This document shows positions 1-64,000 of a DNA stretch of 64,000 bases, piece after piece. Source of the stretch: Candidatus Micrarchaeota archaeon (GTDB taxonomy: Archaea > Micrarchaeota > Micrarchaeia > Anstonellales > Bilamarchaeaceae); contig JBBSVN010000004.1 in NCBI GenBank assembly GCA_038046765.1, positions 130,844-194,843 on the forward strand, in the 5' to 3' direction. The notes below the pieces were generated by a model. That model was not told where the DNA came from and did not search any database. It was given only the letters and a program-made list of their open reading frames with translations. How positions within the stretch are numbered: position 1 is the stretch's first letter; each line of letters opens with the position of its first letter. A program made the position numbers and the translations under genes.

Positions 1-1
1 A

Positions 2-88
2 TTTGCCAGGAAATTTGACGAAAAAGGAGAATATACGTACTTTTCAATCAATTATCCTTTAATGCAAGGAAAAATCGTAGTGGAATAA
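2..88 (+). CDS. 3' end of a cupredoxin/plastocyanin-like protein (truncated by window start)
   Basis: Frame reads FARKFDEKGEYTYFSINYPLMQGKIVVE*, matching the cupredoxin C-terminal pattern G-x-Y-x-Y-x-C-x-x-H-P-x-M-x-G-x-I-x-V but with Cys and His replaced. Confidence 0.55.
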   Translation, partial: FARKFDEKGEYTYFSINYPLMQGKIVVE

Positions 89-205
89 CCAAATATTTAT
101 AAATTAACGCAAGGAGATCTAAGCGAAACAAAAGAACGTTTAAAAACATTAAACTACATAGTGGTACTACAAATTAATACGTACAATTTTTACTTAGGTG
201 ATGGA

Positions 206-463
206 ATGGTCAAGTATTTAATAGCAAGACAACTTTCGGGTAAGAAAATTATTACCAACGAAGGAGAAGACTTTGGAAGACTGGTTGATTTGAACATAAA
301 TGAACTAACAGGAAAAATAGAGAACTTAATAGTAGAACCAAACCCAGATTCAGTTCTAGCTTCGAAAATGAGAAAAGACGACAGCATGGTAATGGTTCAA
401 TACGAAAGCGTACTAGCAATTGGCGATTATATTATTGTCGAAAAGAGAAACATGACATATTAA
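206..463 (+). CDS. PRC-barrel domain protein
   Basis: LSGKKIITNEGEDFGRLVDL...GKIENLIVEP...VLAIGDYIIV; GGTGA SD 4 nt before ATG at 206. Confidence 0.85.
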   Translation: MVKYLIARQLSGKKIITNEGEDFGRLVDLNINELTGKIENLIVEPNPDSVLASKMRKDDSMVMVQYESVLAIGDYIIVEKRNMTY

Positions 464-606
464 TAATAAATTTTTAATTTTTTTATTTTATATTTTTATT
501 TTATTCTTTTTATATTTTTATAGTTTTAATTTTATATCTCTTGTTTTAATCGTTTTTCTAGATTTTATTAACGCTATGGCAACTTTTTATTCTTATTCTA
601 AACGAA

Positions 607-975
607 CTACAATACTTGAACTGAAATTTCCTGTTGTATTCCTTCCCTTAACACCCACTCGCGTTTAAAGTTACTATTTTCCGTTTGTTTTTCTTTTACT
701 CTGCTAGAAATTTTATTTCTAAAATAAGATAGCAGGTTAGCTTCGAGAAGAATTTTTTCGGTCTTTTTTAAGACTTTTTTATTTTTTGTCGACCTTTTCC
801 TCTTTAATTTAGAATAGATGTTACAAAGCTCCGCGATTGTACTTAATTTATCTTTTCTAATTAGTGTAATCTCTGGAAATTCCGATTTATCTAGTTCTAA
901 ATATGTGTTTGTTAATTCTTCTAAGGTCTGTGAAGGAAAATTTATTGATTTAAGCTTCTTAGAATCTAAATTCAT
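607..975 (-). CDS. hypothetical protein
   Basis: 122-aa Lys-rich ORF, no motif recognised. Confidence 0.5.
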   Translation of the reverse strand: MNLDSKKLKSINFPSQTLEELTNTYLELDKSEFPEITLIRKDKLSTIAELCNIYSKLKRKRSTKNKKVLKKTEKILLEANLLSYFRNKISSRVKEKQTENSNFKREWVLREGIQQEISVQVL

Positions 976-1060
976 AGTAATAGTTAACCAGCATTTTTAT
1001 TTAAATTCGCGTTTATTACAAATCCGCTAGGGATATATGCTTTATTGGATATATATTTAT

Positions 1061-2095
1061 ATGAAAAAACCTGAGTTATTTGAAAACTCTATTGCAGAAC
1101 TTGCAGGTTTGTGGATAGCTGAAGGGGATGATAAAACTAAGTGGGAAATAACAATTACAAACAATTCACTTGAACTAATAAAATTTTCATACAATGTCTT
1201 AAAGAGACTTTTCAGACCAAAAAATTTTAGAATTTACATTTATTTACCTGAAAAAAGTTGGGTAATAAAAGAACGCTTACCTAAAGCCATTTTAAAATAT
1301 TATATGGATCAAAGAGCAAACAAACCGTATTTTATACTTAGATTCGCAAACGTAATTAAAGTCAAAGAATGGAAACAAATGGTTCAGAAAATATGCTCGA
1401 ATGAAAGATATTACTCAGATATTTTAAGAGGATTCTTTGCAGGGGAAGGAAACATAAAAACAGGAACCCATTCTGATAGAACATTAAGAATGGCTCAGAA
1501 GGAGCCTATACCAGTAATAAACAAAATTTTAGAACATTTCCAAATCGAATGGAAATTTAGTAATAGAGAGCGTAGTTATGTAATAGTTGGAAGAAACAAC
1601 TGGAAAAAACTTGCGGATATCAGAATAGCAGATATGCATCCAATTAAAAAGCAAAAATTTTGGGAAGTTTACGATGGATATAAACAATGGCATTATAAGA
1701 AACACTACATACGAGATAACATTGAAACTTTATTGATTACACCTCTAACATCTAGTGAGCTTGCGATAAAGTTTAATCGAGATCATTCTAGGTTAACAGA
1801 AATATTATGTGAATTAAAGAAGAAGAATAAGGTGCAAATGTTTAAAGTTAGAAGCAAAATCTATTGGTTAAGCATTAACTCTAAGATAATTCCAATTTCA
1901 AAAAGAAAAAGATCGATTCTAGATACTATTAATGTAAAACCAAAAAGAACTTATGAAATAGCACATGAGTTAGGAATAGATCAAAAAGGTGCTTTAAGAA
2001 GATTAAGAGAACTAGAAAAATTACAATTAGTATATCGTGAAGATTACTTTTGGAGCAAGCTTCCGATTCAAAAAGAGGTGTTAGTGTATGAGTAA
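1061..2095 (+). CDS. free-standing double-motif LAGLIDADG endonuclease-like protein with two C-terminal winged-HTH domains
   Basis: Motifs LAGLWIAEGD and LRGFFAGEGN about 110 aa apart; wHTH-like PLTSSELAIKF...ILCELKKKNKV and RTYEIAHELGI...RLRELEKLQLV; no intein Cys/His-Asn ends; stop overlaps the rnhB start. Confidence 0.8.
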   Translation: MKKPELFENSIAELAGLWIAEGDDKTKWEITITNNSLELIKFSYNVLKRLFRPKNFRIYIYLPEKSWVIKERLPKAILKYYMDQRANKPYFILRFANVIKVKEWKQMVQKICSNERYYSDILRGFFAGEGNIKTGTHSDRTLRMAQKEPIPVINKILEHFQIEWKFSNRERSYVIVGRNNWKKLADIRIADMHPIKKQKFWEVYDGYKQWHYKKHYIRDNIETLLITPLTSSELAIKFNRDHSRLTEILCELKKKNKVQMFKVRSKIYWLSINSKIIPISKRKRSILDTINVKPKRTYEIAHELGIDQKGALRRLRELEKLQLVYREDYFWSKLPIQKEVLVYE

Positions 2096-2763
2096 CTATC
2101 TTGTAGGTATTGATGAGACTGGCAGAGAAATTTAGTTTCTTGTATAAGAACTAGAGAACTGTAAGTAGCCTCATTGGTCCATTAGTGATTTGCATGGCAA
2201 CATGTAATCGAGCATATGAAAAGAAATTAGATATGTTGGGGAAAAAAGACTCCAAACAACTATCAGCAAAACAACGCGAGGAAATACTAAAAGAACTGGA
2301 AAAAATTTGCAGTTTCAAATGGATCGCAGTTTCAGCAGTAGACTTAAACAAATTAATGGACACAAAATCATTAAACGAAATTGAAGCAACAGTAATGGCG
2401 TCATTAATCAAACAGGTAAAAGAAGGAGATATAATGATAGATTTACCTGATCGTTATTCGTACACGTTTAAAAGAAGAATGGACAAACTAGGAGTAAAGA
2501 AATTTGAAGCAGAACACAAGGCAGACGAAAATTATCCAATAGTAGCAGCTGCTTCAATTTGTGCAAAGGTTACAAGAGATAAAATGGTTGCTGAGATTAG
2601 GGAAATTATAGGGGACTTTGGAAGCGGATATCCAAGCGACCCTAAAACGATAAAAATGTTAAAAGAAAAGGGATGGATAGAGAAAGCAAAACTATACATA
2701 AGAAGTAAATGGAAAACTTTGGAAAATTTTAAACAAAAAAAGTTGTTTGAAGAAGGAACTTAA
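2088..2763 (+). CDS. rnhB: ribonuclease HII, two exons (2088-2127 and 2165-2763), 212 aa after splicing
   Basis: Joined exons read MSNYLVGIDETGRGSLIGPLVIC...KDSKQLS...HKADENYPIVAAASICAKVTRD...GSGYPSDP; SD GAGGTG at 2075-2080. Confidence 0.92.
2128..2164 (+). other. 37-nt bulge-helix-bulge-type intron in rnhB mRNA
   Basis: Central helix GCAG(2122-2125)/CUGU(2159-2162), bulges AG^A and AA^G, exon-exon helix GAUGAGACUG/UAGCCUCAUU, internal hairpin; removal restores frame and the GRG motif. Confidence 0.85.
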
Positions 2764-2804
2764 TGATACAAAAACTTTTAAAGAAGAAACGAAGTGAGTA
2801 AGCT

Positions 2805-3098
2805 ATGAAAGATATAAAGGAGATAGAAAAGGAATTAACAAAACACAAACATGAGTTATTTGCAAAATTCAAAATAAAAAAGCTAGGATTGTTTGGTTCT
2901 TACGTAACAGGAGAACAAAAGAAGAATAGCGACTTAGATATATTAGTCGAATTTACTGAAACACCCGGAATGTTTAAATATTTGAATTTAGAAGAATCAC
3001 TCGAAAATATTATAGGAATAAACGTAGACTTAGTGATGAAAACGTCACTTAAGCAACACATTGAAAAACAAATTTTAAGCGAGGTTGTTTACCTTTAG
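2805..3098 (+). CDS. minimal nucleotidyltransferase (MNT/MntA family)
   Basis: LFGSYVTGEQKKNSDLDILV = GS-x10-DxD; 97 aa. Confidence 0.9.
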   Translation: MKDIKEIEKELTKHKHELFAKFKIKKLGLFGSYVTGEQKKNSDLDILVEFTETPGMFKYLNLEESLENIIGINVDLVMKTSLKQHIEKQILSEVVYL

Positions 3099-3106
3099 TG
3101 AACCCC

Positions 3107-3388
3107 ATGGCAATAGTAAAAATAAAAAACGAAAACGTTGAATTTGAAGTTCCTGACGGGGATTTGATCATCGAGTACTTGTGGAACAATAGTTCATTTC
3201 CCGCAGGATGCATTGATGGCAGCACAACGATTTGTGCGTGCGTAGTTTTACAAGGAATAGAGAATATAAACCCGAGAACACATGCGGAAATAGTTACATT
3301 TACTAAAGCGAATATGCCTAACTCGGCACGTAATCGTTTAGCTTGTCAGATAAGGATATTTAAGGGAACACTTGTTATTGAATACTAA
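3107..3388 (+). CDS. 2Fe-2S ferredoxin-like protein (atypical Cys pattern)
   Basis: FPAGCIDGSTTICACVVLQG...RLACQ. Confidence 0.75.
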   Translation: MAIVKIKNENVEFEVPDGDLIIEYLWNNSSFPAGCIDGSTTICACVVLQGIENINPRTHAEIVTFTKANMPNSARNRLACQIRIFKGTLVIEY

Positions 3389-3429
3389 TCCTAAACAACT
3401 AATTCTAAAATGAAAAACAAAGAAAAGAA

Positions 3430-4185
3430 TTAGAAACCACTAGATGAATAGACATCTTGAACTTGTTCTGGTGGTTTAGGTAACGTGGCATTTAGAACGG
3501 GTTGTTCTTCTAAAATACGCTTGATCTGAGCTTGAACATCTCTTAGAAGATCTCTTACGTTTTTTAATGTAATTGGAGTCATAGATGTCCCCCCACAATC
3601 ATTATGACTTGTAGTAAGGCTTAGACTAACCAGCTCCTTCGCAAGCTTAGGTCGAATTTTAATACCTGCAAGTTCAGATCGATTAGTTAGTAAAGCTAAA
3701 TCAACTTCAGCTTTAAGCTGCTTTAAATTCAGTTTATCCATATCTGCAATGGTATCTCGAATATTTAGTACTTTAAAAAGTAGCAAATTCAAATTTTGTA
3801 ATTGTTGCAGGTATTTCCTGCAATCATATAATGCTTCTAAGCCATTCATCTTTCCTGATTCGTATACGTCAGCCGGAACTAATGAATAACGCTCAATAGT
3901 TAAATTTCTTGCAACTCCACAAACTGATGGTTGTCCAAGTAGTGCATTTGTACGATTTAGTAACTTATTTACATCTTCTTTTGCTTTAACTGAATCGAAA
4001 TTTTTATTAGATATAGATTCACTTAAAGACCCGATTCTAGCAACTAAACCAAGTATCGCTCTTTCAGTTTGTCTTTCCATTTTTTCAATTTTGGTTAGTA
4101 ATACTTTTTCTGCTTGGCCAACTCTGGCAGAACTACTAGCAATTGTTGCTTTTTGCGTTGCATTTAATAACATCAATATCACCAT
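3430..4185 (-). CDS. hypothetical helical protein
   Basis: 251-aa ORF; a GGTGA SD suggests a start near 4173. Confidence 0.6.
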   Translation of the reverse strand: MVILMLLNATQKATIASSSARVGQAEKVLLTKIEKMERQTERAILGLVARIGSLSESISNKNFDSVKAKEDVNKLLNRTNALLGQPSVCGVARNLTIERYSLVPADVYESGKMNGLEALYDCRKYLQQLQNLNLLLFKVLNIRDTIADMDKLNLKQLKAEVDLALLTNRSELAGIKIRPKLAKELVSLSLTTSHNDCGGTSMTPITLKNVRDLLRDVQAQIKRILEEQPVLNATLPKPPEQVQDVYSSSGF

Positions 4186-4508
4186 TTTTGAGTTTTTTTA
4201 ATTTTTTATACGGCGATTTGACAAGAAATAAATAGTTATGAAAATTTTAGTCCAGATATAAATTATAAAGTAAGTGGGCTAGAGCCCAAAATAAAAGAAG
4301 CAGTATTTTGCATAATTAGATACATTGCTTAAGCTAACGATCTTGGCATTTGCATTTCCTGCAATTTTGCTAGTTTCGCGATTGTTCATTTTGTATCACA
4401 TTTAATGTATAATATTATTGTGCACGCAAGTATTTAAAAAGGTTCTGACAATGTTATTATTAGTATATTTTTAAGTAAAATATGTGTTCTTTAAACAATG
4501 TGATTTTT

Positions 4509-4982
4509 ATGCAATTTTACAAACCAAGTTGGAAGAAGATAACTGAATTATGCAGTGATGTTGCAGATAGAGTAGTTGAATCGAATTTTTCACCAGATTT
4601 GTTAATTGGAATTTCTCGAGGAGGATTAGTTCCTGTTCGACTACTTAGCGATTATTTAGGCGTAAAAAATGTTGCAATAATTCGAATAGAATTTTATACG
4701 AAAGTTGGCGAGACAAAAACGAACCCCGAGATTACGCAACCGTTAAGCGTAGATGTTTCTGGTAAGAAGGTTTTAATTGTTGATGACATTGCTGATAGCG
4801 GGAATAGTTTACTAACTGCCAAAAATTATCTAAAAGAAAAGGGCGCAAGCGAAATTAAAACTGCAACATTGCATTATAAGTCTAGTTCTTTGATTAAACC
4901 AGATTATTACTCAGAAGGGACTACTGCATGGGTAGTTTATCCTTGGGAAAAAGAGGAAACGGAACGGGAAATAAGGGAGTGA
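4509..4982 (+). CDS. type I phosphoribosyltransferase (purine PRT-like)
   Basis: IGISRGGL and PRPP-binding VLIVDDIADSGNSL; WVVYPWE. Confidence 0.9.
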   Translation: MQFYKPSWKKITELCSDVADRVVESNFSPDLLIGISRGGLVPVRLLSDYLGVKNVAIIRIEFYTKVGETKTNPEITQPLSVDVSGKKVLIVDDIADSGNSLLTAKNYLKEKGASEIKTATLHYKSSSLIKPDYYSEGTTAWVVYPWEKEETEREIRE

Positions 4983-5018
4983 CAACGTTATTTAATCACG
5001 TTTATACATTTACTTTTT

Positions 5019-5798
5019 ATGGATTTAAGATTAAAGCGCGCGATGGTAGAAGTTGCGCAGGCTGCTGGAAAGAATGCAAAAAATACTACTTTTAGGAAAG
5101 CGGAATTTAAAGGAAAAAAAGACGTAGTTACGGTAGTCGATCGCGAGAATGAAGAATTAATTGTTAGATCCTTAAAAGCAGTTGAACCTAAAATAAGCAT
5201 CTGGGCAGAAGAAAGCGGAAAACAAATAATTGACTTAGCTAAACTTGCAGTAATAGACCCACTAGACGCTACAAGAAATTTTCTTGGGGATTTACCATAT
5301 AGCGTAATGATCGCTTATTATGAGGAAAAAATCGCTAAATTTGCAGTTATTTACGCACCACAAACAGATGAAACATTTACAGCTGAACTTGGGAAAGGGG
5401 CTTTTGTTAATGGAGAAAGAATTTATACAAGCACAAAAATTTCTTTAGGCGATGCGTTAATTTCAGTAAATCGGAGCAACTATCCTAGATCATTAAAACC
5501 CTTGGGACTAAAATTATTAGATCTTTTAATGGACTATGCACAAAGCTGGAGGAATTTTGGAACTGCTGGAATAGAATACTCTCTTGTAGCACGCGGGAAT
5601 CTTGATGGAGTTATTACACCCATGGCAGAAGCAGTGCATGCTGCTGGATATTTGATAATGCAAGAAGCTGGCGTAAAAGTAACGGATTTTGATGGAAGCG
5701 TTATAAATTTAGACTCAAAGATGGTCGTAGTTGCAAACGAGAACATTCATTCTCAATTATTGGAGTTAGTTCAGGATGCACGAAAATTTGCATTATAA
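5019..5798 (+). CDS. inositol monophosphatase family protein
   Basis: DVVTVVD, AEES and VIDPLDATRNF motifs; the WDxAAG motif is altered to AVHAAG. Confidence 0.85.
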   Translation: MDLRLKRAMVEVAQAAGKNAKNTTFRKAEFKGKKDVVTVVDRENEELIVRSLKAVEPKISIWAEESGKQIIDLAKLAVIDPLDATRNFLGDLPYSVMIAYYEEKIAKFAVIYAPQTDETFTAELGKGAFVNGERIYTSTKISLGDALISVNRSNYPRSLKPLGLKLLDLLMDYAQSWRNFGTAGIEYSLVARGNLDGVITPMAEAVHAAGYLIMQEAGVKVTDFDGSVINLDSKMVVVANENIHSQLLELVQDARKFAL

Positions 5799-5934
5799 TA
5801 CCTAGTGAAATATATTACAAACGTATTTCTCTAGGAGAATTCACTGAATTTAAACGATTACTTCGTTAATAATTTATCATAAGTTTCGCGCTTTATGCGC
5901 GCCACTTAGTAAAAATAGAAAGTTCGAAGCAATA

Positions 5935-6231
5935 TTAAAGAGATGCAAGCTTGCTCTGCAGAGTGTATAATCTTTTTACGTACTCTTCATAAACTGATTT
6001 TCGATTTTCCAGAATTAAAAACCAGAGATTAACTTTATCAAAGTAATATACTAAACGCATACCCTCTATTATTATTGAATAACAATTATTTTTGCCTTTT
6101 AAGTGTTTAAATTGGTCTGGGCTTTGTTTAATAATTTCCAGTTTTTTATTTACGATATCCAACTGATTAGAGTTGAGGGTCTCCAAATCCCTAAAAAATT
6201 TAGGGTGGTACTGGATTTGAAAATCAGACAT
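5935..6231 (-). CDS. RelE/ParE-like toxin
   Basis: FQIQYHPKFFRDL...PDQFKHLKG...MRLVY...RKSVY; overlaps the stop of the upstream small gene. Confidence 0.75.
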   Translation of the reverse strand: MSDFQIQYHPKFFRDLETLNSNQLDIVNKKLEIIKQSPDQFKHLKGKNNCYSIIIEGMRLVYYFDKVNLWFLILENRKSVYEEYVKRLYTLQSKLASL

Positions 6232-6442
6232 TTTTTACGCCTTTAGCCTTCATGAATTTTTTATAGTCGTTTTCATTCAACATTTGAACCTGACTGGTTT
6301 TAGCTTCAGATAGCCTTTTTTCTGATTCAATAGTTAAAGCAGTGTCAAGAATTTTTTCATAATCAACTAAAAGTTTTTCAAAATCAAAAATAAAATTTTC
6401 AAAGACTTGCTTTTGAACAGTTATTGTTTCCATTTTCATCAC
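6224..6442 (-). CDS. putative antitoxin
   Basis: 72-aa ORF directly upstream of, and overlapping, the RelE-like gene. Confidence 0.65.
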   Translation of the reverse strand: MMKMETITVQKQVFENFIFDFEKLLVDYEKILDTALTIESEKRLSEAKTSQVQMLNENDYKKFMKAKGVKNV

Positions 6443-6478
6443 ATAAGTATTATTCTTTAAGAATATTTAATAGTTTGT

Positions 6479-8281
6479 TTACTTCATTAACAATTTCTCG
6501 TAAGTTTGACGAGTTACACACGCCACCCCGTAACCGACGCCGTGCCCCCTGTTGGCACCGACATCCTGCCCGACGAAGTCGTTCCCGTAGAAGTAACGGA
6601 CCAAAAGACCGGAATATTTTTCAATTCTCCATAAACGTCTTGCGTCTTGATCATATTCATTTGTAGATTTACCAGAAGGAATACCAAATTCATCTTGCTT
6701 ATACCAACCATTTTTTGTGTGTAATTTTATTTCCTTAGTTTTTCCATCCTGTGTTATTACGCATTTTTCTCCATCAAGGTCTACCAATGTTCCAGTCCTG
6801 CAGGGAAATAATCCTAACTTCTGGTATTTCTCCCTTAATTTTGGATTTTGTAAAATCGTATCAATAACTGTGTTTGGTAAGATAACTAAACCTTGTTTTT
6901 CTAATGCAAGAGTTTGTTCTAAGTTTAGGTTTTTATGGACTTGGATTTCTTTACTTGTAAGGTCAAGTTTTGACCAGTCGGCAACTCCAACAGGAGTTGA
7001 CGAACCAAGAACTCCTTGCCAATGATGGGGGTCTAGCATTCCTTTGAATTTACCATTCTCACCATCTTGGAGGAATTTTCTTTCTTCTTGAAGTTGTTTG
7101 AGTTTTGTCTTGTATCTTCTCCTAAAAAGGTTCAAACTAGTTAGAATAACAGAAACAATAAACAGCGTAGTTAATTCTATAGTCGTTATAGGGAGATTTT
7201 TGGCAACTGATACAATAAAAATTATGACAGAATTTAAACTTACATATCCTAAAAGCAAAGGTGCAAAACCAGTTTTTCTAATCCATATTTCTAAATCTTT
7301 AATCTCCTTATCAAGTTTTTCAATTCGTGCCAAAGCAGTTTCCTGTTCTTTTTGAACTGGTTCTAAAGCAACATTTTCATTTACCAAAATGGCTAAAACT
7401 TCTCTTACTTGTGCAGCATTTTGATACCTATTTTTAGGATCAACTTCTAGGCATTTACCAATAATTTTTTCAAACCCCCTAACGGATGCAGGAGCATTAC
7501 CAGAATCAATTGCCTCTTTTAAATCTTCTTTATCCATGCCAGCTAAGAATATTCCAAGTAGTGCGCCAAATGAATAAAGGTCAGCAGATGCTGATACTCT
7601 TTTTGAACCACTAGCTACTTCAGGAGGAGTGCATTCATAATTATTAACTGCCCAAATAGTTGTCCCAGTACTGTTTCTAACCTGAACAAAAGCAAAATCA
7701 ATTAGATAAAGCTTGCCATCTGGAGTTACAATTAAATTTTCTGGTTTGACATCCTTATGAACTATTGGGGGATTTTTACTATGCAAATATTCTAAAATAT
7801 CAAGTAGCTGATTAGCTAAAGAAAGCACCTGATTTTTATCTAAATGAACATTTTCATCTATTAAATGTTTTAATGTTTTACCTTCAACAAAGTCCATCAC
7901 AATATATTGTTCCTGTTCAGTTTGATTTCGATAAGAATCGATTAATTTTGGAATGCCTACGTGATCTGCTTGAGACAAGATATTTATTTCACGCTCGGCT
8001 AGAGCAAAAATTCGATGGTCTTTTACAACGCTTAAACTCATGTCTTTTACTACAACTAATTTTTGATGTGTAATAGAATAAGCAAGATAAACTTCTGCAT
8101 TAACTGATTGTGTTGGGGAATCTTCTTTTTTATCCCTTGAAAGTAGTTTAAGTAAAGAATATTTATTCCCATTAATTATTTTTGTACCAAGAATATGCTC
8201 TGGAACTGGAAGAGGTAGAACTATTTTTGCCTGATCAATAGCAACTAAAGACCTAGTAATAGCTAATCTTGGTTCTGCCAT
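6479..8281 (-). CDS. Hanks-type Ser/Thr kinase with two TM helices and a C-terminal putative DGR target (C-type lectin-like) domain
   Basis: VVVKD, EREINIL, VHKDVKPENL, IDFA, PPE, DLYSFG; two hydrophobic segments; C-terminal domain paralogous to 62442-63083. Confidence 0.88.
   Translation of the reverse strand: MAEPRLAITRSLVAIDQAKIVLPLPVPEHILGTKIINGNKYSLLKLLSRDKKEDSPTQSVNAEVYLAYSITHQKLVVVKDMSLSVVKDHRIFALAEREINILSQADHVGIPKLIDSYRNQTEQEQYIVMDFVEGKTLKHLIDENVHLDKNQVLSLANQLLDILEYLHSKNPPIVHKDVKPENLIVTPDGKLYLIDFAFVQVRNSTGTTIWAVNNYECTPPEVASGSKRVSASADLYSFGALLGIFLAGMDKEDLKEAIDSGNAPASVRGFEKIIGKCLEVDPKNRYQNAAQVREVLAILVNENVALEPVQKEQETALARIEKLDKEIKDLEIWIRKTGFAPLLLGYVSLNSVIIFIVSVAKNLPITTIELTTLFIVSVILTSLNLFRRRYKTKLKQLQEERKFLQDGENGKFKGMLDPHHWQGVLGSSTPVGVADWSKLDLTSKEIQVHKNLNLEQTLALEKQGLVILPNTVIDTILQNPKLREKYQKLGLFPCRTGTLVDLDGEKCVITQDGKTKEIKLHTKNGWYKQDEFGIPSGKSTNEYDQDARRLWRIEKYSGLLVRYFYGNDFVGQDVGANRGHGVGYGVACVTRQTYEKLLMK
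6519..6613 (-). other. putative DGR variable region 1
   Basis: 52 of 80 nt are G/C in 6521-6600; 15 of 27 codons end in C and none in A; ends in GGGGTGGCGTG, shared with region 2. Confidence 0.7.
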
Positions 8282-8289
8282 ATTCTAAT

Positions 8290-8322
8290 ATGTGTCAAAA
8301 AGTGTTTAAAAGGCTATGCTTT
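8290..8322 (-). promoter_or_regulatory. BRE/TATA promoter shared with 63091-63123
   Basis: 32/33 identical to 63091-63123; contains TTTTAAA about 25 nt upstream of the ATG (leaderless-type spacing). Confidence 0.75.
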
Positions 8323-8348
8323 TCTGGTAATGCTTGATAAAAGAATAC

Positions 8349-8401
8349 ATCGGCAGAACATCGGCACTACTTAATTATGCCGCTATCTTGCCGATGTTTT
8401 T
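8349..8401. repeat. 53-bp palindromic direct repeat, copy downstream of AlbA_2 gene 1
   Basis: atcggcagaacatcggcac...tgccgctatcttgccgatgttttt; 49/53 identical to 9746-9798. Confidence 0.92.
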
Positions 8402-9712
8402 CTAAGAAGAAAGCGAATAATAAACAGACTTTCCCCGCCTGTGCATAAACAAATAACCCATTTTAACAAGACCAGACAAATCATCCCGAGCCGTTCTTTC
8501 CTTTACCTTAAATTCCTTCTTATAGTAAGAGGTACTTAATTCCTTTTTGTTCGCTAGCTCTAGTGCCTTTTGCTGACGGGAATTTAGTTCAGGTTTGGTG
8601 TTAAAAATCCTTAGGATAGTAAACTCTCCCTGCTCTGTATATTCAGGCTCTTTTAGCCCCCACTCTTTGCACTGATTAAATATCTTAGTTGTACCAGTAC
8701 CAAATTGCTCAACATATCCGCATTTATACGCAGTCTTTGCAATAAGCTCATTTCGCGGTTTTGACGCATGTTCTGGTTTTTTTAATTCCTCAACAGTAAC
8801 ACCTTGCGGAAGTAGACCTGGATTTTTTATCTCTATATAATTTTCCTTAATTGAAAGATAGCAGGCACTTGAGGAAAAAAAATCCCGATGAATTATCGAA
8901 TTTATTATAGCCTCGCGAATTGCTTCAACAGGATATTCATATGTTAATTCTCTTCGTGTGCCGATTATTTTAGAAGAAGCGCGAATATTAGATAATAAGT
9001 AAGAATAGACATAATCAATCATATCAAACAGATTACCTTCTATTAGTTTAAGATCTAAAAATTCCGAACCTTTTAAGACCGCGCAGCGAAAGGAAAAATT
9101 AGTAAAGTATTTCTGTGGATTTTTTCCAAAACATATTACAGCCGCATTCTTTAATTTGCCGTTTAGCATTTCAAGATTTTTAAGCACGGATTCTGCGCTA
9201 CCATTTATCTGCATATTTCTCTGTTTCCTTGCTCTATCAATAAAAGTTAGGATTGCATTATCATCTATTTCCGATATTTGTGCGACAGAAGATTGCTTAT
9301 CAAAGGCAATTCTTTCCCAGTTTCTTTTTATAACCAAAGTATCAATTTCACTTCTACTTAGTTTCATATTAGACTTTCCAACCCGCCTGTATGCAATGCC
9401 TTTAGCAAGGTATGGTTTATCAAACCCTTCCTTAACAGATATTTTTATTATGCCCTTATCTAGTTCAATGTATTCGGATATAATATCTGGAAAAATTTTT
9501 GGGTCGGTATTCTCCACGATTATTTTTGTCAGGTTTTCAATCGTATTTTTTCCTATTGAAAGCGGCTTAAGTTTGCCCTCATCACTTACTCCTATAAATA
9601 TTTCTCCACCTTTATGATTTGAAAAAGCAGCAACACACTGGATTATCGCATCCTGGTCGCTAAGACTTTCCTTAAATTCGACAGTTTCACTTTCATTTTT
9701 AGGTATATCCAT
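8402..9712 (-). CDS. AlbA_2 (Schlafen-like) + HATPase_c_4 + winged-HTH protein (often annotated RecG-like/transcriptional regulator)
   Basis: ESETVEFKES, AFSNHKGGEIFIGVSDEG, REAIINSIIHRDF, IKNPGLL, RNELIA, EQFGTG, C-terminal ERTARDDLSGLVKMG. Confidence 0.9.
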   Translation of the reverse strand: MDIPKNESETVEFKESLSDQDAIIQCVAAFSNHKGGEIFIGVSDEGKLKPLSIGKNTIENLTKIIVENTDPKIFPDIISEYIELDKGIIKISVKEGFDKPYLAKGIAYRRVGKSNMKLSRSEIDTLVIKRNWERIAFDKQSSVAQISEIDDNAILTFIDRARKQRNMQINGSAESVLKNLEMLNGKLKNAAVICFGKNPQKYFTNFSFRCAVLKGSEFLDLKLIEGNLFDMIDYVYSYLLSNIRASSKIIGTRRELTYEYPVEAIREAIINSIIHRDFFSSSACYLSIKENYIEIKNPGLLPQGVTVEELKKPEHASKPRNELIAKTAYKCGYVEQFGTGTTKIFNQCKEWGLKEPEYTEQGEFTILRIFNTKPELNSRQQKALELANKKELSTSYYKKEFKVKERTARDDLSGLVKMGYLFMHRRGKSVYYSLSS

Positions 9713-9745
9713 AGTATTAATTTGATAAAAAGAATTTATAAAGAT

Positions 9746-9798
9746 ATCGGCAGAACATCGGCACGACCTAATTCTGCCGCTATGTTGCCGATGTTTTT
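9746..9798. repeat. 53-bp palindromic direct repeat, copy upstream of AlbA_2 gene 1, next to its TATA box
   Basis: 49/53 identical to 8349-8401; TTTATAAA at 9735-9742. Confidence 0.92.
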
Positions 9799-9806
9799 TA
9801 TAAGAT

Positions 9807-11702
9807 TTATCGTAGCCTTAGTGATTCCAAATTCTGCATCGCTAAACCATTTCGTCTTAACATCATCGCAGCAGCATTGGCTAATTCTTCAGTCTTACTC
9901 CAGTCCCCGTGCATTGTTAAAACATTATCCGGAGTTGGTCTTAAATTTCTTAAATATGCCATTAACTGCGGTCGATCAGAATGACCAGAATATCCTTCAG
10001 CAGTCTTAACCTGCATCTTGATATTAAGAACTTTCATACGCCCGTCATCTCCCATTACAGGAATTTCTTTCATACCCTGCTGCAACTTGTTTCCTAAAGA
10101 TAATGCGCTTTGATAACCAACAAAAATAATCGTATTCTTTTCATCTTCAGCCATTAATTGGAAATATTCGTAACTTGGCCCCCCATTAAGCATACCAGAT
10201 GGAGCTAAAATGATGCAAGGATCACCGTTTACGATAGTTTCCTTATCTGTTCCTTTTGCAACTTTTACCATCGGAGATTCAAAAGGCGAATTATTGCTTA
10301 GTATTCTTCTTTGTAATTGTTCTCGCATATATTCTGGGTAAGCAGTATGGATGGCACTAGCTTCAAGTACCATTCCGTCAATGTATACGGGAATATTAAA
10401 GTCTGGATTTCTTCGATAAAATTCTTCTAAAACAAGTAAAATTTCCTGAGCTCTTCCAACTGCAAAAACAGGAATAAGAACTTTTCCTTTTCTTTTTATT
10501 GTTTCGTTAATCATATCAAAGAGCCTGCTTTCGGCATCGACCCGATTAAGACTTACGTCGTTTCGTCCACCATAAGTACTTTCCATTAAGATAGTTTCTA
10601 CTCTTGGGAAGTTTGTATTTGCTGGCTCGAATAATTTTGTAAACCCATATTTTATATCTCCAGTAAACACAAAATTATGCATCCCCTCCCCAATGTGAAG
10701 GTGAACACTTGCGCTTCCTAAAATGTGACCCGCATTATAAAAGGTCATTTTTACTTCAGGAGTAATATCGACAACTTCTTCATAGTCAACAGTTACAACA
10801 TGCCTTAATTCTTTTTGTATGTCTTTTTTATTATAAGGCGGCTCGACACCAAATGTGCGCTTTGTTAAATTAACGTAATCTTGTTGTAATAAAACCATTA
10901 TGTCACGGGTTGGCGGAGTACAATACACAGGACCCTCGTAACCATACTCATAAAGATATGGGACAAACCCCATATGATCAATGTGCCCATGACTAACAAC
11001 TACTGCGTCAAGTTCTTCAAACGGGAATCCCATCATGTTTAGATAAGGGTATGCTCTTGATGCATCTCCCGTTGCAGCATTAACACCGCAATCTAAAAGT
11101 ATTTTACTATTTGGAGTTTGAACTAGAATACAACTTCTTCCTACTTCTCTAAATCCACCTAAACCAACAATTCTTAGCCAATCGCTTGATGGATTAGGCT
11201 GGCAGATTTTTTTACCAATATTAAGGAGCATTTTCTTTCTTGCTTCACCATCTGCGATGATACTTTTTCGTATACCATCTAGAGTCGTACTAGGCATTGT
11301 TGGGGCTCTAACAGCTATAGGTGCCCATCCCGTTTTAAGAGTAATTTCTTTTAAGAGCATCCCGCCTTTTCCAATTACAAGACCAGGCTTTAAAGATTCT
11401 ATATGAACCTCGCTAAATTCAGGAGAAAAAAGTATACTTTTTATTTCAGCTTCCTTTGGAACAATCTGTTCAATAAATTGTTTAGCTTTTTCAACTTCCA
11501 TGAGTGAACCGGCTTCAACCCGGACAAGTACTTTCTTTTTTAACGAACTTGCCAATTCCTTAATTAGTGAATCATTAGCATAAAATGCTTGAATATTTTT
11601 TACGTAAATGACTGTAGATAAACCTTCAGGTTCTACTTTTGTAACACCGCATTCGCTTGGCATTATGTGCATAACTGTTTTTTCAATTTCTTTAAAGTGC
11701 AT
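9807..11702 (-). CDS. fttA: archaeal beta-CASP ribonuclease aCPSF1 (transcription termination factor FttA)
   Basis: KH domain KPGLVIGKGG, GGFREVGRSC, SHGHIDH, AGHILGS, MESTYGG, SGHSDR; adjacent to proteasome beta as usual in archaea. Confidence 0.95.
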   Translation of the reverse strand: MHFKEIEKTVMHIMPSECGVTKVEPEGLSTVIYVKNIQAFYANDSLIKELASSLKKKVLVRVEAGSLMEVEKAKQFIEQIVPKEAEIKSILFSPEFSEVHIESLKPGLVIGKGGMLLKEITLKTGWAPIAVRAPTMPSTTLDGIRKSIIADGEARKKMLLNIGKKICQPNPSSDWLRIVGLGGFREVGRSCILVQTPNSKILLDCGVNAATGDASRAYPYLNMMGFPFEELDAVVVSHGHIDHMGFVPYLYEYGYEGPVYCTPPTRDIMVLLQQDYVNLTKRTFGVEPPYNKKDIQKELRHVVTVDYEEVVDITPEVKMTFYNAGHILGSASVHLHIGEGMHNFVFTGDIKYGFTKLFEPANTNFPRVETILMESTYGGRNDVSLNRVDAESRLFDMINETIKRKGKVLIPVFAVGRAQEILLVLEEFYRRNPDFNIPVYIDGMVLEASAIHTAYPEYMREQLQRRILSNNSPFESPMVKVAKGTDKETIVNGDPCIILAPSGMLNGGPSYEYFQLMAEDEKNTIIFVGYQSALSLGNKLQQGMKEIPVMGDDGRMKVLNIKMQVKTAEGYSGHSDRPQLMAYLRNLRPTPDNVLTMHGDWSKTEELANAAAMMLRRNGLAMQNLESLRLR

Positions 11703-11825
11703 AAAACAACCTTTTTATTTGTATATTAATTTTTTATAGTGTGTAGTAATTTCTAAATTTCATAAGAAAAATAAAATAGAAAAAAAGTTTTGAAATAAAA
11801 TCAAAATAAAAAATAAATTATAGAT

Positions 11826-12479
11826 TTAGTTAGTATATTTAACTGCGATAAATAATTTTACATCCTCTTTTGAAAATCTTTTAAATCCCTGTTTTGTTAC
11901 AGTTATTAAATCTACCCTTTCACCGCTGGCAGCGTCTCTTCGCATTGCTGCGCTTACTGCCTTTGCTGCAACAGGTAAATTATCTTCAATCATTGCGTCT
12001 TCTTTTACGAGTTCTTCAAGAACACCGTATGCAATTGGAGATCCGCTTCCGGTCGAAGTGAATTTCTCTTCAGTAATCCCACCAAGCATATCAACACTGT
12101 ATAGCTTTGATTTTTCATCAAAACCCCCTATTAAGAGTTGTACATAAAATGGATAAAATTTATATTGAGCTAAAATATTTGCGAGCATGTTTGTTGCAGC
12201 TTCAACGGAAATTTTCTTGCTGTGCTTTAATTTGTAAAGCCTGCATTCGGCCTGCATCCACCTTATTAATTGTTGTGCATCGCCTACACCGCCAGCAATT
12301 GTCATTGAAATATGATCATCAATCGGATATATTTTATCAATATCCTTGCTTGCAATTAAGTAACCCATGGTAGCTCTTTTATCGCTTGCCATAATGATTC
12401 CATCCTTGCAGGATATGCCTACCGTAGTAGTTCCAGTCTTCATTGCTTTTTTCGTATCTATTTCATTTACGTTCTCCAT
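11826..12479 (-). CDS. psmB: proteasome subunit beta
   Basis: Propeptide followed by KTG/TTTVG, DKRATMG, GSGS, RDAASG. Confidence 0.96.
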   Translation of the reverse strand: MENVNEIDTKKAMKTGTTTVGISCKDGIIMASDKRATMGYLIASKDIDKIYPIDDHISMTIAGGVGDAQQLIRWMQAECRLYKLKHSKKISVEAATNMLANILAQYKFYPFYVQLLIGGFDEKSKLYSVDMLGGITEEKFTSTGSGSPIAYGVLEELVKEDAMIEDNLPVAAKAVSAAMRRDAASGERVDLITVTKQGFKRFSKEDVKLFIAVKYTN

Positions 12480-12588
12480 AAATAAAACCAGTGCTTTGGG
12501 ATTTTTATATAATAACTTCTTAAAGTAAGATATTAAATGTAAAGTTTATAAATGGCTATGATAAGAAAGAAAAATCCTTTGCAAATTA

Positions 12589-12936
12589 TTAATAACTCCC
12601 TAAATAAGGAACTCTTTCAACTAACGGCATAAAGATATATTTTCCACTTCGTTTAATTTCGCGCGCTAGTTTAGTTGCAGTTTCTTTATCTTCATCTTTC
12701 TTATATCTTACTTCTGGTTTTCCCATGCCAAATTCACGAACTACAACTTGGCACAAAATCTTGTCAGCGGTCAGTATATCAATATTAGCAAATTCAGATC
12801 CGCCCAAATCACTATTGAAAATAAATGGACTCCATTTCTTAATTGTTATATGGGTAGCTCCACTTGGTAAATGACTCTCGATTACTTTTGCAGTTGCAAT
12901 AACTCTTTTGTCAAAATTTAATGATCGTAATCCCAT
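12589..12936 (-). CDS. hypothetical protein
   Basis: 115-aa ORF with GGTGA SD. Confidence 0.6.
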   Translation of the reverse strand: MGLRSLNFDKRVIATAKVIESHLPSGATHITIKKWSPFIFNSDLGGSEFANIDILTADKILCQVVVREFGMGKPEVRYKKDEDKETATKLAREIKRSGKYIFMPLVERVPYLGSY

Positions 12937-13080
12937 AATTATTTCACCATAAATAGATAGGATAACTAAGCTTGGAACTCTTTTTAAATGTTTGTTTTAG
13001 TGTTTATGTTTGGTTACATGTTTATAAACTCTCCCACACATAATATATTTAGGTAGTACTGAAAATAAATTGGTGTTTTT

Positions 13081-13263
13081 ATGCTTGTTCAAAAAAGAGT
13101 AATTGCACATAATAACAATGTTGCGACTGTTAGGTTTAGATTGGCTAATGATAGAGATTACGAACTGACATATTTACAAGTAGACACGCTTAGTAGCGCA
13201 GATAGAAAAAGAATGATTCTACCACATAACTTAAAGGAGTTGTTTGCTGCCTTAGAGGTTTAA
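13081..13263 (+). CDS. small hypothetical protein
   Basis: 60-aa ORF with GGTG SD, first of a three-gene run. Confidence 0.5.
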   Translation: MLVQKRVIAHNNNVATVRFRLANDRDYELTYLQVDTLSSADRKRMILPHNLKELFAALEV

Positions 13264-13269
13264 CGATTT

Positions 13270-14256
13270 ATGAGTACAGTAACTGAAAAAATAAGAGAAA
13301 CTGCAGGACAAAGATTTCAAAGAATAATTAGGACTAATCCTCGTGCATTTGAGAAAAAAGCTTACCTAAAGTTAGAAGGACTGCACGTACTAGTTACTTC
13401 TCCTTTAAGATTAACACATGATGTTGCAATCCCATTAGCAATAAAAAAAGCAGAAGGAACGATCTTACTAATCGCTTACATGTCAGAATCACATGGATGC
13501 TGGAGAAGATTTGGTGGTTCTATTGGTTCATGGTACAATAAAGGAATAGATGAAAATTATCAGACTCTCGATTATAGGGTACAAAAACTTTTAGATAGAG
13601 TAAATCGGGAAAACGAACCAACAGAAATTAGTCTTGATGGAATACCTGTTGATCTAACTGATTTTGAAGTTGCAGCATTTATTGAAAGAAAACATAAGGA
13701 CAGAGTTAAAGAAGTAGAATTATTGCCTCTTGAAGCACAAACCCAAACTCAAATGAAGTTAGAAAAAATCGATATAGCAAGGCAATCAAATGAACCAACT
13801 AAATTTTTAGATCACTGGAAAAGCGGAAGAGATGATGATTACAAATATGCAGAACATTTAACTTTGGTGCTGGAATCAAAAGATGAACAAGTGTTATACA
13901 TCCTTGGTTTGACAAAAAGCGGAATGTTCGTAAAGAGCATTCAAAAGAAATCCGATGAAATAACGCTTTGTGGTTCACCTGCTACTTGCCTGGTTCCGGA
14001 TAAAAGTTGGATCCACAGCCCGATAATAGATTATGAAGGGCAGGAATACGAAGTAAGGGCAGCAGGACATAGCAAGGTAGAAATAAATGAAACTATTTTT
14101 GGAATGCGTAGAGCAAGAAGAGTTAGGATAAAGGGTATACACAGTTCAGAAGAAAGTCCATTTTATAGAATCGACCAGAGAATTACTCCAGTTTATAGAT
14201 TAATCGAAGAAGGAAAACTTGAAGAAGCGCAGATGTTTCTTGATAAGTTAGTTTAG
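13270..14256 (+). CDS. hypothetical protein, paralog of 14272-15393
   Basis: Shares AYxSES..WRRFGG, QTxDYR, PIIxYxGQE and GIHSS..SPFY with the next gene. Confidence 0.8.
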   Translation: MSTVTEKIRETAGQRFQRIIRTNPRAFEKKAYLKLEGLHVLVTSPLRLTHDVAIPLAIKKAEGTILLIAYMSESHGCWRRFGGSIGSWYNKGIDENYQTLDYRVQKLLDRVNRENEPTEISLDGIPVDLTDFEVAAFIERKHKDRVKEVELLPLEAQTQTQMKLEKIDIARQSNEPTKFLDHWKSGRDDDYKYAEHLTLVLESKDEQVLYILGLTKSGMFVKSIQKKSDEITLCGSPATCLVPDKSWIHSPIIDYEGQEYEVRAAGHSKVEINETIFGMRRARRVRIKGIHSSEESPFYRIDQRITPVYRLIEEGKLEEAQMFLDKLV

Positions 14257-14271
14257 AAAAAGTGATAACTC

Positions 14272-15393
14272 ATGACAATTGAAATTAAACTAAGAGATAC
14301 ACCTTTGATAAAACCAATTTCTCCAGACCTTAGATTAGGAAGATTTTCACAGGCAAGAATCCTTGAAGAAAGAAGAATTTTTAAGAGCGAAGCAGATGAA
14401 GTAGAATACGTAAGAGCTAGAATAGCTAAGATTGCAAAACAAAACCCGAAAGCATTTCGTAAAATAGCTTCGATTAAAATGGGTCAAACAAAAATTCAGG
14501 CAGGATCCCTCCTAAGATTATGTAGGGATATTGGAATTCCTTTAGTAATTACTCAAAATAATAGAACAATAACCGTAATGGCATATTTATCAGAATCCCA
14601 AGCCAGTTGGAGAAGATTTGGTGGGATTTATCTAGGAAAATATTATAAAGGCAGAAATGAACACTTTCAAACTTTTGATTATAGAATACAGAGATTTTTA
14701 GATGAACTTGCTAGCACTCGTCCGCATTTAGATATCCAATTAGATACAGAACCAGTTAGACTTAGCGAATTTCGAGTAACTACAATTAGACGCAAGGGAT
14801 CAACTAAAGACTCGATTTCTTGCATTTTATCAATAGAAATGGAAAATGATATTCAAAGGCCAATAAAATCAGAACAAATAAATTTGGATGATAGTGAAAA
14901 TTTACCTAAGAAAATTTCTGACTATTGGTGGAGTGGTGAAGAAGAAGGAATTTATGGTAAACATGTATCACTAGTTGTAGAATCAGAAAATGGAAAACAA
15001 ATATTTTTAGTTGCTGCAACCAGAGATGGTATGTTTGTTAAATCAATTGCGAAAAAAGAAACTCTAGAGGTTAATGAAGGCGGTTTGGTGATACCAGCAG
15101 TAGTACCTAAGCAAGAATGGATACTCACACCAATAATCGAATATGATGGTCAAGAAGCAGCAGTAGAAGCAGCCGGATTATCTAAAATAGATGTGAAAGA
15201 TACGCACGCAAGAATTCGAGCAAATAGGGTACGAATAAATGGTATCCACAGTTCCTCTAAAAGTCCATTTTATCAACTAGACAAAATTCTAACACCAATT
15301 TATTACCTTTTAGCAGAAGGCAAATACGAAGATGCCGAACTAGGATTAAGAAAAATAATGGGACTAGAAAAAAGAGATACGCTAATCGACTAA
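14272..15393 (+). CDS. hypothetical protein, paralog of 13270-14256
   Basis: Same conserved blocks as the previous gene. Confidence 0.8.
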   Translation: MTIEIKLRDTPLIKPISPDLRLGRFSQARILEERRIFKSEADEVEYVRARIAKIAKQNPKAFRKIASIKMGQTKIQAGSLLRLCRDIGIPLVITQNNRTITVMAYLSESQASWRRFGGIYLGKYYKGRNEHFQTFDYRIQRFLDELASTRPHLDIQLDTEPVRLSEFRVTTIRRKGSTKDSISCILSIEMENDIQRPIKSEQINLDDSENLPKKISDYWWSGEEEGIYGKHVSLVVESENGKQIFLVAATRDGMFVKSIAKKETLEVNEGGLVIPAVVPKQEWILTPIIEYDGQEAAVEAAGLSKIDVKDTHARIRANRVRINGIHSSSKSPFYQLDKILTPIYYLLAEGKYEDAELGLRKIMGLEKRDTLID

Positions 15394-15420
15394 CAAAATA
15401 AAATAAACAAAAAAAGTAAA

Positions 15421-15903
15421 TTAGTTCGTGCCAGATTTTATCTGACAAATCCTAATTCTTAAATCGCATCTTTGATTAACCATACATTGCGCATCAGTTG
15501 AACACGAATTTAATGCAAGTTTTTGATTATCTACCTGATTAGGATCAAACGGAGGAACGAACTGCGACTCGTTCGAACTAACAATATTGTAAATTGTTGA
15601 ATTTTGATTTGGAATTTGCAACGATGTATTTGTAGAATTCGATTGAACTATCGATCCGTTTGTAGTGGAATTAATCGAATTTGTTTTAGGAGCAGATATT
15701 TTTGAAGTAGTAGATGAAGGAACAGGTATTATCGTAGCCCCATTTGATATATTAGATGAATAGGTATTTTGTTTAGTCTGTTTTAAACCAGAAATAAGAT
15801 TAGTAATTATTCCCTTAAGTGTTCCTTCCTTAGCAGTAAACAGAATAAAAAATATCGCAAATAGAATAAATATTATTCCAAATGTGAGAATTACGGGTCT
15901 CAT
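15421..15903 (-). CDS. membrane-anchored Ser/Thr/Asn-rich protein with a C-terminal four-Cys module
   Basis: N-terminal TM; CSTDAQCMVNQRCDLRIRIC. Confidence 0.7.
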   Translation of the reverse strand: MRPVILTFGIIFILFAIFFILFTAKEGTLKGIITNLISGLKQTKQNTYSSNISNGATIIPVPSSTTSKISAPKTNSINSTTNGSIVQSNSTNTSLQIPNQNSTIYNIVSSNESQFVPPFDPNQVDNQKLALNSCSTDAQCMVNQRCDLRIRICQIKSGTN

Positions 15904-15986
15904 AGTAATTATATATTATAATAAGAAGAATAAATAAAGGGAACAGATACTCTAAATTTTTCTAAATCAGAACGTAAATCAGCAAA

Positions 15987-17081
15987 TTACATCGAACTAG
16001 TATCAGAACCCGGCGGTGATTTTTGATCTGATTTATCCTTTTTATCAGCACCTAGTGCAGACTTAATTTCCGATTTTTGATCATGCGAAAACGGTTTTCC
16101 ATCAATTAGAATTACCAGAGTATATTTCTGATCAAATACAATGTCAGGAATATCTGTGGTTTTATCCATATTAAAACTAAGGGGTAAAATACTATAACTT
16201 TTAATCAATTGTTCTGCTTCAATCTTCTTTTTTTCATCAACTGTGAAATAGTAGATAGCCACAGTGTGTTTTACAGCAGGAGCTTTTACTTGAATTGGAT
16301 TAGGGAATAGACGTTTATATTCTTGGGACACGTTGGCAAGTATTAAACGTCCACCAACACCAGCAGTAAAATTACCAGTAGAGAATTTTTCATACAAGAA
16401 AGCAACCCTTCTGTAGACGTCATTTGAAACAGAATCATTTTTAGGTAACAGTTTAGCTTGTTCAATTGACTTGACAAAAAGTTCTCTGCCAGAGTCGCCA
16501 AGTTCACTTCTTAAAAATGTTTCAGTGGCATCACCAAAACTGATTTTCATTTTAAGTTTGGTAAGAATTTTCTTTTCATCTTTTTTATCTGCAACTGCAG
16601 GTGTGGTACTTCCATCTTTTTCTGCAGCAGAATCAAGTGAGTATAGTCTAATGCGAGACAATATTTTATCTAAATTTTCTGCAACGATTATTCTTGCAAT
16701 ATTCAACCTTCCTGCCTCTGTTACTTCAAGACCAGTTACTTTGGCTAATTCCTCAGCAACAATTTTGGAAACCTCCTCGGCAATATCAGTATTCCTTTTA
16801 AACTTTAATAAAGAGTTTATTTTATCATTGGGAATCGTAACGTTCAATGAAACAAGTTTTATTACTGTTTTCTCTGGTCTTTTTGCGTCAGCAATTTTAG
16901 CATCGATAGATACATTAAAAGTAAGAATAAGATGAGTTGATTTTTGAGATACAACTACCTTGTTTGGATCAAACTCGGCTCGAGCATATTTTGAATGGAA
17001 TGTACCAAATGCAACAGTGGCAGCGATTAATGCGCTTGTAGCGACAGTTTTTAATCCAGAAGAATAAGATGTATGTTTCAT
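15987..17081 (-). CDS. hypothetical secreted protein
   Basis: Signal-peptide-like N-terminus ending ARA-E; 364 aa. Confidence 0.7.
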   Translation of the reverse strand: MKHTSYSSGLKTVATSALIAATVAFGTFHSKYARAEFDPNKVVVSQKSTHLILTFNVSIDAKIADAKRPEKTVIKLVSLNVTIPNDKINSLLKFKRNTDIAEEVSKIVAEELAKVTGLEVTEAGRLNIARIIVAENLDKILSRIRLYSLDSAAEKDGSTTPAVADKKDEKKILTKLKMKISFGDATETFLRSELGDSGRELFVKSIEQAKLLPKNDSVSNDVYRRVAFLYEKFSTGNFTAGVGGRLILANVSQEYKRLFPNPIQVKAPAVKHTVAIYYFTVDEKKKIEAEQLIKSYSILPLSFNMDKTTDIPDIVFDQKYTLVILIDGKPFSHDQKSEIKSALGADKKDKSDQKSPPGSDTSSM

Positions 17082-17221
17082 AATAATACATATACCGAAA
17101 CAGTTTATAAATGTTGCTTTTACTGCTCTTTACTAGTTATGCCATTTATAGAAACATTTAAATATTAGTTTTACACAAATAAACATTTAGAATAAGACTT
17201 TTTGATGATTTTGGTGAGTGT

Positions 17222-19075
17222 ATAAGTACAGTAAAAGCAATTGCAGACCCGGCTTTGATTCAAAGAAAAACAGGAAGACCCCCTGAAGAACATCCGACAA
17301 GTATAGTAGTTACTTTGGCTATTGAAGGCATAAGTGTAATTCCTAATTTAAAGACAGAGGATAAATTAAGAGTATTATTAGAAGAAGAATTAGCCTCAAA
17401 AGAATTTCAAAATGTTTTTACTCAAAACCAAAAAAGATTTGAAATTTTAGATCAGGAAATTAAAGATGGTAATAACGATAATGTTGCAGAGCACGGCCAG
17501 GTATTATCAGATAAACTAGATTTAGAAAGAACGATCGCATCCGCTTATGAAGATTTTAAAAAAAAGAAAGCAAATATTTTACCAAAAATAGAATCTCTTC
17601 TAGAATGTGCTAGAAAAATAGAACATAAGGACAGTGTAGAAATCATTTATGATTTGGAATTTTTGGAAAAAAACTTAGATGGAACAATAAAAGATTTGGA
17701 AGAAGAACTAGATGGTATTGAAAAAAGGCTAGCTAGTTTAGCGTGCATTGACCAAGAACCAGCAGTAGAACCATGTGCCAAAGACAGCTTAAGTTTTATG
17801 CGAGATATGAGTGTATTTCCATTAGTCAAAGAAGCTAGAGAAAAGCTCTTTGGTCTTATTACAGAAAAACCAGAGTTAGAGGAAGATATAGAAACAATTG
17901 ATAGAGAAATTACAAAAGACTTTTCAAAAGTAGAAGCAATCAAATTATTATCACGAAATTCTAAAAGAGAACACAAAAATGGTCACCTAACTGCAGAGAA
18001 CTGGCAAAATTTATTAATTGTAAAACAAGTTTTTGAGAATTTTATTAAGAAAAATCCAGACCATTATTTAGTTCAAGAATGTAAGGAATGTTTGGAGCTT
18101 AAACCATTTAGAGAAGCTGAAGATAAACTTAAAGAAGAAATAAATATGGTAATAGGGGAAATAGGACGATTAGCAACCCAAAGCCAGTACAGCTTATTTT
18201 TTCAAAAACAAAAAACAAAAGTAGTAGAAGAAGGAATAAGATTAGATGGCCCCACGAAAAGTTACATTGTAGCTTTAGTTAAACTTTACTTTGAATTTAC
18301 ACCTGCAGGAGTATATACGAGCAAAGTTTTAGAAAAACTTTCCAGTTTAGAAAAAATAGGAGGGTTATTAGATAAATTTAATGTAGAAGAACAGATAAGT
18401 CAACAATTTTACGAAAGACAAAAACAAAGACTTGCGAAGGGAATTATGGTAGTACAAACGGCAAATAAACCGATTGTAGAAGCGAATAAACTTGAACTCG
18501 AATTCAAAACGCTTTGTGAGAGTATTGAACTAATCTGGCAAAAAATATCTAATTTTAAAGTAAGTTTTAGAAGTTTTCAAAACAATGGAATTTTATCAGA
18601 ACAGGCATACCAGATAGTAGTAGCTTCAATTAAAAGGATGGAAATTTTAACAAAGCAGGATAAAATGGAGGAAAGAGAAGTAGTAATGGCTAGCTTAGAT
18701 ACTAATTTAACTGACTTGAAAGAAAAAGAAACAACATTTATCCAGTTAAGAAAAAGTTTGGATTACGTTTTAACAAAAGGGGAAGAACCCGGTTTGTTGC
18801 AAGGAATTTTAAAAATAACAGAAGTTGCAGATGCATACGAGGATGAAGCGATATCAATAATCGTCCAAAAAGTTGATGCAATACTAGACCGTAAATCAAA
18901 AATACCTAAACCATCTTCTAGGGCAATTTCAGAAACACTGCAAAAATTTATTGAAAATAGAAAACGTAGCAGATTTACAAATGATGAACTATATTTGCAG
19001 GCAAAAAGAACATTAGATAGAATTTTGAAAGAAAGGAACGACGGTTTCTGGAGTATTTTTAGAAGATCAGAATAA
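17222..19075 (+). CDS. coiled-coil hypothetical protein (probable ATA start at 17222; first TTG at 17255)
   Basis: Long Glu/Lys-rich helical ORF; GGTGA at 17213-17217 is followed 4 nt later by an in-frame ATA. Confidence 0.75.
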   Translation: MSTVKAIADPALIQRKTGRPPEEHPTSIVVTLAIEGISVIPNLKTEDKLRVLLEEELASKEFQNVFTQNQKRFEILDQEIKDGNNDNVAEHGQVLSDKLDLERTIASAYEDFKKKKANILPKIESLLECARKIEHKDSVEIIYDLEFLEKNLDGTIKDLEEELDGIEKRLASLACIDQEPAVEPCAKDSLSFMRDMSVFPLVKEAREKLFGLITEKPELEEDIETIDREITKDFSKVEAIKLLSRNSKREHKNGHLTAENWQNLLIVKQVFENFIKKNPDHYLVQECKECLELKPFREAEDKLKEEINMVIGEIGRLATQSQYSLFFQKQKTKVVEEGIRLDGPTKSYIVALVKLYFEFTPAGVYTSKVLEKLSSLEKIGGLLDKFNVEEQISQQFYERQKQRLAKGIMVVQTANKPIVEANKLELEFKTLCESIELIWQKISNFKVSFRSFQNNGILSEQAYQIVVASIKRMEILTKQDKMEEREVVMASLDTNLTDLKEKETTFIQLRKSLDYVLTKGEEPGLLQGILKITEVADAYEDEAISIIVQKVDAILDRKSKIPKPSSRAISETLQKFIENRKRSRFTNDELYLQAKRTLDRILKERNDGFWSIFRRSE

Positions 19076-19160
19076 CAAAGCACAAATAAACCTAAATACA
19101 AACATTTATATAGGGTTTTACACAAATATACATTTAAAGTAATATTTATGGTGATTCATC

Positions 19161-22100
19161 ATGATAATAACAACTAATGACAGAGATACAACTGCATTTT
19201 CTAGAAAAGACGCAAAAAACAGGAAGACACAATCAGATGAAATTATAAAAAAATTACAGCTGCTTAAAAAAGAAGAGGTAATTGATGATGCACAGGCAGA
19301 AAAATTCATAGAACAATTGCTAGGGAACGTAGATACAAGAACAGCGTTGCCAGGAGATTTATTTAAACCTAAGGCTTTTAGAACTGCAGAGGAAGTAGAA
19401 GAGCACATTGAAAAACTGGAAGAAGGGCATACTTCGTATAGAAAAACAATTGAAAAACTTGACGAAACAATACGAGCAGTAGATAGTTGTATATCTAGCC
19501 TAGTATACGCGGGAATTACAGATAGGTTAGTCGAAATAAAAGAACAAGCAGAACAGATAAGAAAAGATTCAAGCTTTTACTTTGAAAAATGGATACTAAA
19601 CGGAGTAAAAATATGGGATGGACTATATGGAACTTCTGTAGAGGAATTGCATGAAGTAGAAAAGAGGATAACAAAAAAGTTCGCAAGCTTAGAAGAGGCA
19701 CTTAAAAATACAGTAATTCGTGCAAAGAGATTGCAGGACATAGACGTAAGTAGGGGGGAAATTAATCAGTGTATGATAAATATGCAGATAAGTATTCAGG
19801 CATACGCTGAAGAATCTGAGAATTTAAGTGACAGACTAGAAAAACTGAAAAAAGAAGCAGAAGAAAAAGAAGAAGAAAAAAGAAAAATGGTGGCGACACG
19901 CTATGAGGAAATGGCCGCACAATATATTGAATCAGAAGAAACAAAATTAAGAGCAGGTGCAGGAACATTAACACTTGGAACAATTGAACAGATAAAAAAG
20001 GCAGCAGCTTTAGCAAGACTTTTTTATGCACAAGGATATTATGATAATGCACTGCAAACACTTTCCCAGGTACAAATAGTAGGGCGACGAAATGAACGAA
20101 GAAAACAGATCGAAACAGTACAAGACGCAATAGGAAGCTGGATGACTTCACCTGGAGATGAAAACCTCAAGGAAAACGCAGCAAAGTTACTTAATGAAAA
20201 TGCTTATGCAGAACAGGCAATTGTAGAGATGGCATTTAACAGGGACTTTGAACTAGCGACACCAGTAATAAGAGCAACTATGGTCGATGTTTTAAGAAGT
20301 TATATTGAAGAAGAAAAAGGAAGAACAGATAAATTTTACAATTTAGTAAGATATGTACTAAGAACTTATCTTGGGGACACATTTGAAAGAGTAAGTTTCT
20401 TGAGCGAAACGCCTTCAAGCATAAGCGAACCATCTTCACGAGTAGCACATCCTCTTACTAGGATTCAAAGGGAAGCGTTCGAAAGAAGAGTTGCGCAAAG
20501 AATAGCACAAGAGAGTATTAGCGCAAGAACACCCCCACCAATTCCTGAAAATGCAAAGGCAGTAGCAGAAATAAAACTAACAGAAGCAGATATTCAAGAC
20601 ATTACAGATGAACAAAGAGAACTAAGTGAAAGGATTGTCAGACTAACAAGCCTAGCAGAAATGTCCCCAGAAGGACGAGATAAGGAATTCGTATTTCAAA
20701 TGATTGAAGAGGCAAGGCAATTAAGAGATGTAGAAGATGTGCATGCCACAGTAATTTTAGATTGGGTAGAACAAAGAGTAAACCAGGAATCAAGAGAACA
20801 AGTAACCGTAGCTGCCGCTTTAGAACCCGCTGTTGCAGCAGATCCTTCTGTTGAATCAGTTCGCGCTCCAGTTGAAGTAGCAGAACCAGCCGCATCAGTT
20901 AGCGCATCAGCTCCAGCAACAGAACCAGTAGTCCAAGCGTTAGTACAACCTTTGGCACTTGCTCCGGCAGCAGTTGTTGAACCTCCGAAAGTTACAGACG
21001 AATTAGATTTTGAAGTAACTTGGGAAGATACTCCAGACGCAGCACCTGTAAGAAGAGAAGGTACACTCATTGGTTTTACTCCAGTTCCTAGAATAACCGT
21101 AGCACCTGCACCAGATGAAACACGAACAGCCTTAGAAACAAGCAGAGCATTAGGTTTAGCAGTTATGCCTTCACCAGGTACTCTTTTAGCGCAAGTACGA
21201 GCAGCAGCGACACCATTAGATTTAAGAGCAGAAGAAGTAACTCGAAGAGTAATTGATTTTGCACAAGAAACTACGCAAGCATTAGAAAGACGAGAAGAAC
21301 CTAGACCAATAGTTGATATCACAGATTTAGGCATAACACTTCCGTTAGATGTAGAATCAGGCAGACGTACACCGGCACGAACAACACGCGATTTATTAGC
21401 ACCGGCTCCAGAACCTAGCGAAAGGGAACCTGAATTAGATCTATCAGAATTTGCGTTTGAAGAACCTCGAGCTGTTCGAATAATAGCACGACCGCCACCA
21501 ATCCCATCAGAAACAGAAGGAAAAATATCAGAAAATCCAAATTATATTTGGAGTACTGAAGGTAGACGAGTTGGTTTAAGAAGACTACAAGCTTTATCAA
21601 AAAACGACACTGCAGTAGAGCACATTGTAGGTTATTATGATGGGGGAACAAAGGAAAGTGAATTAGCATCAATACCTGCAGTAGACCAAAACAGAATTTG
21701 GGAGTTTTATAGAAACGTACTATTCGATTTTGAAGTAATAACACTTAACGCAATGAATAAAAGAGAAAAAAATGAACCTATCAAAAGATACATCGATTGT
21801 CTTAAAATGCCAATTTTCGCTCGGGCAAGAGATGAGTTTAAAGCGCATGTTGAAGGTTACAAAACTGGTTTCACACAACTTTTAAACAACGAAATTTTAG
21901 ATAGAGGAGCGTACGCAAATGAAGTAGGGTACTTCGAATCTGAATTAATTGCGCTAATTAATCATAGCAGATTCTATGAAGCAATACACACATTTGAAAA
22001 TGAAATTGCACCAAAACTAGATAGAGTTACCGAACTTGCAGATAGGCAAAAGAGATTGAAGGATACGATTACGGGAATGTATTTACTAAGTGTAAAAGAA

Positions 22101-24248
22101 AAAGGAGATTTATTACGAGAATATGGTGTAACTGCTAATCATTTAAAAGAAAATAGACTATCCTTTGCAGATGGAATGACTAATGAACTTGAAGGAGCAA
22201 TTAATAGAGCAATAGCAAAATGTGATATAAAGAAAAAACTTAGAGCGGAATTAAAACTTGTAGAGTTAGAACTTGCACCTGTCAGAAGAAGTGAAACTGC
22301 AAAACGAATTATTAAAGATAACACCGCGAATAATCCTGTTTTAACATGCCAAATATTAGTTGAAGAAGTAGAGGCAACGGATGGAGCATTTGGAGAAACT
22401 GCCCCACATAGAGCTAAAATTATTGCAAGAGACGCATTAGTAGATATTTCAAAAGTAGCAGTAATTAGAGCGGAACGAGAACTATTTAGTAGATGCATAG
22501 CAGCAGCAAGAAAATGCGGTGCACCAGCATTCACTGGATGGACAAGACTTGGACCAAGGATTGCAGAAGCATGGATAAGCCGCATGGCTAAAGCAGCAGC
22601 AGATGTTTTATCAGAGGATAGACCAACAGTTAAACTCCAAAAGGCTGGACAGGTACAGGTATCAACAGTAGCAGGACAAATTTTGGGAATAGAAACTTTC
22701 GAACTCTTAAAAAATCTTGGAAGTAGATATGATGCACAATCAGACTTAGTTGTAGATTTTGTAGCTAGATCATCCCAGATAGAACCTTCAATAGAAAGAT
22801 TACAAGAACAGATAAAATGGTCTAGAGCTGAATTTGATAACAAGGCAAAATCAGAAGATATTGAAAATGCACTCGCGCTTGGAGCAATTTGCAAGTTATA
22901 TATGCAAAATGCAAAAGATAAAAGTAGTGAAACTTATAGAAAAGCAGAATCTTTTGTAGATGGAAAAGTATTCAAAAATGCATTTGATTTAATAAGAAGA
23001 AGAATAACTGCAGCAGCCACATCTCTTGATCAGTTAGAGAATGTAGAAATATTTAGACTTAGTGATGATGTCCACAGTGAGTTTATAGATAGATTAAAGA
23101 TTGCAGATGAAATGCTTAAAGGAGAACGGAGTGCAGAAGCAGTTAGATACATTGAAGAAAAACTAACAACTCCGGCAAAGCAATTGCATGAGTGTGTAAC
23201 ACGAATTAACGAGCTAAATACGAATATAGGAATTTGTGAAAGAAGCGTTATTCTGGGGGGAAATGAAAGCACAACCGAAACAAAGGAAGTATATGCCAGG
23301 TTTGCCAAACATGCAATAGAAAAAGACATGAAAGAAACAATTGAATTGATTGAAGCTGGAAAAATCAAAGAAGCAATTGGTAAATTAGAAAATTTAGAAG
23401 AAAAAATTTCTACGATTTATGAGGATGCAATAACTCAGGCGATAGAACTTTTAGCTACTGATGAATCAAAAAAGATAAAGAAAGCCCGTGAATACCTAGC
23501 GCTTTGTTATCAAGAAAACCCGCACGAAACAGCGAGCACACTTCTTGATGTACTTTCAAATTGGAAGGATTTAACTAAAATAAGCGGAGAAGGTAGAGAA
23601 GAACTTTTACATATCTTGAATGTGCTACAAGGATGGTACAGTTCAATGGAAGAGGTTGAATTAGCACAAGGAACAACAGAGATTATTGCAAAGATGACAC
23701 TGGAAACAGAAAAAAATGAAGAAGAACTAGAAGCAGAAACAAAAATAACTGCACCAGTAACCAAAGCAGATGTAATTCCAAAGGATGGGAAAGAAGAAAC
23801 CCCTGAACTAAATGGATTCAAAGCGCGAGCACTCAAATTTTATGTAGAAGCAGAACAAAGATTAGCTAAAGTATTAGCCATATTACCTAAAAGAGATACT
23901 GCCACTGCAGAAGCAGAACTGGATAAAAGAGCAGACAGGGTACAATTAGACCAAAATCCAACAAACGGAACTGTTAGAAACATGAGAGTAGATCGTATTT
24001 TCGAGGAATCCGAAAGAATAATAGTTAAACCAGATCCAGAACCCGCAGATATTGCAAAGGAATTGGAAACACTGGAAACAGAAGGAGAAATAAATGACCT
24101 GGCAAAAGATGAACGAGGATTCCTAAATCCAGAAATGATTGAAGAAGCACGAAGACTAACAAGGTCTGGAAAAATTCTAGAGGCAAGAGCAGCCATGGCA
24201 AAGATAAGAGAAATTCCAACTGGACTTGAAATGGAGGAGGAAACCTAG
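19161..24248 (+). CDS. 1695-aa helical/coiled-coil protein with a central Pro/Ala-rich disordered region
   Basis: Uninterrupted ORF, GGTGA SD, no recognisable catalytic motif. Confidence 0.85.
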   Translation: MIITTNDRDTTAFSRKDAKNRKTQSDEIIKKLQLLKKEEVIDDAQAEKFIEQLLGNVDTRTALPGDLFKPKAFRTAEEVEEHIEKLEEGHTSYRKTIEKLDETIRAVDSCISSLVYAGITDRLVEIKEQAEQIRKDSSFYFEKWILNGVKIWDGLYGTSVEELHEVEKRITKKFASLEEALKNTVIRAKRLQDIDVSRGEINQCMINMQISIQAYAEESENLSDRLEKLKKEAEEKEEEKRKMVATRYEEMAAQYIESEETKLRAGAGTLTLGTIEQIKKAAALARLFYAQGYYDNALQTLSQVQIVGRRNERRKQIETVQDAIGSWMTSPGDENLKENAAKLLNENAYAEQAIVEMAFNRDFELATPVIRATMVDVLRSYIEEEKGRTDKFYNLVRYVLRTYLGDTFERVSFLSETPSSISEPSSRVAHPLTRIQREAFERRVAQRIAQESISARTPPPIPENAKAVAEIKLTEADIQDITDEQRELSERIVRLTSLAEMSPEGRDKEFVFQMIEEARQLRDVEDVHATVILDWVEQRVNQESREQVTVAAALEPAVAADPSVESVRAPVEVAEPAASVSASAPATEPVVQALVQPLALAPAAVVEPPKVTDELDFEVTWEDTPDAAPVRREGTLIGFTPVPRITVAPAPDETRTALETSRALGLAVMPSPGTLLAQVRAAATPLDLRAEEVTRRVIDFAQETTQALERREEPRPIVDITDLGITLPLDVESGRRTPARTTRDLLAPAPEPSEREPELDLSEFAFEEPRAVRIIARPPPIPSETEGKISENPNYIWSTEGRRVGLRRLQALSKNDTAVEHIVGYYDGGTKESELASIPAVDQNRIWEFYRNVLFDFEVITLNAMNKREKNEPIKRYIDCLKMPIFARARDEFKAHVEGYKTGFTQLLNNEILDRGAYANEVGYFESELIALINHSRFYEAIHTFENEIAPKLDRVTELADRQKRLKDTITGMYLLSVKEKGDLLREYGVTANHLKENRLSFADGMTNELEGAINRAIAKCDIKKKLRAELKLVELELAPVRRSETAKRIIKDNTANNPVLTCQILVEEVEATDGAFGETAPHRAKIIARDALVDISKVAVIRAERELFSRCIAAARKCGAPAFTGWTRLGPRIAEAWISRMAKAAADVLSEDRPTVKLQKAGQVQVSTVAGQILGIETFELLKNLGSRYDAQSDLVVDFVARSSQIEPSIERLQEQIKWSRAEFDNKAKSEDIENALALGAICKLYMQNAKDKSSETYRKAESFVDGKVFKNAFDLIRRRITAAATSLDQLENVEIFRLSDDVHSEFIDRLKIADEMLKGERSAEAVRYIEEKLTTPAKQLHECVTRINELNTNIGICERSVILGGNESTTETKEVYARFAKHAIEKDMKETIELIEAGKIKEAIGKLENLEEKISTIYEDAITQAIELLATDESKKIKKAREYLALCYQENPHETASTLLDVLSNWKDLTKISGEGREELLHILNVLQGWYSSMEEVELAQGTTEIIAKMTLETEKNEEELEAETKITAPVTKADVIPKDGKEETPELNGFKARALKFYVEAEQRLAKVLAILPKRDTATAEAELDKRADRVQLDQNPTNGTVRNMRVDRIFEESERIIVKPDPEPADIAKELETLETEGEINDLAKDERGFLNPEMIEEARRLTRSGKILEARAAMAKIREIPTGLEMEEET

Positions 24249-24267
24249 TTATTTTGGGGTAGTAAAT

Positions 24268-26664
24268 ATGCTAACAAGAATGCTAACTAAAGGAAAACCA
24301 CGACAAACTTTTACAAGCGTAGTTTCCGGATTAGCTAATGCAAATATTTTAGACTCTACAACTAATTTAGTACAAGTAAAGAGTAGAATAAATGAAGAAT
24401 ATATGTTTCTAAGCAGGAGTACAATAATTAAAGAGCTAGAAACCAAATATGAAAAACTAAGAAAATTACTTGAATTAGCAAGAAAAAAAGAAGAAACCCC
24501 AAGTGAGAAAAAAGAAATAGGAGGAATGCAACTTATTGAGCAAATAAGAGATGAAAAAAGAAAAAGAGTAGAAATTTTGGAAGGCAAATTAACTTTAATT
24601 AAGCAACCATATCAAATTGCCAGAAATCAAAAAGAAGAAACGACCAACCATCCAATGACCCAGATACTATATCGGGCAATAGCAGAATTAGATTGTGTAT
24701 GTGAAGATGCAGAAAAAAGCAGAACTAAATTTTTTGAAAGGCTGGGAACTCTTTACAGACTAATAAAAGATGTTGACGACAAATATGTAGAGTATATTGG
24801 AAACGGGATAAATCACAACACCAAAAGCAGAGAAATAGAAAGTGAATTTGATACTTTGCTCTCAGAATTACTTGAAAAAAAGTTTATAAATTTGGAACAG
24901 AAACAGAACGCGATGGGAGAAATAAAACAATTCGCAGCAGTTCTTGAATTTTGCACTTATTTTGACCACGCATTGTTTAACAAGATACGAAATAAAATGC
25001 AAAAAGAAATAGAAGGCAGAAGAAAAGGCATAGCACAGATAAATAAGCCTATAAGAACAGAAGATAGCGTTGCTGAATTTTTACCAAAAGCGGAAATTAA
25101 AAAAAGTGAAACTGAAGATAAAGGCAATGAAAAAAACAAAACAATAGAGAATAATGAAGATGGTGCAACAGTATTTGATTTATTAAGTAAGTTACTAGGT
25201 ACAAGAGAAAGCGAAGGTCTGCATTTAGGTATATTGGAACGTGAGAAGGAGGAAAAACTTGAATATTCTTGGCTTGGTAAAACCAAGAAATTATTATCTG
25301 GATTAATTAAAAAAGGATTTAGAATATTAATAGCCAGAATACCAGAATTTCGAAAAGGAGCGACATTTCTTATAATCGATGTAAATGATGAATTTGATAA
25401 GACAAAATTATCCCACATCACACCTAAAGTGAAACCATTTGTCTTAATCGCAAGTATAATTAGGAGAGAGCACGAGAATTACGACGATATTGAAGAGGAG
25501 GTATTTCATTTAAAAACTTCAGAAATTTTCTTTAAGAAAGATTTAGGACTAGATATAGAAAAAATGATTTTAAAACTAGGTTCTTCAAGAGCCCTTGCTC
25601 AGTCGATTGTTGACATGTTCAAAAATCAGTACGCACTAAATTACAAGGAACTTTTTTTATTAAGACAGATTTTAGATAGTTATAGAAATAGCATAAAGAA
25701 CAGAGACTTAAATCAGAAAGAAATAGCTACACGTGGTGAAGTCCTAGAACTTTTAGAATCTGCAATTTTTGACAATGCACACATGGAATTTATAAGAAAA
25801 TACGACGAACAAAATGAAGTATGTTTAGAACTTTACCAAAGAGGAACAATCTGCGAGCAAAAATTCTTAGACCAGGACGAAAAATTGAGAACTGTCAACA
25901 GATTATTTGACAATGGAAAATATGTACAGGCAGTAATTATGCTAGAAGAAATTGAAATTGAATTGAAACAAATAAAAATAGTTGAAGAAAAACTTGCAGA
26001 CAATTTAATAAAACTAGAATCAAAAGTAAGGTTTTCAACTAAGCAAGATGAGAATAATAAGTTAATTAGAATTTTAGCTGATGCAGAGGAAGATTTATAC
26101 GAAGAAAGATTAAACAGTGCACTAGAAATAATTGCAGAAGTAGAAGAGATGTCTTTCGACAGTATATATATGGATGCAAAATCACCTCAAACGCAAGTAC
26201 TTGGAGGCCGAAGCATTGTTGATATCGATCCGTTAGTTTATGTAGAAAAAGCCCTAGAAGAAAGACAAAATTCTTTTGCAAAAAACACAGTAGATACAAT
26301 TTATGATGTGCTATCTGAACTTACCGAATCGGAATTTTATTGTAAAAGAATGCTTAGAGCTTACAATCAAAGCAGTAGATTAAGTGACAGAGAGAAATTT
26401 GTTATTTTGGCATTTTCTAAAGTTTATATAGACAATAATAAAGATAAGACAATATCTGGATCAGCAGTAGATACATTTGGACAATTTAAGGGAATTATAG
26501 ATAATAAAAATCTTAAGGGTTGGTTAGGCCATAACCTTTATATGAAGCTTATTGAAAGAAAAAAAGCAGCAGGAGACGAGCTTGCAGGACTAAGCGTTTT
26601 TGATTCAAACGAAAATGATGTAGAAATTACTGCAAAAAGACTCGTTGAATGCGCGATAAACTAA
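24268..26664 (+). CDS. large helical hypothetical protein
   Basis: About 800-aa ORF; ATG at 24268 after GGGGT. Confidence 0.8.
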   Translation: MLTRMLTKGKPRQTFTSVVSGLANANILDSTTNLVQVKSRINEEYMFLSRSTIIKELETKYEKLRKLLELARKKEETPSEKKEIGGMQLIEQIRDEKRKRVEILEGKLTLIKQPYQIARNQKEETTNHPMTQILYRAIAELDCVCEDAEKSRTKFFERLGTLYRLIKDVDDKYVEYIGNGINHNTKSREIESEFDTLLSELLEKKFINLEQKQNAMGEIKQFAAVLEFCTYFDHALFNKIRNKMQKEIEGRRKGIAQINKPIRTEDSVAEFLPKAEIKKSETEDKGNEKNKTIENNEDGATVFDLLSKLLGTRESEGLHLGILEREKEEKLEYSWLGKTKKLLSGLIKKGFRILIARIPEFRKGATFLIIDVNDEFDKTKLSHITPKVKPFVLIASIIRREHENYDDIEEEVFHLKTSEIFFKKDLGLDIEKMILKLGSSRALAQSIVDMFKNQYALNYKELFLLRQILDSYRNSIKNRDLNQKEIATRGEVLELLESAIFDNAHMEFIRKYDEQNEVCLELYQRGTICEQKFLDQDEKLRTVNRLFDNGKYVQAVIMLEEIEIELKQIKIVEEKLADNLIKLESKVRFSTKQDENNKLIRILADAEEDLYEERLNSALEIIAEVEEMSFDSIYMDAKSPQTQVLGGRSIVDIDPLVYVEKALEERQNSFAKNTVDTIYDVLSELTESEFYCKRMLRAYNQSSRLSDREKFVILAFSKVYIDNNKDKTISGSAVDTFGQFKGIIDNKNLKGWLGHNLYMKLIERKKAAGDELAGLSVFDSNENDVEITAKRLVECAIN

Positions 26665-26682
26665 ATGATATTGGAGAATGAG

Positions 26683-26822
26683 AATAAAAATCCAGTGAAC
26701 TGCGGTTCTCTAGCCTTTATTTTTGCGAAAATAAAAATCCAGTGAACTGTATCGTTGTCGAGAAGCAGTTAAAGCTTCTCGAGCATGATCGTGAAGGGTG
26801 TTCCTCTTCACGACATCACGAT
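26683..26822. repeat. 20-bp direct repeat followed by a two-hairpin, three-way-junction element
   Basis: aataaaaatccagtgaactg at 26683-26702 and 26730-26749; hairpins tcgagaagc/gcttctcga and tcgtgaag/cttcacga closed by atcgt/acgat. Confidence 0.7.
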
Positions 26823-26849
26823 CTTTTTTACTTCTAATTAAGTAAAAAA

Positions 26850-27076
26850 TGGGGTCATAGGGAAAGTCAGTTTTCTGTTTTCAGTTCTATGTTTTGCCGT
26901 AAATTAGGCAAGACTCGAAACTCTGAACCCAAAACTCTTTTGAACCCCAACCAACTGATAGCCCGACTTTAGTGCGCATAATGATAAAACAATACGCGCT
27001 AGATCTGGAGCTTTGGCAATCGATTTTAATAATTAAAAAAGATTTCAGCCACGCTACCGAGTTACGCCATAACCCC
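26850..27076 (-). tRNA. tRNA-Trp(CCA) with three introns (30/31: 27045-27012; 37/38: 27004-26960; 59/60: 26938-26864)
   Basis: Removing 34+45+75 nt gives a 73-nt cloverleaf: GGGGTTA/TGACCCC acceptor stem, GCTGG-CTCCAGA-TCAGT anticodon arm, TGGGG-TTCAAAT-CCCTA T arm; intron 1 has TGGC/GCCA helix with 3-nt bulges. Confidence 0.9.
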
Positions 27077-27150
27077 ATTAGATTAACTAACCTAATTAGA
27101 CTAGCATTATACTAGTTATATCTTATATATAGGTAAAAATAGTTTAAAAG

Positions 27151-27729
27151 CTATGTTACAAAGCTGAATTTACCTGCGCCTGCTCTTATGACCTTATTTT
27201 CAACAAGGTCAACTATAGTAGATGCTTGCTTGTGCCTTACCTTGCCCTTGATGATTAAATCAACTTTTTCTATAATAGACTTATCAACATCAGCTAGTTT
27301 AGTTGCTGACGCCTTACCGCTAAGATTAGCACTCGTAGTTATTATCGGTTTTTTTAGAAGCTTGCAGAACTCAACAATTGATTTGGAAGACGGAATCCTA
27401 ACCCCTATTTTTCTGTTTGAACTAGCAGGTAATTTCTTTTTTAGTTTTAGAAGAAAAGTAAACGGACCAGGAAGATATTTTTTTAATATTGACTCTTGAC
27501 TAGCAGACACCAGACAGTATTTTTTAATCATTTTCAGATCTGCCATAATAACGCTTAGGGATTTGGCTTTTTCCCGTTTTTTTATTTTATAAATTTTAGA
27601 AACAACTTTTTTATCTGTTGCATCCCCGCCAATTCCAAAAATAGTATCTGTTGGATAAAGTAATATGCCAGAATGCATTAGCACATATAGTGCTTTAGCT
27701 GCAGATTCATTTAAAGCAGGCATTAGCAC
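27151..27729 (-). CDS. L-threonylcarbamoyladenylate synthase (TsaC/YrdC domain only)
   Basis: YPTDTIFGIG, KIKKR, PGPFTF, GVRIP, TTSANLSG, STIVD. Confidence 0.93.
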   Translation of the reverse strand: MLMPALNESAAKALYVLMHSGILLYPTDTIFGIGGDATDKKVVSKIYKIKKREKAKSLSVIMADLKMIKKYCLVSASQESILKKYLPGPFTFLLKLKKKLPASSNRKIGVRIPSSKSIVEFCKLLKKPIITTSANLSGKASATKLADVDKSIIEKVDLIIKGKVRHKQASTIVDLVENKVIRAGAGKFSFVT

Positions 27730-27730
27730 T

Positions 27731-28618
27731 TCACTTGGCAGATTTCACAACTACTTTAGTACTTAATTTTTTCCACAAAATGTAAAGTGCTGAAAATAGG
27801 AAAATGTAAAATAACAGTAAAACCATGAAATAAACTAAATAGAACACAAGTATTATTGGAATAGATAGAATACCTCCACTAACTGCACCAACTAGGAATG
27901 CAGGAATAAACAAGAAGTATAAAATAGTAACTACTGCCATTAGTAGAATATATACTAAAAAATCAAGTCCCAAAACTGCCCAGAAATTACTTTTTACCAT
28001 TGCAATTGAAGATTTAATGCTTTCAACTGGGCCTTTTTTGTTTAGTACAACATCCCATACTGCAAATTGTGTGAAGAATGAAAATATAAATATCAGAATT
28101 AATTCGATAATATATAATCCTAAAAATATAAATATATTTGAAAACGCATTTGTAAGAGCAGCAGGATTACTACTACCATAACCGTATGCTGCAGATGAAG
28201 ATAATTGATTAGAAGCAGAATACATAAACCATGCAATTAGTGGCAAAAACATTACAAACATTGCAGCAGATAACACTACAATAAACTTCGTATACGGCAC
28301 GAAATTGGCTTTTATTGTTTTTATCAGTTCAAGTTTTTTGCAATTATAGGTTGCATCAATTGAATTAAAGAATGCAGAAAATGAAACGCCAGATATCAAG
28401 TAACCTAGTATCAGGAAAGGAAGTGCTAACCATATTATCCAAGTTGAGATAGACGCAGCTAAGAATATTGCACCAAAATAGATTAAAAATCCAGCAATCA
28501 GTGCAATAATAGAAACAACAGATATTTTAAACGAGTTAACAAACAATGTTTTCCAATTGGATTTTACAAAAGAAAATGTTTCCTTTAATGTTTCTGAAAT
28601 TAAATCAATGCTAGACAT
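27731..28618 (-). CDS. multi-TM membrane protein, paralog 4 of a tandem array
   Basis: About 6 TM segments; FFTQFAVWDVVLNKKGPVESIKSSIAMVKSN motif. Confidence 0.8.
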   Translation of the reverse strand: MSSIDLISETLKETFSFVKSNWKTLFVNSFKISVVSIIALIAGFLIYFGAIFLAASISTWIIWLALPFLILGYLISGVSFSAFFNSIDATYNCKKLELIKTIKANFVPYTKFIVVLSAAMFVMFLPLIAWFMYSASNQLSSSAAYGYGSSNPAALTNAFSNIFIFLGLYIIELILIFIFSFFTQFAVWDVVLNKKGPVESIKSSIAMVKSNFWAVLGLDFLVYILLMAVVTILYFLFIPAFLVGAVSGGILSIPIILVFYLVYFMVLLLFYIFLFSALYILWKKLSTKVVVKSAK

Positions 28619-28650
28619 AGCATAATAGTAAAATGAGAAGTTAAAAAAGG

Positions 28651-29451
28651 TTATGCTTTTGATGACCTGTTGATTTTCATATAGAAAAAGTAGACTAATG
28701 TCGTAAGTAAAATATGAGAAGTTAAGCCAAGAGCAAATGATAATATTAGATAGATCACAACGCCAATTGGCCCTGCACTAGATAAAACTGAAGAAATACT
28801 TGCAATAACCTGAATAACAATGAAAATAAATATCAGCATTAGGTCAAACACAAATACTTTGGACAGGTTATTTTTAGCAATTTCAAACGAACCTTTGAAG
28901 CTTTCAATTACGTCTTTCTTACTTAGTAAAAGTTCGTAGAGCCCGAATTGAACGAAAAACGCGAGTATTGCAGCTAAGATAATTAAAACGAGCCAGACAA
29001 GGAGATTTGGTTCGGGTAAAGCAGTAGGATTAGCAGTAGCCGAAGAGGATATAACATACATAATAATTGGATAGAGTAAAATAAACAAAACAGGCAGCGC
29101 AATTAGATAGTACTTAATAACTGGAAAAGAATTTTCCTTCATCTGGCCTAAAATCGCAGTATCTTTTTTCTTATAAGTGTTATCTATTAGGTTGTAAATT
29201 ACAGACTGCATTGCAGAAGATACCAGGATTACAATGAATAAAACAGGCAGCATAAGAAGCCCAAATGAGCTTTTTGAACCAAAATTAGCTATCCCCAAAG
29301 GAATTGCCAGAACGATCATGATTATAATGGAAACAACTAGTGTAAGCAAATATGCCTTAGAATATTTAATAAAAATTGACACGAAATTTTTAATAAGAAA
29401 ATCTTTGGAATCACTTAAATTAGCTTTTATTAAATCGAAGGTTAGGGACAT
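28651..29451 (-). CDS. multi-TM membrane protein, paralog 3
   Basis: FFVQFGLYELLLSKKDVIESFKGSFEIAKNN. Confidence 0.8.
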   Translation of the reverse strand: MSLTFDLIKANLSDSKDFLIKNFVSIFIKYSKAYLLTLVVSIIIMIVLAIPLGIANFGSKSSFGLLMLPVLFIVILVSSAMQSVIYNLIDNTYKKKDTAILGQMKENSFPVIKYYLIALPVLFILLYPIIMYVISSSATANPTALPEPNLLVWLVLIILAAILAFFVQFGLYELLLSKKDVIESFKGSFEIAKNNLSKVFVFDLMLIFIFIVIQVIASISSVLSSAGPIGVVIYLILSFALGLTSHILLTTLVYFFYMKINRSSKA

Positions 29452-29476
29452 AAATAGTTATTCCTTGACAAGGTAC

Positions 29477-30463
29477 TTAAACCTTAATGGTTGACCCCGA
29501 TACCTTGGACTTAGTTACTGGTGGAAGTATTTTTTCTTTTACCAAAGTATTAACAGTGCCGGAGATAGTTTTTGGTTCATTAATCAAATTTATATTTTTC
29601 CAGAAAGTATATCTAAAGGAATAATTTATTAGAGTATTCAATGCAGAATATACCGTAACTAATACTACAAACAAAAATGCACCAACCAAGATTAAAGGAA
29701 GCAGGAATGTTTGGTTTATGCCAACCAACAGAATACCAATTAAAATTCCGAAGAAAATTATCACTAAATATACAATCATAACAGGTATAGTGACAGCTAC
29801 TTCAATTAGATACAATATTATCCCAAACAAAAAAACGTCATGTAGATTATTTTTAGCAGTTTGAATGCTATTTTTAAAACTCTTTATTACCCCCGTACCC
29901 GCAACTATTACTTCAAAAAGGGCAAACTGAAGAAAGACGTATAGAATTGCCCCAGTAATCATAGTTGTTAAATTAGTAAATGCATCAATTGCTTTAGATG
30001 CGGAAATATTTTGAACAGTCATTGATAAAAGCACGGATGGTAAGAGAATTATTGCGAATATTACTAAATTCAACAATAAATCCAGGACAAAATATTTAAG
30101 AAATGGGAACGAATTTTTAGATAATTGTTCTTTAAGACCAAAATTAGTTTTTCCATATTTTGAGATTAGATTTATTATTGTAGAATCTACTAGGCTACTA
30201 AAAAAGATTCCAACAAATAGCAGAAGTAATCCAACAATTAAACCGAATACAACAACTGATAAATTAGAACTAAGGGTTTTATATGGATTATAAATCGTAT
30301 AGAAAAATATTATCCCTACTAATAATAAACTTATGATTAATGTAAAGAAACTTATCGCCTTAATTTTAAGTACTTGAAAGAAGAGCAGTTTAAAATTTTC
30401 TTTTAGAAAAACAAAACTTTCCTTAACTGATTTTTCTACAACATCAAATGTCATTTTTTTCAA
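29477..30463 (-). CDS. multi-TM membrane protein, paralog 2
   Basis: VFLQFALFEVIVAGTGVIKSFKNSIQTAKNN. Confidence 0.8.
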   Translation of the reverse strand: MKKMTFDVVEKSVKESFVFLKENFKLLFFQVLKIKAISFFTLIISLLLVGIIFFYTIYNPYKTLSSNLSVVVFGLIVGLLLLFVGIFFSSLVDSTIINLISKYGKTNFGLKEQLSKNSFPFLKYFVLDLLLNLVIFAIILLPSVLLSMTVQNISASKAIDAFTNLTTMITGAILYVFLQFALFEVIVAGTGVIKSFKNSIQTAKNNLHDVFLFGIILYLIEVAVTIPVMIVYLVIIFFGILIGILLVGINQTFLLPLILVGAFLFVVLVTVYSALNTLINYSFRYTFWKNINLINEPKTISGTVNTLVKEKILPPVTKSKVSGSTIKV

Positions 30464-31346
30464 CCGTTTGGGAGATTTTTTGCCACAAGATATACCTTGG
30501 AGGAATAATTACTAATGAAAAAATTACAGATTCAATAAACGAGAAAGGCACGAAAATTATTAACCATAAAACCAGGAATATAGGATTTTGAAACCCTAAA
30601 TTCATAATAACACCTAGAAACTGATTAAAAACGCCAAAAAGCATAGCGACTCCCCAATTTAGGAACATTAAGAGAACACCGAATATAATGACCAGCAACA
30701 AGTTTTTCTTAACCATATTTATAGATGATTTAATTGCATTGATTGCAGTTTTTTTATTTAAGGTAATTTCTAGTGATACAAATTGCAAAAAGAAGTTCAC
30801 AAATACCGCGAATAAAATTGCTAGAACCCCAACTAAGAAAACAATTAGAAAGGGAAATGCAGATGAAGGGTTTTTTGTGCTTTGCATAGCGTTAAAAAGA
30901 AGGATTAATAATGGCACGAATATTGTAAACGAAATTGCTAATTCGATAATATAGAATATAGTTATTTGAGTGAAATTGTCCTTTGTTTGTTCAATTATTT
31001 TTGTATTTTTGCCTAGGCTCCTGTTTTTTATAATATTGTAAATCGTAGAACCTACAGCATTATTAACGATTCCGGCAATTAAGTATAAAGGTATTGAAAT
31101 TGCAAGTATAATCCATATTGAACTTAAAATTTTTGGAGCTATGCCGAAATTGCCCTTAAAAACAATAGATAAGTCATTAATCGATATTGGAGTTAGTGTC
31201 AAAATTGCAATTGATAATAAAGCGAAAAGCGACGCATTTACAAGATAAATAAGTAAGTAAACTTTAGCAAAGTCGTAAGCGAGTTCTTTATTAATTAATT
31301 TTAGTCCATCACTTAAGGAATTTAGTGCTACATTTAGTCTTGACAT
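30444..31346 (-). CDS. multi-TM membrane protein, paralog 1
   Basis: FFLQFVSLEITLNKKTAINAIKSSINMVKKN. Confidence 0.8.
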   Translation of the reverse strand: MSRLNVALNSLSDGLKLINKELAYDFAKVYLLIYLVNASLFALLSIAILTLTPISINDLSIVFKGNFGIAPKILSSIWIILAISIPLYLIAGIVNNAVGSTIYNIIKNRSLGKNTKIIEQTKDNFTQITIFYIIELAISFTIFVPLLILLFNAMQSTKNPSSAFPFLIVFLVGVLAILFAVFVNFFLQFVSLEITLNKKTAINAIKSSINMVKKNLLLVIIFGVLLMFLNWGVAMLFGVFNQFLGVIMNLGFQNPIFLVLWLIIFVPFSFIESVIFSLVIIPPRYILWQKISQTVEKNDI

Positions 31347-31397
31347 GGGATTATAACAAAACATAACCTTTAAAAACAGATTAGAACATAGTTATCT

Positions 31398-31513
31398 TGT
31401 CAACGGTCATTGGGAAGAGGTCACACCCGTTCCCGTTCCGAACACGGAAGTTAAGCTCTTTCACGGCCCTGTCTGTACTGATCTATGATCGGGAAAACGG
31501 GCTTCTGTTGGCA
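31398..31513 (+). rRNA. rrf: 5S rRNA (stand-alone)
   Basis: Terminal helix TGTCAACGG/CTGTTGGCA; conserved CACCCGTTCCCGTTCCGAACACGGAAGTTAAG; 116 nt. Confidence 0.93.
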
Positions 31514-31632
31514 CTTATATTTATTCTACTTATTCTTTTTAACAACTTAACCTTATTTTTAGCTTTTTGTGATTTTCAATTTTCTGTTTTGCGCTTTTAC
31601 TAGGCTTAAAATCCTAGATGTTAGATAAAAAA

Positions 31633-32523
31633 CTAAAATATTCTGTTGGCATAAACACGTTCGACACTTTTTGCGGCTAATCTAATTTTTGCCCCCATTT
31701 TCCAGGCTAGTCTTCTGTAATCTGTTTTCTTGTCTGGTTCTGTTTTGAGTGTATCCCCCCAATTCGAACCGATCATTACAGGTGCTTTTTGTCTAGGTGT
31801 TCTTGCTTTTGCTATTAAATCGCTTTTGCCCATGCTTTCTAATGCTTCTTCAAAACTTCGGATAACCTCTGCAGGAAGTTTATGGCAGAGCATTTCTGAA
31901 CTATAATGTTCTTTTAGTGCACTAGCCAGTTTACTTTCATCATAAGTACTCCAACCTCCAGATTGTCTAGTCCTCTTCCTACATATTGTTGCATAAGCTA
32001 AACCAAACATTATCCTCCTTTCAATAGGATTAGGACCAGATTCCATATAATATTTACCAACTTCATAAAATTGGATGACCCTACGTTCTGTTTGTGCTTC
32101 TAACAATAATGAATAATAGTCTTCTCGTCTAACCATGTCTTTAATTTGTTTTTCCCAGCACTTCTCCTTCCATTCAAAGTTTGATTGAGTTTCTAAATAA
32201 GACAAAACTTCATCACTATATCTGCGATGATTTTTTATCATATACATTTCGTATTCATCCCTTTCTTCTATTACAATATCTACGTATAATTTTGCAAAAA
32301 GAGATCTAACTTCTTTGGTTAAATCCTTACTTTCCCCTAAAGGAGCTACATAGCATCTTGCCAATGTGGATCTATATCCTTCTTTTTCAGCGCGGATTTT
32401 TCCTTGGTAATCCTGAACAATATCTTTCGCTCTCGCTAATTGTTCATCTGGATTAGAATAGAATAACTTTTTTATTGCATCAAACGCTTCTGTAGTTGGT
32501 GCAGAAAAATTTGATTTGTCCAT
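31633..32523 (-). CDS. hypothetical protein
   Basis: 296-aa ORF with a TATA box upstream. Confidence 0.7.
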   Translation of the reverse strand: MDKSNFSAPTTEAFDAIKKLFYSNPDEQLARAKDIVQDYQGKIRAEKEGYRSTLARCYVAPLGESKDLTKEVRSLFAKLYVDIVIEERDEYEMYMIKNHRRYSDEVLSYLETQSNFEWKEKCWEKQIKDMVRREDYYSLLLEAQTERRVIQFYEVGKYYMESGPNPIERRIMFGLAYATICRKRTRQSGGWSTYDESKLASALKEHYSSEMLCHKLPAEVIRSFEEALESMGKSDLIAKARTPRQKAPVMIGSNWGDTLKTEPDKKTDYRRLAWKMGAKIRLAAKSVERVYANRIF

Positions 32524-32775
32524 AAGAGATTATTGCCCAAAGTCTTTTTAAATGTTGCTAAAAGTGTAAGAATTTGAAAAAATATAAAAGTACTTAGTAG
32601 TACTTCAGAAGGGTACTTAGACCTTAATGCTTTTCTTAGTTGGTTTTGAGTCTTGTGCTGAGCGTTTTGTGTTAAGCTTTTTGGATTTATTATTTTTCCA
32701 TTATGATTTTTTGTTTTATTCTTGTGGTAATTAGCATTATGGTAGTTTATAAAATGTTGCTTTTAATATGATTTT

Positions 32776-33417
32776 ATGAGTTTAACTATAGACCATAAAC
32801 CACGAATTCATGAACTAGTTACTCGTGCTCGAGCAGAAGTTTCTCGATTTCTAATACCACCTGAAAAGCTAAATAGCGAACAGGCAAAACATATTATACG
32901 CAGATATACTGCAGCTTTTTATGGAAATTTCGTAAATTGGTGTAGCGCAGCGATCATATCTTCTAGATCTAACTTAGGAAATGAAATTGCTACAGCAAAT
33001 TGGCGAATTGAACTTACAGATAATCACCCGTTTCTTCTACTCATTTTTGCAAGGACAAACGATGCGTACCCGCAGGGTGCGGACTATGAATTTAATCGAA
33101 AGAATATTGAACTAATTAATGAGGCAGTAATAGCGCTAAACTCGCCATTCACATTCGGTCTAATCGCACTTTTAGAGAACACATCTTTAGAGTTTATTCC
33201 TTATCTTAAATCGTTAGAAAAGAGACTAGGAATGCAAAGACCTTCAAGATATTTGCAGGTACATGGCGAAGCGGATGCGATACATGCTAGCGCATTTTTA
33301 GATGCGTTAGTAGAAGAAGTAAAAATAGAACAAGACCCATGTTCAATAAGAACTGTTGAAGAAGCTAAACTAAGAGTAGTAAATTTAATTAGAAACATAT
33401 TTACAGAAAATTTGTAG
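32776..33417 (+). CDS. heme-oxygenase-like helical (TenA/PqqC/CADD-type) putative di-iron protein
   Basis: ELTDNH, LEN and YLQVHGEADAIH ligand pattern. Confidence 0.7.
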   Translation: MSLTIDHKPRIHELVTRARAEVSRFLIPPEKLNSEQAKHIIRRYTAAFYGNFVNWCSAAIISSRSNLGNEIATANWRIELTDNHPFLLLIFARTNDAYPQGADYEFNRKNIELINEAVIALNSPFTFGLIALLENTSLEFIPYLKSLEKRLGMQRPSRYLQVHGEADAIHASAFLDALVEEVKIEQDPCSIRTVEEAKLRVVNLIRNIFTENL

Positions 33418-33423
33418 AGGGAT

Positions 33424-34251
33424 TTAAGCTTGAGCTATTCCAGCTTTCTTTTGCGATTCTTTGACGAATTTTAAAACCCCTTCAATCGTTTCTTGCGCTT
33501 CTATTGGTAGGTGTGTTTTTTGACTTTCAAAAGTTTCGGCAAAATCCGCGTGGTAAACCTGATCTGATAACAATCGTCCAACGAGATTCGAAAAAATCAT
33601 GTTTTTGGCAGAATCGATTTTCCAATCAATTCTCTGCATCAAATTGAACCCATCTTCAAGCGAATTAGTAAAAGCACCCATCAATGACATAGCTGCATAA
33701 TATTGCTTTGAGATTTCTAATTGTGCAGCCCAAAATTCGAATGGTAAACGTGCACCTATTCCGACAAGTGTCTGGATGGTTCTTCCATATAAATCGACTT
33801 CTTCCGGGCTAGAGCTTACCAGATCAATTGGGTTTGGTCTAAAAATACCTAAAAATCTTTTTATTTTATCAATATTTTCTCTAAAAATTCCGTATTCACT
33901 ACCAAAATCATTTGAAAGGAGAAGTAATCGATCAATAGCTTGTGGTTTCCACGTTTCCTTTGAAGAATAAACTTCATCTAAACAAACATTTAAACCTACA
34001 AAAATACTTGGCCGTGCTTCTTCTAATTGTATTGCAATCTCTCTAAAAATAGCGTGCGGAAATTGATACGGGAATTGATCGGAGTCCTCAATTTCAGATC
34101 GATCATTTTGGTGATCCCATCCATCGTTTTTATGAAGCCGATCTTTCATCCATGCAGCCCAGTCATTTGGAGTAAGTTTAAGCAGACCAGCTCGATTTTG
34201 TTCGGGTTTTTGGCCAGGATAAACTTTGTCTTTGTATGTCATGAAAAACAA
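33424..34251 (-). CDS. hypothetical protein
   Basis: 275-aa ORF. Confidence 0.65.
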   Translation of the reverse strand: MFFMTYKDKVYPGQKPEQNRAGLLKLTPNDWAAWMKDRLHKNDGWDHQNDRSEIEDSDQFPYQFPHAIFREIAIQLEEARPSIFVGLNVCLDEVYSSKETWKPQAIDRLLLLSNDFGSEYGIFRENIDKIKRFLGIFRPNPIDLVSSSPEEVDLYGRTIQTLVGIGARLPFEFWAAQLEISKQYYAAMSLMGAFTNSLEDGFNLMQRIDWKIDSAKNMIFSNLVGRLLSDQVYHADFAETFESQKTHLPIEAQETIEGVLKFVKESQKKAGIAQA

Positions 34252-34355
34252 TATATAGACACTTAGAAGGTTATTTAATTCGATGTTTAATTAAACAAAT
34301 CAAAAATCCATCCGCTTTATTTACTTTAGCCGCCATGTATTTAGTTGGTGATCGC

Positions 34356-35240
34356 ATGTTCGTTAGCGTATTATCTGATAAGCCTGAATTAAGAGAAAAC
34401 TTCTGTAAGCTTATTGGTAAAGAAATTAGTAAAGACGAACTTGCGATTTATTCTGCGGATTTACCTAAAGGCAAGATAACATTAATTGATTCGATTGCTT
34501 ATCCTGAAAAAATTCAACCATTATTATACTCGCTTTCTATGGCTGATGTCGTTGTATTATTAGTTGATGGTCTATCTCCTAAAGTTGGCGAACTTTTTGT
34601 TGCACTAAATTCTATGAATATTGCAAATGGAATTATTGTATCTGCAACAGCGCTTCCAGTTAAAGGAACTGTTTTAGAAAAATATGAATTAGTAGCAGAC
34701 ATGAACGCGGCAAAAGAAAAATTACTTTCTATGCCGGCCGTTGTCGCTAACGAAAACCTATTTGGTTTTATTCATAAGACAGCAAATATTCCTGATTTAG
34801 GTCATGTTGCGTATGGTGCACTAAAAGGCGGGAAGATAAAAAAAGGAGACAAACTATTTGTACTGCCAAGCCGAAAAGATTTAGAAATCCGGTCGATTCA
34901 TACTGAAGAACAAACGCATGCAGAACTAAGCGGAGTTTCTAGATTTGATATTGCGTATAGGGGAGATTTAATTGAACGTGGGATAATTGTTCCTCTACGA
35001 AACGATTTTCAGATGGAAAACATCGTTAACGGTAGATTCATCAAAAGCCCATTTTACAAGGACGAACTAAACCCAAGAATTCATGCGTATTCGAATATGC
35101 AATATATTGAAGGACACATGAGCGATAGTGATCTTACGTTTAAGGAACAATTTGTGTTTAACAAGGGCGAATCGATACTTATTTTGGATTCAAGCAATCA
35201 AAAATTAAGGATTGCAGGAGTTTTCCAAAGTAAATGGTAA
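34356..35240 (+). CDS. EF-Tu/SelB-like protein with a degenerate G domain
   Basis: YPEKIQPLLYSLSMADVVVL, GHVAYGALKGGKIKKGDKL...LEIRSIH (EF-Tu domain II), LRIAG; no P-loop. Confidence 0.7.
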   Translation: MFVSVLSDKPELRENFCKLIGKEISKDELAIYSADLPKGKITLIDSIAYPEKIQPLLYSLSMADVVVLLVDGLSPKVGELFVALNSMNIANGIIVSATALPVKGTVLEKYELVADMNAAKEKLLSMPAVVANENLFGFIHKTANIPDLGHVAYGALKGGKIKKGDKLFVLPSRKDLEIRSIHTEEQTHAELSGVSRFDIAYRGDLIERGIIVPLRNDFQMENIVNGRFIKSPFYKDELNPRIHAYSNMQYIEGHMSDSDLTFKEQFVFNKGESILILDSSNQKLRIAGVFQSKW

Positions 35241-35377
35241 GCCATTTACTAGCTTATTTTGTGATGAATTTTAGACATTTTACAAGATTTTTAGTATAAA
35301 TAAAAAATATAGATTTTACTAACTCTCCTGTAAGGAACTAACGCCCCTGTCAGTAAACTTTAGAGATTAAAGCATTT

Positions 35378-35425
35378 TCTATATGGCTACAAAGCTTACA
35401 TTTAACTAATTTGTAGCCATATAGA
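35378..35425. repeat. perfect 16-bp inverted repeat with 16-nt spacer
   Basis: tctatatggctacaaa / tttgtagccatataga. Confidence 0.85.
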
Positions 35426-35519
35426 TTTGGGGCCTATTTAGACTCTTTTGCGGCGTATTTTGATTGATTTGCGGTGTAAATTCTTGATTTTAGAAAAACA
35501 AAGCTTTTTATAATCTATT

Positions 35520-35551
35520 AATGCCATATTAATAAGTATTAATACCGCATT
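35520..35551. promoter_or_regulatory. palindromic putative operator of the toxin-antitoxin operon
   Basis: aatgc-ca-tattaata-ag-tattaata-cc-gcatt lies between the TATA box and the SD. Confidence 0.55.
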
Positions 35552-35563
35552 AAGGTGAATAAA

Positions 35564-35800
35564 TTGGTAAAGGCAATAATAGACATAGACGAACATTCCA
35601 ACCGAATCTTTAATATCGTTAAGGCAAAGTATGGTTTAAAAGATAAATCCGAAGCTATAGAATTAGTTGCACAGGTTTACGAGGAACAGGTATTAGAACC
35701 AGAACTTAAACCAGAATATGAAACTAAAATCAAGAAGATAATTGAAACTGGCAAATTCATTAAAGTAGATAATTTTGCTAAGAGATACAAACAAGGATGA
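35564..35800 (+). CDS. putative antitoxin (DUF2683-like)
   Basis: VKAIIDIDEHSNRIFNIVKAKYGLKDKSEAI...EPELKPEY; TTG start after GGTGA. Confidence 0.8.
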   Translation: MVKAIIDIDEHSNRIFNIVKAKYGLKDKSEAIELVAQVYEEQVLEPELKPEYETKIKKIIETGKFIKVDNFAKRYKQG

Positions 35801-35804
35801 TTTT

Positions 35805-36065
35805 GTGTATTCCCTTGAAATCGAAGAAAAAGTCGATAGAATATTTTCAAAAATGAAAAATAAGCTAAGACTAGAGATAATTGATAAAAAAATACAACAA
35901 ATCTTAGAAAATCCTCAAAGGTTTAAACCTCTGCGATCTAATATGCATGGCCTAAGAGAAGTTCATATTGATAAGTCATTTGTCTTGCTTTATGTTATTG
36001 ATGAACCGACAAAGACTGTTCGAATTGTCGATTTTGACCATCATGACAATGTGTTTAGGCATTAA
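35805..36065 (+). CDS. RelE/YafQ-family toxin
   Basis: NPQRFKPLRSNMHGLREVHIDKSFVLLY...DFDHHDNVF. Confidence 0.88.
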   Translation: MYSLEIEEKVDRIFSKMKNKLRLEIIDKKIQQILENPQRFKPLRSNMHGLREVHIDKSFVLLYVIDEPTKTVRIVDFDHHDNVFRH

Positions 36066-36113
36066 GCATAACTCTTTTATTCCTTCTTCGTTATTTATTT
36101 ATCTGGTTTATAC

Positions 36114-37208
36114 ATGTCTTTAATTCATATAGTAGGTGCTGGTCCAACAGGCGGAGCTGCGGCCATTTCTGCACTTCGTTCGGGATTTAGCGTTACGATG
36201 AGCGAAGACCATAAGGAAATTGGGATTCCTACTCATTGTTCTGGCTTATTTTCTCGCGATGGACTGGAAAGTTTGAAGGAATTTTTTAGTTACAAAAAAC
36301 TTGTTACAAACCCAATCCATGGTGCAGTACTAGATTTTGCTGGAGAAAAATTAACCATTCGTACAAAAGAACCAATAGCTTATGTTTGTGACCGCGCAAG
36401 ACTTGATCAAGAAATGGTCGGGAATGCTATAAGTGAAGGCGCGAAGATAAACTACAATGAACGAATTACTTCGATTGACCAGCTTAGATCGAACATAGTT
36501 ATTGGAGCCGATGGTCCAATTTCAAAAGTAGCACAGCTTTTTAACTTTCCAAAAATTACCAAATACGCTAGTACGCTTCAGGGGCATTTTAAATATAAAA
36601 GCGCAACACCAGACTTAGTTGAAGTATTCTTAAGTAAAGATAAATTCCCTGGATTTTTTGGCTGGATTATTCCGCATAGTGAAACCTTTGCTGAAGTTGG
36701 CGTTGGAGTTGAACATCCTTATAATGTAGTTAAGGCATGGGATGAAATTTTAAAAATCGCAAAAGTCGAGCGAAGCGAATGTAAAGCAAGTGGTGCAGTA
36801 ATTCCGATTCGAGTTAGAAAGAAAACTGCGATGACTAAGACAGTAGAAGGGAAAACTTATCGCGTTTGTTTAGTTGGGGATGCAGCAGGACAAACTAAAA
36901 GTACAACTGGCGGCGGAGTAATATTTGGAAGCAACTGCGCCAGATTCGCTGGAAAATACGCTGAAAACCCATTACGTTACGAGATAGAATGGAAGGCAAG
37001 ATTTGCTGGAGATTTATTTATTCATAAGAATGTTCAAGCTTATTTAGAGAAAATGAATGACAAACAGATACTGTCTTTGGGTAAAAAGTTTAAGAAAATA
37101 GGAATTGACCAGTATTTATCAAATCATGGGCACATGGATAAACCAAGCAGAATGATTAAACCAGAAATGCTCAAATTACTTGCAAGAGCTCCAGGGTTGT
37201 TGATATAA
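36114..37208 (+). CDS. geranylgeranyl reductase-family FAD oxidoreductase
   Basis: IVGAGPTG, PTHCSGL, GADG, FGWIIP, LVGDAAGQTKSTTGGG. Confidence 0.88.
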   Translation: MSLIHIVGAGPTGGAAAISALRSGFSVTMSEDHKEIGIPTHCSGLFSRDGLESLKEFFSYKKLVTNPIHGAVLDFAGEKLTIRTKEPIAYVCDRARLDQEMVGNAISEGAKINYNERITSIDQLRSNIVIGADGPISKVAQLFNFPKITKYASTLQGHFKYKSATPDLVEVFLSKDKFPGFFGWIIPHSETFAEVGVGVEHPYNVVKAWDEILKIAKVERSECKASGAVIPIRVRKKTAMTKTVEGKTYRVCLVGDAAGQTKSTTGGGVIFGSNCARFAGKYAENPLRYEIEWKARFAGDLFIHKNVQAYLEKMNDKQILSLGKKFKKIGIDQYLSNHGHMDKPSRMIKPEMLKLLARAPGLLI

Positions 37209-37231
37209 AAAACTAAATAAAAGAGGATCTT

Positions 37232-38569
37232 ATGTTATTTGGAACAGCAGGAATACGCGGGATTTATAGCAAAGAAATTACCGAAGAATTAGCATTTAGA
37301 ATTTCGAACGTATTTGCTGATACTAAGCAAGAAAAATTAGTTATTGCTCGGGATACAAGGGCAAGCGGAATTAATTTAAGAAATGCCGTTGTTGCAGGCT
37401 CAATGCTAAAAGGAATAAAAATTATTGACCTTGGAATTGTTCCAACCCCAGTTCTTGCCTTTGCAACAGTAAAGCATAACTGCAATGGAATAATGATTAC
37501 TGCATCACATAATCCAGAAGAATATAATGGATTAAAATTGTTTGCTAACGGGAAAGAAATATCTAAAGCAGAGGAAGCAATCGTTGAACAACAATATTCT
37601 AAAAACAGACTAAATTATGATGAAACCAAAGATTACCAAGCACACCTAGATTCCGATCCAGATATAGTACAGGATTATCTAGCTTTAGTTAAATCGCAAG
37701 TAGATGCTGATGCTATCCAAAAGAAAAAATTCAAGGTTTTAGTTGATTGTAACGGTGCAGCAGCAACAGTTTCCCCTTATTTACTAACTAATTTAGGTTG
37801 CAAAGTGACTACATTAAATTGCGAACTAACTGGTTTTAATCGAAAGAGCGAACCAAATGCAGAAAACTTATCCGATACGATAAAAATTGCAAAATCAATT
37901 GGAAGTGAAATAACATTTGCACATGATGGAGATGGCGACCGTTGCGTAGTGATTGATGAAGATGGAGAAATGCTTCCATTTGATGTTCAACTCGCAATTA
38001 TGATCGAGCATGAATTGGAACGTGCAAAACAAGGAACTAAGAAAGTAGTAACCACTGTTGAATCCTCTTTAATCGTACGCGATGCAATCGAAAAAAATGG
38101 AGGAACATCCATAATTACTCCAGTTGGAAGTGTATATATTTCGGAGGTTATTTACAAAGAAAATGCCTGCTTTGGGGGCGAGCCTTGCGGCGAATACGTT
38201 TTTGCTAATGCACATACTGGTGCTGATGGTGTCCTAGCTATTGCAAAGTTTTTAGAAATAATTACTAAGAAAGGAAAACTAAGCGAACTACGTAAAAAAT
38301 ATGCTACGTATCCAATTGCAAGGGAGAAATTTATTTGTAACGATAAAAGTTTGGCAATAAAGCGAATCGAAAAAGCGATTAAGGAACTAAAAATTAAAGG
38401 AACAATTAACCAAATTGACGGAATACGTATTGACGAAAGCGACGGTTGGTTTTTAATTAGACCAAGCGGTACTGAAAACATAATGAGATTAACTATCGAA
38501 TATAAAACGCAAGGTAGACTTAACGAACGATTACAAATGTTAAGGGATTTGATAAAGCGGAATTTATAG
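37232..38569 (+). CDS. phosphohexomutase (phosphoglucosamine mutase / PMM-PGM family)
   Basis: LFGTAGIRG, TASHNP, DGDGDR, GGEPCG, RPSGTE. Confidence 0.93.
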   Translation: MLFGTAGIRGIYSKEITEELAFRISNVFADTKQEKLVIARDTRASGINLRNAVVAGSMLKGIKIIDLGIVPTPVLAFATVKHNCNGIMITASHNPEEYNGLKLFANGKEISKAEEAIVEQQYSKNRLNYDETKDYQAHLDSDPDIVQDYLALVKSQVDADAIQKKKFKVLVDCNGAAATVSPYLLTNLGCKVTTLNCELTGFNRKSEPNAENLSDTIKIAKSIGSEITFAHDGDGDRCVVIDEDGEMLPFDVQLAIMIEHELERAKQGTKKVVTTVESSLIVRDAIEKNGGTSIITPVGSVYISEVIYKENACFGGEPCGEYVFANAHTGADGVLAIAKFLEIITKKGKLSELRKKYATYPIAREKFICNDKSLAIKRIEKAIKELKIKGTINQIDGIRIDESDGWFLIRPSGTENIMRLTIEYKTQGRLNERLQMLRDLIKRNL

Positions 38570-38635
38570 AGCTTGTTATTACTAGATTAAACTTTCTTTG
38601 ACCTAGTAAAAACAAAATGGACTGTAAAAATTATA

Positions 38636-38781
38636 AGCCTCCGGAGAGATTGACAGCCTTGCTAGCAAATCTTGAACGCATTTGCGGCTCAAGGCTTTTG
38701 AACTCTCGACATCTTGTTTTTTCGATCTAGAATTTATTTTATATACGAAACAAGCACTCCACCAGACTGAGTTACAGAGGC
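38636..38781 (-). tRNA. tRNA-Thr(CGT) with two introns (37/38: 38743-38719; about 59/60: 38696-38650)
   Basis: Removing 25+47 nt gives a 74-nt cloverleaf: GCCTCTG/CGGAGGC, CTTGT-TTCGTAA-ACAAG, GAGAG-TTCAAAT-CTCTC; intron 1 BHB helix TTCG/CGAA. Confidence 0.93.
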
Positions 38782-38925
38782 ATTTATTGTTCTGGATAAT
38801 TGAATTATATCAGTTATATTGTATTCGAATTCTTATAAAGATTGCGCACACGGGAAAAATAAAAAAGGAAAAGAAAATAAAGAAAAAAAGCTACTTGCCA
38901 ATTGCTACAAGCTAAAGGCTAGCAA

Positions 38926-40209
38926 TTAAGCAAACAGACATCTTAGTATGAAAACAGGGTCTGTAAACTTCTTTTGGGCTTCAGGATTAAGCAAAGTACT
39001 TGAAATTGCATCCCTTACATAGGAACTTCTACTAGCCTTGTCAATTATCATATTTAGTACCCACGTATTAGTACCAAGTCTTTGCAAGTTGTAACTCGTC
39101 TTAAGTTCATCACCAACTTCATCGTAAAGTTCAGTGTGATATTTGCTTAGAACTGTTTCAGAAAAGTCATTTTTCTCAAATGCTTCAACAATAATCTTGC
39201 TTGCAATCTTACCGCTAATTAGTGCATTTCCAATTCCTTCTCCAGTAAATGGATCGATTAATGAAGCGCAGTCTCCGACTAAGACAAACCCGTTTCCGTA
39301 TGCTTTACTTGGTCTCCAGCTACCTAATGGCAGATGCCACCTTTTTACTTCAGTAATCTTCTTTGCATTCTTAAATCGTGCTGCAAACATAGGATGTTTT
39401 TCAATAATATCATACATTACTTTTTCCATATTTATTTTATTCTTTTGAATATCGGGAACTAACATACCGATCCCAACATTTGCTTTTTTATCTGGTAATG
39501 GAAAAATCCAGAAATAACCTGGTAATGCCTCTTTTACAAAATGCAATTCGATTTGATCAGTCACTCCTTCTACGCCTTCGTAGTACGCACGAAGCGCACT
39601 AACCTGATGTTCGGGTTTATTATTCTTTAAACCGAGTTTTTCAGTGAAAACACTCCCGGCACCATTTGCAATTACAACAATTTTGGCTTTAAAAGTCATT
39701 TTTTCTTTTGTTGCCATGTTGGTACCGTTTACACCAGTCATTGCACCGTTTTCCATAATAAGTTCGTCGACATTAAATTGTTCAATAACAGTTGCCTGAT
39801 TTTTGGCATTTTGAAATAACAGGTCATCAAAAACTTCCCTTCTGCATACATACCCAGGAGGGGTTTTTTCTTTTTCTTTTGCAGCAGGAATTTGCACAAC
39901 TACGCCTTTTGGTGAGGAAAATGTAACGCCATACATATCCAAATGTTCAACGTTTTTTATCCCTTCTGTAATCCCTAGTTCTTGTAAAACATGAACACTT
40001 TTTCCGCTAATGCCATCCCCACAGGTTTTTTCTCTTGGGAATTTAGCCCGATCTAATAATAAGACATCTTTTCCAGCCATACCCAAGAAGGTTGCTGCAG
40101 AAGAACCACTTGGTCCGCCGCCAACAACAATTACGTCGTAATGACTTTTAATAATATCTTGTTCAGTAGATTTAGATTCAGTATTTTCCATAGATTTTTT
40201 TGCGACCAT
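38926..40209 (-). CDS. geranylgeranyl reductase-family protein
   Basis: DVIVVGGGPSG, FPREKTCGDG, GYFWIFP, VGDCASLIDPFTGEGIGNA. Confidence 0.92.
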   Translation of the reverse strand: MVAKKSMENTESKSTEQDIIKSHYDVIVVGGGPSGSSAATFLGMAGKDVLLLDRAKFPREKTCGDGISGKSVHVLQELGITEGIKNVEHLDMYGVTFSSPKGVVVQIPAAKEKEKTPPGYVCRREVFDDLLFQNAKNQATVIEQFNVDELIMENGAMTGVNGTNMATKEKMTFKAKIVVIANGAGSVFTEKLGLKNNKPEHQVSALRAYYEGVEGVTDQIELHFVKEALPGYFWIFPLPDKKANVGIGMLVPDIQKNKINMEKVMYDIIEKHPMFAARFKNAKKITEVKRWHLPLGSWRPSKAYGNGFVLVGDCASLIDPFTGEGIGNALISGKIASKIIVEAFEKNDFSETVLSKYHTELYDEVGDELKTSYNLQRLGTNTWVLNMIIDKASRSSYVRDAISSTLLNPEAQKKFTDPVFILRCLFA

Positions 40210-40319
40210 ATAAATCACTCTTAAAAGATTTTTTTATTTTCTAACCCAGTATTAGCACTACTTATAAGTAAATAAAGAAGAATAAAAAGGATAAATTTTA
40301 TAAAACATTAGGTATGTGT

Positions 40320-41489
40320 TTAATCCTCATTAATCGCAAATCCGGGGCTTTCTACATTGTAATTACTACCTAAACCGATGCGATTTCCAGTTAGAATAGG
40401 CGTAAACGCACTTGAAGGAATTTGTACATTTAAATTATTTACAACAGCTCTTTTGATTACACTTAGACCATCTTCATTAGTGTGAACAAATACCCAGTAT
40501 TGATTATTTTCCTTATCGTAATATCCGCTTGGTATTCCGCCAGCATTATTTGTTAAAAGACCTTTAGACAAGGCAGAACTTTCTAGATAACTTCCTCTAA
40601 GACTAGTAGAACGTGATAATTGGATACTCATCCCCTTAGATAAAAGTAAGGTATATCCGCCCGAATTGGAAAACACGTCTGGATCAGAAGCGCTTTCTTT
40701 TTCTGTTATTGATGCTTCAAGACGGTCGCCCGAATCAACAATGAATTTAGCGCCATTACTTCCCTTAATTTCAGTAGCGCTCCTAATTTTCTTAAAGCAG
40801 CTATTATCGTAAGGTTGACACCTCGCAGGATCACTACCTATTTGACCTACCAAATAGAACATAACTAAATTTTTTTCTTCATCCAGAATAAGGCTTGGAT
40901 CAGCAAAAAGTTCGTTTGCACCTATTGAGTTTGTCATTTGTACATTCAATGGAGTTTCCCAAACATCATTATCGATTTGATAACGCCTAAGGACCCCCGG
41001 AGTATAAACGTATAAAATATTCTCACGCACAATTAGGTCAGGAACGCTTCCAGAATAAGGAACATAATTAGGCAGTAATTTCCAGTTGGCGCCATCAGTG
41101 GACTGTGCAATGTATACCTTATGATTTCGTGGGTCATTGCAATCAGTTTGAGATTTATCACAGGCATGAAATGAAAGTAAATATTTTTCTAAAGAATTCT
41201 TTTTTGATGAAATCGAAACGTTTGTTTGATTTAACAGATCAGAATTATTCGTTTGAACACCAGATTTAGAATTGTTTAAATTGTCGATTATTTCTTGATT
41301 TTGAACTGGTATTGGTTTTGATGTTGGCGTTGTCACTTCGTTTATTGGAGTTTCTATGGATTGATTTTTTTCTAAAAAAGTTTTTTGTGGAACAGGATTC
41401 GTTACGCAACCAAACAAAAGAAAAACGATCAAAAATAAAATGAAAAAGAAACCAGACTTACTAAAAATGAATTTATCTTTAAAAATCAT
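40320..41489 (-). CDS. lipoprotein, possibly beta-propeller/glycosidase-like
   Basis: Lipobox LLFGC; Asp-box-like STDGANW; repeated ADP/SDP motifs. Confidence 0.65.
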   Translation of the reverse strand: MIFKDKFIFSKSGFFFILFLIVFLLFGCVTNPVPQKTFLEKNQSIETPINEVTTPTSKPIPVQNQEIIDNLNNSKSGVQTNNSDLLNQTNVSISSKKNSLEKYLLSFHACDKSQTDCNDPRNHKVYIAQSTDGANWKLLPNYVPYSGSVPDLIVRENILYVYTPGVLRRYQIDNDVWETPLNVQMTNSIGANELFADPSLILDEEKNLVMFYLVGQIGSDPARCQPYDNSCFKKIRSATEIKGSNGAKFIVDSGDRLEASITEKESASDPDVFSNSGGYTLLLSKGMSIQLSRSTSLRGSYLESSALSKGLLTNNAGGIPSGYYDKENNQYWVFVHTNEDGLSVIKRAVVNNLNVQIPSSAFTPILTGNRIGLGSNYNVESPGFAINED

Positions 41490-41553
41490 AAAATATCAAC
41501 AAATTAGTAGAAACATACTAGCTTTTTTAATGTATGAGATATCATTGTATATT

Positions 41554-42096
41554 ATGCCAATTTACACAAAGACAGGAGACCTCGGTCAAACATCATTATT
41601 AGGCGGTGAAAGAGTAAGCAAAAGCGATGCGCGAGTATCAGCTTGCGGAGATACTGATGAACTTAATGCATGCATTGGAGTCATCCTTTCTTTTTCAGAG
41701 GACAAACAAATAGCAGAACAACTGCAAGAAATTCAAAAAGATTTATTTACAATTGGTGCACACTTAGCATCTAAAAAAGCAGCAGTACCATTGCCAATCC
41801 TTCCATTACATCGAATTAGTCAAATGGAAGAACATATGGACAAAATAGAAGAAGAACTTGGTCCGCTAAGAAATTTTATACTTCCTGGAGGAAGTAAAAC
41901 TGGCGCATTATTGCATTTAGCTCGGGCAATTTGTAGAAGGGCAGAACGCAATATTATTGTTCTAAATGAATTGGAAAAAGTAAATGAGAATATAGTGATT
42001 TACTTAAACAGGCTAAGCGATTACTTATTTATGTTAGCTAGGAAAAGTAATAAGAATGATAAAGTTGAGGAGATAATATGGAAATCCAACAAATAA
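41554..42096 (+). CDS. pduO: PduO-type ATP:cob(I)alamin adenosyltransferase
   Basis: IYTKTGDLGQT, GDTDELNA, FILPGG, RAICRRAER, YLNRLSDYLF. Confidence 0.93.
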   Translation: MPIYTKTGDLGQTSLLGGERVSKSDARVSACGDTDELNACIGVILSFSEDKQIAEQLQEIQKDLFTIGAHLASKKAAVPLPILPLHRISQMEEHMDKIEEELGPLRNFILPGGSKTGALLHLARAICRRAERNIIVLNELEKVNENIVIYLNRLSDYLFMLARKSNKNDKVEEIIWKSNK

Positions 42097-43076
42097 CAGT
42101 AAACAAGAAATATTTGGCAATTATTTTATTATTAGTTTTTTCGCTTTCGTTTGCAGCTGGTGGAGGGGGTAGTAGTTCATCCCCGATCCCGCTTGCCGCG
42201 ATAGCAACAACTTATAGCTGCGATAATAATTTACTTATAGTTACAATAACTTCATCATTAGACAGTTCTGTGATAAGCGAAGCTGATGTTCGTGTACTGG
42301 ACCCGAATACTGGAACGATATTTGCAAGTACAACTAGCGACAGTAACGGTCAAATGAATGCAACAATAACCGACAATGGAAAATATTTAGTTAGTTCAAG
42401 TAAAAGTGGTTATCGTTCAAACAGCGCATTCGTATTCATAAACTGCCAAAAGGCAAATGGATTAGAAACAGTGACAAATGCAAGCTCGAATAAAACAACA
42501 GGTGCAATCATTCAAAAAGAACCTGAATTTTATTGCACAGAAGGTAGAACAATTCGTGAAAGAGTAAAATGTTATTTGACACTAAGCGTAGATAAGATTG
42601 AAAATATAAGATATATACCAGAAGAATGCAATGTACCAAATGAAACAGAAAAAAATTCGTGCATTGTTTTATACAGAAAATTACAAACATGCAGAGTAGA
42701 AGAATTTGAAACAGATAAGGAAAGAGAAACCTGCATAAGACCAAAAATAGCACTTAAAAATGATTTAAAGGATGAAGTAAAGGACTGTAAAGACATGCAA
42801 AATACAAGTGATAGAAAAGCATGCGTAGTAAATCTTAAGGAAAAAGTATTTACTTTAGTTAAGTTCAGAATGTACAACCTCGTTTATAAAGCAGAAGAAC
42901 TGAGCTTGCAGGGAATTGATAGTGAAGCAGTAACTGATTTTGTAGTTTACCTTAACCAAGCTAAGATTAGATTTAATAGCGCGGTTACAATAAAGGAAAA
43001 GAAAGAGATTGTAAAAGAAGTTATAATTGAATGGAAAAAATTCAAGAGTTTAGCTAAAGTAAATCGAAGCTCATAA
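42078..43076 (+). CDS. secreted protein with a carboxypeptidase-regulatory-like beta domain and a Cys-rich helical domain
   Basis: Signal peptide; TSDSNG...GKYLVSSSKSGY. Confidence 0.7.
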   Translation: MEIQQITVNKKYLAIILLLVFSLSFAAGGGGSSSSPIPLAAIATTYSCDNNLLIVTITSSLDSSVISEADVRVLDPNTGTIFASTTSDSNGQMNATITDNGKYLVSSSKSGYRSNSAFVFINCQKANGLETVTNASSNKTTGAIIQKEPEFYCTEGRTIRERVKCYLTLSVDKIENIRYIPEECNVPNETEKNSCIVLYRKLQTCRVEEFETDKERETCIRPKIALKNDLKDEVKDCKDMQNTSDRKACVVNLKEKVFTLVKFRMYNLVYKAEELSLQGIDSEAVTDFVVYLNQAKIRFNSAVTIKEKKEIVKEVIIEWKKFKSLAKVNRSS

Positions 43077-43098
43077 ATAATTTACAAAGGTGCGTTAT

Positions 43099-43332
43099 AT
43101 GAAAAAATTAATACTTGGATTATTTGTAGTTTTTGTACTTTTATTTGGTTGCACTAGCCAGACAACAACAAAAAATACAGCTGTTTCACCTTCAATAAAT
43201 GCGGGTGTTAATACAACGGTAAAAACAAATGTAAGCAACACATCTGGCGATAAAGAATTAGATGACTTACTAAAAAGCGATTTAGATAAGGCAATATCTG
43301 ATTTGGAAGAAATTGAAAACTTAAGCGAGTAG
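43099..43332 (+). CDS. small lipoprotein
   Basis: MKKLILGLFVVFVLLFGC lipobox. Confidence 0.75.
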   Translation: MKKLILGLFVVFVLLFGCTSQTTTKNTAVSPSINAGVNTTVKTNVSNTSGDKELDDLLKSDLDKAISDLEEIENLSE

Positions 43333-43341
43333 GTTGAAACT

Positions 43342-43668
43342 ATGGTAGAAATCGATATCGAATATTTGGAATTGCAAGAACAACTGGGTAAAGAGATACA
43401 TAAAAGTTATACATATAATCTTGGGGCTCTCTTATTCCTAGTAATCATTCCATTTGTAACGTATATTCTCCTGATTTGGTCCCAAATAAATGAAAATTCT
43501 CTTTTTTCTAACAATCTGATAAGATTAATTGCGTTAGCCTTTGCTTTTGTTAGCCCTTTAATTGGTATGATAATATGGGCATTTGGGGGCTGGGGATTAA
43601 AGAGCATAAATCAAAAGCTTAGATCCAAGCTCGAAGAACTAAAATCTAAGGAAAAGAAAAAGAAATAA
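43342..43668 (+). CDS. two-TM membrane protein
   Basis: Two hydrophobic segments and a basic tail. Confidence 0.7.
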   Translation: MVEIDIEYLELQEQLGKEIHKSYTYNLGALLFLVIIPFVTYILLIWSQINENSLFSNNLIRLIALAFAFVSPLIGMIIWAFGGWGLKSINQKLRSKLEELKSKEKKKK

Positions 43669-43761
43669 CTAAATGTCTTCTAATTTTACGAAGTTTTCCT
43701 TCCGCTTATTTCTTATATCTTCTTTAACTTCAGTTACAAGCAGTTCTTCTTGAAATGACAT
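43669..43761 (-). CDS. possible 30-aa micro-ORF
   Basis: MSFQEELLVTEVKEDIRNKRKENFVKLEDI*; fills the intergenic gap and has a TATA-like sequence upstream. Confidence 0.35.
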   Translation of the reverse strand: MSFQEELLVTEVKEDIRNKRKENFVKLEDI

Positions 43762-43814
43762 GACATAGTATAGTCAAATAAAGTTAAAAAGACTGCTAAA
43801 AGAAAACAAACAAA

Positions 43815-45203
43815 TTATTTCCCCTCAATTATCTTAACTAGTTCTTCGGCCACACTTTTGGCAAATTCTTTTTTTACCCTAACTGCCGCAGCTTTTTGAT
43901 GACCGCCAGCACTTTCAACAAAATCCTTCATTGTAGTTTTTGTTGTTTCAGCAATTTCTTTTCCACTATATCCCGCTTCTGCAGCTAAATCGTTAATTCT
44001 AATAACAACAGTTTGTTTGCCATATCCAATTACAATTATTGGCTTTGTGGGATTTTCTTTAACAAGTGCTTCAAAAATAGTAGTTGCAGCCTTGCCTTTA
44101 CTTGGAAACTCGTATTGCTTAGTTAGACCTTCAAGTTCTAGCAGGTAAACAGTAACATTTGGAAGATCCTTTTGAATCATTCTACGTTTGGCATTCGAAA
44201 GTATCGCATTTAATTTTTCCTCTGCCTGCTCTAGTATTGAGGATAAAATATCCGGGCTACTTAAGATTTTTTTGTAAAAAGATAGATTGGGATAACCCCC
44301 ATATAATGCAATATAATCTAGTGCCAAAGCTTTTCTCCTATCTTGTTCGGTTATTTCCAAAATTTTACTTTTATCACCTGCGCATGCAATTTTAGCATAA
44401 TCATTTAACTTCGCAATTTCTGAATCATCGTTCGTAAAATATTTTGCGATTTCAGCACATAAATAACCAGCTGGATAGCGGGAGGATTCACTCTCATCGC
44501 TAACTGCCCATGGGCTTACAAAAATATATGAATGATTAGAAATTTCTTTTGAAGGCGGATGATGATCTATAATTATAATAGTGGCACCGCCTGCTTTTAA
44601 TAGTTTTAATCCGTTTTGGCTTTCGATACTTGCGCCAAAATCGACAAATACAACTACCGGGTTTGTTTCATTAGTTATGGTTTCTAAGTCTCTTACTGCG
44701 TCTTTTTCGCTATAAACTGCTGACTTTTGCTGTTCGCTTCGGCATTTTAAAAATGAAGTTATCGAAAGCGCGGCACAAATACCGTCCGCATCATTATGGT
44801 ATTTTAGAAGAACGAATTTGTTTGATCGCTTGACGAGGTGCAAGTACCTTGCTATCTGCTCAAATAAAGGCAAAATTTTTGTCGTAGTAGGATCTTGCAC
44901 AAAAAGATTTGTTTTTGGAAGGACAAGGCTATCCATCATCTTTTCTTCTATTTCTTTTCTTTTTTCTAAAGCTAGGTTATCTTTGTATGAAGAGATAGCA
45001 TTTACACTAAGCGAAAAACTAAGGGGATTTTTGATGGTAGAATCTAATTTGATTATATCACCTTTGTTTAAGAATTTGTCATAGAAAAAATTATACGTAA
45101 TTATCCCGTCGGTTATTTCGTAATATAATAAAGAGCCGCTTGGCCTGGAGTTTGTTACCATTGCATCTAGGATAAATGAGCTACCTTCGGTTAAGTTCAC
45201 CAT
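43815..45203 (-). CDS. RecJ-like DHH phosphoesterase with an N-terminal OB-like domain
   Basis: YHNDADG, VDFG, IIDHHP, GGHQKAA. Confidence 0.88.
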   Translation of the reverse strand: MVNLTEGSSFILDAMVTNSRPSGSLLYYEITDGIITYNFFYDKFLNKGDIIKLDSTIKNPLSFSLSVNAISSYKDNLALEKRKEIEEKMMDSLVLPKTNLFVQDPTTTKILPLFEQIARYLHLVKRSNKFVLLKYHNDADGICAALSITSFLKCRSEQQKSAVYSEKDAVRDLETITNETNPVVVFVDFGASIESQNGLKLLKAGGATIIIIDHHPPSKEISNHSYIFVSPWAVSDESESSRYPAGYLCAEIAKYFTNDDSEIAKLNDYAKIACAGDKSKILEITEQDRRKALALDYIALYGGYPNLSFYKKILSSPDILSSILEQAEEKLNAILSNAKRRMIQKDLPNVTVYLLELEGLTKQYEFPSKGKAATTIFEALVKENPTKPIIVIGYGKQTVVIRINDLAAEAGYSGKEIAETTKTTMKDFVESAGGHQKAAAVRVKKEFAKSVAEELVKIIEGK

Positions 45204-45304
45204 AGTATAAAATTAAACACAATAAATTAAAACTCTATGCGTTATAAATATAAACGAGTCAAATAGCAATCATAAAATTTTAACTATAATACTTAGTGAT
45301 AAAA

Positions 45305-47095
45305 ATGCCAAGCGAAACACAAGACACAGAACCTAAAACCACAATAAATAATTCAAAAACAACCCGATCACCAATCTTAGTTATAATGGGCCATGTTGAT
45401 CATGGTAAAACTAGCCTCGCAGATTCCATAAGAGGGACACGAGTTGCTAAAAAAGAAGCGGGCGGAATTACGCAGATGATTGGTGCAAGTTATTTGCCAA
45501 AGGAAACACTCGAAATTTTATCCTCCAAATTATCAGAAAAAATGAGATTTACACTAAAAATTCCCGGTTTATTATTTATAGATACACCAGGACATGAAGC
45601 ATTCACAAACCTTAGGGAGCGAGGCGGAAGTATTGCAGATATGGCGATATTAGTTGTAGATGTTGCTCAGGGGTTCCAACCGCAAACGATTGAAAGCATA
45701 AAAATATTAAAACAATTTAAAACGCCTTTTGTAATTGCAGCGAACAAAGTAGATCTAATTATGGGTTGGAAAAATTACGAACACACTTCAGTAATGGAAT
45801 CATTAAACAAGCAAAGAGAAGATGTAAAAACCAGACTCGATGAAAAAATTTACAACATTGTAGGTAAAATAAGCGAATACGGATTTGACAGCGAACGATT
45901 CGATAGAATAACTGATTTTGCAAAACAGATTTCAATAATTCCAGTTAGCGCAAAAACAAAAGAAGGCCTAAGCGAACTTTTAGTAATTGTGGCTGGTTTA
46001 AGTCAAAGATTTTTAGAGGAAAGTTTGAAAACAGATGCAAGTGGAATTGGAAAAGGAAGTGTCTTAGAAATAAAAGAGGAGAAGGGGCTTGGAGCCACAA
46101 TTGATGTAGTATTATACGATGGTTCAATAAAGAAAAACGATGAGATCATTTACCTAACAGATAATGGTGCAAAAACAACAAGAATACGCGGACTTCTGGA
46201 ACCCGACATAAGCGGTAAGGAAAAATTCGCTTATGTAGATGAAGTATACGCGGCGGCAGGAGTAAAAATATTTGCGCCAGGCCTCGAAGATGTAATTCCA
46301 GGTTCGCCATTTAAAGTAGTTGGAGATTTAGAAAAAGATAAACAGGAAATAGAACAGCAGTTCAAAAGCGTACTTTTTGAAGGTGAGGAAGAAGGAGTAA
46401 TTCTAAAGGCGGATAGCTTAGGAAGTATCGAAGCTATATTAAAAATACTAAAGGATGCACAAATTAACGTTCATCGTTCTGGAGTTGGAAAAATAAGTAG
46501 AAAGGATGTTATTGCTGCACAGACAATGAAAAGTAAGAACAGATTTTATGGAGCAGTACTCGGGTTCAATAACATCGTTTTAGATGAGGCGAGGCAGGAA
46601 AGTTCAGATAGCAATACACCCATTGTCTGGAGTAATATAATTTACGATGTGCTTGATAAATACCAGGAGTGGGTAAAGCAGGAGAAGGAGAAGGAAAAAC
46701 TAGATGCGATGGAAAAATTACCCCTTCCAGGAAAAATATACTTGATACCAGGATTTATGTTTAGGGCTTCTAAACCTGCTGTTTTTGGAGTTGAAGTAAA
46801 GGCTGGACGAATAAAAAAGGGATACCGGCTTATGAACAAGCGCGGCGAGATAGTTGGAGAAATACGGGAAATGCAACACGAAAAAGAAAAAGTTGAAGAA
46901 GCAAAGACAGGGATGCAGATAGCAATATCCTGCGATGGAATAAACTATGGAAAGAATGTAGAAGAAAAAGAGGAGCTTTACACTTATATAACAGCTGAAG
47001 AAGCTAAAAAATGGGAAGTACAAAAAGAATTATTAAGTGGAGATGAAAAGGCATTACTTAATGAAATAAGAAACATGCTAAAAAAATACTTTTAG
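45305..47095 (+). CDS. infB: translation initiation factor aIF5B (IF-2)
   Basis: GHVDHGKT, EAGGITQ, DTPGHEAF, NKVD, KADSLGSIEA. Confidence 0.97.
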   Translation: MPSETQDTEPKTTINNSKTTRSPILVIMGHVDHGKTSLADSIRGTRVAKKEAGGITQMIGASYLPKETLEILSSKLSEKMRFTLKIPGLLFIDTPGHEAFTNLRERGGSIADMAILVVDVAQGFQPQTIESIKILKQFKTPFVIAANKVDLIMGWKNYEHTSVMESLNKQREDVKTRLDEKIYNIVGKISEYGFDSERFDRITDFAKQISIIPVSAKTKEGLSELLVIVAGLSQRFLEESLKTDASGIGKGSVLEIKEEKGLGATIDVVLYDGSIKKNDEIIYLTDNGAKTTRIRGLLEPDISGKEKFAYVDEVYAAAGVKIFAPGLEDVIPGSPFKVVGDLEKDKQEIEQQFKSVLFEGEEEGVILKADSLGSIEAILKILKDAQINVHRSGVGKISRKDVIAAQTMKSKNRFYGAVLGFNNIVLDEARQESSDSNTPIVWSNIIYDVLDKYQEWVKQEKEKEKLDAMEKLPLPGKIYLIPGFMFRASKPAVFGVEVKAGRIKKGYRLMNKRGEIVGEIREMQHEKEKVEEAKTGMQIAISCDGINYGKNVEEKEELYTYITAEEAKKWEVQKELLSGDEKALLNEIRNMLKKYF

Positions 47096-47138
47096 CTTGC
47101 AAGATATAGTTCTCTTAAGTAAAATATAGCTGATAAAT

Positions 47139-48227
47139 ATGAATATTAAAAATGCAATTTTTATACTAAGTCTTTTCATACTACTTTCCGGATGCACACT
47201 TGTACAAAAAGAAGCATCTTTTAAAAATGCAGCAATTTCAAGCGAAAAAAATGAGCTTCTTCTTAACATTAGTTTTACGGGAAATTTACCTCCTAAGGAA
47301 CTAAGAACACATTTATTGGTGCTTGACTCCAATAATGAAATAGTTTATGATAAAGATATAACCGTTTTTGAGCGTGAATTTAAAAGTTACTTTAGCGGCA
47401 TGGTTGTTGAAAAATATTTAGTAGTTAATAACCCGTCAACAACATATGCTAAATTAGATATTTTCCTTACTAACCAGACGATTACAAAAGAAATTGGTAT
47501 ATCCCCAGTTTCAGCTGTAAGTGCTACTGTTGAAATTATACCACAAGAAACATTATATTCTACACAAATAACTCTAGTTGATAGCAGGTTTAACAAAATT
47601 TCAGAAAACTTAATTTTAGAATTAAAAATAAATGACAGCGAAGATATTCTTTATCAAAAAACTAAAACAGTTTCTAAAGAGGACTTTCAAAATGGAAAGG
47701 CAATCATCTTTATTCCTTATGGCGAGGTTTCAAAATCGTATTATAAAAACGGAAGCATCAGTGTACAAGTAAAAACTGCTAAAAGTACATTTGATTACAA
47801 TCAGGTGATACAATTAAGGAAGTATTCCAAAGAAGAGATTGTACAGTTTGAGGAACAGATGTATCAAAACAGCTCAAAACAACTAAATGAAAGCATATTT
47901 TATTATAGATTTAATTTTACATTAAAAAGAGCAGGAGTGTATATCCAAAAAGGAGAAAACAGGAAGAAGATCGCAAGGGTCGATGCAAATCTTAAAAATC
48001 CGATGAATATCCCGCAATATCTGATAAGAGATGATTTCTACATCAGAGATAGTAACAACAATTTCTATCCTGTTTTAGGTCCCAAGAGTACTGCGTTTGG
48101 TCCACTACTAAAACCTTTTGAAGATGTTAATGCAAGTTTCTACTTTGAAGTATTTAATGAAAATGATGATTACTATTTCTTTTATGGAGATAGACAGCTT
48201 ACGGGGGTTAAGAAAAAGACTAATTAA
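47139..48227 (+). CDS. lipoprotein with beta-sandwich domains
   Basis: Lipobox LLSGC. Confidence 0.7.
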   Translation: MNIKNAIFILSLFILLSGCTLVQKEASFKNAAISSEKNELLLNISFTGNLPPKELRTHLLVLDSNNEIVYDKDITVFEREFKSYFSGMVVEKYLVVNNPSTTYAKLDIFLTNQTITKEIGISPVSAVSATVEIIPQETLYSTQITLVDSRFNKISENLILELKINDSEDILYQKTKTVSKEDFQNGKAIIFIPYGEVSKSYYKNGSISVQVKTAKSTFDYNQVIQLRKYSKEEIVQFEEQMYQNSSKQLNESIFYYRFNFTLKRAGVYIQKGENRKKIARVDANLKNPMNIPQYLIRDDFYIRDSNNNFYPVLGPKSTAFGPLLKPFEDVNASFYFEVFNENDDYYFFYGDRQLTGVKKKTN

Positions 48228-49153
48228 TCAGACAAGACAATATGTCGTGCAGGATAAGTTGTAGCTGCTAAATCTCTCACCAACTCCCTTATCGTTTGAT
48301 ACCTATCTTCTGGTTTTTTGGCCAGTGCTTTTAGAACAACTTTATCAAAAGATTCTGGAATTTCTCCTTTTCGACGAAATGTGGAAGGAGGGTCCAGGAT
48401 AGTGGAAAGATGAGCACGGTGATAATCCTCCAAAGTAACTTTCCAGGAAAATGGATTTATGTGACTAACTGTTTCATGAAGAGTTAACCCAAATGCATAA
48501 ATATCCCTTGTTGGGTGAGATAAATTAATTTTATCAAAACATTCTGGAGCTAAAAACTCAGGGGTAAAAGACGTTGAAGGATCAATTAATCTTACGGGAT
48601 AGAAAGAGTCTGATAAAATAATATTTTCTGGTTTTACATCACCATGGACAACTCCTTTTTCATGCAAACGCATAAGCGCACGTGCTAGCCAAAATGCGAT
48701 TAAGAGTACCTGATTGTAATCTAAATTGCCGTATTCGATTTTTCTTCCCATAAAATTAAAATGTGAATTTGAATTACAATCTAAAATGTCACAAAGATCG
48801 TATCCTTCTACATATTCCATTATTAGGTAGGGTAAATCAGAAAAAATGCCTGTGGAAATTGCACGAACAATATCCTTACCATTCCCAAAACGAAATAAAA
48901 GTTCGGACTCTTTTTTAAATTCACTTTCTAAAATAGCCCAATCATCAGGTGTGGATCTAAAATCGTAAAATTTAACTATAACTCTTTCCTTTTTCTTATT
49001 TTCGGCTATGTAGATATCTTTGTTATCTACTTGGTTAACTTTTTTTATAATTTTATATCCTTCAATAATAGACCCCTTAAAAGAAAATTTGGATGGAGAT
49101 AGTTTATGAGAAAGAGCATGTCTTAGGGTAAAGGCTAACTGCGATAGATTCAT
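48224..49153 (-). CDS. Ser/Thr protein kinase (atypical activation segment)
   Basis: VIVKFY, MEYVEG, VHGDVKPENI, FLAPE, DIYAFG, KKPEDRY. Confidence 0.88.
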   Translation of the reverse strand: MNLSQLAFTLRHALSHKLSPSKFSFKGSIIEGYKIIKKVNQVDNKDIYIAENKKKERVIVKFYDFRSTPDDWAILESEFKKESELLFRFGNGKDIVRAISTGIFSDLPYLIMEYVEGYDLCDILDCNSNSHFNFMGRKIEYGNLDYNQVLLIAFWLARALMRLHEKGVVHGDVKPENIILSDSFYPVRLIDPSTSFTPEFLAPECFDKINLSHPTRDIYAFGLTLHETVSHINPFSWKVTLEDYHRAHLSTILDPPSTFRRKGEIPESFDKVVLKALAKKPEDRYQTIRELVRDLAATTYPARHIVLSD

Positions 49154-49300
49154 AGTTATAATATCTGTATGAGAAGGTATAAAAATTGGAGCAAACAAAA
49201 ACATTTCATTAAACAAATATAAGACAAGACAAATGATTGAAAATATGCAGAAGCTATTAAAAGAAACTAAACGATAATATTTATATAATCGTGATTTATT

Positions 49301-50311
49301 ATGTCAATAATCTTAGGTTTATGCGGAGAAAACTGTTCTGGAAAGGGTACCGTAGCAGATTACTTAATTAAAAGAGGATTTTACTATTTTTCACTTAGCG
49401 ATATTATAAGAGAAGAATTAGCAAAGAGCGGGATTGAACCAACACGCGATAATATGGTAAAAAAAGGAAATGAACTAAGAGAAACCCTTGGTCCAAGCAT
49501 TTTAGCTAAACGCGCCATTGAAAAACTAGAAAAAGACAGGAATTATGTAATTGACAGCATAAGAAATCCCTTTGAAGTTGAAGAATTAAAGAAAGTACCG
49601 AACTTTAGTCTAATTTATGTTTCTGCAACACCCGAGATTAGATTTGCAAGGATGAAGAGCAGAGCCAGGGAAGGCGACGCCAAGGACTTCAAGGAATTTT
49701 TAAGGCTCGAAAGTTTAGAACAAAAGAATGCAAACTCGAAACATCAAAACATAGAACAAACAGTAAAACTAGCAACATTGAAAATAACAAACGAAGGTAA
49801 CTTACAAAACTTATTTGATAAAATAGATGAAACGCTCGCAACTGTTTCAAAAGAATTCAAACTCGTTCGTCCTAGCTGGGATAATTATTTTATGAACATC
49901 GCAAAGGTAGTAGCTAGCAGAAGTAATTGCATGAAAAGAAAGGTAGCTGCCGTAATCGTTATGGACAAAAGAATAATTTCAACTGGTTATAATGGAACTC
50001 CAAGAGGAGTATTAAACTGTTCAGATGGCGGGTGCCCAAGATGTAACAATTACACAGAAAGCGGTAAGAACTTAAGTGAGTGTATTTGTTCGCATGGGGA
50101 AGAGAATGCAATCGTTCAGGCAGCAAATCATGGAATTGCAATTAAAGGGGCAATGATTTATTCTACATTTTCGCCATGTTTACTTTGTACCAAAATGATA
50201 ATAAATTCTGGAATAAAAGAAGTAGTTTACAATGCAGATTATGAATTAGTTAGTATTAGCGAAAAGTTACTTAACGAAGCAGGAATTATTGTAAGGAAGG
50301 TTAAGGCTTAA
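49301..50311 (+). CDS. P-loop nucleotide kinase-like domain fused to dCMP deaminase
   Basis: GENCSGKGT; RPSWDNYFM, TGYNG, HGEENA, PCLLC. Confidence 0.92.
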   Translation: MSIILGLCGENCSGKGTVADYLIKRGFYYFSLSDIIREELAKSGIEPTRDNMVKKGNELRETLGPSILAKRAIEKLEKDRNYVIDSIRNPFEVEELKKVPNFSLIYVSATPEIRFARMKSRAREGDAKDFKEFLRLESLEQKNANSKHQNIEQTVKLATLKITNEGNLQNLFDKIDETLATVSKEFKLVRPSWDNYFMNIAKVVASRSNCMKRKVAAVIVMDKRIISTGYNGTPRGVLNCSDGGCPRCNNYTESGKNLSECICSHGEENAIVQAANHGIAIKGAMIYSTFSPCLLCTKMIINSGIKEVVYNADYELVSISEKLLNEAGIIVRKVKA

Positions 50312-50432
50312 TAAAACGCAAAATAATTTTATATAGCTATCACTAATTTTGAAAATAGTGAAAAAGAGTTCACGCAAGATAAATATGCAGAGCATTTATA
50401 ATGCTTAAAGAAATTATTAAGACCGATGAATT

Positions 50433-53372
50433 ATGAAACTTAAGCTATTATTTTCGATTTTGGTTATTTTATTTTCAGTATCATTTGCGGGAACTTTTGT
50501 AGTAAGCGGAAAAATTCTTTACGCCAACAATAGTAATGCTACAGGAGCAAATATTTCTATTTATTCCCAAAGCGCAGTTATGTTTGGTCCACCCACTTAT
50601 GTAATTAATGCGTCAAATATAACGAATGGAACAGGTTTCTTTTCACTCCAATATACGGTTTCAGACCAAGATAATTTTGCACCAATGCGCTTAAGGATAA
50701 TACTAAACAACAGCGCAGGAGCAGTAACTTATATGGGACCAACTTTGCCAGATATGCCAGCGCAAATGTATGCAGATATGTTTAACAACAGCAATATTAC
50801 AATTTATCCTGCAGGAAGGCTTTTTGTAAATGCAAGTAGAAGATGGAACACAACAAACTTCACAGAAGTGCAAGTAAACTTCAGTAGCGTATTAGTAGAT
50901 TCTAAATATGGATTTATGATAGATAGCGCAATGCCACAACCCGGAGGAGGAGACAGTATATACAATATTTCAGTAAATTTATTAGTCAACCGCAACTACA
51001 GCTTAAGTTTATTTAAAATGGGGAATATGCAACAATTCGAGCGAGGTTCGGCACCAAGAACAGTAATAATATCAGATAGTAATTTAACCAACAATTTAGA
51101 TGCAAATGGAACATTTTACGTTAACGTTAATCTTACAGACATTCCAGTATTTTTAAGCGGTAACTTGTCAGTAAATGCTACAGGAATTTCTAGTACAGAG
51201 GCAATCAATTACACAGATATAATATTCTATCCATACGCAACAGGAAAAGTACCAATTGATGGAGTTGGGATAAACCCACGTTCTTGGGGAAATAGACCAG
51301 GTGGAGAGGACTTTGGAGCAGACCTTAATTTTACCGGAGGCGCAGGAGCTTATAATGCAACCATAATGGGTTCTGGAAGTGGTTTATCTTATATGATGAT
51401 AGTCTATGGATACAATGGAACAGCACCTGGAGCTAGTGGAACCAGATACTTTGGAGGTTTCCAAAATATTACAATGTTTTCAAGTAACGTGAGTCTTTTT
51501 AACATAACGCTCTACGAATTAGGAGGATATTATATTGCCGGAGCAGGTAGAGGCGACCCGAATGCAACCAAATATATAGTTAATTTAAGTAATAACGACA
51601 CCAACTTAAACGGCGGTAGAAGCGTAAGCGCGGGTAGTTTGGAGGTCATAATAAACTATAGTAACTCAACTGGATTTTCAAGAGCGCCATTTGGAGGGCC
51701 AAACGGACACGGACCAGTAGACATAAATTTCATGGGAAGGCCAAATGCATCAGGTACGCTCGCATTTCCAATAATAAAAGATGTTAACTTTAAACCAAAA
51801 ATATACAGCCAACAATTTGCACCAATAAAGAAAACTTTAAACTCTTCAAGCAATGGAACTAACTTTGAAATGACTGGTCAAAAAATGGGACCACCAAACG
51901 CTTCAGCAAATACAACATACTCTGGCTTAGGAATGGTATTTTTCAAAAGTAACTCTTCATGCGATGTACAGGAACCGGATTTAAGAGACCAGAGCCAAGG
52001 GGGTTGTTTATTATCTAACTTCACTTTTGGAGGTTCTAGAAATAATTTTAATCCAATGAAAATAATGATGAGCGGTGAAAAAGTAAACATTCTTATAGAG
52101 GATAATAACACAGGAGTAAAAACAATATTTATCGGCGTCGACCTTTTTGCATCTGGTCCGCCAAATATGCAATTACCAAACGGTAGTCTTTCTAATAGTA
52201 GTAGTGGAGACAACTTGCAAAAGAAATTTAGATTTGGAAGTACAGCACCCGAAGTATTTTCACATGCATATGTGGCAATGCCTTATACAGACACTGAATT
52301 TAACGATCAAGCAGAAGTAAAAGTACTTTTAACAAATGTATATGATGAAGACTGGAATGGCAAATGGGCTACAACAGATGAAAACTCAACTGCCCTTCCT
52401 AGTGAATTTGCAGACTACAATGCATCATTATTTAACGCGTCGACAGGCGGACTTGGATGTAGTAGAAGTGATGTTACAAGCACTTGTTTTGTTAACACAA
52501 CAACAAATAGAATATGGCTAAAGGTACCTCACTTTTCAGGAAGCGACCCGCAAATAAGCGGAACATCTACTAGTACAAGTTCAGTAAGAACAAGCTCAGA
52601 TTCTTCTGTAGCTTCTTCTGAAGTTACAAATGTACTTTTCTGCCCTCAATCAAATATAATTGTTTCAGCAGTATCAAGAGGTAATCCGATAAGCGATATG
52701 ACGATTAGACTCTTACTTGTAAACCCATATGTTGGGGAATTAGGAGTAAAACAAACAGATGGAGATGGAAATACTACATTCAATTTAAGCAGATCTGGAA
52801 GTTACGGTATAGACGCATCCAAAGCAGGGTATAAAAAACCTGCAGACTTAAATTTTGATTTTGATTTACAAGCTTGTCTTGCAACACGTAACGTAACCGG
52901 AAATGTAACCAAAAATATAACTATAGTGATCGAAGTAAGTGGAGTATTGCCAAATACAAGCGATAGTACAATTAAACCTGCAGACAAGATGGTTGTTAAA
53001 GACAAAACTCCAACAATTGAAGAACAGCAAAAGAGTACTGCACTAAAGGCAATAGCAGATGCAGACAATAAAATAAGTGAGATGATAAAATTATCTAAAG
53101 ATGTAACCGCAGCAAAGCAAAAACTTAGTTTAGCAAATGATGCAATTAGTTCCAAGAATTATGCAGGTGCTATAGATTTAGCTAACCAGGCATTATTGCT
53201 AGCTCAAAATGCACCACCAAAAAGCGTAACTAGTACACCAGCATTACAAGAACAAACTAAAACAAGTACCGCAAATCAACCGAGTATTGTTCCGATGTTA
53301 TTAATTGGCGCAGTTCTTTTACTTGGACTAGGTTCAGTGTATTATTGGAGCACAAAAAGAAAAAGGAGATAA
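50433..53372 (+). CDS. large cell-surface glycoprotein (S-layer-like) with a C-terminal membrane anchor
   Basis: Signal peptide, many NxS/T sequons, VPHFS motif, C-terminal TM followed by KRKRR. Confidence 0.8.
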   Translation: MKLKLLFSILVILFSVSFAGTFVVSGKILYANNSNATGANISIYSQSAVMFGPPTYVINASNITNGTGFFSLQYTVSDQDNFAPMRLRIILNNSAGAVTYMGPTLPDMPAQMYADMFNNSNITIYPAGRLFVNASRRWNTTNFTEVQVNFSSVLVDSKYGFMIDSAMPQPGGGDSIYNISVNLLVNRNYSLSLFKMGNMQQFERGSAPRTVIISDSNLTNNLDANGTFYVNVNLTDIPVFLSGNLSVNATGISSTEAINYTDIIFYPYATGKVPIDGVGINPRSWGNRPGGEDFGADLNFTGGAGAYNATIMGSGSGLSYMMIVYGYNGTAPGASGTRYFGGFQNITMFSSNVSLFNITLYELGGYYIAGAGRGDPNATKYIVNLSNNDTNLNGGRSVSAGSLEVIINYSNSTGFSRAPFGGPNGHGPVDINFMGRPNASGTLAFPIIKDVNFKPKIYSQQFAPIKKTLNSSSNGTNFEMTGQKMGPPNASANTTYSGLGMVFFKSNSSCDVQEPDLRDQSQGGCLLSNFTFGGSRNNFNPMKIMMSGEKVNILIEDNNTGVKTIFIGVDLFASGPPNMQLPNGSLSNSSSGDNLQKKFRFGSTAPEVFSHAYVAMPYTDTEFNDQAEVKVLLTNVYDEDWNGKWATTDENSTALPSEFADYNASLFNASTGGLGCSRSDVTSTCFVNTTTNRIWLKVPHFSGSDPQISGTSTSTSSVRTSSDSSVASSEVTNVLFCPQSNIIVSAVSRGNPISDMTIRLLLVNPYVGELGVKQTDGDGNTTFNLSRSGSYGIDASKAGYKKPADLNFDFDLQACLATRNVTGNVTKNITIVIEVSGVLPNTSDSTIKPADKMVVKDKTPTIEEQQKSTALKAIADADNKISEMIKLSKDVTAAKQKLSLANDAISSKNYAGAIDLANQALLLAQNAPPKSVTSTPALQEQTKTSTANQPSIVPMLLIGAVLLLGLGSVYYWSTKRKRR

Positions 53373-53419
53373 ACTAACAAACTAATTTTTTCTTTTTTAT
53401 TTATAAATTTAGTAACAGC

Positions 53420-53458
53420 GGCAATAGCGGCCCTAATGGTTAATACCGCTAATGCCAA
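53420..53458. repeat. 39-bp direct repeat, copy upstream of AlbA_2 gene 2, next to its TATA box
   Basis: ggcaatagcggccctaatggttaataccgctaatgccaa, identical to 54820-54858; TTTAAAAA at 53461. Confidence 0.95.
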
Positions 53459-53490
53459 GGTTTAAAAAGTCTTTTTCTAACAAATAACTT

Positions 53491-54804
53491 ATGACAGAAA
53501 AACTCATTGAATCGCAACATGTAGAATTAAAAGAAAGTCTAGCTGATATTGACTCAATTAACCAAACGGTGGTTGCATTTGCTAATAATGGCGGCGGAAA
53601 GATATATATTGGATTAAGTGAAGAGAAAAAAATAGTTGGTGTAGTAATCGGAAAAAATACACTTGAAAATCTTGCAAAATCAATAACAAAAACGATCGAA
53701 CTACCCATATTACCAAAGATATATCTTGAAGGGGCAGATGGAAAAAGCGTAATTGTAATTGAAGTAGAAGAAAGCAGAAACAAACCTCATTTTTATAAAA
53801 AAATAGCGTACAAAAGAGTGGGAAGAACTAATATACAACTAGATATTTCTGAAATAAAAGAAATGATCCTAAAAGAGAATACAGTATATTTTGAAGAACA
53901 CTCCACAGAGTTAAAAGTAGAGGATATCGACAAGGAAGCTATGGAAAGATTTCTAAAAGAATGTAAAAAGAGCAACAGGGTAAATATCCTAGAAAATGAA
54001 AAAACCTTAGATGTGATAAAAAAATTAGATGGAGAAAAAAACGGAAAAATAAAACTTGGAATTGCCTTGCTCTTTGCCAAAAATCCTACACAATACTTAC
54101 CGCACTTTGGAATAAGATTTGCAAAGACAAATACAGATTATTTTTCAATTGATTCACTAGAAAAAACAAAAATTTATCTAGGACCGATTTTTAAGATACT
54201 GGATGAAATTTGCTTTGATACTTTAGATAATCTTCCCAAAAAAGTATATTTACAGGGTTTAAATAGATTGGAAGAACCAATAATACCAAAAAAAGTAATT
54301 CGAGAACTTATAATGAATTCTATAGTTCATGCAGATTATAGAATAGCATCTAAAACTTCAATATTAATCACACCAAGCTATATAGAAATTTCTAATCCAG
54401 GCAATCTTTTAGGAATGAAGATAAGTGAACTTTATAAAAAACATAAGTCAATACTAAGAAATCCAATGATGGCAAACATCTTGTTTCTTTCAGGAAACAT
54501 AGAACAATGGGCATCAGGAATAGAAAACGCCATAAAAGAGATTTTAAAAGCTGACCTGGGCTTACCAGAATTCAGAGTTGAAACAAACTTCTTTTATGTA
54601 AGAATCAACTTTTCAGAACAAAGTAAAACAAGAAGCGCCGAATTTATTTCAATACTTAAAAAAGGTGAAAAATCATCAAAAGAAATTGCAGTTATTAGTA
54701 ATCTAGCTCAAAGAACAGTAAGAAAAGAACTTGAAAAGCTGGTTAATCTTGGAATAATTAAGAAAATAAGAAGGGGCAAAAGAATTAACTATGATTTGGC
54801 TTAA
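53491..54804 (+). CDS. AlbA_2 (Schlafen-like) + HATPase_c_4 + winged-HTH protein, paralog of 8402-9712
   Basis: ESQHVELKES, AFANNGGGKIYIG, RELIMNSIVHADY, ISNPG, RNPMMA, EQWASG, QRTVRKELEKLVNLG. Confidence 0.9.
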   Translation: MTEKLIESQHVELKESLADIDSINQTVVAFANNGGGKIYIGLSEEKKIVGVVIGKNTLENLAKSITKTIELPILPKIYLEGADGKSVIVIEVEESRNKPHFYKKIAYKRVGRTNIQLDISEIKEMILKENTVYFEEHSTELKVEDIDKEAMERFLKECKKSNRVNILENEKTLDVIKKLDGEKNGKIKLGIALLFAKNPTQYLPHFGIRFAKTNTDYFSIDSLEKTKIYLGPIFKILDEICFDTLDNLPKKVYLQGLNRLEEPIIPKKVIRELIMNSIVHADYRIASKTSILITPSYIEISNPGNLLGMKISELYKKHKSILRNPMMANILFLSGNIEQWASGIENAIKEILKADLGLPEFRVETNFFYVRINFSEQSKTRSAEFISILKKGEKSSKEIAVISNLAQRTVRKELEKLVNLGIIKKIRRGKRINYDLA

Positions 54805-54819
54805 TAAGAATATTACATT

Positions 54820-54858
54820 GGCAATAGCGGCCCTAATGGTTAATACCGCTAATGCCAA
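54820..54858. repeat. 39-bp direct repeat, downstream copy, overlapping the ribD stop codon
   Basis: Identical to 53420-53458, exactly 1400 bp away. Confidence 0.95.
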
Positions 54859-55946
54859 TATCCTTGTACTAATACGTTTTTTCCAATTTCCTTAACCTCA
54901 ACGCTGTTTAGATGAAAGATATTCCCTAGCTTTTCCTTTGCTTTTTTATCTAGTGCATCCTTGCCTTTTCCTAAGACTTTTGGAGCAATAAAAAATGCTA
55001 CTTTATTTACTAAACCCGCATTTACAAAACTAGAGGCTACTTCGCTGCCCCCTTCAACCATGATGGAAGTTATTTCTCTTTTACCCAGGTAAGTTAGAAG
55101 AGATTTTAGATTAACGTAACCTAAACGATCACTGGGCAAAACTACAACTTTCACCCCTAACTTTTCAATTTGAGATATTCGATCTGGTTTGGTTTTTTTA
55201 GTAGTAGCAATAATAGTTGTGCCTTTTTGTTTGAAGACTTTGGCATTGAGCGGGATTCGCAACCTGCTATCTAGAATTATCCGAATTGGATTTTTACTTT
55301 GATCACTTAAGCACGTGAGCCTTGGATTATCCTTAATAATAGTGTTAACTCCAACAAGTATCGCATCATATTCACATCTCCATGAATTAGCTAACTTACG
55401 AGACTTGGCATTACTAATCAGAGTTCTTGTTCCTTTATTTTTGGCAATTTTACTATCTAAAGTCATTGCCATTTTTAATAGGACAAATGGTTTAGTTGTT
55501 TTTATGTAGTGAAAGAATGATTCGTTTAATTGTTTGCACGAAGCGTCATTTAGAACAGTTACATTAAACTTTTTCTTAAGCAGATTAATACTGCTGACTT
55601 TTGGATTCTGATCAAGGCATCCGATCACAATACGCGCAAAGTCATATTTTAGTAGCTCGTTTGCACAAGAAGGAGTTCGTTTACCAATAAAATGCATGCA
55701 AGGCTCGAGCGTAACGTAAAGTGTACTTCCTTCAAGTTTTTTCTTATCCTTAACGCTTTTTATTGCAATTATTTCAGCATGATCAAAACCAGCTTTTTCA
55801 TGGTAACCTTTGCCAATTATTTTATTATTTTTAACAATAACACATCCGACACGCGGATTAGGCGATGGTTTAGCTAGTTTTGCTAAGGATAAGGCAATTG
55901 AAATGAATTTTTGATCGGAAAAAATACCAGAATTAATCTTGTTCAC
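54849..55946 (-). CDS. ribD: bifunctional diaminohydroxyphosphoribosylaminopyrimidine deaminase/reductase
   Basis: PNPRVGC, HAE, TLEPC...C, KMAMTLD, DNPRL, MVEGG. Confidence 0.95.
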   Translation of the reverse strand: MNKINSGIFSDQKFISIALSLAKLAKPSPNPRVGCVIVKNNKIIGKGYHEKAGFDHAEIIAIKSVKDKKKLEGSTLYVTLEPCMHFIGKRTPSCANELLKYDFARIVIGCLDQNPKVSSINLLKKKFNVTVLNDASCKQLNESFFHYIKTTKPFVLLKMAMTLDSKIAKNKGTRTLISNAKSRKLANSWRCEYDAILVGVNTIIKDNPRLTCLSDQSKNPIRIILDSRLRIPLNAKVFKQKGTTIIATTKKTKPDRISQIEKLGVKVVVLPSDRLGYVNLKSLLTYLGKREITSIMVEGGSEVASSFVNAGLVNKVAFFIAPKVLGKGKDALDKKAKEKLGNIFHLNSVEVKEIGKNVLVQGYWH

Positions 55947-56517
55947 TTAAATGCCCCATTTTATTCTTTTTTGTTTCTAGATATTTTTTATTATATTTAT
56001 TTGGCTCGATATTAATTGGAATTCTTTTGACAATTTTTATCCCATGATTTTCTAAGCCGCTTAATTTTTCTGGATTGTTTGTCAAAATATTTATTTGTTT
56101 AATTCCTAAAGTGCTTAGGATTTGCACGGCAACATTGTAATCTCTTAAATCAGCCCCAAAGCCAAGGTCTTGGTTTGCCTGCACAGTATCGCGTCCTTTA
56201 TCCTGTAAAGCATAAGCTTTGATTTTATTAGATAAACCAATCCCTCTTCCTTCCTGATCAAGATAAATTAGAATACCGCAGTTCTTCTGTATATACTCCA
56301 TAGAAAACTCCAATTGTTCCCGACAATCACAACGTAAAGAAGTTAATGTATCTCCAGTAAAACATTTGGAATGTATTCGCACATTAATAGTTTGATCACT
56401 TTTTATTTCGCCTTTAACTAAAACGACATGTTCTTTCTTACTAGAATCAGAAAAAACTTTGATAATAAACTCGCCAGATCGGGTTGGTAAAGTTGAGGTT
56501 GCGTCTAGTTTTATCAT
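55933..56517 (-). CDS. ribA: GTP cyclohydrolase II
   Basis: RIHSKCFTGD, RCDC, QEGRGIGL, LTNNPEK. Confidence 0.96.
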   Translation of the reverse strand: MIKLDATSTLPTRSGEFIIKVFSDSSKKEHVVLVKGEIKSDQTINVRIHSKCFTGDTLTSLRCDCREQLEFSMEYIQKNCGILIYLDQEGRGIGLSNKIKAYALQDKGRDTVQANQDLGFGADLRDYNVAVQILSTLGIKQINILTNNPEKLSGLENHGIKIVKRIPINIEPNKYNKKYLETKKNKMGHLSEQD

Positions 56518-56544
56518 AAATGACACCACAAATAATTCTTTAGG

Positions 56545-57429
56545 TTATTTCCTTAACTCCTTAATTAAATCATGTGCCGCAATAACCGCACGCTTTCCAT
56601 ACTCCTTAGCCCTTTCTTCTGCCTGTTCATAAGTAACATCAGGACCAATTATTCCAAACCCCACTGGCTTTTTAAAATATAAAGAAAGGTCCGACAATCT
56701 ATTTGCAACCGTAAAAACAATAACTTCATCGTGTTTTGTCTCGCCTTTAATTACCGCACCAAGCGCGATTACTGCATCGATTTCTTTACTAAGTAAAAGT
56801 TTCTTTGTAACTAATGGAATTTCAAATGCTCCTGCAACCCGAACGGTTTTTGATATTTGAATACCTAAATTTTTAGCCTCGTTGCTTGCAGCATCTTGCA
56901 TCTTATTTGTTATTTGCGAATTAAAGTCTGCAACAACTAAACCAAATTGTAGTGATTTTTGTTTTAGTTCGCCCTCATTAGATTTACCTTGTCTAACTCC
57001 TTGGCCCGCAGATGCAGTTAACGCGGATTTATCATGAAGCATTGCAATTGCATTTTGAACATGTTTTATTGTCCGATTATTTGCAATTTCAATTAATTCC
57101 GGCTCGCTCCACGCTTCATTTTCAAAAACAAAAACTTCTAAGATATGTTTATTTGTAAGCAGTTTAGTTTGCATTATTGCGCTACTAGCTTCATGTGCAC
57201 ATTGTGTATCAATTTCTGCGCCCCCCACATATCCAAGTGCAACACACGTTTCACAGTTTTCTTCTTCGATTAGTTTTTTACATTCTACTGCAATATCTTT
57301 TATTCCAGGTACAGTTATCCTAACAAAAGAAACATTTGGAAATTTTTTTAATTCATCGATTGCAAATTGACCCATATTTATTCTTGAAAACATCGTATCA
57401 ATTATCCCAATTTTATGCTTATTTGCCAT
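56545..57429 (-). CDS. ribC-ribH: fusion of archaeal riboflavin synthase (RibC) and lumazine synthase (RibH)
   Basis: N-half IGIIDTMFSR, TVPGIKD, AHEAS, HILEVFV, AGQGVRQG; C-half VVADFN, VAGAFEIP, LGAVIKGETKHD, KPVGFGIIGP. Confidence 0.92.
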   Translation of the reverse strand: MANKHKIGIIDTMFSRINMGQFAIDELKKFPNVSFVRITVPGIKDIAVECKKLIEEENCETCVALGYVGGAEIDTQCAHEASSAIMQTKLLTNKHILEVFVFENEAWSEPELIEIANNRTIKHVQNAIAMLHDKSALTASAGQGVRQGKSNEGELKQKSLQFGLVVADFNSQITNKMQDAASNEAKNLGIQISKTVRVAGAFEIPLVTKKLLLSKEIDAVIALGAVIKGETKHDEVIVFTVANRLSDLSLYFKKPVGFGIIGPDVTYEQAEERAKEYGKRAVIAAHDLIKELRK

Positions 57430-58072
57430 AAATATCCTCACCTTTTACAAACGATAAGTTGTTTTTCTTTGCGAATAGGATTGCGTCTTTGACAGGTAAT
57501 GCAAATCCATCGCTAAGCATTTCGCATAGTACTACTGCACCATCTAAATTAGCGCGTTTAGCTAGTTCTATTGATAATTCAGTGTGCCCTCTTCTATTTT
57601 CAATTCCTTTAGAAACACAAATGGGTAAATGTCCGGGCGTTCTAAAATTATTATCAAAAAAATCCTTTCTGTCTTGTTTGGTTTTTTGCGAAAACACTTT
57701 TGAAAATTCTTTTATAGCTAAAGCTTTATCGTTATCAGTTACTCCTGTATGCGCTTTTACATGATTAACCGGAACAGTATACGGCGGCGTATCCGCATAA
57801 TTAGTTTTTATGTATGTATTTTTTATTCCGCGTTCTCGAAATAAGTCATGTAGAAAAGGTAATTCAAGTTCGTTTGCAATTTCTTTTCCGATTGCCAAAA
57901 CAATGCTGCCCCCAGCGTTTTTTCTTAAGTAATTGGTTTTTTCACTAGTTATTGCACTAGCGTGAATTATTAGGTCTGCTTCGCCTTCCCGTTTGTCGCT
58001 ATCGTAAAGAACTACAAAATTACCTTTTTTGAGCGAGTCTATTGCTAAGGCTAAGGAATTTTTATCTACCAT
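57419..58072 (-). CDS. ribB: 3,4-dihydroxy-2-butanone 4-phosphate synthase (archaeal type)
   Basis: YDSDKREGEAD, TGVTDND, FRTPGH, RRGHTE, CEML. Confidence 0.94.
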   Translation of the reverse strand: MVDKNSLALAIDSLKKGNFVVLYDSDKREGEADLIIHASAITSEKTNYLRKNAGGSIVLAIGKEIANELELPFLHDLFRERGIKNTYIKTNYADTPPYTVPVNHVKAHTGVTDNDKALAIKEFSKVFSQKTKQDRKDFFDNNFRTPGHLPICVSKGIENRRGHTELSIELAKRANLDGAVVLCEMLSDGFALPVKDAILFAKKNNLSFVKGEDIYGK

Positions 58073-58137
58073 ATCACAAATATAACTGCTTACTTATAAA
58101 TAGGTAACTACCAGAAAAATGGTAAATAAATGATTAA

Positions 58138-58881
58138 TTAGTAATCCTTTTGTTCTTCAACAGTTCTTTCGATAAAAAGCATTTGACGATTGTCATTAAT
58201 TTTTATAACGAGTAATGCGTTAGAACTCCTGACATCTTTAACAAAAAATTGGACAGTAGAACTAAATGCATTTATGTTTAGAGGTTTTTCTGGAGAAATC
58301 GTATCCTGATCTAATGATTTACTTTCAAATAACTGATTTGCTTTTTTGTAACTTAAAGTACCAAAAATAGAATCACCTGGTGTGTACGCACTAACAAAGT
58401 ATTCGACTTTTATTGAAGAAGGCGTAACGTCAATAACGCGAACGCCAGTTAATCCAATTTCATCAGAATTTAATGATAGAAAAACTGCGCCAATTTTTGG
58501 AGAATAACCACCTTTAAAAATCTGGCTTTGATCAGCAATTACTTCGGGCGGTTTTGTAACTGCTCGTTTTAATAATTCGTCAAAATGCTTCTGACCTTGA
58601 TAGGGGGGATTAGAATAGCATTCATCTTCAGTTGGAATCTGGTGATCGCATACGTTGTATGGTTTAGTATTAGATATTGAAAGGGGTGGTTCTGGTTCAG
58701 GCTTTTTAATTACAGAATTTATTCTTACTGTTGAAGAGATAGCAGCTTGCGGATTGTTCTTTTTGAATATAAAATTAGGTACGACCCCCAAGAAGAATGC
58801 TGCAGTCCCTAACCCAAGAATGGCTCTAATGGTTCTAGTTTGAATTGAGTGTTGACGAATAAGTCTTAGTTTTAATGACAT
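58138..58881 (-). CDS. hypothetical membrane-anchored protein
   Basis: Basic N-terminus followed by one TM segment. Confidence 0.65.
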   Translation of the reverse strand: MSLKLRLIRQHSIQTRTIRAILGLGTAAFFLGVVPNFIFKKNNPQAAISSTVRINSVIKKPEPEPPLSISNTKPYNVCDHQIPTEDECYSNPPYQGQKHFDELLKRAVTKPPEVIADQSQIFKGGYSPKIGAVFLSLNSDEIGLTGVRVIDVTPSSIKVEYFVSAYTPGDSIFGTLSYKKANQLFESKSLDQDTISPEKPLNINAFSSTVQFFVKDVRSSNALLVIKINDNRQMLFIERTVEEQKDY

Positions 58882-58946
58882 AATATTTCAGCATAATAGT
58901 ACATGTAAAGAAACAAATAAAAAGGAGTGGGATTAGTTGGTTAATT

Positions 58947-59366
58947 CTACTTGCCAGGATAGTCACAAGAAACAGAAGCTCGGGCAGAGGCATAATCAAA
59001 TGAATCTATGATAACTTGTAATTTGCCTCCTTCAGGATATGACATAACAAATATCCCTTTTCTTAAAGGATATTTTGCACCAAATTCGAATATACCATCT
59101 ATACTACGAACAAATGGTGAAACAAGTAGTGATGCTGAATCAAAGTCAACAACTTTCCATCCTTTTTTAATTAAAGGCTCTTTGATATCTGGGCGTGTAC
59201 AGAACTCCGTATCTTTTTGTAATAAAACAGGATCAGTACGATAAGTTAAAGGAACTTGATTATTGCATGCCGGCGCAACTAGAACAGCCGCTGCTAGAAA
59301 TGCGTTTCTTAAAATTCTTGTTGTGTTGGATCTTGAAATTCGTGCTAAAAAAGTTTGAGTTGTCAT
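58947..59366 (-). CDS. hypothetical lipoprotein-like protein
   Basis: Basic leader, hydrophobic stretch, APAC; GGTG SD. Confidence 0.6.
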   Translation of the reverse strand: MTTQTFLARISRSNTTRILRNAFLAAAVLVAPACNNQVPLTYRTDPVLLQKDTEFCTRPDIKEPLIKKGWKVVDFDSASLLVSPFVRSIDGIFEFGAKYPLRKGIFVMSYPEGGKLQVIIDSFDYASARASVSCDYPGK

Positions 59367-59413
59367 GTAAACACCATATAAATACATGTAGCAAAACAAA
59401 TAAAAAGACGTTG

Positions 59414-60220
59414 TTAACACTTCTTTCCGCTAGCGTCCCGCATACATGAGCCAAAGTCCTTGAATTTTAATGCCTCTTTTGCGCTAAAGATTGGACCGTC
59501 CCTGCAAGCTAGTTTGCCATCAACTGCGCATGCACCACAAATATTTATTCCGCATTTCATGTAGCGCTCGATACTAACTTCGCATGGAATGTTTTTTTCA
59601 ACGCAATATTTAGCTAAGTAATACATCATTTTTTCTGGGCCGCAGGAATAGATTGCATCGAATGTTTTTCCTTTTTGTTCAATTAGATGTTTAACTCCAT
59701 CTAGTGCATTTCCCTTAAGTCCCATATTTCCATCATCAGTAGTCACTAGAACTTCGCTTCCTAAATTTTCAAAGTTCTTAGCATAAATGATATCTTCCTT
59801 TTTCCTTGCTCCGATTATTGCAGTTGATTTAACTCCTTGTTCTTTTGCAACTTTTGCTAGAAAAGCTAATGGAACGACTCCGTAACCCCCGCCAACTAAT
59901 AAAATGTTTTTAGCATTTTTTGGAATCGAAAACCCGTTTCCAATCGGACCACGAAAACTAATTAAATCGCCCTCTTTGGAATTGTGAAGGGCGGAACTTA
60001 CTTTTCCGACATTTGCTACAGTTAAACTAAGCGGATTAGCGCTTCCTATACTCATTGGTCGCTCGCCAACATGCGGAATCCAAAGCATAAGAAATTGACC
60101 TGGTTTAGCATTAACGCTAGCGCTAAATTCGAATGTTTTTATTCGGTAGTTCTCATCTAGAACTTTGGCAATTTTGCATGTTTGCATTTTGTAAGTTGAT
60201 TTAGTTGGGGATAAATCCAT
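59414..60220 (-). CDS. pyrK: dihydroorotate dehydrogenase electron transfer subunit
   Basis: PGQF, RPMS, RGPIGNGF, GGGYG, CGP, ERYMKCGINICGAC...CRDGP. Confidence 0.94.
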   Translation of the reverse strand: MDLSPTKSTYKMQTCKIAKVLDENYRIKTFEFSASVNAKPGQFLMLWIPHVGERPMSIGSANPLSLTVANVGKVSSALHNSKEGDLISFRGPIGNGFSIPKNAKNILLVGGGYGVVPLAFLAKVAKEQGVKSTAIIGARKKEDIIYAKNFENLGSEVLVTTDDGNMGLKGNALDGVKHLIEQKGKTFDAIYSCGPEKMMYYLAKYCVEKNIPCEVSIERYMKCGINICGACAVDGKLACRDGPIFSAKEALKFKDFGSCMRDASGKKC

Positions 60221-60281
60221 AAATAAGAATAAATCTAAAAATAGATAAAAACCAATCGTTTTGTGAAACGAAGTTGAAGAG

Positions 60282-61403
60282 CTAAGCGAGTTTTGTCGGG
60301 ACTGTTTTTAATTTTTTATTCGAGAAAGCTGCGAGAGCGGAATTAACTTCTTCTTGCTTAGTGTTAAGAACAAAACCATCTGGAATATCTCCAGTATCCG
60401 GTTTGCCAAATTCTTCTGTCATTACTTTTTGGAAAACTTCTAAGAATTCTTTGCCGTCTGACCAGCCAATCTTTTTCATTTTGTCAAATGCAGATTTCAA
60501 TCGAATTTTAAGGAGATCATTAATAATACCTACTTCTTTGAAAAATTTGTCTAGATTAACACCGCCAAATAATTGGTTGCTGGTAAAAAGATCCATAATT
60601 CCATGTGTACTTTGAAATAATTCTCTTCCTCTTTTTTCTTCGAAACTAAATAATTGATCTTGTTTAAAATAGTTTTTTATCCAAGGACCAATAAGGTAAA
60701 TCAAGTACTCTGTAGTTGCATACTCCTTTATGAATTCAAATTCCTTACCCTTAAACTGCCTCAGGTTATGCGCTGCATTTCTTAAGCCTTCGCTCAGGCT
60801 TTCCATCTGTTTAGCATCCTTTAAATTGAATGGAAGGGCATAGGTACCTAAATTGATGAAAGTTGCAAGTTCAGATAACGAATTATCAGAGCCATTTATC
60901 AAACCCAAAGCATGCGTTCCTTCATGAACCCCGCCATTAAATCCTGACAAAAATGTTTGAATATCTCCAACTTTTTCGTATTTTTCAAAGTTTCTTGAAC
61001 TTTCAAATATAGAATTGTGTTCTTTACTCCAACCGAGTCCGAATACCATCCCGGGAAAATTATTGTCATTTAGTTTTGGAAAATCTTGTTTTTCGGATTT
61101 TTTATATATAGAAGCAATGTAACGAACCCCTAGCCATACCCCTAGCCAAACGTGAGCCGTTTTTTTACTATCAGCATATTTCAGATCAACCTTTTTCGTT
61201 CGGATATCTTCCTTCAAATCTTTCAAAAGTTGTTGATCATTCTTCTTTAACCATTCAAAAAATTTAGTAAACCTTGGGCTTTGTGTTACGTTAGTTCCTA
61301 CATAATATTTTTCAAGAGGTTCTCTTAGAAGCTGATCTAAAGATTTAATATTATCAACGTAACTAGCAAAGAAATCCTGCTTTGACTTTTCAAGAAGTGC
61401 CAT
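60282..61403 (-). CDS. hypothetical protein with a HExxH motif
   Basis: VHEGTHALG...SLSELAT. Confidence 0.65.
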   Translation of the reverse strand: MALLEKSKQDFFASYVDNIKSLDQLLREPLEKYYVGTNVTQSPRFTKFFEWLKKNDQQLLKDLKEDIRTKKVDLKYADSKKTAHVWLGVWLGVRYIASIYKKSEKQDFPKLNDNNFPGMVFGLGWSKEHNSIFESSRNFEKYEKVGDIQTFLSGFNGGVHEGTHALGLINGSDNSLSELATFINLGTYALPFNLKDAKQMESLSEGLRNAAHNLRQFKGKEFEFIKEYATTEYLIYLIGPWIKNYFKQDQLFSFEEKRGRELFQSTHGIMDLFTSNQLFGGVNLDKFFKEVGIINDLLKIRLKSAFDKMKKIGWSDGKEFLEVFQKVMTEEFGKPDTGDIPDGFVLNTKQEEVNSALAAFSNKKLKTVPTKLA

Positions 61404-61524
61404 TAGTGAGTACTGTCATGAAAGGATATTTATAAGTTTGGAAAGAACACGCTTAACATGAGATAAAGTACTTTTCGATACCATCTTGTCTAATCATTTG
61501 ACAAAATCATACGATAGTTAGTTT

Positions 61525-61860
61525 TTAAGCCAGCTTCGTCCCATTTGAAATCTTTCGCTCAACTGTCGCAAGCACAACTTCTCCATTCTCCAGAATAAAT
61601 CCAGTAGTTAAAACTTCAGAAGTAAAATTTGCGATTTGTTTTTTAGGAAAGTTAACTACACACAAAACTTGCTTACCAACGAGTTCTTCTTTCGAATAGA
61701 GTTTAGTTATTTGCGCGCTTGATTGCTTAACTCCCAGTTCACCTAAATCAACCCAAAGCTTATAAGCAGGTTTTTTAGCTTCTGGAAAATCCTCAACTTT
61801 AATTATAGTACCAGAACGGATTTCGATTTTTTCAAAATCTGACCACGTAATTTCTTGCAT
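61525..61860 (-). CDS. csaA: CsaA-like tRNA-binding/chaperone protein
   Basis: [30 protein letters not shown]. Confidence 0.93.
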
Positions 61861-61995
61861 ATATAGCTATAACAATAGAGTATTAAAAATTGTTAATTTT
61901 TAACCGAAAAACAACAGAAACATATTTATACCACATAACAAGCGAACAGTAGTAATGGTAGGTTACAGAAATGTAGAATAGCGGGGTTTGTTTAA

Positions 61996-62244
61996 ATGAC
62001 GACGTATGTAGAATTAGGGGCATTAATAGTTGCATTATTCTTGCTCTATCTTTTAATGAGATTTCTAAAAAACCCATCACACATACTTGCAAATTCGATA
62101 TTAGGAATTATCGCATTTCTTATTTTGGATCTATTTGGGTTTGGAATTCCAATAAACATTATTTCGGTTGGAATTGTAGCTATTGGAGGCTTAACTGGAC
62201 TTTTATTGATAATAATTTTGCACATTTTGGGAATTGGTTTCTAG
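61996..62244 (+). CDS. BofA-like small membrane protein
   Basis: NSILG...IPINIISVGIVAIGGLTG pattern; 3 TM segments. Confidence 0.75.
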   Translation: MTTYVELGALIVALFLLYLLMRFLKNPSHILANSILGIIAFLILDLFGFGIPINIISVGIVAIGGLTGLLLIIILHILGIGF

Positions 62245-62254
62245 GTGAAAATTT

Positions 62255-62413
62255 ATGAATAAAAAAAAGAGGAAATATGAAACGAAAATACAAACACGCA
62301 TTGCAAAACTAGCCCAAAAAATAAAAAAAATTGCGAGTAGTACCGAAATAATTGGGAAAGGAGTTGAAAATACTCTTGTCAAATTACAGCATAAGCACAA
62401 AACGCGTTCATAA
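62255..62413 (+). CDS. small basic hypothetical protein
   Basis: 52-aa Lys-rich ORF after a GGTGA SD. Confidence 0.4.
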   Translation: MNKKKRKYETKIQTRIAKLAQKIKKIASSTEIIGKGVENTLVKLQHKHKTRS

Positions 62414-62441
62414 ATGTTTTGAAGATATTAAAAGTAGTTAC

Positions 62442-63083
62442 TTATTTTATTTTTAATTTCTCATAAGTTTCTTTGGAGATGCACGCCACCCCCGAGTCAA
62501 TGGACCAAACGGTGATGGCAACAACGCCACGTCGGCCGTAGAAGTAGCTGACGTCGCGAACGACAAAACCCGAATATTTATCTGATCGGTATAAGCACCG
62601 CGCATCAGGATCAGATTCATTAGATGGTACGCCAGTTGGAATACCAAACTCGTCTTTTTTATACCAGCCATTTTTTGTATGAAGTCTGATTTCTTTTGTT
62701 TTTCCATCCTGTTTTATTATGCAATTTTCTCCATCTAAATCTACCCATGTTCCAGTTCTGCATGGAAATAATCCTAATTTCTCGTATTTTTCCCTTAATT
62801 TTGGACTTTGTAAAATCTTATCAATAATACTGTTTGGCAAAATTACAAAATCTAGTCTTTCTAACTCCAAGGTTTGTTCTAGGTTTAAGTTGTGGAATAT
62901 TTCTATTCGATCATTTTCAAGGTCTAGTTTTGACCAGATAGGTCTTGGAATTAAGGAGTGTATTTGACCCATTTGTTCTGGCGGAATAGGTTTTCTTACG
63001 ATTGATTCATCAACAAAATGAGGTGCTGCTCTAGAAATTGGGATAACTTTTGCACCTTTAGCTGGGTCTTTGTACCTAAACAT
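62442..63083 (-). CDS. stand-alone putative DGR target protein, paralog of the kinase C-terminal domain
   Basis: Shares WSKLDL, NLNLEQTL, ILQxPKLREKY, LFPCRTGT, QDGKTKEI, KNGWYK.DEFGIP, KYSG, GVAC and TYEKL with 6479-8281. Confidence 0.85.
   Translation of the reverse strand: MFRYKDPAKGAKVIPISRAAPHFVDESIVRKPIPPEQMGQIHSLIPRPIWSKLDLENDRIEIFHNLNLEQTLELERLDFVILPNSIIDKILQSPKLREKYEKLGLFPCRTGTWVDLDGENCIIKQDGKTKEIRLHTKNGWYKKDEFGIPTGVPSNESDPDARCLYRSDKYSGFVVRDVSYFYGRRGVVAITVWSIDSGVACISKETYEKLKIK
62482..62574 (-). other. putative DGR variable region 2
   Basis: 49 of 80 nt are G/C in 62481-62560; 15 of 27 codons end in C; ends in GGGGTGGCGTG. Confidence 0.68.
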
Positions 63084-63090
63084 AAGTAAA

Positions 63091-63123
63091 ATGTGTCAAA
63101 AAGTGTTTAAAAGGTTATGCTTT
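63091..63123 (-). promoter_or_regulatory. BRE/TATA promoter shared with 8290-8322
   Basis: 32/33 identity to 8290-8322. Confidence 0.75.
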
Positions 63124-63161
63124 AAGATTAAAAATTAAATAAAACTCAAATCAGAACTAGT

Positions 63162-64000
63162 TTATTTATGTGCTATCCCAAGAATCTCTTTAACCGAACT
63201 ATAATTGTGTTCTTTAAGCCAGTTTTCCATTTCCTTTGCTACTTTCTTAAAAACATTCGTGCCACGATAGTGAACCGCAGTTCCAATAGCTACTGCGCTA
63301 GCACCTGCTTGTAAATATTCAATTGCATCAGCTCCGTAAGTTACTCCTCCACATCCAATTATTGGAATTTTTACCGCTTTGTAAATATCATAAACGCATC
63401 GCATCGTAATTGGTTTAAGTGCTGGCCCGCTTAATCCGCCACGACCAAAACCTAAAACTGGCGCATGCCGTTCAATATCAATAACCATTCCAGGACCTAA
63501 GGTATTTCCAACATCAATTGCATTAGCTCCCGCGTTTTCGATTGCTTTAGCAGTTTCAACTTCGCCCGGAACTCCAGGAGAAATTTTAACTATTAAATTT
63601 AAAGCAGGTAGATGCTTTCGAATTTGTATAATTATTTCTTTTGCATTCTCTGGAGTCTGCTGTCCTGCCATTAACCCATATTCAGGAGTGTGAGGACAAG
63701 ACAAGACAATTTCAAGCGCATCAACACGCATACCTGATTTTATTTTATTAGAAATTTTTTCTGCTAAAACACCGTATTCGTTTGCGCTTTTTGCAGTAAT
63801 ACTTAGAACAAAAGATTCTAATTTATTCCACCCGTTAAACTCTTCTAAGCCAGCATCAATACAGGGATTGGAATATCCAACGGCATTGAGAAATCCGCCA
63901 TTAGTTTCAACCATTATTGGTGTTTCATGACCTTTGCGTTCTTCTAAGGTAAGGGACTTACAGATGACTGCGCCCGCACCATTTTTGCAAACTTCTTCTA
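63162..64000 (-). CDS. pyrD: dihydroorotate dehydrogenase catalytic subunit (5' end beyond the window)
   Basis: GAGAVICKS, NAVGYSNP, SCPH, VKISP, NT, GGLSG, IIGCGG; frame open to the window edge. Confidence 0.95.
   Translation of the reverse strand, partial: EEVCKNGAGAVICKSLTLEERKGHETPIMVETNGGFLNAVGYSNPCIDAGLEEFNGWNKLESFVLSITAKSANEYGVLAEKISNKIKSGMRVDALEIVLSCPHTPEYGLMAGQQTPENAKEIIIQIRKHLPALNLIVKISPGVPGEVETAKAIENAGANAIDVGNTLGPGMVIDIERHAPVLGFGRGGLSGPALKPITMRCVYDIYKAVKIPIIGCGGVTYGADAIEYLQAGASAVAIGTAVHYRGTNVFKKVAKEMENWLKEHNYSSVKEILGIAHK

Follow-up and report, generated by a model that had tools for sequence, protein, structure and literature searches.

A free-standing LAGLIDADG gene that runs into the start of rnhB, itself interrupted by a tiny intron, raises the question of whether gene and intron form a single mobile unit. 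The locus lies in a window of 64,000 nucleotides from a Candidatus Micrarchaeota archaeon (assembly GCA_038046765.1, contig JBBSVN010000004.1, positions 130,844 to 194,843). A preliminary description had proposed that the enzyme cuts intron-less rnhB alleles, so that gene and BHB intron spread together as in phage collaborative homing, and had also allowed for a domesticated, WhiA-like regulatory role.

A predicted homing endonuclease gene adjoins an interrupted rnhB

The LAGLIDADG ORF is read from ATG 1061 (344 aa), an alternative in-frame ATG at 1037 giving 352 aa. It is free-standing, as first described, occupying its own frame between two stops and lying outside any intein or intron; the span originally given for it, 1061 to 2164, has the correct start, whereas its end is the last base of the intron and the ORF itself ends at 2095 (Table 1). 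The double-motif architecture with an acidic residue at both catalytic positions is also upheld, motif 1 reading LAGLWIAEG (E21) and motif 2 LRGFFAGEG (E129). E21 is kept in 133 of 136 aligned relatives, the other three being gaps, and E129 in 135 of 136, and K25, K88 and K133 are more than 90% conserved in a 50-row family alignment. Pfam assigns LAGLIDADG_3 (E 1.3e-6) and a C-terminal TrmB/MarR-type HTH to the ORF, of which no paralogue was found in its own genome.

An AlphaFold model of the protein (50-row alignment, pLDDT 93.9) shows a two-motif LAGLIDADG fold followed by two winged helices, and a structural search resolves the latter as two separate blocks at residues 215-273 and 276-341, in agreement with the two wHTH domains previously noted. 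A wide structural search matched the model to PI-PfuI (Z 16.4, rmsd 2.7, 173 residues aligned); I-DmoI aligned over 155 residues (Z 14.1, rmsd 2.7), and Foldseek ranks the bI3 maturase (top row, E 2.6e-7) and I-DmoI first. WhiA matches the model with Z of 14.6 and 13.5, yet with whole-chain rmsd of 21.3 and 12.8. A PDB sequence search with the family profile gave weak HTH matches only (best E 0.043), so the tie of the LAGLIDADG region to solved structures rests on fold. With its two helices and alpha/beta fold in one chain, the modelled product is predicted to be a monomeric LAGLIDADG homing endonuclease.

The start of rnhB (ATG 2088) and its SD-like GAGGTG (2075-2080) lie within the last codons of the LAGLIDADG ORF, whose stop ends at 2095, and the intron begins 32 nt on, all as originally reported. 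Excision of 2128-2164 yields a 212-aa RNase HII beginning MSNYLVGIDETGRGSLIGP, and the unspliced frame meets a stop after 15 codons. The insert and its flanks have BHB anatomy, with a 4-bp central helix, a long exon-exon stem and an intron hairpin, and the intron is a relaxed BHB because its stem begins a few bases off the canonical register. The BHB region folds with z = -2.13 (7 of 200 shuffles were equally stable), and Rfam returned no family at the window locus. The window's intron position recurs in 17 further genomes of the family, and genes for EndA-family proteins and RtcB are present in the window's own genome. For the LAGLIDADG gene and for rnhB alike, the closest titled relatives are Candidatus Micrarchaeota records. 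A reverse ORF at 607-975 had no relative in the window's own genome or among the loci fetched below, and was excluded from the element.

Table 1. Coordinates of the features at the rnhB locus, numbered from the first base of the window.
Feature	Position	Strand	Remarks
PRC-barrel gene, conserved upstream neighbour	206..463	+	Pfam
Free-standing LAGLIDADG ORF, 344 aa	1061..2095	+	LAGLIDADG domain at about residues 5-210, then two winged-helix domains
LAGLIDADG motif 1	1100..1126	+	predicted catalytic E21, codon 1121-1123
LAGLIDADG motif 2	1424..1450	+	predicted catalytic E129, codon 1445-1447
Winged-helix domain 1, residues 215-273	1703..1879	+	structure model and structural search
Winged-helix domain 2, residues 276-341	1886..2083	+	Pfam HTH, PDB profile search, structural search
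SD-like GAGGTG for rnhB	2075..2080	+	within last codons of the LAGLIDADG ORF
rnhB exon 1	2088..2127	+	MSNYLVGIDETGR plus first base of Gly; includes the D-E pair from the active-site motif of RNase HII
Predicted BHB intron, 37 nt	2128..2164	+	central helix 2122-2125 with 2159-2162; retention gives a frameshift and stop
rnhB exon 2 (RNase HII body)	2165..2763	+	Pfam RNase_HII, E 3.2e-32

The gene family is fixed at rnhB

A protein search recovered 161 homologues at E <= 0.001, with names from Micr-, Woese-, Aenigm- and Nanoarchaeota. Searching genome contigs with the single protein as query gave no match, an alignment-based search succeeded, and loci were fetched for 80 of 87 confirmed genome matches and 80 of 191 confirmed metagenome matches, a total of 160 in two partly overlapping sets; among viral contigs there were 114 pattern matches, none of which was confirmed as a family member. 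rnhB lies directly downstream of the LAGLIDADG gene in 157 of the 160 loci, and the other three end at a contig edge. An intron interrupts the D-E-x-G-R-G codons in 131 of the 157 loci and 26 are intron-less; removal of duplicates leaves 137 distinct loci, 115 intron-positive (with three hand-read loci left out of this number) and 22 intron-less. Motifs beginning EE or GA were read by eye (L043, L102, L133, L369, L370 and L386), and six loci with late 'introns' that are false calls (L197, L199, L206, L207, L209 and L213) were counted as intron-less. An SD-like word precedes rnhB in 81 of the 115 loci with endonuclease and intron, compared with 23 of 132 loci with neither.

Where a carrier of the gene has the intron, it sits at one of four positions, all within 10 nt. 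Of the 128 automatic calls, 104 fall within the Arg codon and 10 one base into it; the window's position, in the Gly codon that follows, accounts for 13, and the remaining one comes after the Glu codon. Carrier introns measure 20-73 nt (median 31), intron-only alleles reach down to 14 nt, and none of the 115 introns leaves the unspliced frame open. The overall helix pairing of 97% is partly circular, since pairing entered the junction score, and a fixed-position shuffle test was relied on instead. The 113 introns that occupy the commonest position, in carriers and non-carriers of the gene alike, covary at the two variable central-helix pairs, which are Watson-Crick in 88 and 74 cases; shuffling gave means of 29 and 31 and never more than 46 in 5000 rounds. 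Relatedness inflates the Watson-Crick counts, but the paired solutions are numerous and varied. With a covarying 4-bp helix, two 3-nt bulges at the junctions, a reading frame restored by excision, and EndA and RtcB as candidate processing enzymes, the rnhB inserts are predicted to be archaeal BHB mRNA introns.

Carriers of the gene carry the intron in random genome samples

Co-occurrence of ORF and intron across related genomes, the check proposed at the outset, was scored in random samples that leave out the centre genomes and count gene remnants as carriers. The sample from the window's own order comprises 175 genomes besides the window's, 170 with rnhB and 166 scorable, and all six carriers (G001, G143, G138, G147, the frameshifted G016 and the internally deleted G032) are intron-positive versus 11 of 160 non-carriers. 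These 11 intron-only alleles all have the window's intron position; for the 149 intron-less alleles, the call rests on the sequence itself in 62 cases and on an uninterrupted Pfam match in 87. From a Woesearchaeota-type order 150 genomes were drawn and 139 were scorable, with the intron in 7/7 carriers (three full, four truncated) versus 23/132 non-carriers; here 30 of the 109 intron-less alleles were read and 79 taken from match tables. From a Pacearchaeota-type order, with 150 drawn and 146 scorable, the figures are 2/2 carriers versus 0/144 non-carriers (44 intron-less alleles read, 100 from match tables), and the centre genome, a hand-chosen intron-less carrier, lies outside these counts. 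Combined, 15 of 15 carriers have the intron versus 34 of 436 non-carriers, and Fisher tests that ignore kinship give p = 5e-7, 1e-5 and 9e-5 for the three samples.

The gene or a remnant of it is rare, occurring in 6 of 175, 7 of 150 and 2 of 150 genomes (15 of 475 in total), and the intron without the gene outnumbers the pair by 34 to 15, suggesting that the intron persists without the gene. Remnants sought before intron-only rnhB alleles were found in one more genome (G392) and otherwise in none. On the rnhB tree carriers are scattered among non-carrier congeners, and the empty site is seen in non-carriers, in which 17-112 nt separate the end of the PRC-barrel gene from the rnhB motif (12/15 loci with the pattern found). 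An independent-pairs test on 40 rnhB rows of the window's own family gave five pairs, of which 4.3 on average were concordant and none opposed; at p 0.06-0.25 it does not reach significance. Around a Nitrososphaerota carrier, a class-wide sample scored for the gene at the rnhB locus alone has the intron in 1 of 80, with no gene upstream, and 30 intron-less loci without the gene.

Decay, composition and phylogeny of the endonuclease gene

Among 119 distinct loci, the LAGLIDADG gene is broken in 18 and the rnhB body in none, a contrast that tells against assembly error as well as against an essential role. Decayed copies include the frameshifted G016, the internally deleted G032 and four 5'-truncated remnants, in all four of which the wHTH part is still an open frame. 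GC3 of the gene follows that of rnhB with a slope of 0.39 and is the lower of the two in 21 of 21 GC-rich loci; the gap in the window is small (0.24 for the gene, 0.28 for rnhB), and low expression may be an alternative cause of the low GC3.

Endonuclease and rnhB distances correlate with a Spearman coefficient of 0.54 over 68 loci (L028, which has an aberrant long rnhB branch, was omitted). Two loci, L073 and L083, have rnhB bodies near those of L026 and L070 and endonucleases from another clade, and a clade of these four is rejected on the endonuclease tree of 32 rows with p-AU 3.9e-42, this being the most extreme group and picked post hoc. The large trees were built with FastTree, and on an unrooted tree of this kind the Nitrososphaerota carriers have Nitrososphaerota-type rnhB and endonucleases that sit among those of DPANN archaea. 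In the window's own family the endonuclease and rnhB trees do not conflict, so that vertical inheritance with many losses may account for the distribution there; like the small GC3 gap in the window, this speaks against recent mobility. On these sequence comparisons the LAGLIDADG gene behaves as a selfish element and not as a WhiA-like regulator: the domesticated role entertained earlier sits poorly with a gene that keeps both acidic residues, is rare and is so often broken.

The insertion site and carriers without an intron

Pairs of intron alleles drawn from different genera of the family share 0.81 identity across the 30 nt flanking the junction, compared with 0.70 for intron-less pairs, and identity deeper in rnhB is the same for both pair types (0.52 and 0.49). 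In 10 of 10 comparisons the junction flank of an intron allele resembles that of intron alleles in other genera more than that of its own intron-less congener, once by a margin of only 0.01. Between G147 and its intron-less congener G144 the differences are dense to about +25 of exon 2, after which the two are 92% identical. The shared flanks of intron alleles would fit co-conversion, and selection for BHB pairing could be an alternative or an added cause.

The preliminary description held that the ORF being common beside intron-less rnhB would refute its proposal. Such loci exist, at 26 of 157 (22 of 137 distinct), and so part of that objection stands; most fall in one clade, and the canonical motif together with an AGR Arg codon is seen in only 4 of the 22, compared with 45 of 74 non-carriers matched by lineage and 104 of 115 carrier alleles taken in spliced form. 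Of the 22 intron-less carriers, 13 have a motif other than D[ED]AGRG (versus 12 of 132 non-carriers) and 4 have Arg or Ala in place of its Gly (versus none of 132), counts that are not independent because the intron-less label, with at least nine changes on the tree, changes mostly within one clade. The genes of these carriers are mostly intact with both glutamates present, and their enzymes deviate at the otherwise conserved D23, D83 and K133. The altered motif would fit protection of the carrier by a changed site.

A second LAGLIDADG gene and micro-intron pair

The genes of a second, distantly related LAGLIDADG family, two of whose members are 46% identical, run into the beginning of a GTPase-like gene, which we take to be 'cyclic 2,3-diphosphoglycerate synthetase-like'. 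The GAAGRD-FHN motif of this gene holds a perfect BHB insert of 19-33 nt. Of the 31 loci read, namely the best 30 of 82 genomes with G136 added, 27 are uninterrupted and 4 interrupted. All three carriers of the upstream LAGLIDADG gene are interrupted versus 1 of 28 non-carriers, a lead rather than a test because two of the three carriers were found via the endonuclease.

Proposed collaborative homing and its alternatives

Collaborative homing, in which the enzyme would cut intron-free rnhB at the D-E-x-G-R-G codons and spread with the BHB intron, is probably the correct explanation of the rnhB locus. In favour are the fixed site (157/157), the intron in 131 of these loci, the 15 random carriers that all have it, the decay of the gene and the partial discord of the trees; against it stand the 26 of 157 carriers that are intron-less, and to that extent the original proposal holds only in part. 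LAGLIDADG enzymes recognise sites of 14-22 bp, and in carrier rnhB the intron would split such a site, making the carrier's own chromosome immune, while removal of the insert from rnhB mRNA by the host splicing endonuclease and RtcB would mean that RNase HII is still made. On meeting carrier DNA, an intron-free allele would be cut, and repair from the carrier would copy the intron; a repair tract reaching about 40 nt further upstream would also copy the endonuclease gene. Intron-only alleles would be left by short tracts or by later decay of the gene, and one lineage, mostly in Pacearchaeota-type hosts, would have no intron and a changed site or changed specificity instead. The winged helices may provide added DNA binding or autoregulation.

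Intron-independent ('intronless') homing, in which the enzyme would cut near the beginning of rnhB, any site change would protect the carrier, and introns would arise separately and repeatedly as resistance alleles with an advantage wherever the enzyme is in circulation rather than as partners, is an unlikely but substantive alternative. Repeated intron origins are favoured by the four positions, spread over no more than 10 nt, and by the 12 or more position changes counted on the endonuclease tree; the altered motifs of intron-less carriers (13 of 22 off D[ED]AGRG, 4 of 22 canonical with AGR) and the 34 intron-only alleles of the random samples also speak for this alternative. Such an account has to accommodate the intron in all 15 random carriers and the window's clade, where ten endonucleases across several genera all accompany one intron position; moreover, since the intron separates the gene from the remainder of rnhB, repair moving the gene from a cut at these codons must move the intron too. 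Collaborative and intronless homing are overlapping readings that differ mainly in which came first.

Some LAGLIDADG proteins of group I introns act as maturases, and co-occurrence with the intron, together with the bI3 maturase as top Foldseek row (E 2.6e-7), is what might be expected if the protein aided folding or splicing of the adjacent BHB intron. That row is tied with true endonucleases, 34 intron-positive random genomes are without the gene and 26 loci have the gene and no intron, and the introns are hairpins of 14-73 nt suited to host EndA, which leaves a maturase as the least probable of the explanations weighed here. Only slightly more credence can be given to a domesticated regulator, a WhiA-like DNA-binding factor whose winged helices control rnhB or its operon. 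It would share with WhiA the layout of LAGLIDADG and C-terminal HTH (Z 14.6 and 13.5, rmsd 21.3 and 12.8), and the constant location of the gene and the open wHTH part of the four truncated copies are in keeping with it; its acidic residues, however, are near-invariant, whereas WhiA proteins, in the part of the source available, are described without them (PMC3384342), and such a function is hard to reconcile with breakage in 18 of 119 loci and with a gene or remnant found in only 6 of 175, 7 of 150 and 2 of 150 genomes.

Significance

The best reading of these sequence data is that the rnhB pairing is real and widespread and would represent collaborative homing in a variant form, based on protein-spliced micro-introns and residing in archaeal chromosomes. 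A 2020 count of archaeal mRNA BHB introns, as given in the available part of the source, comprised only cbf5 and one 5' UTR case (PMC7714728). The rnhB locus adds more than 100 predicted mRNA introns in a conserved repair gene, spanning DPANN, Thermoplasmata-titled, Altiarchaeota-titled and Nitrososphaerota records. Neither an rnhB intron nor a free-standing endonuclease paired with a BHB micro-intron was found in the literature searched, which covered few subscription papers. If the collaborative reading is true, such homing would extend from phages to cellular chromosomes, and the pair offers a testable mobility mechanism for BHB introns too short to carry their own nuclease. The family would also supply new LAGLIDADG scaffolds with a predictable target, and RNase HII annotations are probably truncated, without the catalytic D-E pair, in roughly 18 of 167 genomes in the window's order and 30 of 139 in the Woesearchaeota-type sample. 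More broadly, and with rather less assurance, we lean towards the view that archaea harbour two-part mobile elements, each a free-standing LAGLIDADG-wHTH gene placed before a start codon and, some codons further on, a protein-spliced micro-intron shielding the cleavage site, which in separate lineages target rnhB and the GTPase-like gene and which would be the main route by which ORF-less BHB introns spread in protein genes across phyla, leaving intron-only alleles behind.

Comparison with known systems

The genes of I-DmoI, I-Tsp061I and PI-PfuI lie inside an rRNA intron or an intein. Their two-motif fold is shared by the rnhB-adjacent protein (Z 13.8-16.4, rmsd 2.7-3.9), the acidic residues of which match D21 and E117 of I-DmoI by motif register; unlike them, the ORF lies outside any intron, has two extra winged helices and is only 12-18% identical. 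WhiA is conserved across its host group, and WhiA/DUF199 proteins resemble the ORF in having a LAGLIDADG pair followed by a C-terminal HTH, represented in the ORF by two wHTH blocks. The ORF family differs in being sporadic and decaying and in keeping the catalytic acids, which are absent from WhiA proteins as partially documented (PMC3384342).

The cbf5 pre-mRNA of Crenarchaeota, as described in the available parts of the sources, contains a BHB intron of 16-44 nt, which splits a codon close to the gene start (PMC2738675; PMC7714728), is too short to encode a nuclease (PMC2738675) and is attributed to one ancestral gain with later losses (PMC2738675; PMC7714728). The rnhB intron, too, is a small BHB splitting an early codon of a protein gene. 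In contrast to cbf5, its distribution is patchy across several phyla, it occupies four positions, its splicing is predicted, and it is tied to an adjacent endonuclease gene, of a kind that does not figure in the description of cbf5 as available. The seg and mob genes of phage T4 are, in the accessible text, intergenic free-standing endonuclease genes beside a conserved target, an arrangement termed 'intronless homing', and carry expression signals for the downstream gene (PMC2988022). They resemble the rnhB-adjacent gene in these respects and are a likely model for the intron-less carriers; unlike the ORF, they fall into the enzyme families GIY-YIG and HNH, reside in phage genomes and, as described there, have cut sites hundreds of bases away.

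The collaborative homing systems known from phages consist of self-splicing group I introns and non-LAGLIDADG enzymes. Such homing has been described, in the portions of the sources available, in T3/T7-like phages, a cyanophage and ICP1, where a free-standing endonuclease gene lies by the first exon of a conserved gene with an ORF-less intron and both are said to move through cleavage of the sequence at which the intron inserts (PMC10448857; PMC2988022). The rnhB locus has the same arrangement of a free-standing endonuclease gene beside an ORF-less intron in a conserved gene, and it differs in being located on archaeal chromosomes, in having protein-spliced BHB introns of 14-73 nt, and in pairing them with a LAGLIDADG enzyme that bears two wHTH domains and whose cleavage of rnhB is inferred.

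Junctions between the endonuclease gene and rnhB

At seven loci, the ORF of the free-standing LAGLIDADG endonuclease that precedes rnhB, the RNase HII gene, continues, in the same frame, through exon 1 of rnhB to a stop codon within the predicted BHB micro-intron; some of these endonuclease frames are truncated and others are full-length. Judging from the reading frames, splicing of the intron would here give a predicted wHTH-RNase HII or endonuclease-RNase HII fusion, and C-terminal remnants of the endonuclease may have been kept open for this reason. In 29 of the 154 carrier loci, which hold the endonuclease gene or a remnant of it at rnhB, no ATG, GTG or TTG is present within the 12 codons ahead of the rnhB motif and the rnhB frame overlaps the endonuclease stop, an arrangement suggesting that translation of rnhB begins at unusual start codons or involves coupling or frameshifting.

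Two carriers without the intron, L045 and L134, are nested within the intron-positive carriers. Their RNase HII motif is altered at three places and reads DEARRGPIISV, and their endonuclease branch is longer; a recent escape from cutting is possible.

LAGLIDADG genes and other ORFs in the genome of the window

The 1.5 Mb genome to which the window belongs encodes two EndA-family genes and five long ORFs with LAGLIDADG domains, the latter probably inteins, alongside further free-standing LAGLIDADG ORFs. Only 12 tRNA genes were found by ARAGORN, which suggests that many of its tRNAs possess unusual introns. A 122-aa orphan ORF separates the endonuclease gene from the upstream PRC-barrel gene; a Pfam search returned no family above the cut-off, and no relatives were found in the same genome or the fetched loci. 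A 600-aa ORF with a transmembrane stretch was called Ser/Thr-kinase-like from motifs by eye only.

Locations of features in the window, its genome and related loci
Feature	Location
Orphan ORF	window 607-975 (-)
Ser/Thr-kinase-like ORF	window 6479-8281 (-)
Further free-standing LAGLIDADG ORFs, same genome	C5:56809-57780; C1:48438-49064; C8:43022-43651
Endonuclease frame open into rnhB exon 1	L459 (G424), L460 (G457), L461 (G392), L052, L069, L073, L083
No usual rnhB start codon (examples)	L028, L063, L070, L082
Non-coding stretch of ~190 nt, genome G001	L002 1250-1440; L243, upstream of its ORF

Further LAGLIDADG families in relatives

Genes of a second LAGLIDADG family overlap a GTPase-like gene at its start (L236 in G106, L239 in G136, L487 in G129), and the GAAGRD-FHN motif of the GTPase-like gene is interrupted by a BHB insert of 19-33 nt at these loci and at L485 (G131), where the insert is present and the LAGLIDADG gene absent. 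Members of another LAGLIDADG-HTH family are convergent with the threonyl-tRNA synthetase gene and abut its 3' end (L243 in G001, L244 in G106). The LAGLIDADG genes at L002 and L243, which differ from each other although both belong to G001, have similar non-coding sequence ahead of them that may represent a repeated leader or a small mobile element.

The start of a third free-standing family (L233, L234, L235, L237, L238), with a PCNA gene nearby in several cases, lies within a C/D-box-like element comprising a C box, a D box and a terminal stem, for which Rfam gave a weak match to SNORD31 (E 0.19). Parts of this element are duplicated on both sides of the ORF, and on this sequence arrangement the gene appears as if inserted into a guide-RNA gene, bringing a replacement copy along.

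Follow-up and report, generated by a model that had tools for sequence, protein, structure and literature searches.

A kinase gene with a predicted membrane hairpin and lectin-like domain is a remote DGR target in a Micrarchaeota genome whose DGR reverse transcriptases are broken at a repeat tract

Variable proteins that combine an N-terminal Ser/Thr kinase with a C-terminal C-type lectin (CLec) domain have been described as DGR targets in cyanobacteria, remote targets included (Vallota-Eastman et al. 2020, PMC7517822). Kinase-CLec proteins and remote targets are also reported from other bacteria (PMC10907252, PMC11661182, PMC5758913). Dore et al. 2024 (PMC10907252) describe clade 5 'antigen sensor' targets in Thiohalocapsa PB-PSB1 and further multicellular bacteria, and the preprint of Roux et al. 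includes a viral CotH-kinase target. Related archaeal systems are the DGRs of the DUSEL4 Nanoarchaeota (Paul et al. 2015, PMC4372165) and the protein AvpA (PDB 5IOO; Handa et al. 2016, PMC5006420). Archaeal clade 5 targets are described as typically having no transmembrane, conserved or otherwise recognisable domain (PMC8144416). Neither an archaeal kinase target nor a repeat-switched DGR reverse transcriptase (RT) is mentioned in the available text of the literature searched, which includes PMC8867640, PMC10053308, PMC8632793 and PMC6349945; the main DPANN survey (Paul et al. 2017) and supplements lie outside that scope.

In this study, we examined a kinase gene in the genome (G000) of a Micrarchaeota archaeon, assembled to 1.52 Mb and 89.7% complete. 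The closest named relatives of an aCPSF1-like protein encoded in the window are Micrarchaeota records, with identities of up to 77%. The window, i.e., the whole stretch of 64,000 nt that was analyzed, corresponds to G000:C4:130844-194843 of this assembly, and the sequencing runs best matching it are labeled as groundwater metagenomes. Kinase-CLec proteins and remote DGR targets are already known in bacteria; the window kinase is a real and well-supported remote target. The features of the locus are compiled in Table 1.

Table 1. Features of the kinase gene, its templates and its surroundings (window positions unless a genome and contig are given)
Feature	Position	Strand	Basis
Gene for kinase, helical hairpin (two hydrophobic segments) and CLec-fold domain, 600 aa, remote DGR target	6479..8281	-	ORF, Pfam, template match, structure prediction
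Hanks-type Ser/Thr kinase domain, residues 62-286	7424..8098	-	Pfam Pkinase, E 7.9e-32, over cut-off
Predicted membrane hairpin, residues 340-360 and 366-386, 5-residue turn, then basic RRRYK (387-391)	7109..7264	-	Hydrophobicity
C-terminal domain, residues 431-600, predicted AvpA-like C-type lectin fold	6482..6991	-	Structure prediction, fold comparison
Variable region (VR), 77 nt, codons 560-584 of 600	6529..6605	-	Alignment to template
IMH-like end of VR, CGGGGTGG (template has CGAAATGA)	6523..6530	-	Alignment
Weak hairpin 3' of VR, 5-bp stem, 7-nt loop, no GAA triloop	6497..6513	-	Sequence
TR-B, template of the kinase VR, outside the window, 65.4 kb away	G000:C4:71940-71864		Genome-wide scan
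TR-A, template of the second cassette, with its own target	G000:C4:13422-13338		
(AG)7 tract in the cassette B RT (L029); matching tract in the cassette A RT (L030)	G000:C4:71418-71405		
Stand-alone paralogue of the C-terminal domain, 213 aa, with orphan VR-like patch (~62564-62484)	62442..63083	-	Alignment
72-aa ORF, possible antitoxin from position only	6224..6442	-	No relevant family match
98-aa RelE/ParE-like ORF	5935..6231	-	Weak: ParE E 0.037, RelE/StbE E 0.004, both under cut-off
55-nt remnant of the gene family's 3' tail, directly past the gene pair	5858..5912	-	Sequence match

The kinase domain retains K79, E98, D177, N182, D195, E221, D234 and R285, which are invariant in 7/7 aligned family members and represent the catalytic Lys, the alphaC Glu, the Asp and Asn of the catalytic loop, the Mg-binding Asp, the APE Glu, and the C-lobe Asp and Arg. 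In the window kinase, the glycine-rich GxGxxG loop is absent, and DFA and HKD replace DFG and HRD. The protein is probably active as a kinase. An initial reading of the locus, made from the sequence without database searches (the sequence-only reading), had proposed two transmembrane helices followed by RRRYK, with kinase and variable domain on the same side of the membrane. Both stretches and the basic motif are present, but hydrophobicity is only moderate; a full-length structure model of low confidence places helices at 289-359 and 365-406 around a turn. The common side is compatible with this evidence and, though itself a prediction, quite probable. Because of the basic residues and the missing N-terminal signal, that side would be the cytoplasmic one; the kinase is likely membrane-anchored, with its lectin domain in the cytoplasm. 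The C-terminal domain has no Pfam match and no sequence-level match to any PDB chain. The CLec fold expected from the sequence was nevertheless borne out by structure prediction, with AvpA and lectins as the top structural matches, and this fold is predicted with near certainty.

A sharp change of codon usage close to the 3' end had first drawn attention to this gene and is real: in codons 561 to 587 (window 6601-6521), 15/27 end in C and none in A, at a GC content of 65.4%, compared with 50/558 ending in C, 452 in A or T, and 33.4% GC in codons 1 to 558 (binomial P for at least 15/27 C-ending codons, 1.2e-9 for a single window picked post hoc). A genome-wide scan retrieved the template that a DGR target should have. 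Over 77 nt, the kinase VR deviates from TR-B at 16/28 template adenines and at 0/49 other positions (P = 2.2e-9 for random placement of the differences); the runner-up sequence in the genome matches TR-B at merely 33/49 non-adenine sites. TR-B is situated between its own cassette target (C4:73056-72205; 13 adenine changes, no others) and an RT gene, and also matches the VR of a second kinase gene (C1:23010-24938; 15 adenine changes, no others). One repeat is thus common to the template, the RT gene locus and three targets, with 0/49 non-adenine differences each. This adenine-only template, the DGR-type RT genes beside it and the CLec fold all support the DGR interpretation, and it is practically certain that the kinase gene is a DGR target. 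Because the template match is exact, the gene offers a clear example of trans targeting, at a distance of 65 kb and between contigs, with a degenerate hairpin and Avd not found.

Across the three VRs, 42/44 changes fall on codon positions 1 and 2, and 32 are changes to G. The 19 variable codons allow about 5.7e15 peptides; mutation of one AGA codon can give a stop. The VRs differ pairwise at 13 to 16 sites and share 5 to 7 changes; for the window kinase, 5 and 7 changed sites are shared with the other two and 16 and 13 differ, while 4.6 shared changes are expected from these counts if the VRs are independent. Since sharing is close to this expectation and the 330-nt stretches preceding the VRs of the two kinases are just 80% identical, we conclude that each VR was written from TR-B after the genes diverged. 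Furthermore, the cassette target is only 23% identical in protein sequence to the domain of the kinase: a single template serves different scaffolds. At the end of each of the three VRs stands CGGGGTGG, where the template has CGAAATGA, a putative IMH. Hairpins with a GAA loop and 5- to 6-bp stems are found in the two cassette targets and a 10-bp stem in the C1 kinase; of the three VRs, that of the window kinase matches the template over the shortest stretch on the 5' side. In DUSEL4, the TGGGGT/TGGAAT IMH pair resembles CGGGGTGG/CGAAATGA, and, as here, GAA-loop hairpins lie inside the cassette target genes and VR-only loci occur elsewhere in the genome (PMC4372165). AvpA, the best structural match, has a similarly short VR (27 residues; 25 codons here) but a single domain (PMC5006420). 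In our genome, the remote kinase has no triloop hairpin and no Avd-like gene was found.

Both cassettes have RVT_1 matches with the motifs YVDD and GxxxSQ, the latter presumably the motif of DGR-type RTs. The DGR RT whose presence followed from the sequence-only reading was therefore found beside the templates, but both genes are frameshifted as assembled. Avd was not found, with no bAvd match in the 89.7% complete genome and no ORF between cassette target and template. The accessory gene avd is common but not universal (74% of DGRs), and Avd-less DGRs are known (PMC5758913). An older remote copy of the TR-A target (L032, G000:C1:53246-54121) has a VR with a 9-nt insertion and two non-adenine changes, and its GAA hairpin is intact.

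The two RT genes have the same (AG)7 tract between the motifs GKGTH and KADI, and in both the frame shifts to -1 at this tract. We surveyed this linker in 94 RT loci, of which 92 were scorable and 90 distinct; the genomes are related rather than independent trials, and homopolymer lengths are prone to misassembly. Twenty-six distinct loci are shifted (15 at +1, 11 at -1) and 64 are in frame. Repeats of at least 8 nt (G, AG, AC or C) occupy the linker in 25/26 shifted RTs, the remaining one having G7, compared with 4/64 in-frame RTs and 6/504 control windows in the C-terminal half of the RT. A quick tree was built from 84 rows, leaving out 6 short ones. It places all 25 shifted rows, intermixed with nine in-frame rows, in a single clade of 34 (SH-aLRT 99) that consists of Micrarchaeota and unlabeled archaea; 0/50 rows elsewhere are shifted. 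Two near-identical junctions have G10 in L128 and G8 in L129, which contains a stop at another position, and the frame is kept across interrupted G runs in L064 and L068. A TR/VR pair with at most one non-adenine mismatch accompanies 16/25 shifted and 7/9 in-frame loci (6.5 kb considered for long loci). The length of this intragenic repeat sets the frame, and all frames are present among relatives. A phase-variable RT is the best reading of these comparisons across species and a probable one; transcriptional slippage or plain decay remain as other readings of the tract.

Simple-sequence contingency loci with poly-G and dinucleotide phase variation are well known from Campylobacter, Neisseria and Haemophilus. 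There, as in the RT genes here, the length of an intragenic repeat sets the reading frame; here, however, the gene switched would be the mutator enzyme itself, and the switching is deduced across species, not within a population. The 2017 DPANN survey by Paul and colleagues may mention repeat tracts in DPANN RT genes. An RT broken at a repeat bears on DGR regulation, and pipelines that require an intact RT beside the VR would overlook such systems.

Logan contigs from four runs were aligned to window 6300-7200. The contigs of the three runs that cover the VR (two from the possible source study, one from another; depth 11.6, 13.4 and 2.9) show no VR differences, contigs being prone to drop rare variants; the fourth run has no VR coverage, and differences at 6753-6928 stem from paralogue contigs. 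The absence of VR variants fits an RT in the OFF state and is no demonstration of activity. The system of Thiohalocapsa PB-PSB1 resembles our locus in having CLec domains fused to signaling domains, a kinase among them, some with transmembrane segments and a cytoplasmic CLec, and diversification in trans (PMC10907252). It differs in its measured population variation and NTPase/vWA partners, neither of which was seen in this small-genome archaeon.

We consider it reasonably likely that the locus as a whole is a remote DGR target encoding a changeable cytoplasmic ligand sensor on a likely membrane-anchored kinase, with rewriting that is likely gated by the repeat. As established for DGRs, template RNA would be reverse transcribed with errors at adenines, and the cDNA would replace the VR in trans from the IMH-like end. 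The 19 variable codons are predicted to line the binding face of the AvpA-like fold, and the two-helix hairpin is predicted to hold kinase and lectin domain on one side. A ligand, most plausibly a foreign protein from a virus or a host cell, could then cluster the kinase or lift autoinhibition. If a rare cell lost one AG unit, its RT would be turned on and yield variants, which slippage back would lock in. The sensor role, already suggested by the sequence-only reading, is kept here in this conditional form. Through its fusion to a kinase, a variable lectin pocket of an archaeon would have an output that can be measured, phosphorylation; such a target points to intracellular signaling or defense beyond attachment.

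For the cyanobacterial kinase targets, which likewise carry a Hanks-type kinase on a VR-bearing CLec, have paralogues dispersed over the genome and are targeted remotely, the same two models, autoinhibition and substrate choice, have been put forward (PMC7517822). Those proteins have a bacterial-type CLec, are mostly predicted to be cytosolic and were linked to templates at a threshold of >50% identity. Here, the host is archaeal, the domain is AvpA-like with no Pfam match, a hairpin separates the domains, the template match is exact, and the RT is broken at a repeat. The window protein is perhaps best regarded as a sensor rather than a substrate adaptor. As an adaptor, it would be a DGR target too, with a variable pocket that selects the protein to be phosphorylated (own, viral or host) and with no on-switching. 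This possibility, which was raised as an alternative for the cyanobacterial targets (PMC7517822), suits two domains predicted at the base of one hairpin on the same membrane side, unlike a trans-membrane receptor. It appears unlikely, as most members of the domain family, among the matches listed, are stand-alone and enzyme-free, which fits a general binding module. That the system died recently, so that the RT frameshifts are plain inactivation and the kinase VR a frozen record of earlier rewriting, is an improbable reading. Two out-of-frame RTs, the failure to find Avd, the lack of variants in assembled contigs, several VR-like patches left as orphans and the decay of a third kinase of this genome speak for it. 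The break, however, recurs at the same linker with four repeat unit types and both shifted frames, in 25/34 RTs of one clade and 0/50 others; scattered through this clade are in-frame members whose G runs are pure or interrupted, and the VRs have no non-adenine drift.

Very improbable is a pseudokinase or membrane effector, i.e., a nucleotide-binding switch with the hairpin as output (e.g., membrane damage on sensing an invader), perhaps together with the RelE-like neighbor. The missing glycine-rich loop, the DFA motif, the marginal hydrophobicity of the hairpin and the adjoining RelE-like and Schlafen/AlbA genes are offset by the catalytic Lys, Glu, Asp, Asn and Asp conserved throughout the seven aligned members and by the C1 sister kinase, which has no such pair; the tail remnant past the pair suggests insertion there. 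That the kinase VR came from another target through recombination or gene conversion, instead of by retrohoming at this locus, is hardly credible: its weak hairpin, its short 5' template match and the tail remnants, which imply recombination at these 3' ends, would agree with this origin, but the VR shares about as many changes with the other VRs as independence predicts, differs from them at 16 and 13 sites, and homology ends at the VR edges. 

Extending the sensor reading, we tentatively propose, as a speculative idea, that Micrarchaeota possess receptor-kinase-like immune or host-recognition sensors made of an archaeal DGR lectin on a membrane-hairpin kinase. One template would rewrite a stand-alone binder and two kinases in trans, and the slippery RT repeat would limit hypermutation to rare cells and then lock specificity, a two-tier (switch, then diversify) adaptive signaling.

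Furthermore, we analyzed the distribution of the C-terminal domain. The window paralogue is, as noted initially, similar outside the variable segment (99/140 aligned residues identical) and divergent inside it (8/21). Its patch matches neither template (27/49 and 29/60 non-adenine sites), and no other template was found in the assembly. Other stand-alone members for which the assembly has no matching template are C1:2147-2791, C7:99000-99743, C16:27985-28803 and C2:115892-116674 of G000. We read template-less members as orphans of lost or unassembled cassettes. The domain family matches 78/301 genomes of the class, a tally that takes in two unpublished genomes (G130 and G318), neither of which enters any other result given here. 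Among the matches listed, nearly all lie in ORFs of <360 aa, two longer frames in other genomes are stand-alone proteins, and most members are stand-alone proteins of about 200 to 350 aa with no enzyme. A single genome, G035, has 48 matches, a large family expansion.

The fusion of kinase and domain was found in three copies in the window's genome and in G014, from another genus of the family. The third copy (L033, G000:C8:49823-51379) is decayed, with a shortened lectin domain that is out of frame before the conserved tail. The genome with the G014 kinase-hairpin-lectin fusion (L179:451-2367) consists of one contig, and no RT match was found in it. No further fusion occurred among 23 kinase loci from 16/401 genomes (21 kinase frames read by motif filter), with three candidates scored per genome and several kinase frames cut by the locus end. 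Kinase-hairpin proteins without the lectin domain are present in G298, G350 and G408, so that the domain was likely added to a pre-existing scaffold. The motif RGGxW...GFR is typical of FGE-type lectin domains; it occurs in L203 (G296:C51), a kinase with one transmembrane segment and bacterial-style architecture that is possibly transferred or misbinned.

Finally, we inspected the neighboring genes. The gene pair downstream of the kinase had been taken for a toxin-antitoxin pair: it does lie on the same strand, but the toxin match is weak, and for the 72-aa partner no match to an antitoxin family was obtained. Nothing was found linking the pair to the kinase, and we do not count it as part of the DGR system. 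A second tail remnant, downstream of the C1 kinase (G000:C1:24950-24990), resembles the tail of the C1:2147 paralogue. With remnants after both kinases and no RelE-like pair downstream of the C1 sister, insertion or recombination at the 3' ends is the simpler reading; the remnants point to an exchange of 3' ends or to insertion with target duplication. A gene for a Schlafen/AlbA_2 plus HATPase_c_4 protein (window 8402-9712, -) lies directly upstream of the kinase gene in the same orientation. Elsewhere, the window contains a free-standing LAGLIDADG-like ORF with a C-terminal helix-turn-helix (1037-2095, +) and two adjacent, apparently paralogous ORFs of 328 and 373 aa with no Pfam family (13270-14256 and 14272-15393, +).

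What the first reader, a model, noticed from the sequence alone, without database searches (positions are those of the whole stretch)
62442..63123. Second dispersed DGR-like target with the same promoter as the kinase gene
Seen: same C-terminal domain and same terminal GGGGTGGCGTG (candidate IMH-like element), with its own NNC-rich segment. The upstream 33 bp match the kinase gene's upstream region at 32/33 positions although the N-terminal coding regions are unrelated. The two variable segments differ by one codon in length and at several third positions (CGT/CGC, GTC/GTT). Inference: a co-regulated family of remote targets built by swapping N-terminal modules between a fixed promoter and a fixed variable domain, probably served by more than one template repeat acting in trans.
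Basis: partly seen in the sequence, partly recalled or inferred. Interest (0 to 1): 0.72.

Follow-up and report, generated by a model that had tools for sequence, protein, structure and literature searches.

The report
Orphaned hypermutation target sharing kinase promoter
This gene of a small archaeon encodes a predicted binding protein whose tip looks rewritten by a targeted-mutation system (a DGR) but matches neither of the genome's two templates, so it is likely an orphaned target, yet it shares a near-identical 33-base stretch, likely its promoter, with two kinase genes that do match a template.

Summary
The 213-aa gene (62442-63083, minus) is a stand-alone, predicted C-type-lectin paralog of two kinase-lectin genes. 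The genome has two DGR cassettes. Both kinases match template 1 almost only at adenines (49/50 and 50/50 other positions), so they are true remote targets. This gene does not: 24 of 49 non-adenine positions differ, no template was found in the assembly, 176 related genomes, JGI metagenomes or IMG/VR, and it lacks the post-IMH hairpin that 5 of 5 template-matched targets have. Its variable segment resembles a template type found in relatives and still looks fresh, so it is probably recently orphaned; an unassembled third template remains possible. The 33-bp element occurs only before these three genes and is far more conserved than their synonymous sites (dS about 1); a second clade of six target paralogs shares a different 90-bp upstream region. 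Shared regulation is inferred, not shown. Both reverse transcriptases are frameshifted at a GA repeat, so the lack of variation between samples says little. The scan found that repeat switch, and shared promoters of DGR targets, before on other DNA. Verdict: variant of known partial or remote DGR targets.

The parts
63091..63123 (-). 33-bp upstream element, likely the complete core promoter of a leaderless transcript (A-rich BRE-like start, TATA-like box at 63106-63112, start codon 7 nt after its end)
   Evidence: reading as a promoter rests on recalled archaeal TATA spacing
62442..63083 (-). target gene T2, 213 aa, no predicted membrane segment
62937..63083 (-). N-terminal 49 codons, low model confidence (pLDDT 31-50 in blocks of ten up to residue 40); shared with paralog C1:2147-2791 (38 of 48 identical)
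62445..62936 (-). predicted C-type lectin (CLec) domain, residues 50-213
   Evidence: (best match 5ioo, Z 8.5, rmsd 3.5, 135 aligned)
62493..62567 (-). variable-region-like segment (55% G+C against 35% in the rest of the gene; NNC/NNT codons); no template found
62482..62492 (-). IMH-like 11-mer, identical in four paralogs; no perfect hairpin 15-17 nt behind its start
8290..8322 (-). copy of the 33-bp element before the kinase gene (32/33)
6479..8281 (-). Ser/Thr kinase - hydrophobic segments - CLec gene, 600 aa; a true remote target of template 1
6530..6607 (-). kinase variable region: 16 of 28 template adenines changed, 1 of 50 other positions
6519..6529 (-). kinase IMH-like 11-mer, followed by a 5-bp-stem inverted repeat

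Best explanation
The gene is likely an orphaned DGR target: it encodes a stand-alone, predicted lectin-fold binding domain whose variable tip was likely written by a template that this genome has since lost, and it shares a near-identical 33-base element, likely a core promoter kept by selection for common regulation, with two kinase-lectin genes that match a template still present. Shown: the paralogy, the two cassettes, the adenine-only match of both kinases to template 1, the lack of any match for this gene, the specificity and excess conservation of the 33-mer. Inferred: DGR cassettes come and go in this lineage while their dispersed targets stay; a lectin scaffold can carry variable regions of different template types; this copy is frozen at its last variant and works as a fixed-specificity soluble binder or decoy expressed with the kinase sensors; the whole system is mostly idle because both reverse transcriptases sit out of frame at a GA repeat.
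For: No adenine-only template in the assembly: best non-self score -11 against 32 and 44 for the kinases with template 1; 24 of 49 and 19 of 51 non-adenine mismatches to templates 1 and 2; only two RT genes. A template-compatible pattern hit only the gene itself in 176 genomes of the order; related patterns hit nothing in JGI metagenomes or IMG/VR. DGR origin of the segment: composition equal to that of matched targets, best fold match a nanoarchaeal DGR variable protein, best match among 30 template-like segments to three relatives' templates of one type (22.9, 21.3, 19.9; 8-10 non-adenine mismatches; codon-shuffle null mean 13.2, max 20.5 of 200). A perfect hairpin starts 15-17 nt after the IMH in 5 of 5 template-matched targets and 0 of 2 unmatched ones. 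In two runs at about 9-11x no sister variable region was laid across 62471-62592, while the same method laid both kinase variable regions on the cassette-1 target. Promoter: 0-1 mismatches in 33 where synonymous divergence (pS 0.35-0.56) predicts 11-18 (binomial P 1e-5 to 2e-12); the only 3 of 70,876 TATA-anchored pairs with 2 or fewer mismatches; a second clade of 6 target paralogs shares 65-83 of 90 upstream bases, 12 of 15 pairs at 20-29% protein identity, against a median of 48 of 90 for 168 paralog pairs.
Against: The variable segment shows almost no decay (15 of 24 third positions C, as in active targets; the closer paralog has 10), which a live template would also explain. The genome is 89.7% complete and 12 of 40 contig ends are not at repeats, one of them 0.9 kb from this gene. 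The read-laying test is near its 80% cut-off, is on contigs only, and its tables were truncated. The match to relatives' templates only just exceeds the null maximum. The window kinase's own hairpin is weak (5 bp, 7-nt loop). No expression data, no regulator and no clear operator were found; the element is absent from 175 other genomes at 3 mismatches. The closest paralog (79% identical) has 9 mismatches in the element, the neutral expectation. In six relatives the upstream conservation is uneven: 6 of 14 paralog pairs reach 42 of 60 or more, the others 29-38, near the cross-genome median of 33.
Confidence: 0.5

Rival explanations
1. The gene is a live remote target of a third template (a third cassette or a lone template) that lies in an unassembled part of the genome or on an unbinned element; this is the first reader's 'more than one template in trans'.
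For: Fresh third positions; intact IMH; 89.7% completeness and 12 of 40 contig ends unexplained; four relatives carry two cassettes or a template of the matching type; remote targeting is real in this genome.
Against: No hairpin behind the IMH; no sister variable region laid in two runs; no third RT or template remnant in the assembly; 28 of 40 contig ends are at repeats; the closest paralog has a variable segment of yet another length, so a fourth missing template would be needed for it.
Confidence: 0.28
2. The 33-bp identity comes from a recent copying event (promoter capture or gene conversion between paralogs) and not from selection for shared regulation; the genes need not be co-regulated.
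For: Sharp ends with unrelated flanks; the element is confined to this genome; in the second clade the shared stretch runs into the first codons of otherwise distant proteins, as a swapped module would; the closest paralog lacks it.
Against: A 33-37 bp tract with unrelated DNA on both sides offers little homology for recombination (general knowledge); the tract coincides with the expected core-promoter span in all three copies, 7-8 nt before the start codon; two separate clades show the pattern.
Confidence: 0.3
3. The gene is rewritten by template 1 or 2 through non-canonical mutagenesis with indels.
For: Same IMH as the template-1 kinases; non-adenine changes and indels occur in some DGRs (PMC5758913, passages); a remote target of template 2 here carries a 9-nt insertion.
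Against: Scores against templates 1 and 2 (8.1, 12.7) are at or below the shuffle mean of 13.2, against 57-68 for matched targets; 37-49% of non-adenine positions differ.
Confidence: 0.03
4. The segment was never a DGR target; it is an ordinary G+C-rich loop and the upstream match is a generic archaeal promoter.
For: No template; looser versions of the promoter (7-12 mismatches) precede unrelated genes; no variation seen between samples.
Against: Fold, IMH, codon pattern and homology to cassette targets of relatives; the segment is 45/72 identical to its closest paralog where the scaffold is 91% identical; no unrelated gene comes within 6 mismatches of the 33-mer.
Confidence: 0.03

Closest known systems
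'Partial DGRs' of DUSEL4 Nanoarchaeota (Paul et al. 2015, PMC4372165; passages and section 6 read)
   Same: A target gene with variable region and cis elements but no RT or template nearby, in a DPANN genome with several cassettes; the paper leaves open the same two readings (fossil or remotely diversified). IMH core GGGGT against template GAAT, and GRA-triloop hairpins, as in the two cassette targets here.
   Different: Here the gene matches no template at all, lacks the hairpin, and has template-matched kinase paralogs with the same scaffold. No shared promoter was seen in the passages read.
Cyanobacterial remote variable proteins and CLec paralogs, lone CLec or Ser/Thr kinase-CLec (Vallota-Eastman et al. 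2020, PMC7517822; passages)
   Same: Dispersed paralogs with either a lone CLec domain or a kinase grafted to it; some with template homology, some without.
   Different: Archaeal host; kinases have hydrophobic segments between kinase and CLec; the word 'promoter' does not occur in that paper's main text.
Non-adjacent and remote DGR targets (Wu et al. 2018, PMC5758913; passages)
   Same: The two kinases meet the definition (only A-to-N differences; one about 65 kb from template 1, one on another contig).
   Different: The gene of this finding does not meet it.
Nanoarchaeal DGR variable protein, PDB 5ioo (entry title only)
   Same: Best structural match of the model among 48,161 chains (Z 8.5); nearly all of the next 49 rows are C-type lectin-type domains by their titles.
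   Different: 8% identity, rmsd 3.5 A over 135 residues; Foldseek found nothing at E 0.001; Z near the tool's caution level.
Simple-sequence-repeat contingency loci (phase variation; recalled, no paper read)
   Same: Both RT genes here, and most in the family, are out of frame at a repeat tract.
   Different: Context only; switching was not observed in these data, and the scan reported this before.

Membership tests
DGR variable protein (target), present or past | C-terminal CLec fold | tested here: met
   Predicted model, pLDDT 79.9; best match 5ioo, Z 8.5. A model, not a solved structure.
DGR variable protein (target), present or past | 3' variable region with template-like codon pattern | tested here: met
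   55% G+C, 21 of 24 third positions C or T, resemblance to relatives' templates
DGR variable protein (target), present or past | IMH at the 3' end of the variable region, differing from the template's IMH* | tested here: met
   Same 11-mer as in both matched kinases; the two templates here and 20 or more of relatives end in a GAAAT/GGAAT form
Remote DGR target (Wu et al. 2018 definition) | Only A-to-N differences from a template of the same genome | tested here: not met
   24 of 49 and 19 of 51 non-adenine mismatches; no other template in the assembly. Not met for the assembly; about 10% of the genome may be missing.
Remote DGR target (Wu et al. 2018 definition) | DGR reverse transcriptase elsewhere in the genome | tested here: met
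   Two PF00078 matches beside templates; both out of frame at a GA repeat
Active DPANN DGR target (DUSEL4 type) | Hairpin behind the IMH | tested here: not met
   No perfect stem of 5 bp or more at that place; present in 5 of 5 template-matched targets, with GAA loop in 3
Active DPANN DGR target (DUSEL4 type) | Variation concentrated at template adenines within or between populations | tested here: inconclusive
   No difference in contigs of 3 of 4 runs that cover the segment, 2 studies; the cassette-1 control was also unchanged or nearly so; contigs drop rare variants
Active DPANN DGR target (DUSEL4 type) | Accessory protein Avd available | tested here: inconclusive
   No PF22296 match; two PF05635 four-helix-bundle genes elsewhere
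Partial DGR (Paul et al. 2015) | Target gene with variable region and cis elements, no RT or template at the locus | tested here: met
   IMH present, hairpin absent
Regulon (co-regulated gene set) | Shared specific cis element upstream of the members | tested here: met
Regulon (co-regulated gene set) | Co-expression and a common regulator | not testable with these tools

The most novel reading that the evidence does not exclude
These small archaea run a genome-wide repertoire of lectin-fold sensors as a regulon: fixed 5' control cassettes (a 33-bp leaderless type and a 90-bp leadered type) are kept nearly unchanged while the coding bodies behind them diverge or are swapped, a lectin scaffold is handed from one template type to another as DGR cassettes are gained and lost, variants are frozen when their template goes, and a repeat tract in the reverse transcriptase opens only brief bursts of rewriting. 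This gene would be a frozen, kinase-less member co-expressed with, and tuning, the kinase sensors.
Probability: 0.27. Interest if true: 0.66.

Novelty: new variant of a known kind. Interest (0 to 1): 0.44.

Why it matters
Orphan and remote DGR targets are known, and so are kinase-lectin targets in cyanobacteria. What this genome adds is a graded series in one cell (cassette targets, matched remote kinases, a stale target, fresh and decayed orphans) on shared scaffolds, which speaks to the open 'fossil or remote' question raised in 2015, and two unusually conserved upstream elements that give a concrete handle on how archaeal DGR targets are transcribed. Two full-text searches for shared promoters of DGR targets returned no paper; the library lacks most subscription papers, including Paul et al. 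2017.

Tried and rejected
Template search in the assembly with adenine-aware scans: none for this gene or its closest paralog. Pattern scans of JGI metagenomes and IMG/VR: no match; these were exact-match patterns with guessed fixed positions, so a template that differs at one of them would be missed. Protein scan of JGI metagenomes: 288 stretches matched a pattern, none confirmed. Protein search: only 3 clusters, the closest paralog and two apparently frameshifted versions of the same two genes, one with an identical variable segment in protein; no other alleles. Pfam gave no real match for the protein; PDB sequence search gave nothing below E 0.16; Foldseek nothing at E 0.001. A viral scan with the family alignment could not run for lack of a conserved stretch. 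Invariance as evidence of inactivity of this gene: rejected because the control was invariant too. The idea that promoter conservation tracks freshness of the variable region fits the first clade (3 fresh with the element, 2 stale without) but fails in the second, where a stale member has 83 of 90. A third GA run at C4:124935 was checked as a possible third RT and is not one. No palindromic operator was evident by eye in the 33-mer. In one search one start codon was mis-set; one search replaces those numbers.

Full report
Observation. The ORF, the 33-bp upstream match (32/33), the shared 11-bp terminal element and the one-codon length difference are all in the sequence, and the two DNA matches exceed all 100 shuffles. 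The window is the end of contig C4 of a 1.52-Mb, 34% G+C genome in 20 contigs, 89.7% complete. Three groundwater metagenome runs of one study hold 94-97% of the region's words; one may be the source.

The family. I call the gene T2. Four genes share the scaffold and the terminal GVAC: T2, a close paralog T2par (C1:2147-2791, 79% identical), the window kinase and a second kinase (C1:23010-24938). A fifth kinase on C8 has a stop in the variable segment. Profile searches add six or more distant paralogs and 1,394 cluster representatives at E 0.001 or better in the wider library. An AlphaFold2 model from 39 sequences has pLDDT 79.9, with the first 40-50 residues poorly predicted. Its best structural match among 48,161 chains is the nanoarchaeal DGR variable protein 5ioo (Z 8.5, rmsd 3.5, 135 residues), followed by C-type lectin domains; Foldseek found nothing significant. 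T2 has no hydrophobic segment (maximum 1.27) while the kinases have one or two between kinase and lectin domain.

The DGR machinery. Two cassettes lie on C4, about 59 and 117 kb before the window: target, template, reverse transcriptase. Template 1 matches its own target, the C1 kinase (15 of 28 adenines changed, 0 of 50 other positions) and the window kinase (16 of 28, 1 of 50). Template 2 matches its own target and, with a 9-nt insertion and a few other changes, a remote gene on C1. Remote targeting by two templates is therefore real here. No Avd match was found; two four-helix-bundle genes lie elsewhere.

T2 has no template. An adenine-aware scan of the whole assembly gave a best non-self score of -11 for T2 and -14 for T2par, against 32 and 44 for the kinases. 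T2 differs from templates 1 and 2 at 24 of 49 and 19 of 51 non-adenine positions. A template-compatible pattern with 3 mismatches allowed hit only T2 itself in 176 genomes of the order, and exact patterns hit nothing in JGI metagenomes or IMG/VR. Still, the segment has a DGR origin: 55% G+C against 35%, third positions 15 C, 6 T, 1 A, 2 G of 24, like matched targets, and its three best matches among 30 template-like segments are relatives' templates of one type ending in a Trp-Ser motif (scores 22.9, 21.3, 19.9; null mean 13.2, maximum 20.5; own templates 8.1 and 12.7; matched targets 57-68). That margin is thin. T2 and T2par are 91% identical in the scaffold but 45 of 72 in the segment.

Orphan or hidden template. 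For orphan: a perfect hairpin begins 15-17 nt after the IMH in 5 of 5 template-matched targets and in neither T2 nor T2par; no third RT or template remnant is in the assembly; 28 of 40 contig ends are at repeats; no sister variable region was laid on T2's segment in two runs at 9-11x, whereas both kinase segments were laid on the cassette-1 target by the same method. For a hidden template: the segment is as fresh as active ones, 12 contig ends are true gaps, and the laying test is near its cut-off with truncated tables. I put roughly two to one on orphan.

Variation between samples. T2's segment is unchanged in contigs of runs X1, X3 (one study) and X4 (another); X6 does not cover it. The cassette-1 target was also unchanged in X1 and X4; the X2 and X7 contigs each have one unlisted difference somewhere. 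So the test is inconclusive. A likely reason is that both RT genes are out of frame at the same run of seven AG units, two of only three such runs of 12 bases or more in the genome. X1 and X2 contigs bridge the run in RT 1 without a gap. In the family, 25 of 99 genomes gave 29 RT loci; 27 could be scored, 24 are out of frame, each with a GA, AC, G or C tract inside the overlap of the two frames, and 3 are in frame. In a second, overlapping set that I did not merge, 14 of 18 scored Micrarchaeota-titled loci are out of frame with a tract and the 4 in frame lack an unbroken one; 8 of 8 scored loci of other named archaeal groups and 7 of 7 scored bacterial loci are in frame (12 of 45 loci unscored or unassigned). 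Phase variation is the likely reading; switching was not observed. The scan reported this before, also for this genome. Four searches did not show it in print (listings only).

The upstream element. It occurs three times in 1.5 Mb with 0-1 mismatches, each 7-8 nt before the start codon of T2 or a kinase; the next best place has 7 mismatches. Its TATA-like box starts 29 nt before the start codon, which by recalled archaeal spacing makes it a leaderless core promoter. Looser versions precede unrelated genes. Among 70,876 pairs of 377 TATA-anchored windows, only these three pairs have 2 or fewer mismatches. Synonymous divergence of the scaffolds is high (dS 0.94-1.01 between T2 and the kinases, 0.47 between kinases; about 70 sites), so 11-18 mismatches were expected (P 1e-5 to 2e-12), while T2par has 9, the neutral expectation. 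A second clade of six target paralogs, including both cassette targets, shares 65-83 of 90 upstream bases in all 15 pairs, 12 of them at 20-29% protein identity; 168 paralog pairs genome-wide have a median of 48, and 3 of the 4 that reach 65 belong to this clade. The 33-mer was not found in 175 other genomes, and in six relatives only 6 of 14 paralog pairs show a clear excess. Selection for shared control is the simplest reading; recent promoter capture is not excluded. The N-terminus of T2 is unrelated to the window kinase but weakly resembles those of the other two kinases (ranks 4 and 7 of 1497), so gain or loss of the kinase module behind a shared promoter and first codons fits as well as free swapping.

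How it most likely works. Shown: scaffold family, two templates, two matched kinases, no match for T2, conserved element. Inferred: cassettes turn over; targets written by a lost template stay behind with their last variant; T2 is such a recent orphan, a soluble fixed-specificity binder transcribed from the same promoter type as the kinase sensors. Its ligand is unknown; a decoy or co-sensor role is a guess.

Comparison with the literature. Paul et al. 2015 (PMC4372165; passages and section 6) describe partial DGRs in Nanoarchaeota as fossils or remote targets, with the same IMH type and GRA-loop hairpins. Vallota-Eastman et al. 2020 (PMC7517822; passages) describe lone and kinase-fused CLec remote targets and paralogs in cyanobacteria. 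Wu et al. 2018 (PMC5758913; passages) define non-adjacent targets by adenine-only differences; the kinases qualify, T2 does not. Roux et al. 2021 (PMC8144416; passages) did not cover remote targets. PMC8867640 (passages) added nothing on these points. Paul et al. 2017 was not held and may bear on DPANN remote targets and split RTs; no supplements were read. Searches for shared promoters of DGR targets found no paper; searches for Micrarchaeota DGRs and archaeal kinase targets listed nothing specific. The scan noted shared promoters of DGR targets in three other genomes (not checked by me).

Verdict. A real feature and a variant of a known kind: a partial or orphan DGR target, not a demonstrated remote target, with an unusually conserved promoter-like element shared with true remote targets. 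Interest 0.44.

Noticed in passing
G000:C4:12866-12879 and C4:71405-71418 (L001, L002); loci L023-L084: Both DGR reverse transcriptases are out of frame at a GA repeat; 24 of 27 scored family loci are out of frame at a GA, AC, G or C tract in the same loop, while scored RTs of other archaea and bacteria are in frame. Likely a phase-variable switch; noted before by the scan.
   Followed up: yes
G000:C4:124912-125822: The only other long GA run lies 9 codons behind a start codon and puts a roughly 300-aa ORF out of frame, in a sequence context like that of the RT run; a possible further phase-variable gene.
   Followed up: partly
G000:C4:73056, C4:14492, C1:53246, C7:99695, C2:115913, C16:28740: Six DGR-target paralogs share a 90-bp upstream region (65-83 of 90) at mostly 20-29% protein identity.
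   Followed up: yes
G000:C8:49823-51937: A third kinase-lectin gene is broken by a stop in its decayed variable segment; the GVAC tail continues in a following ORF.
   Followed up: partly
window 8402-9712 and 53491-54804: Two Schlafen AlbA_2 plus HATPase_c_4 genes, each bracketed by a direct repeat (58 bp at 8344/9741, 44 bp at 53415/54815); the first sits directly upstream of the kinase promoter.
   Followed up: no
G000:C4:26594-26995 and C16:22494-22886: Two four-helix-bundle (PF05635) genes away from the cassettes, which have no Avd gene; possible stand-ins in trans.
   Followed up: no
L002:2471 and 2493: Run X2 carries two substitutions in and just upstream of template 1, one of which makes a new adenine in the template.
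   Followed up: no
contig ends of C1, C5, C11-C17, C20: Twelve contig ends share one of two 53-63 bp sequences, six each, pointing to a six-copy unassembled repeat such as an insertion element.
   Followed up: no
L008, L018, L021 (G017): Three stand-alone paralogs with similar upstream regions (44-48 of 60) in a genome where the DGR RT query found no match.
   Followed up: partly
window 58889-58924 and 59372-59407: A 36-bp direct repeat (81%) upstream of two neighbouring small genes of unknown function.
   Followed up: no
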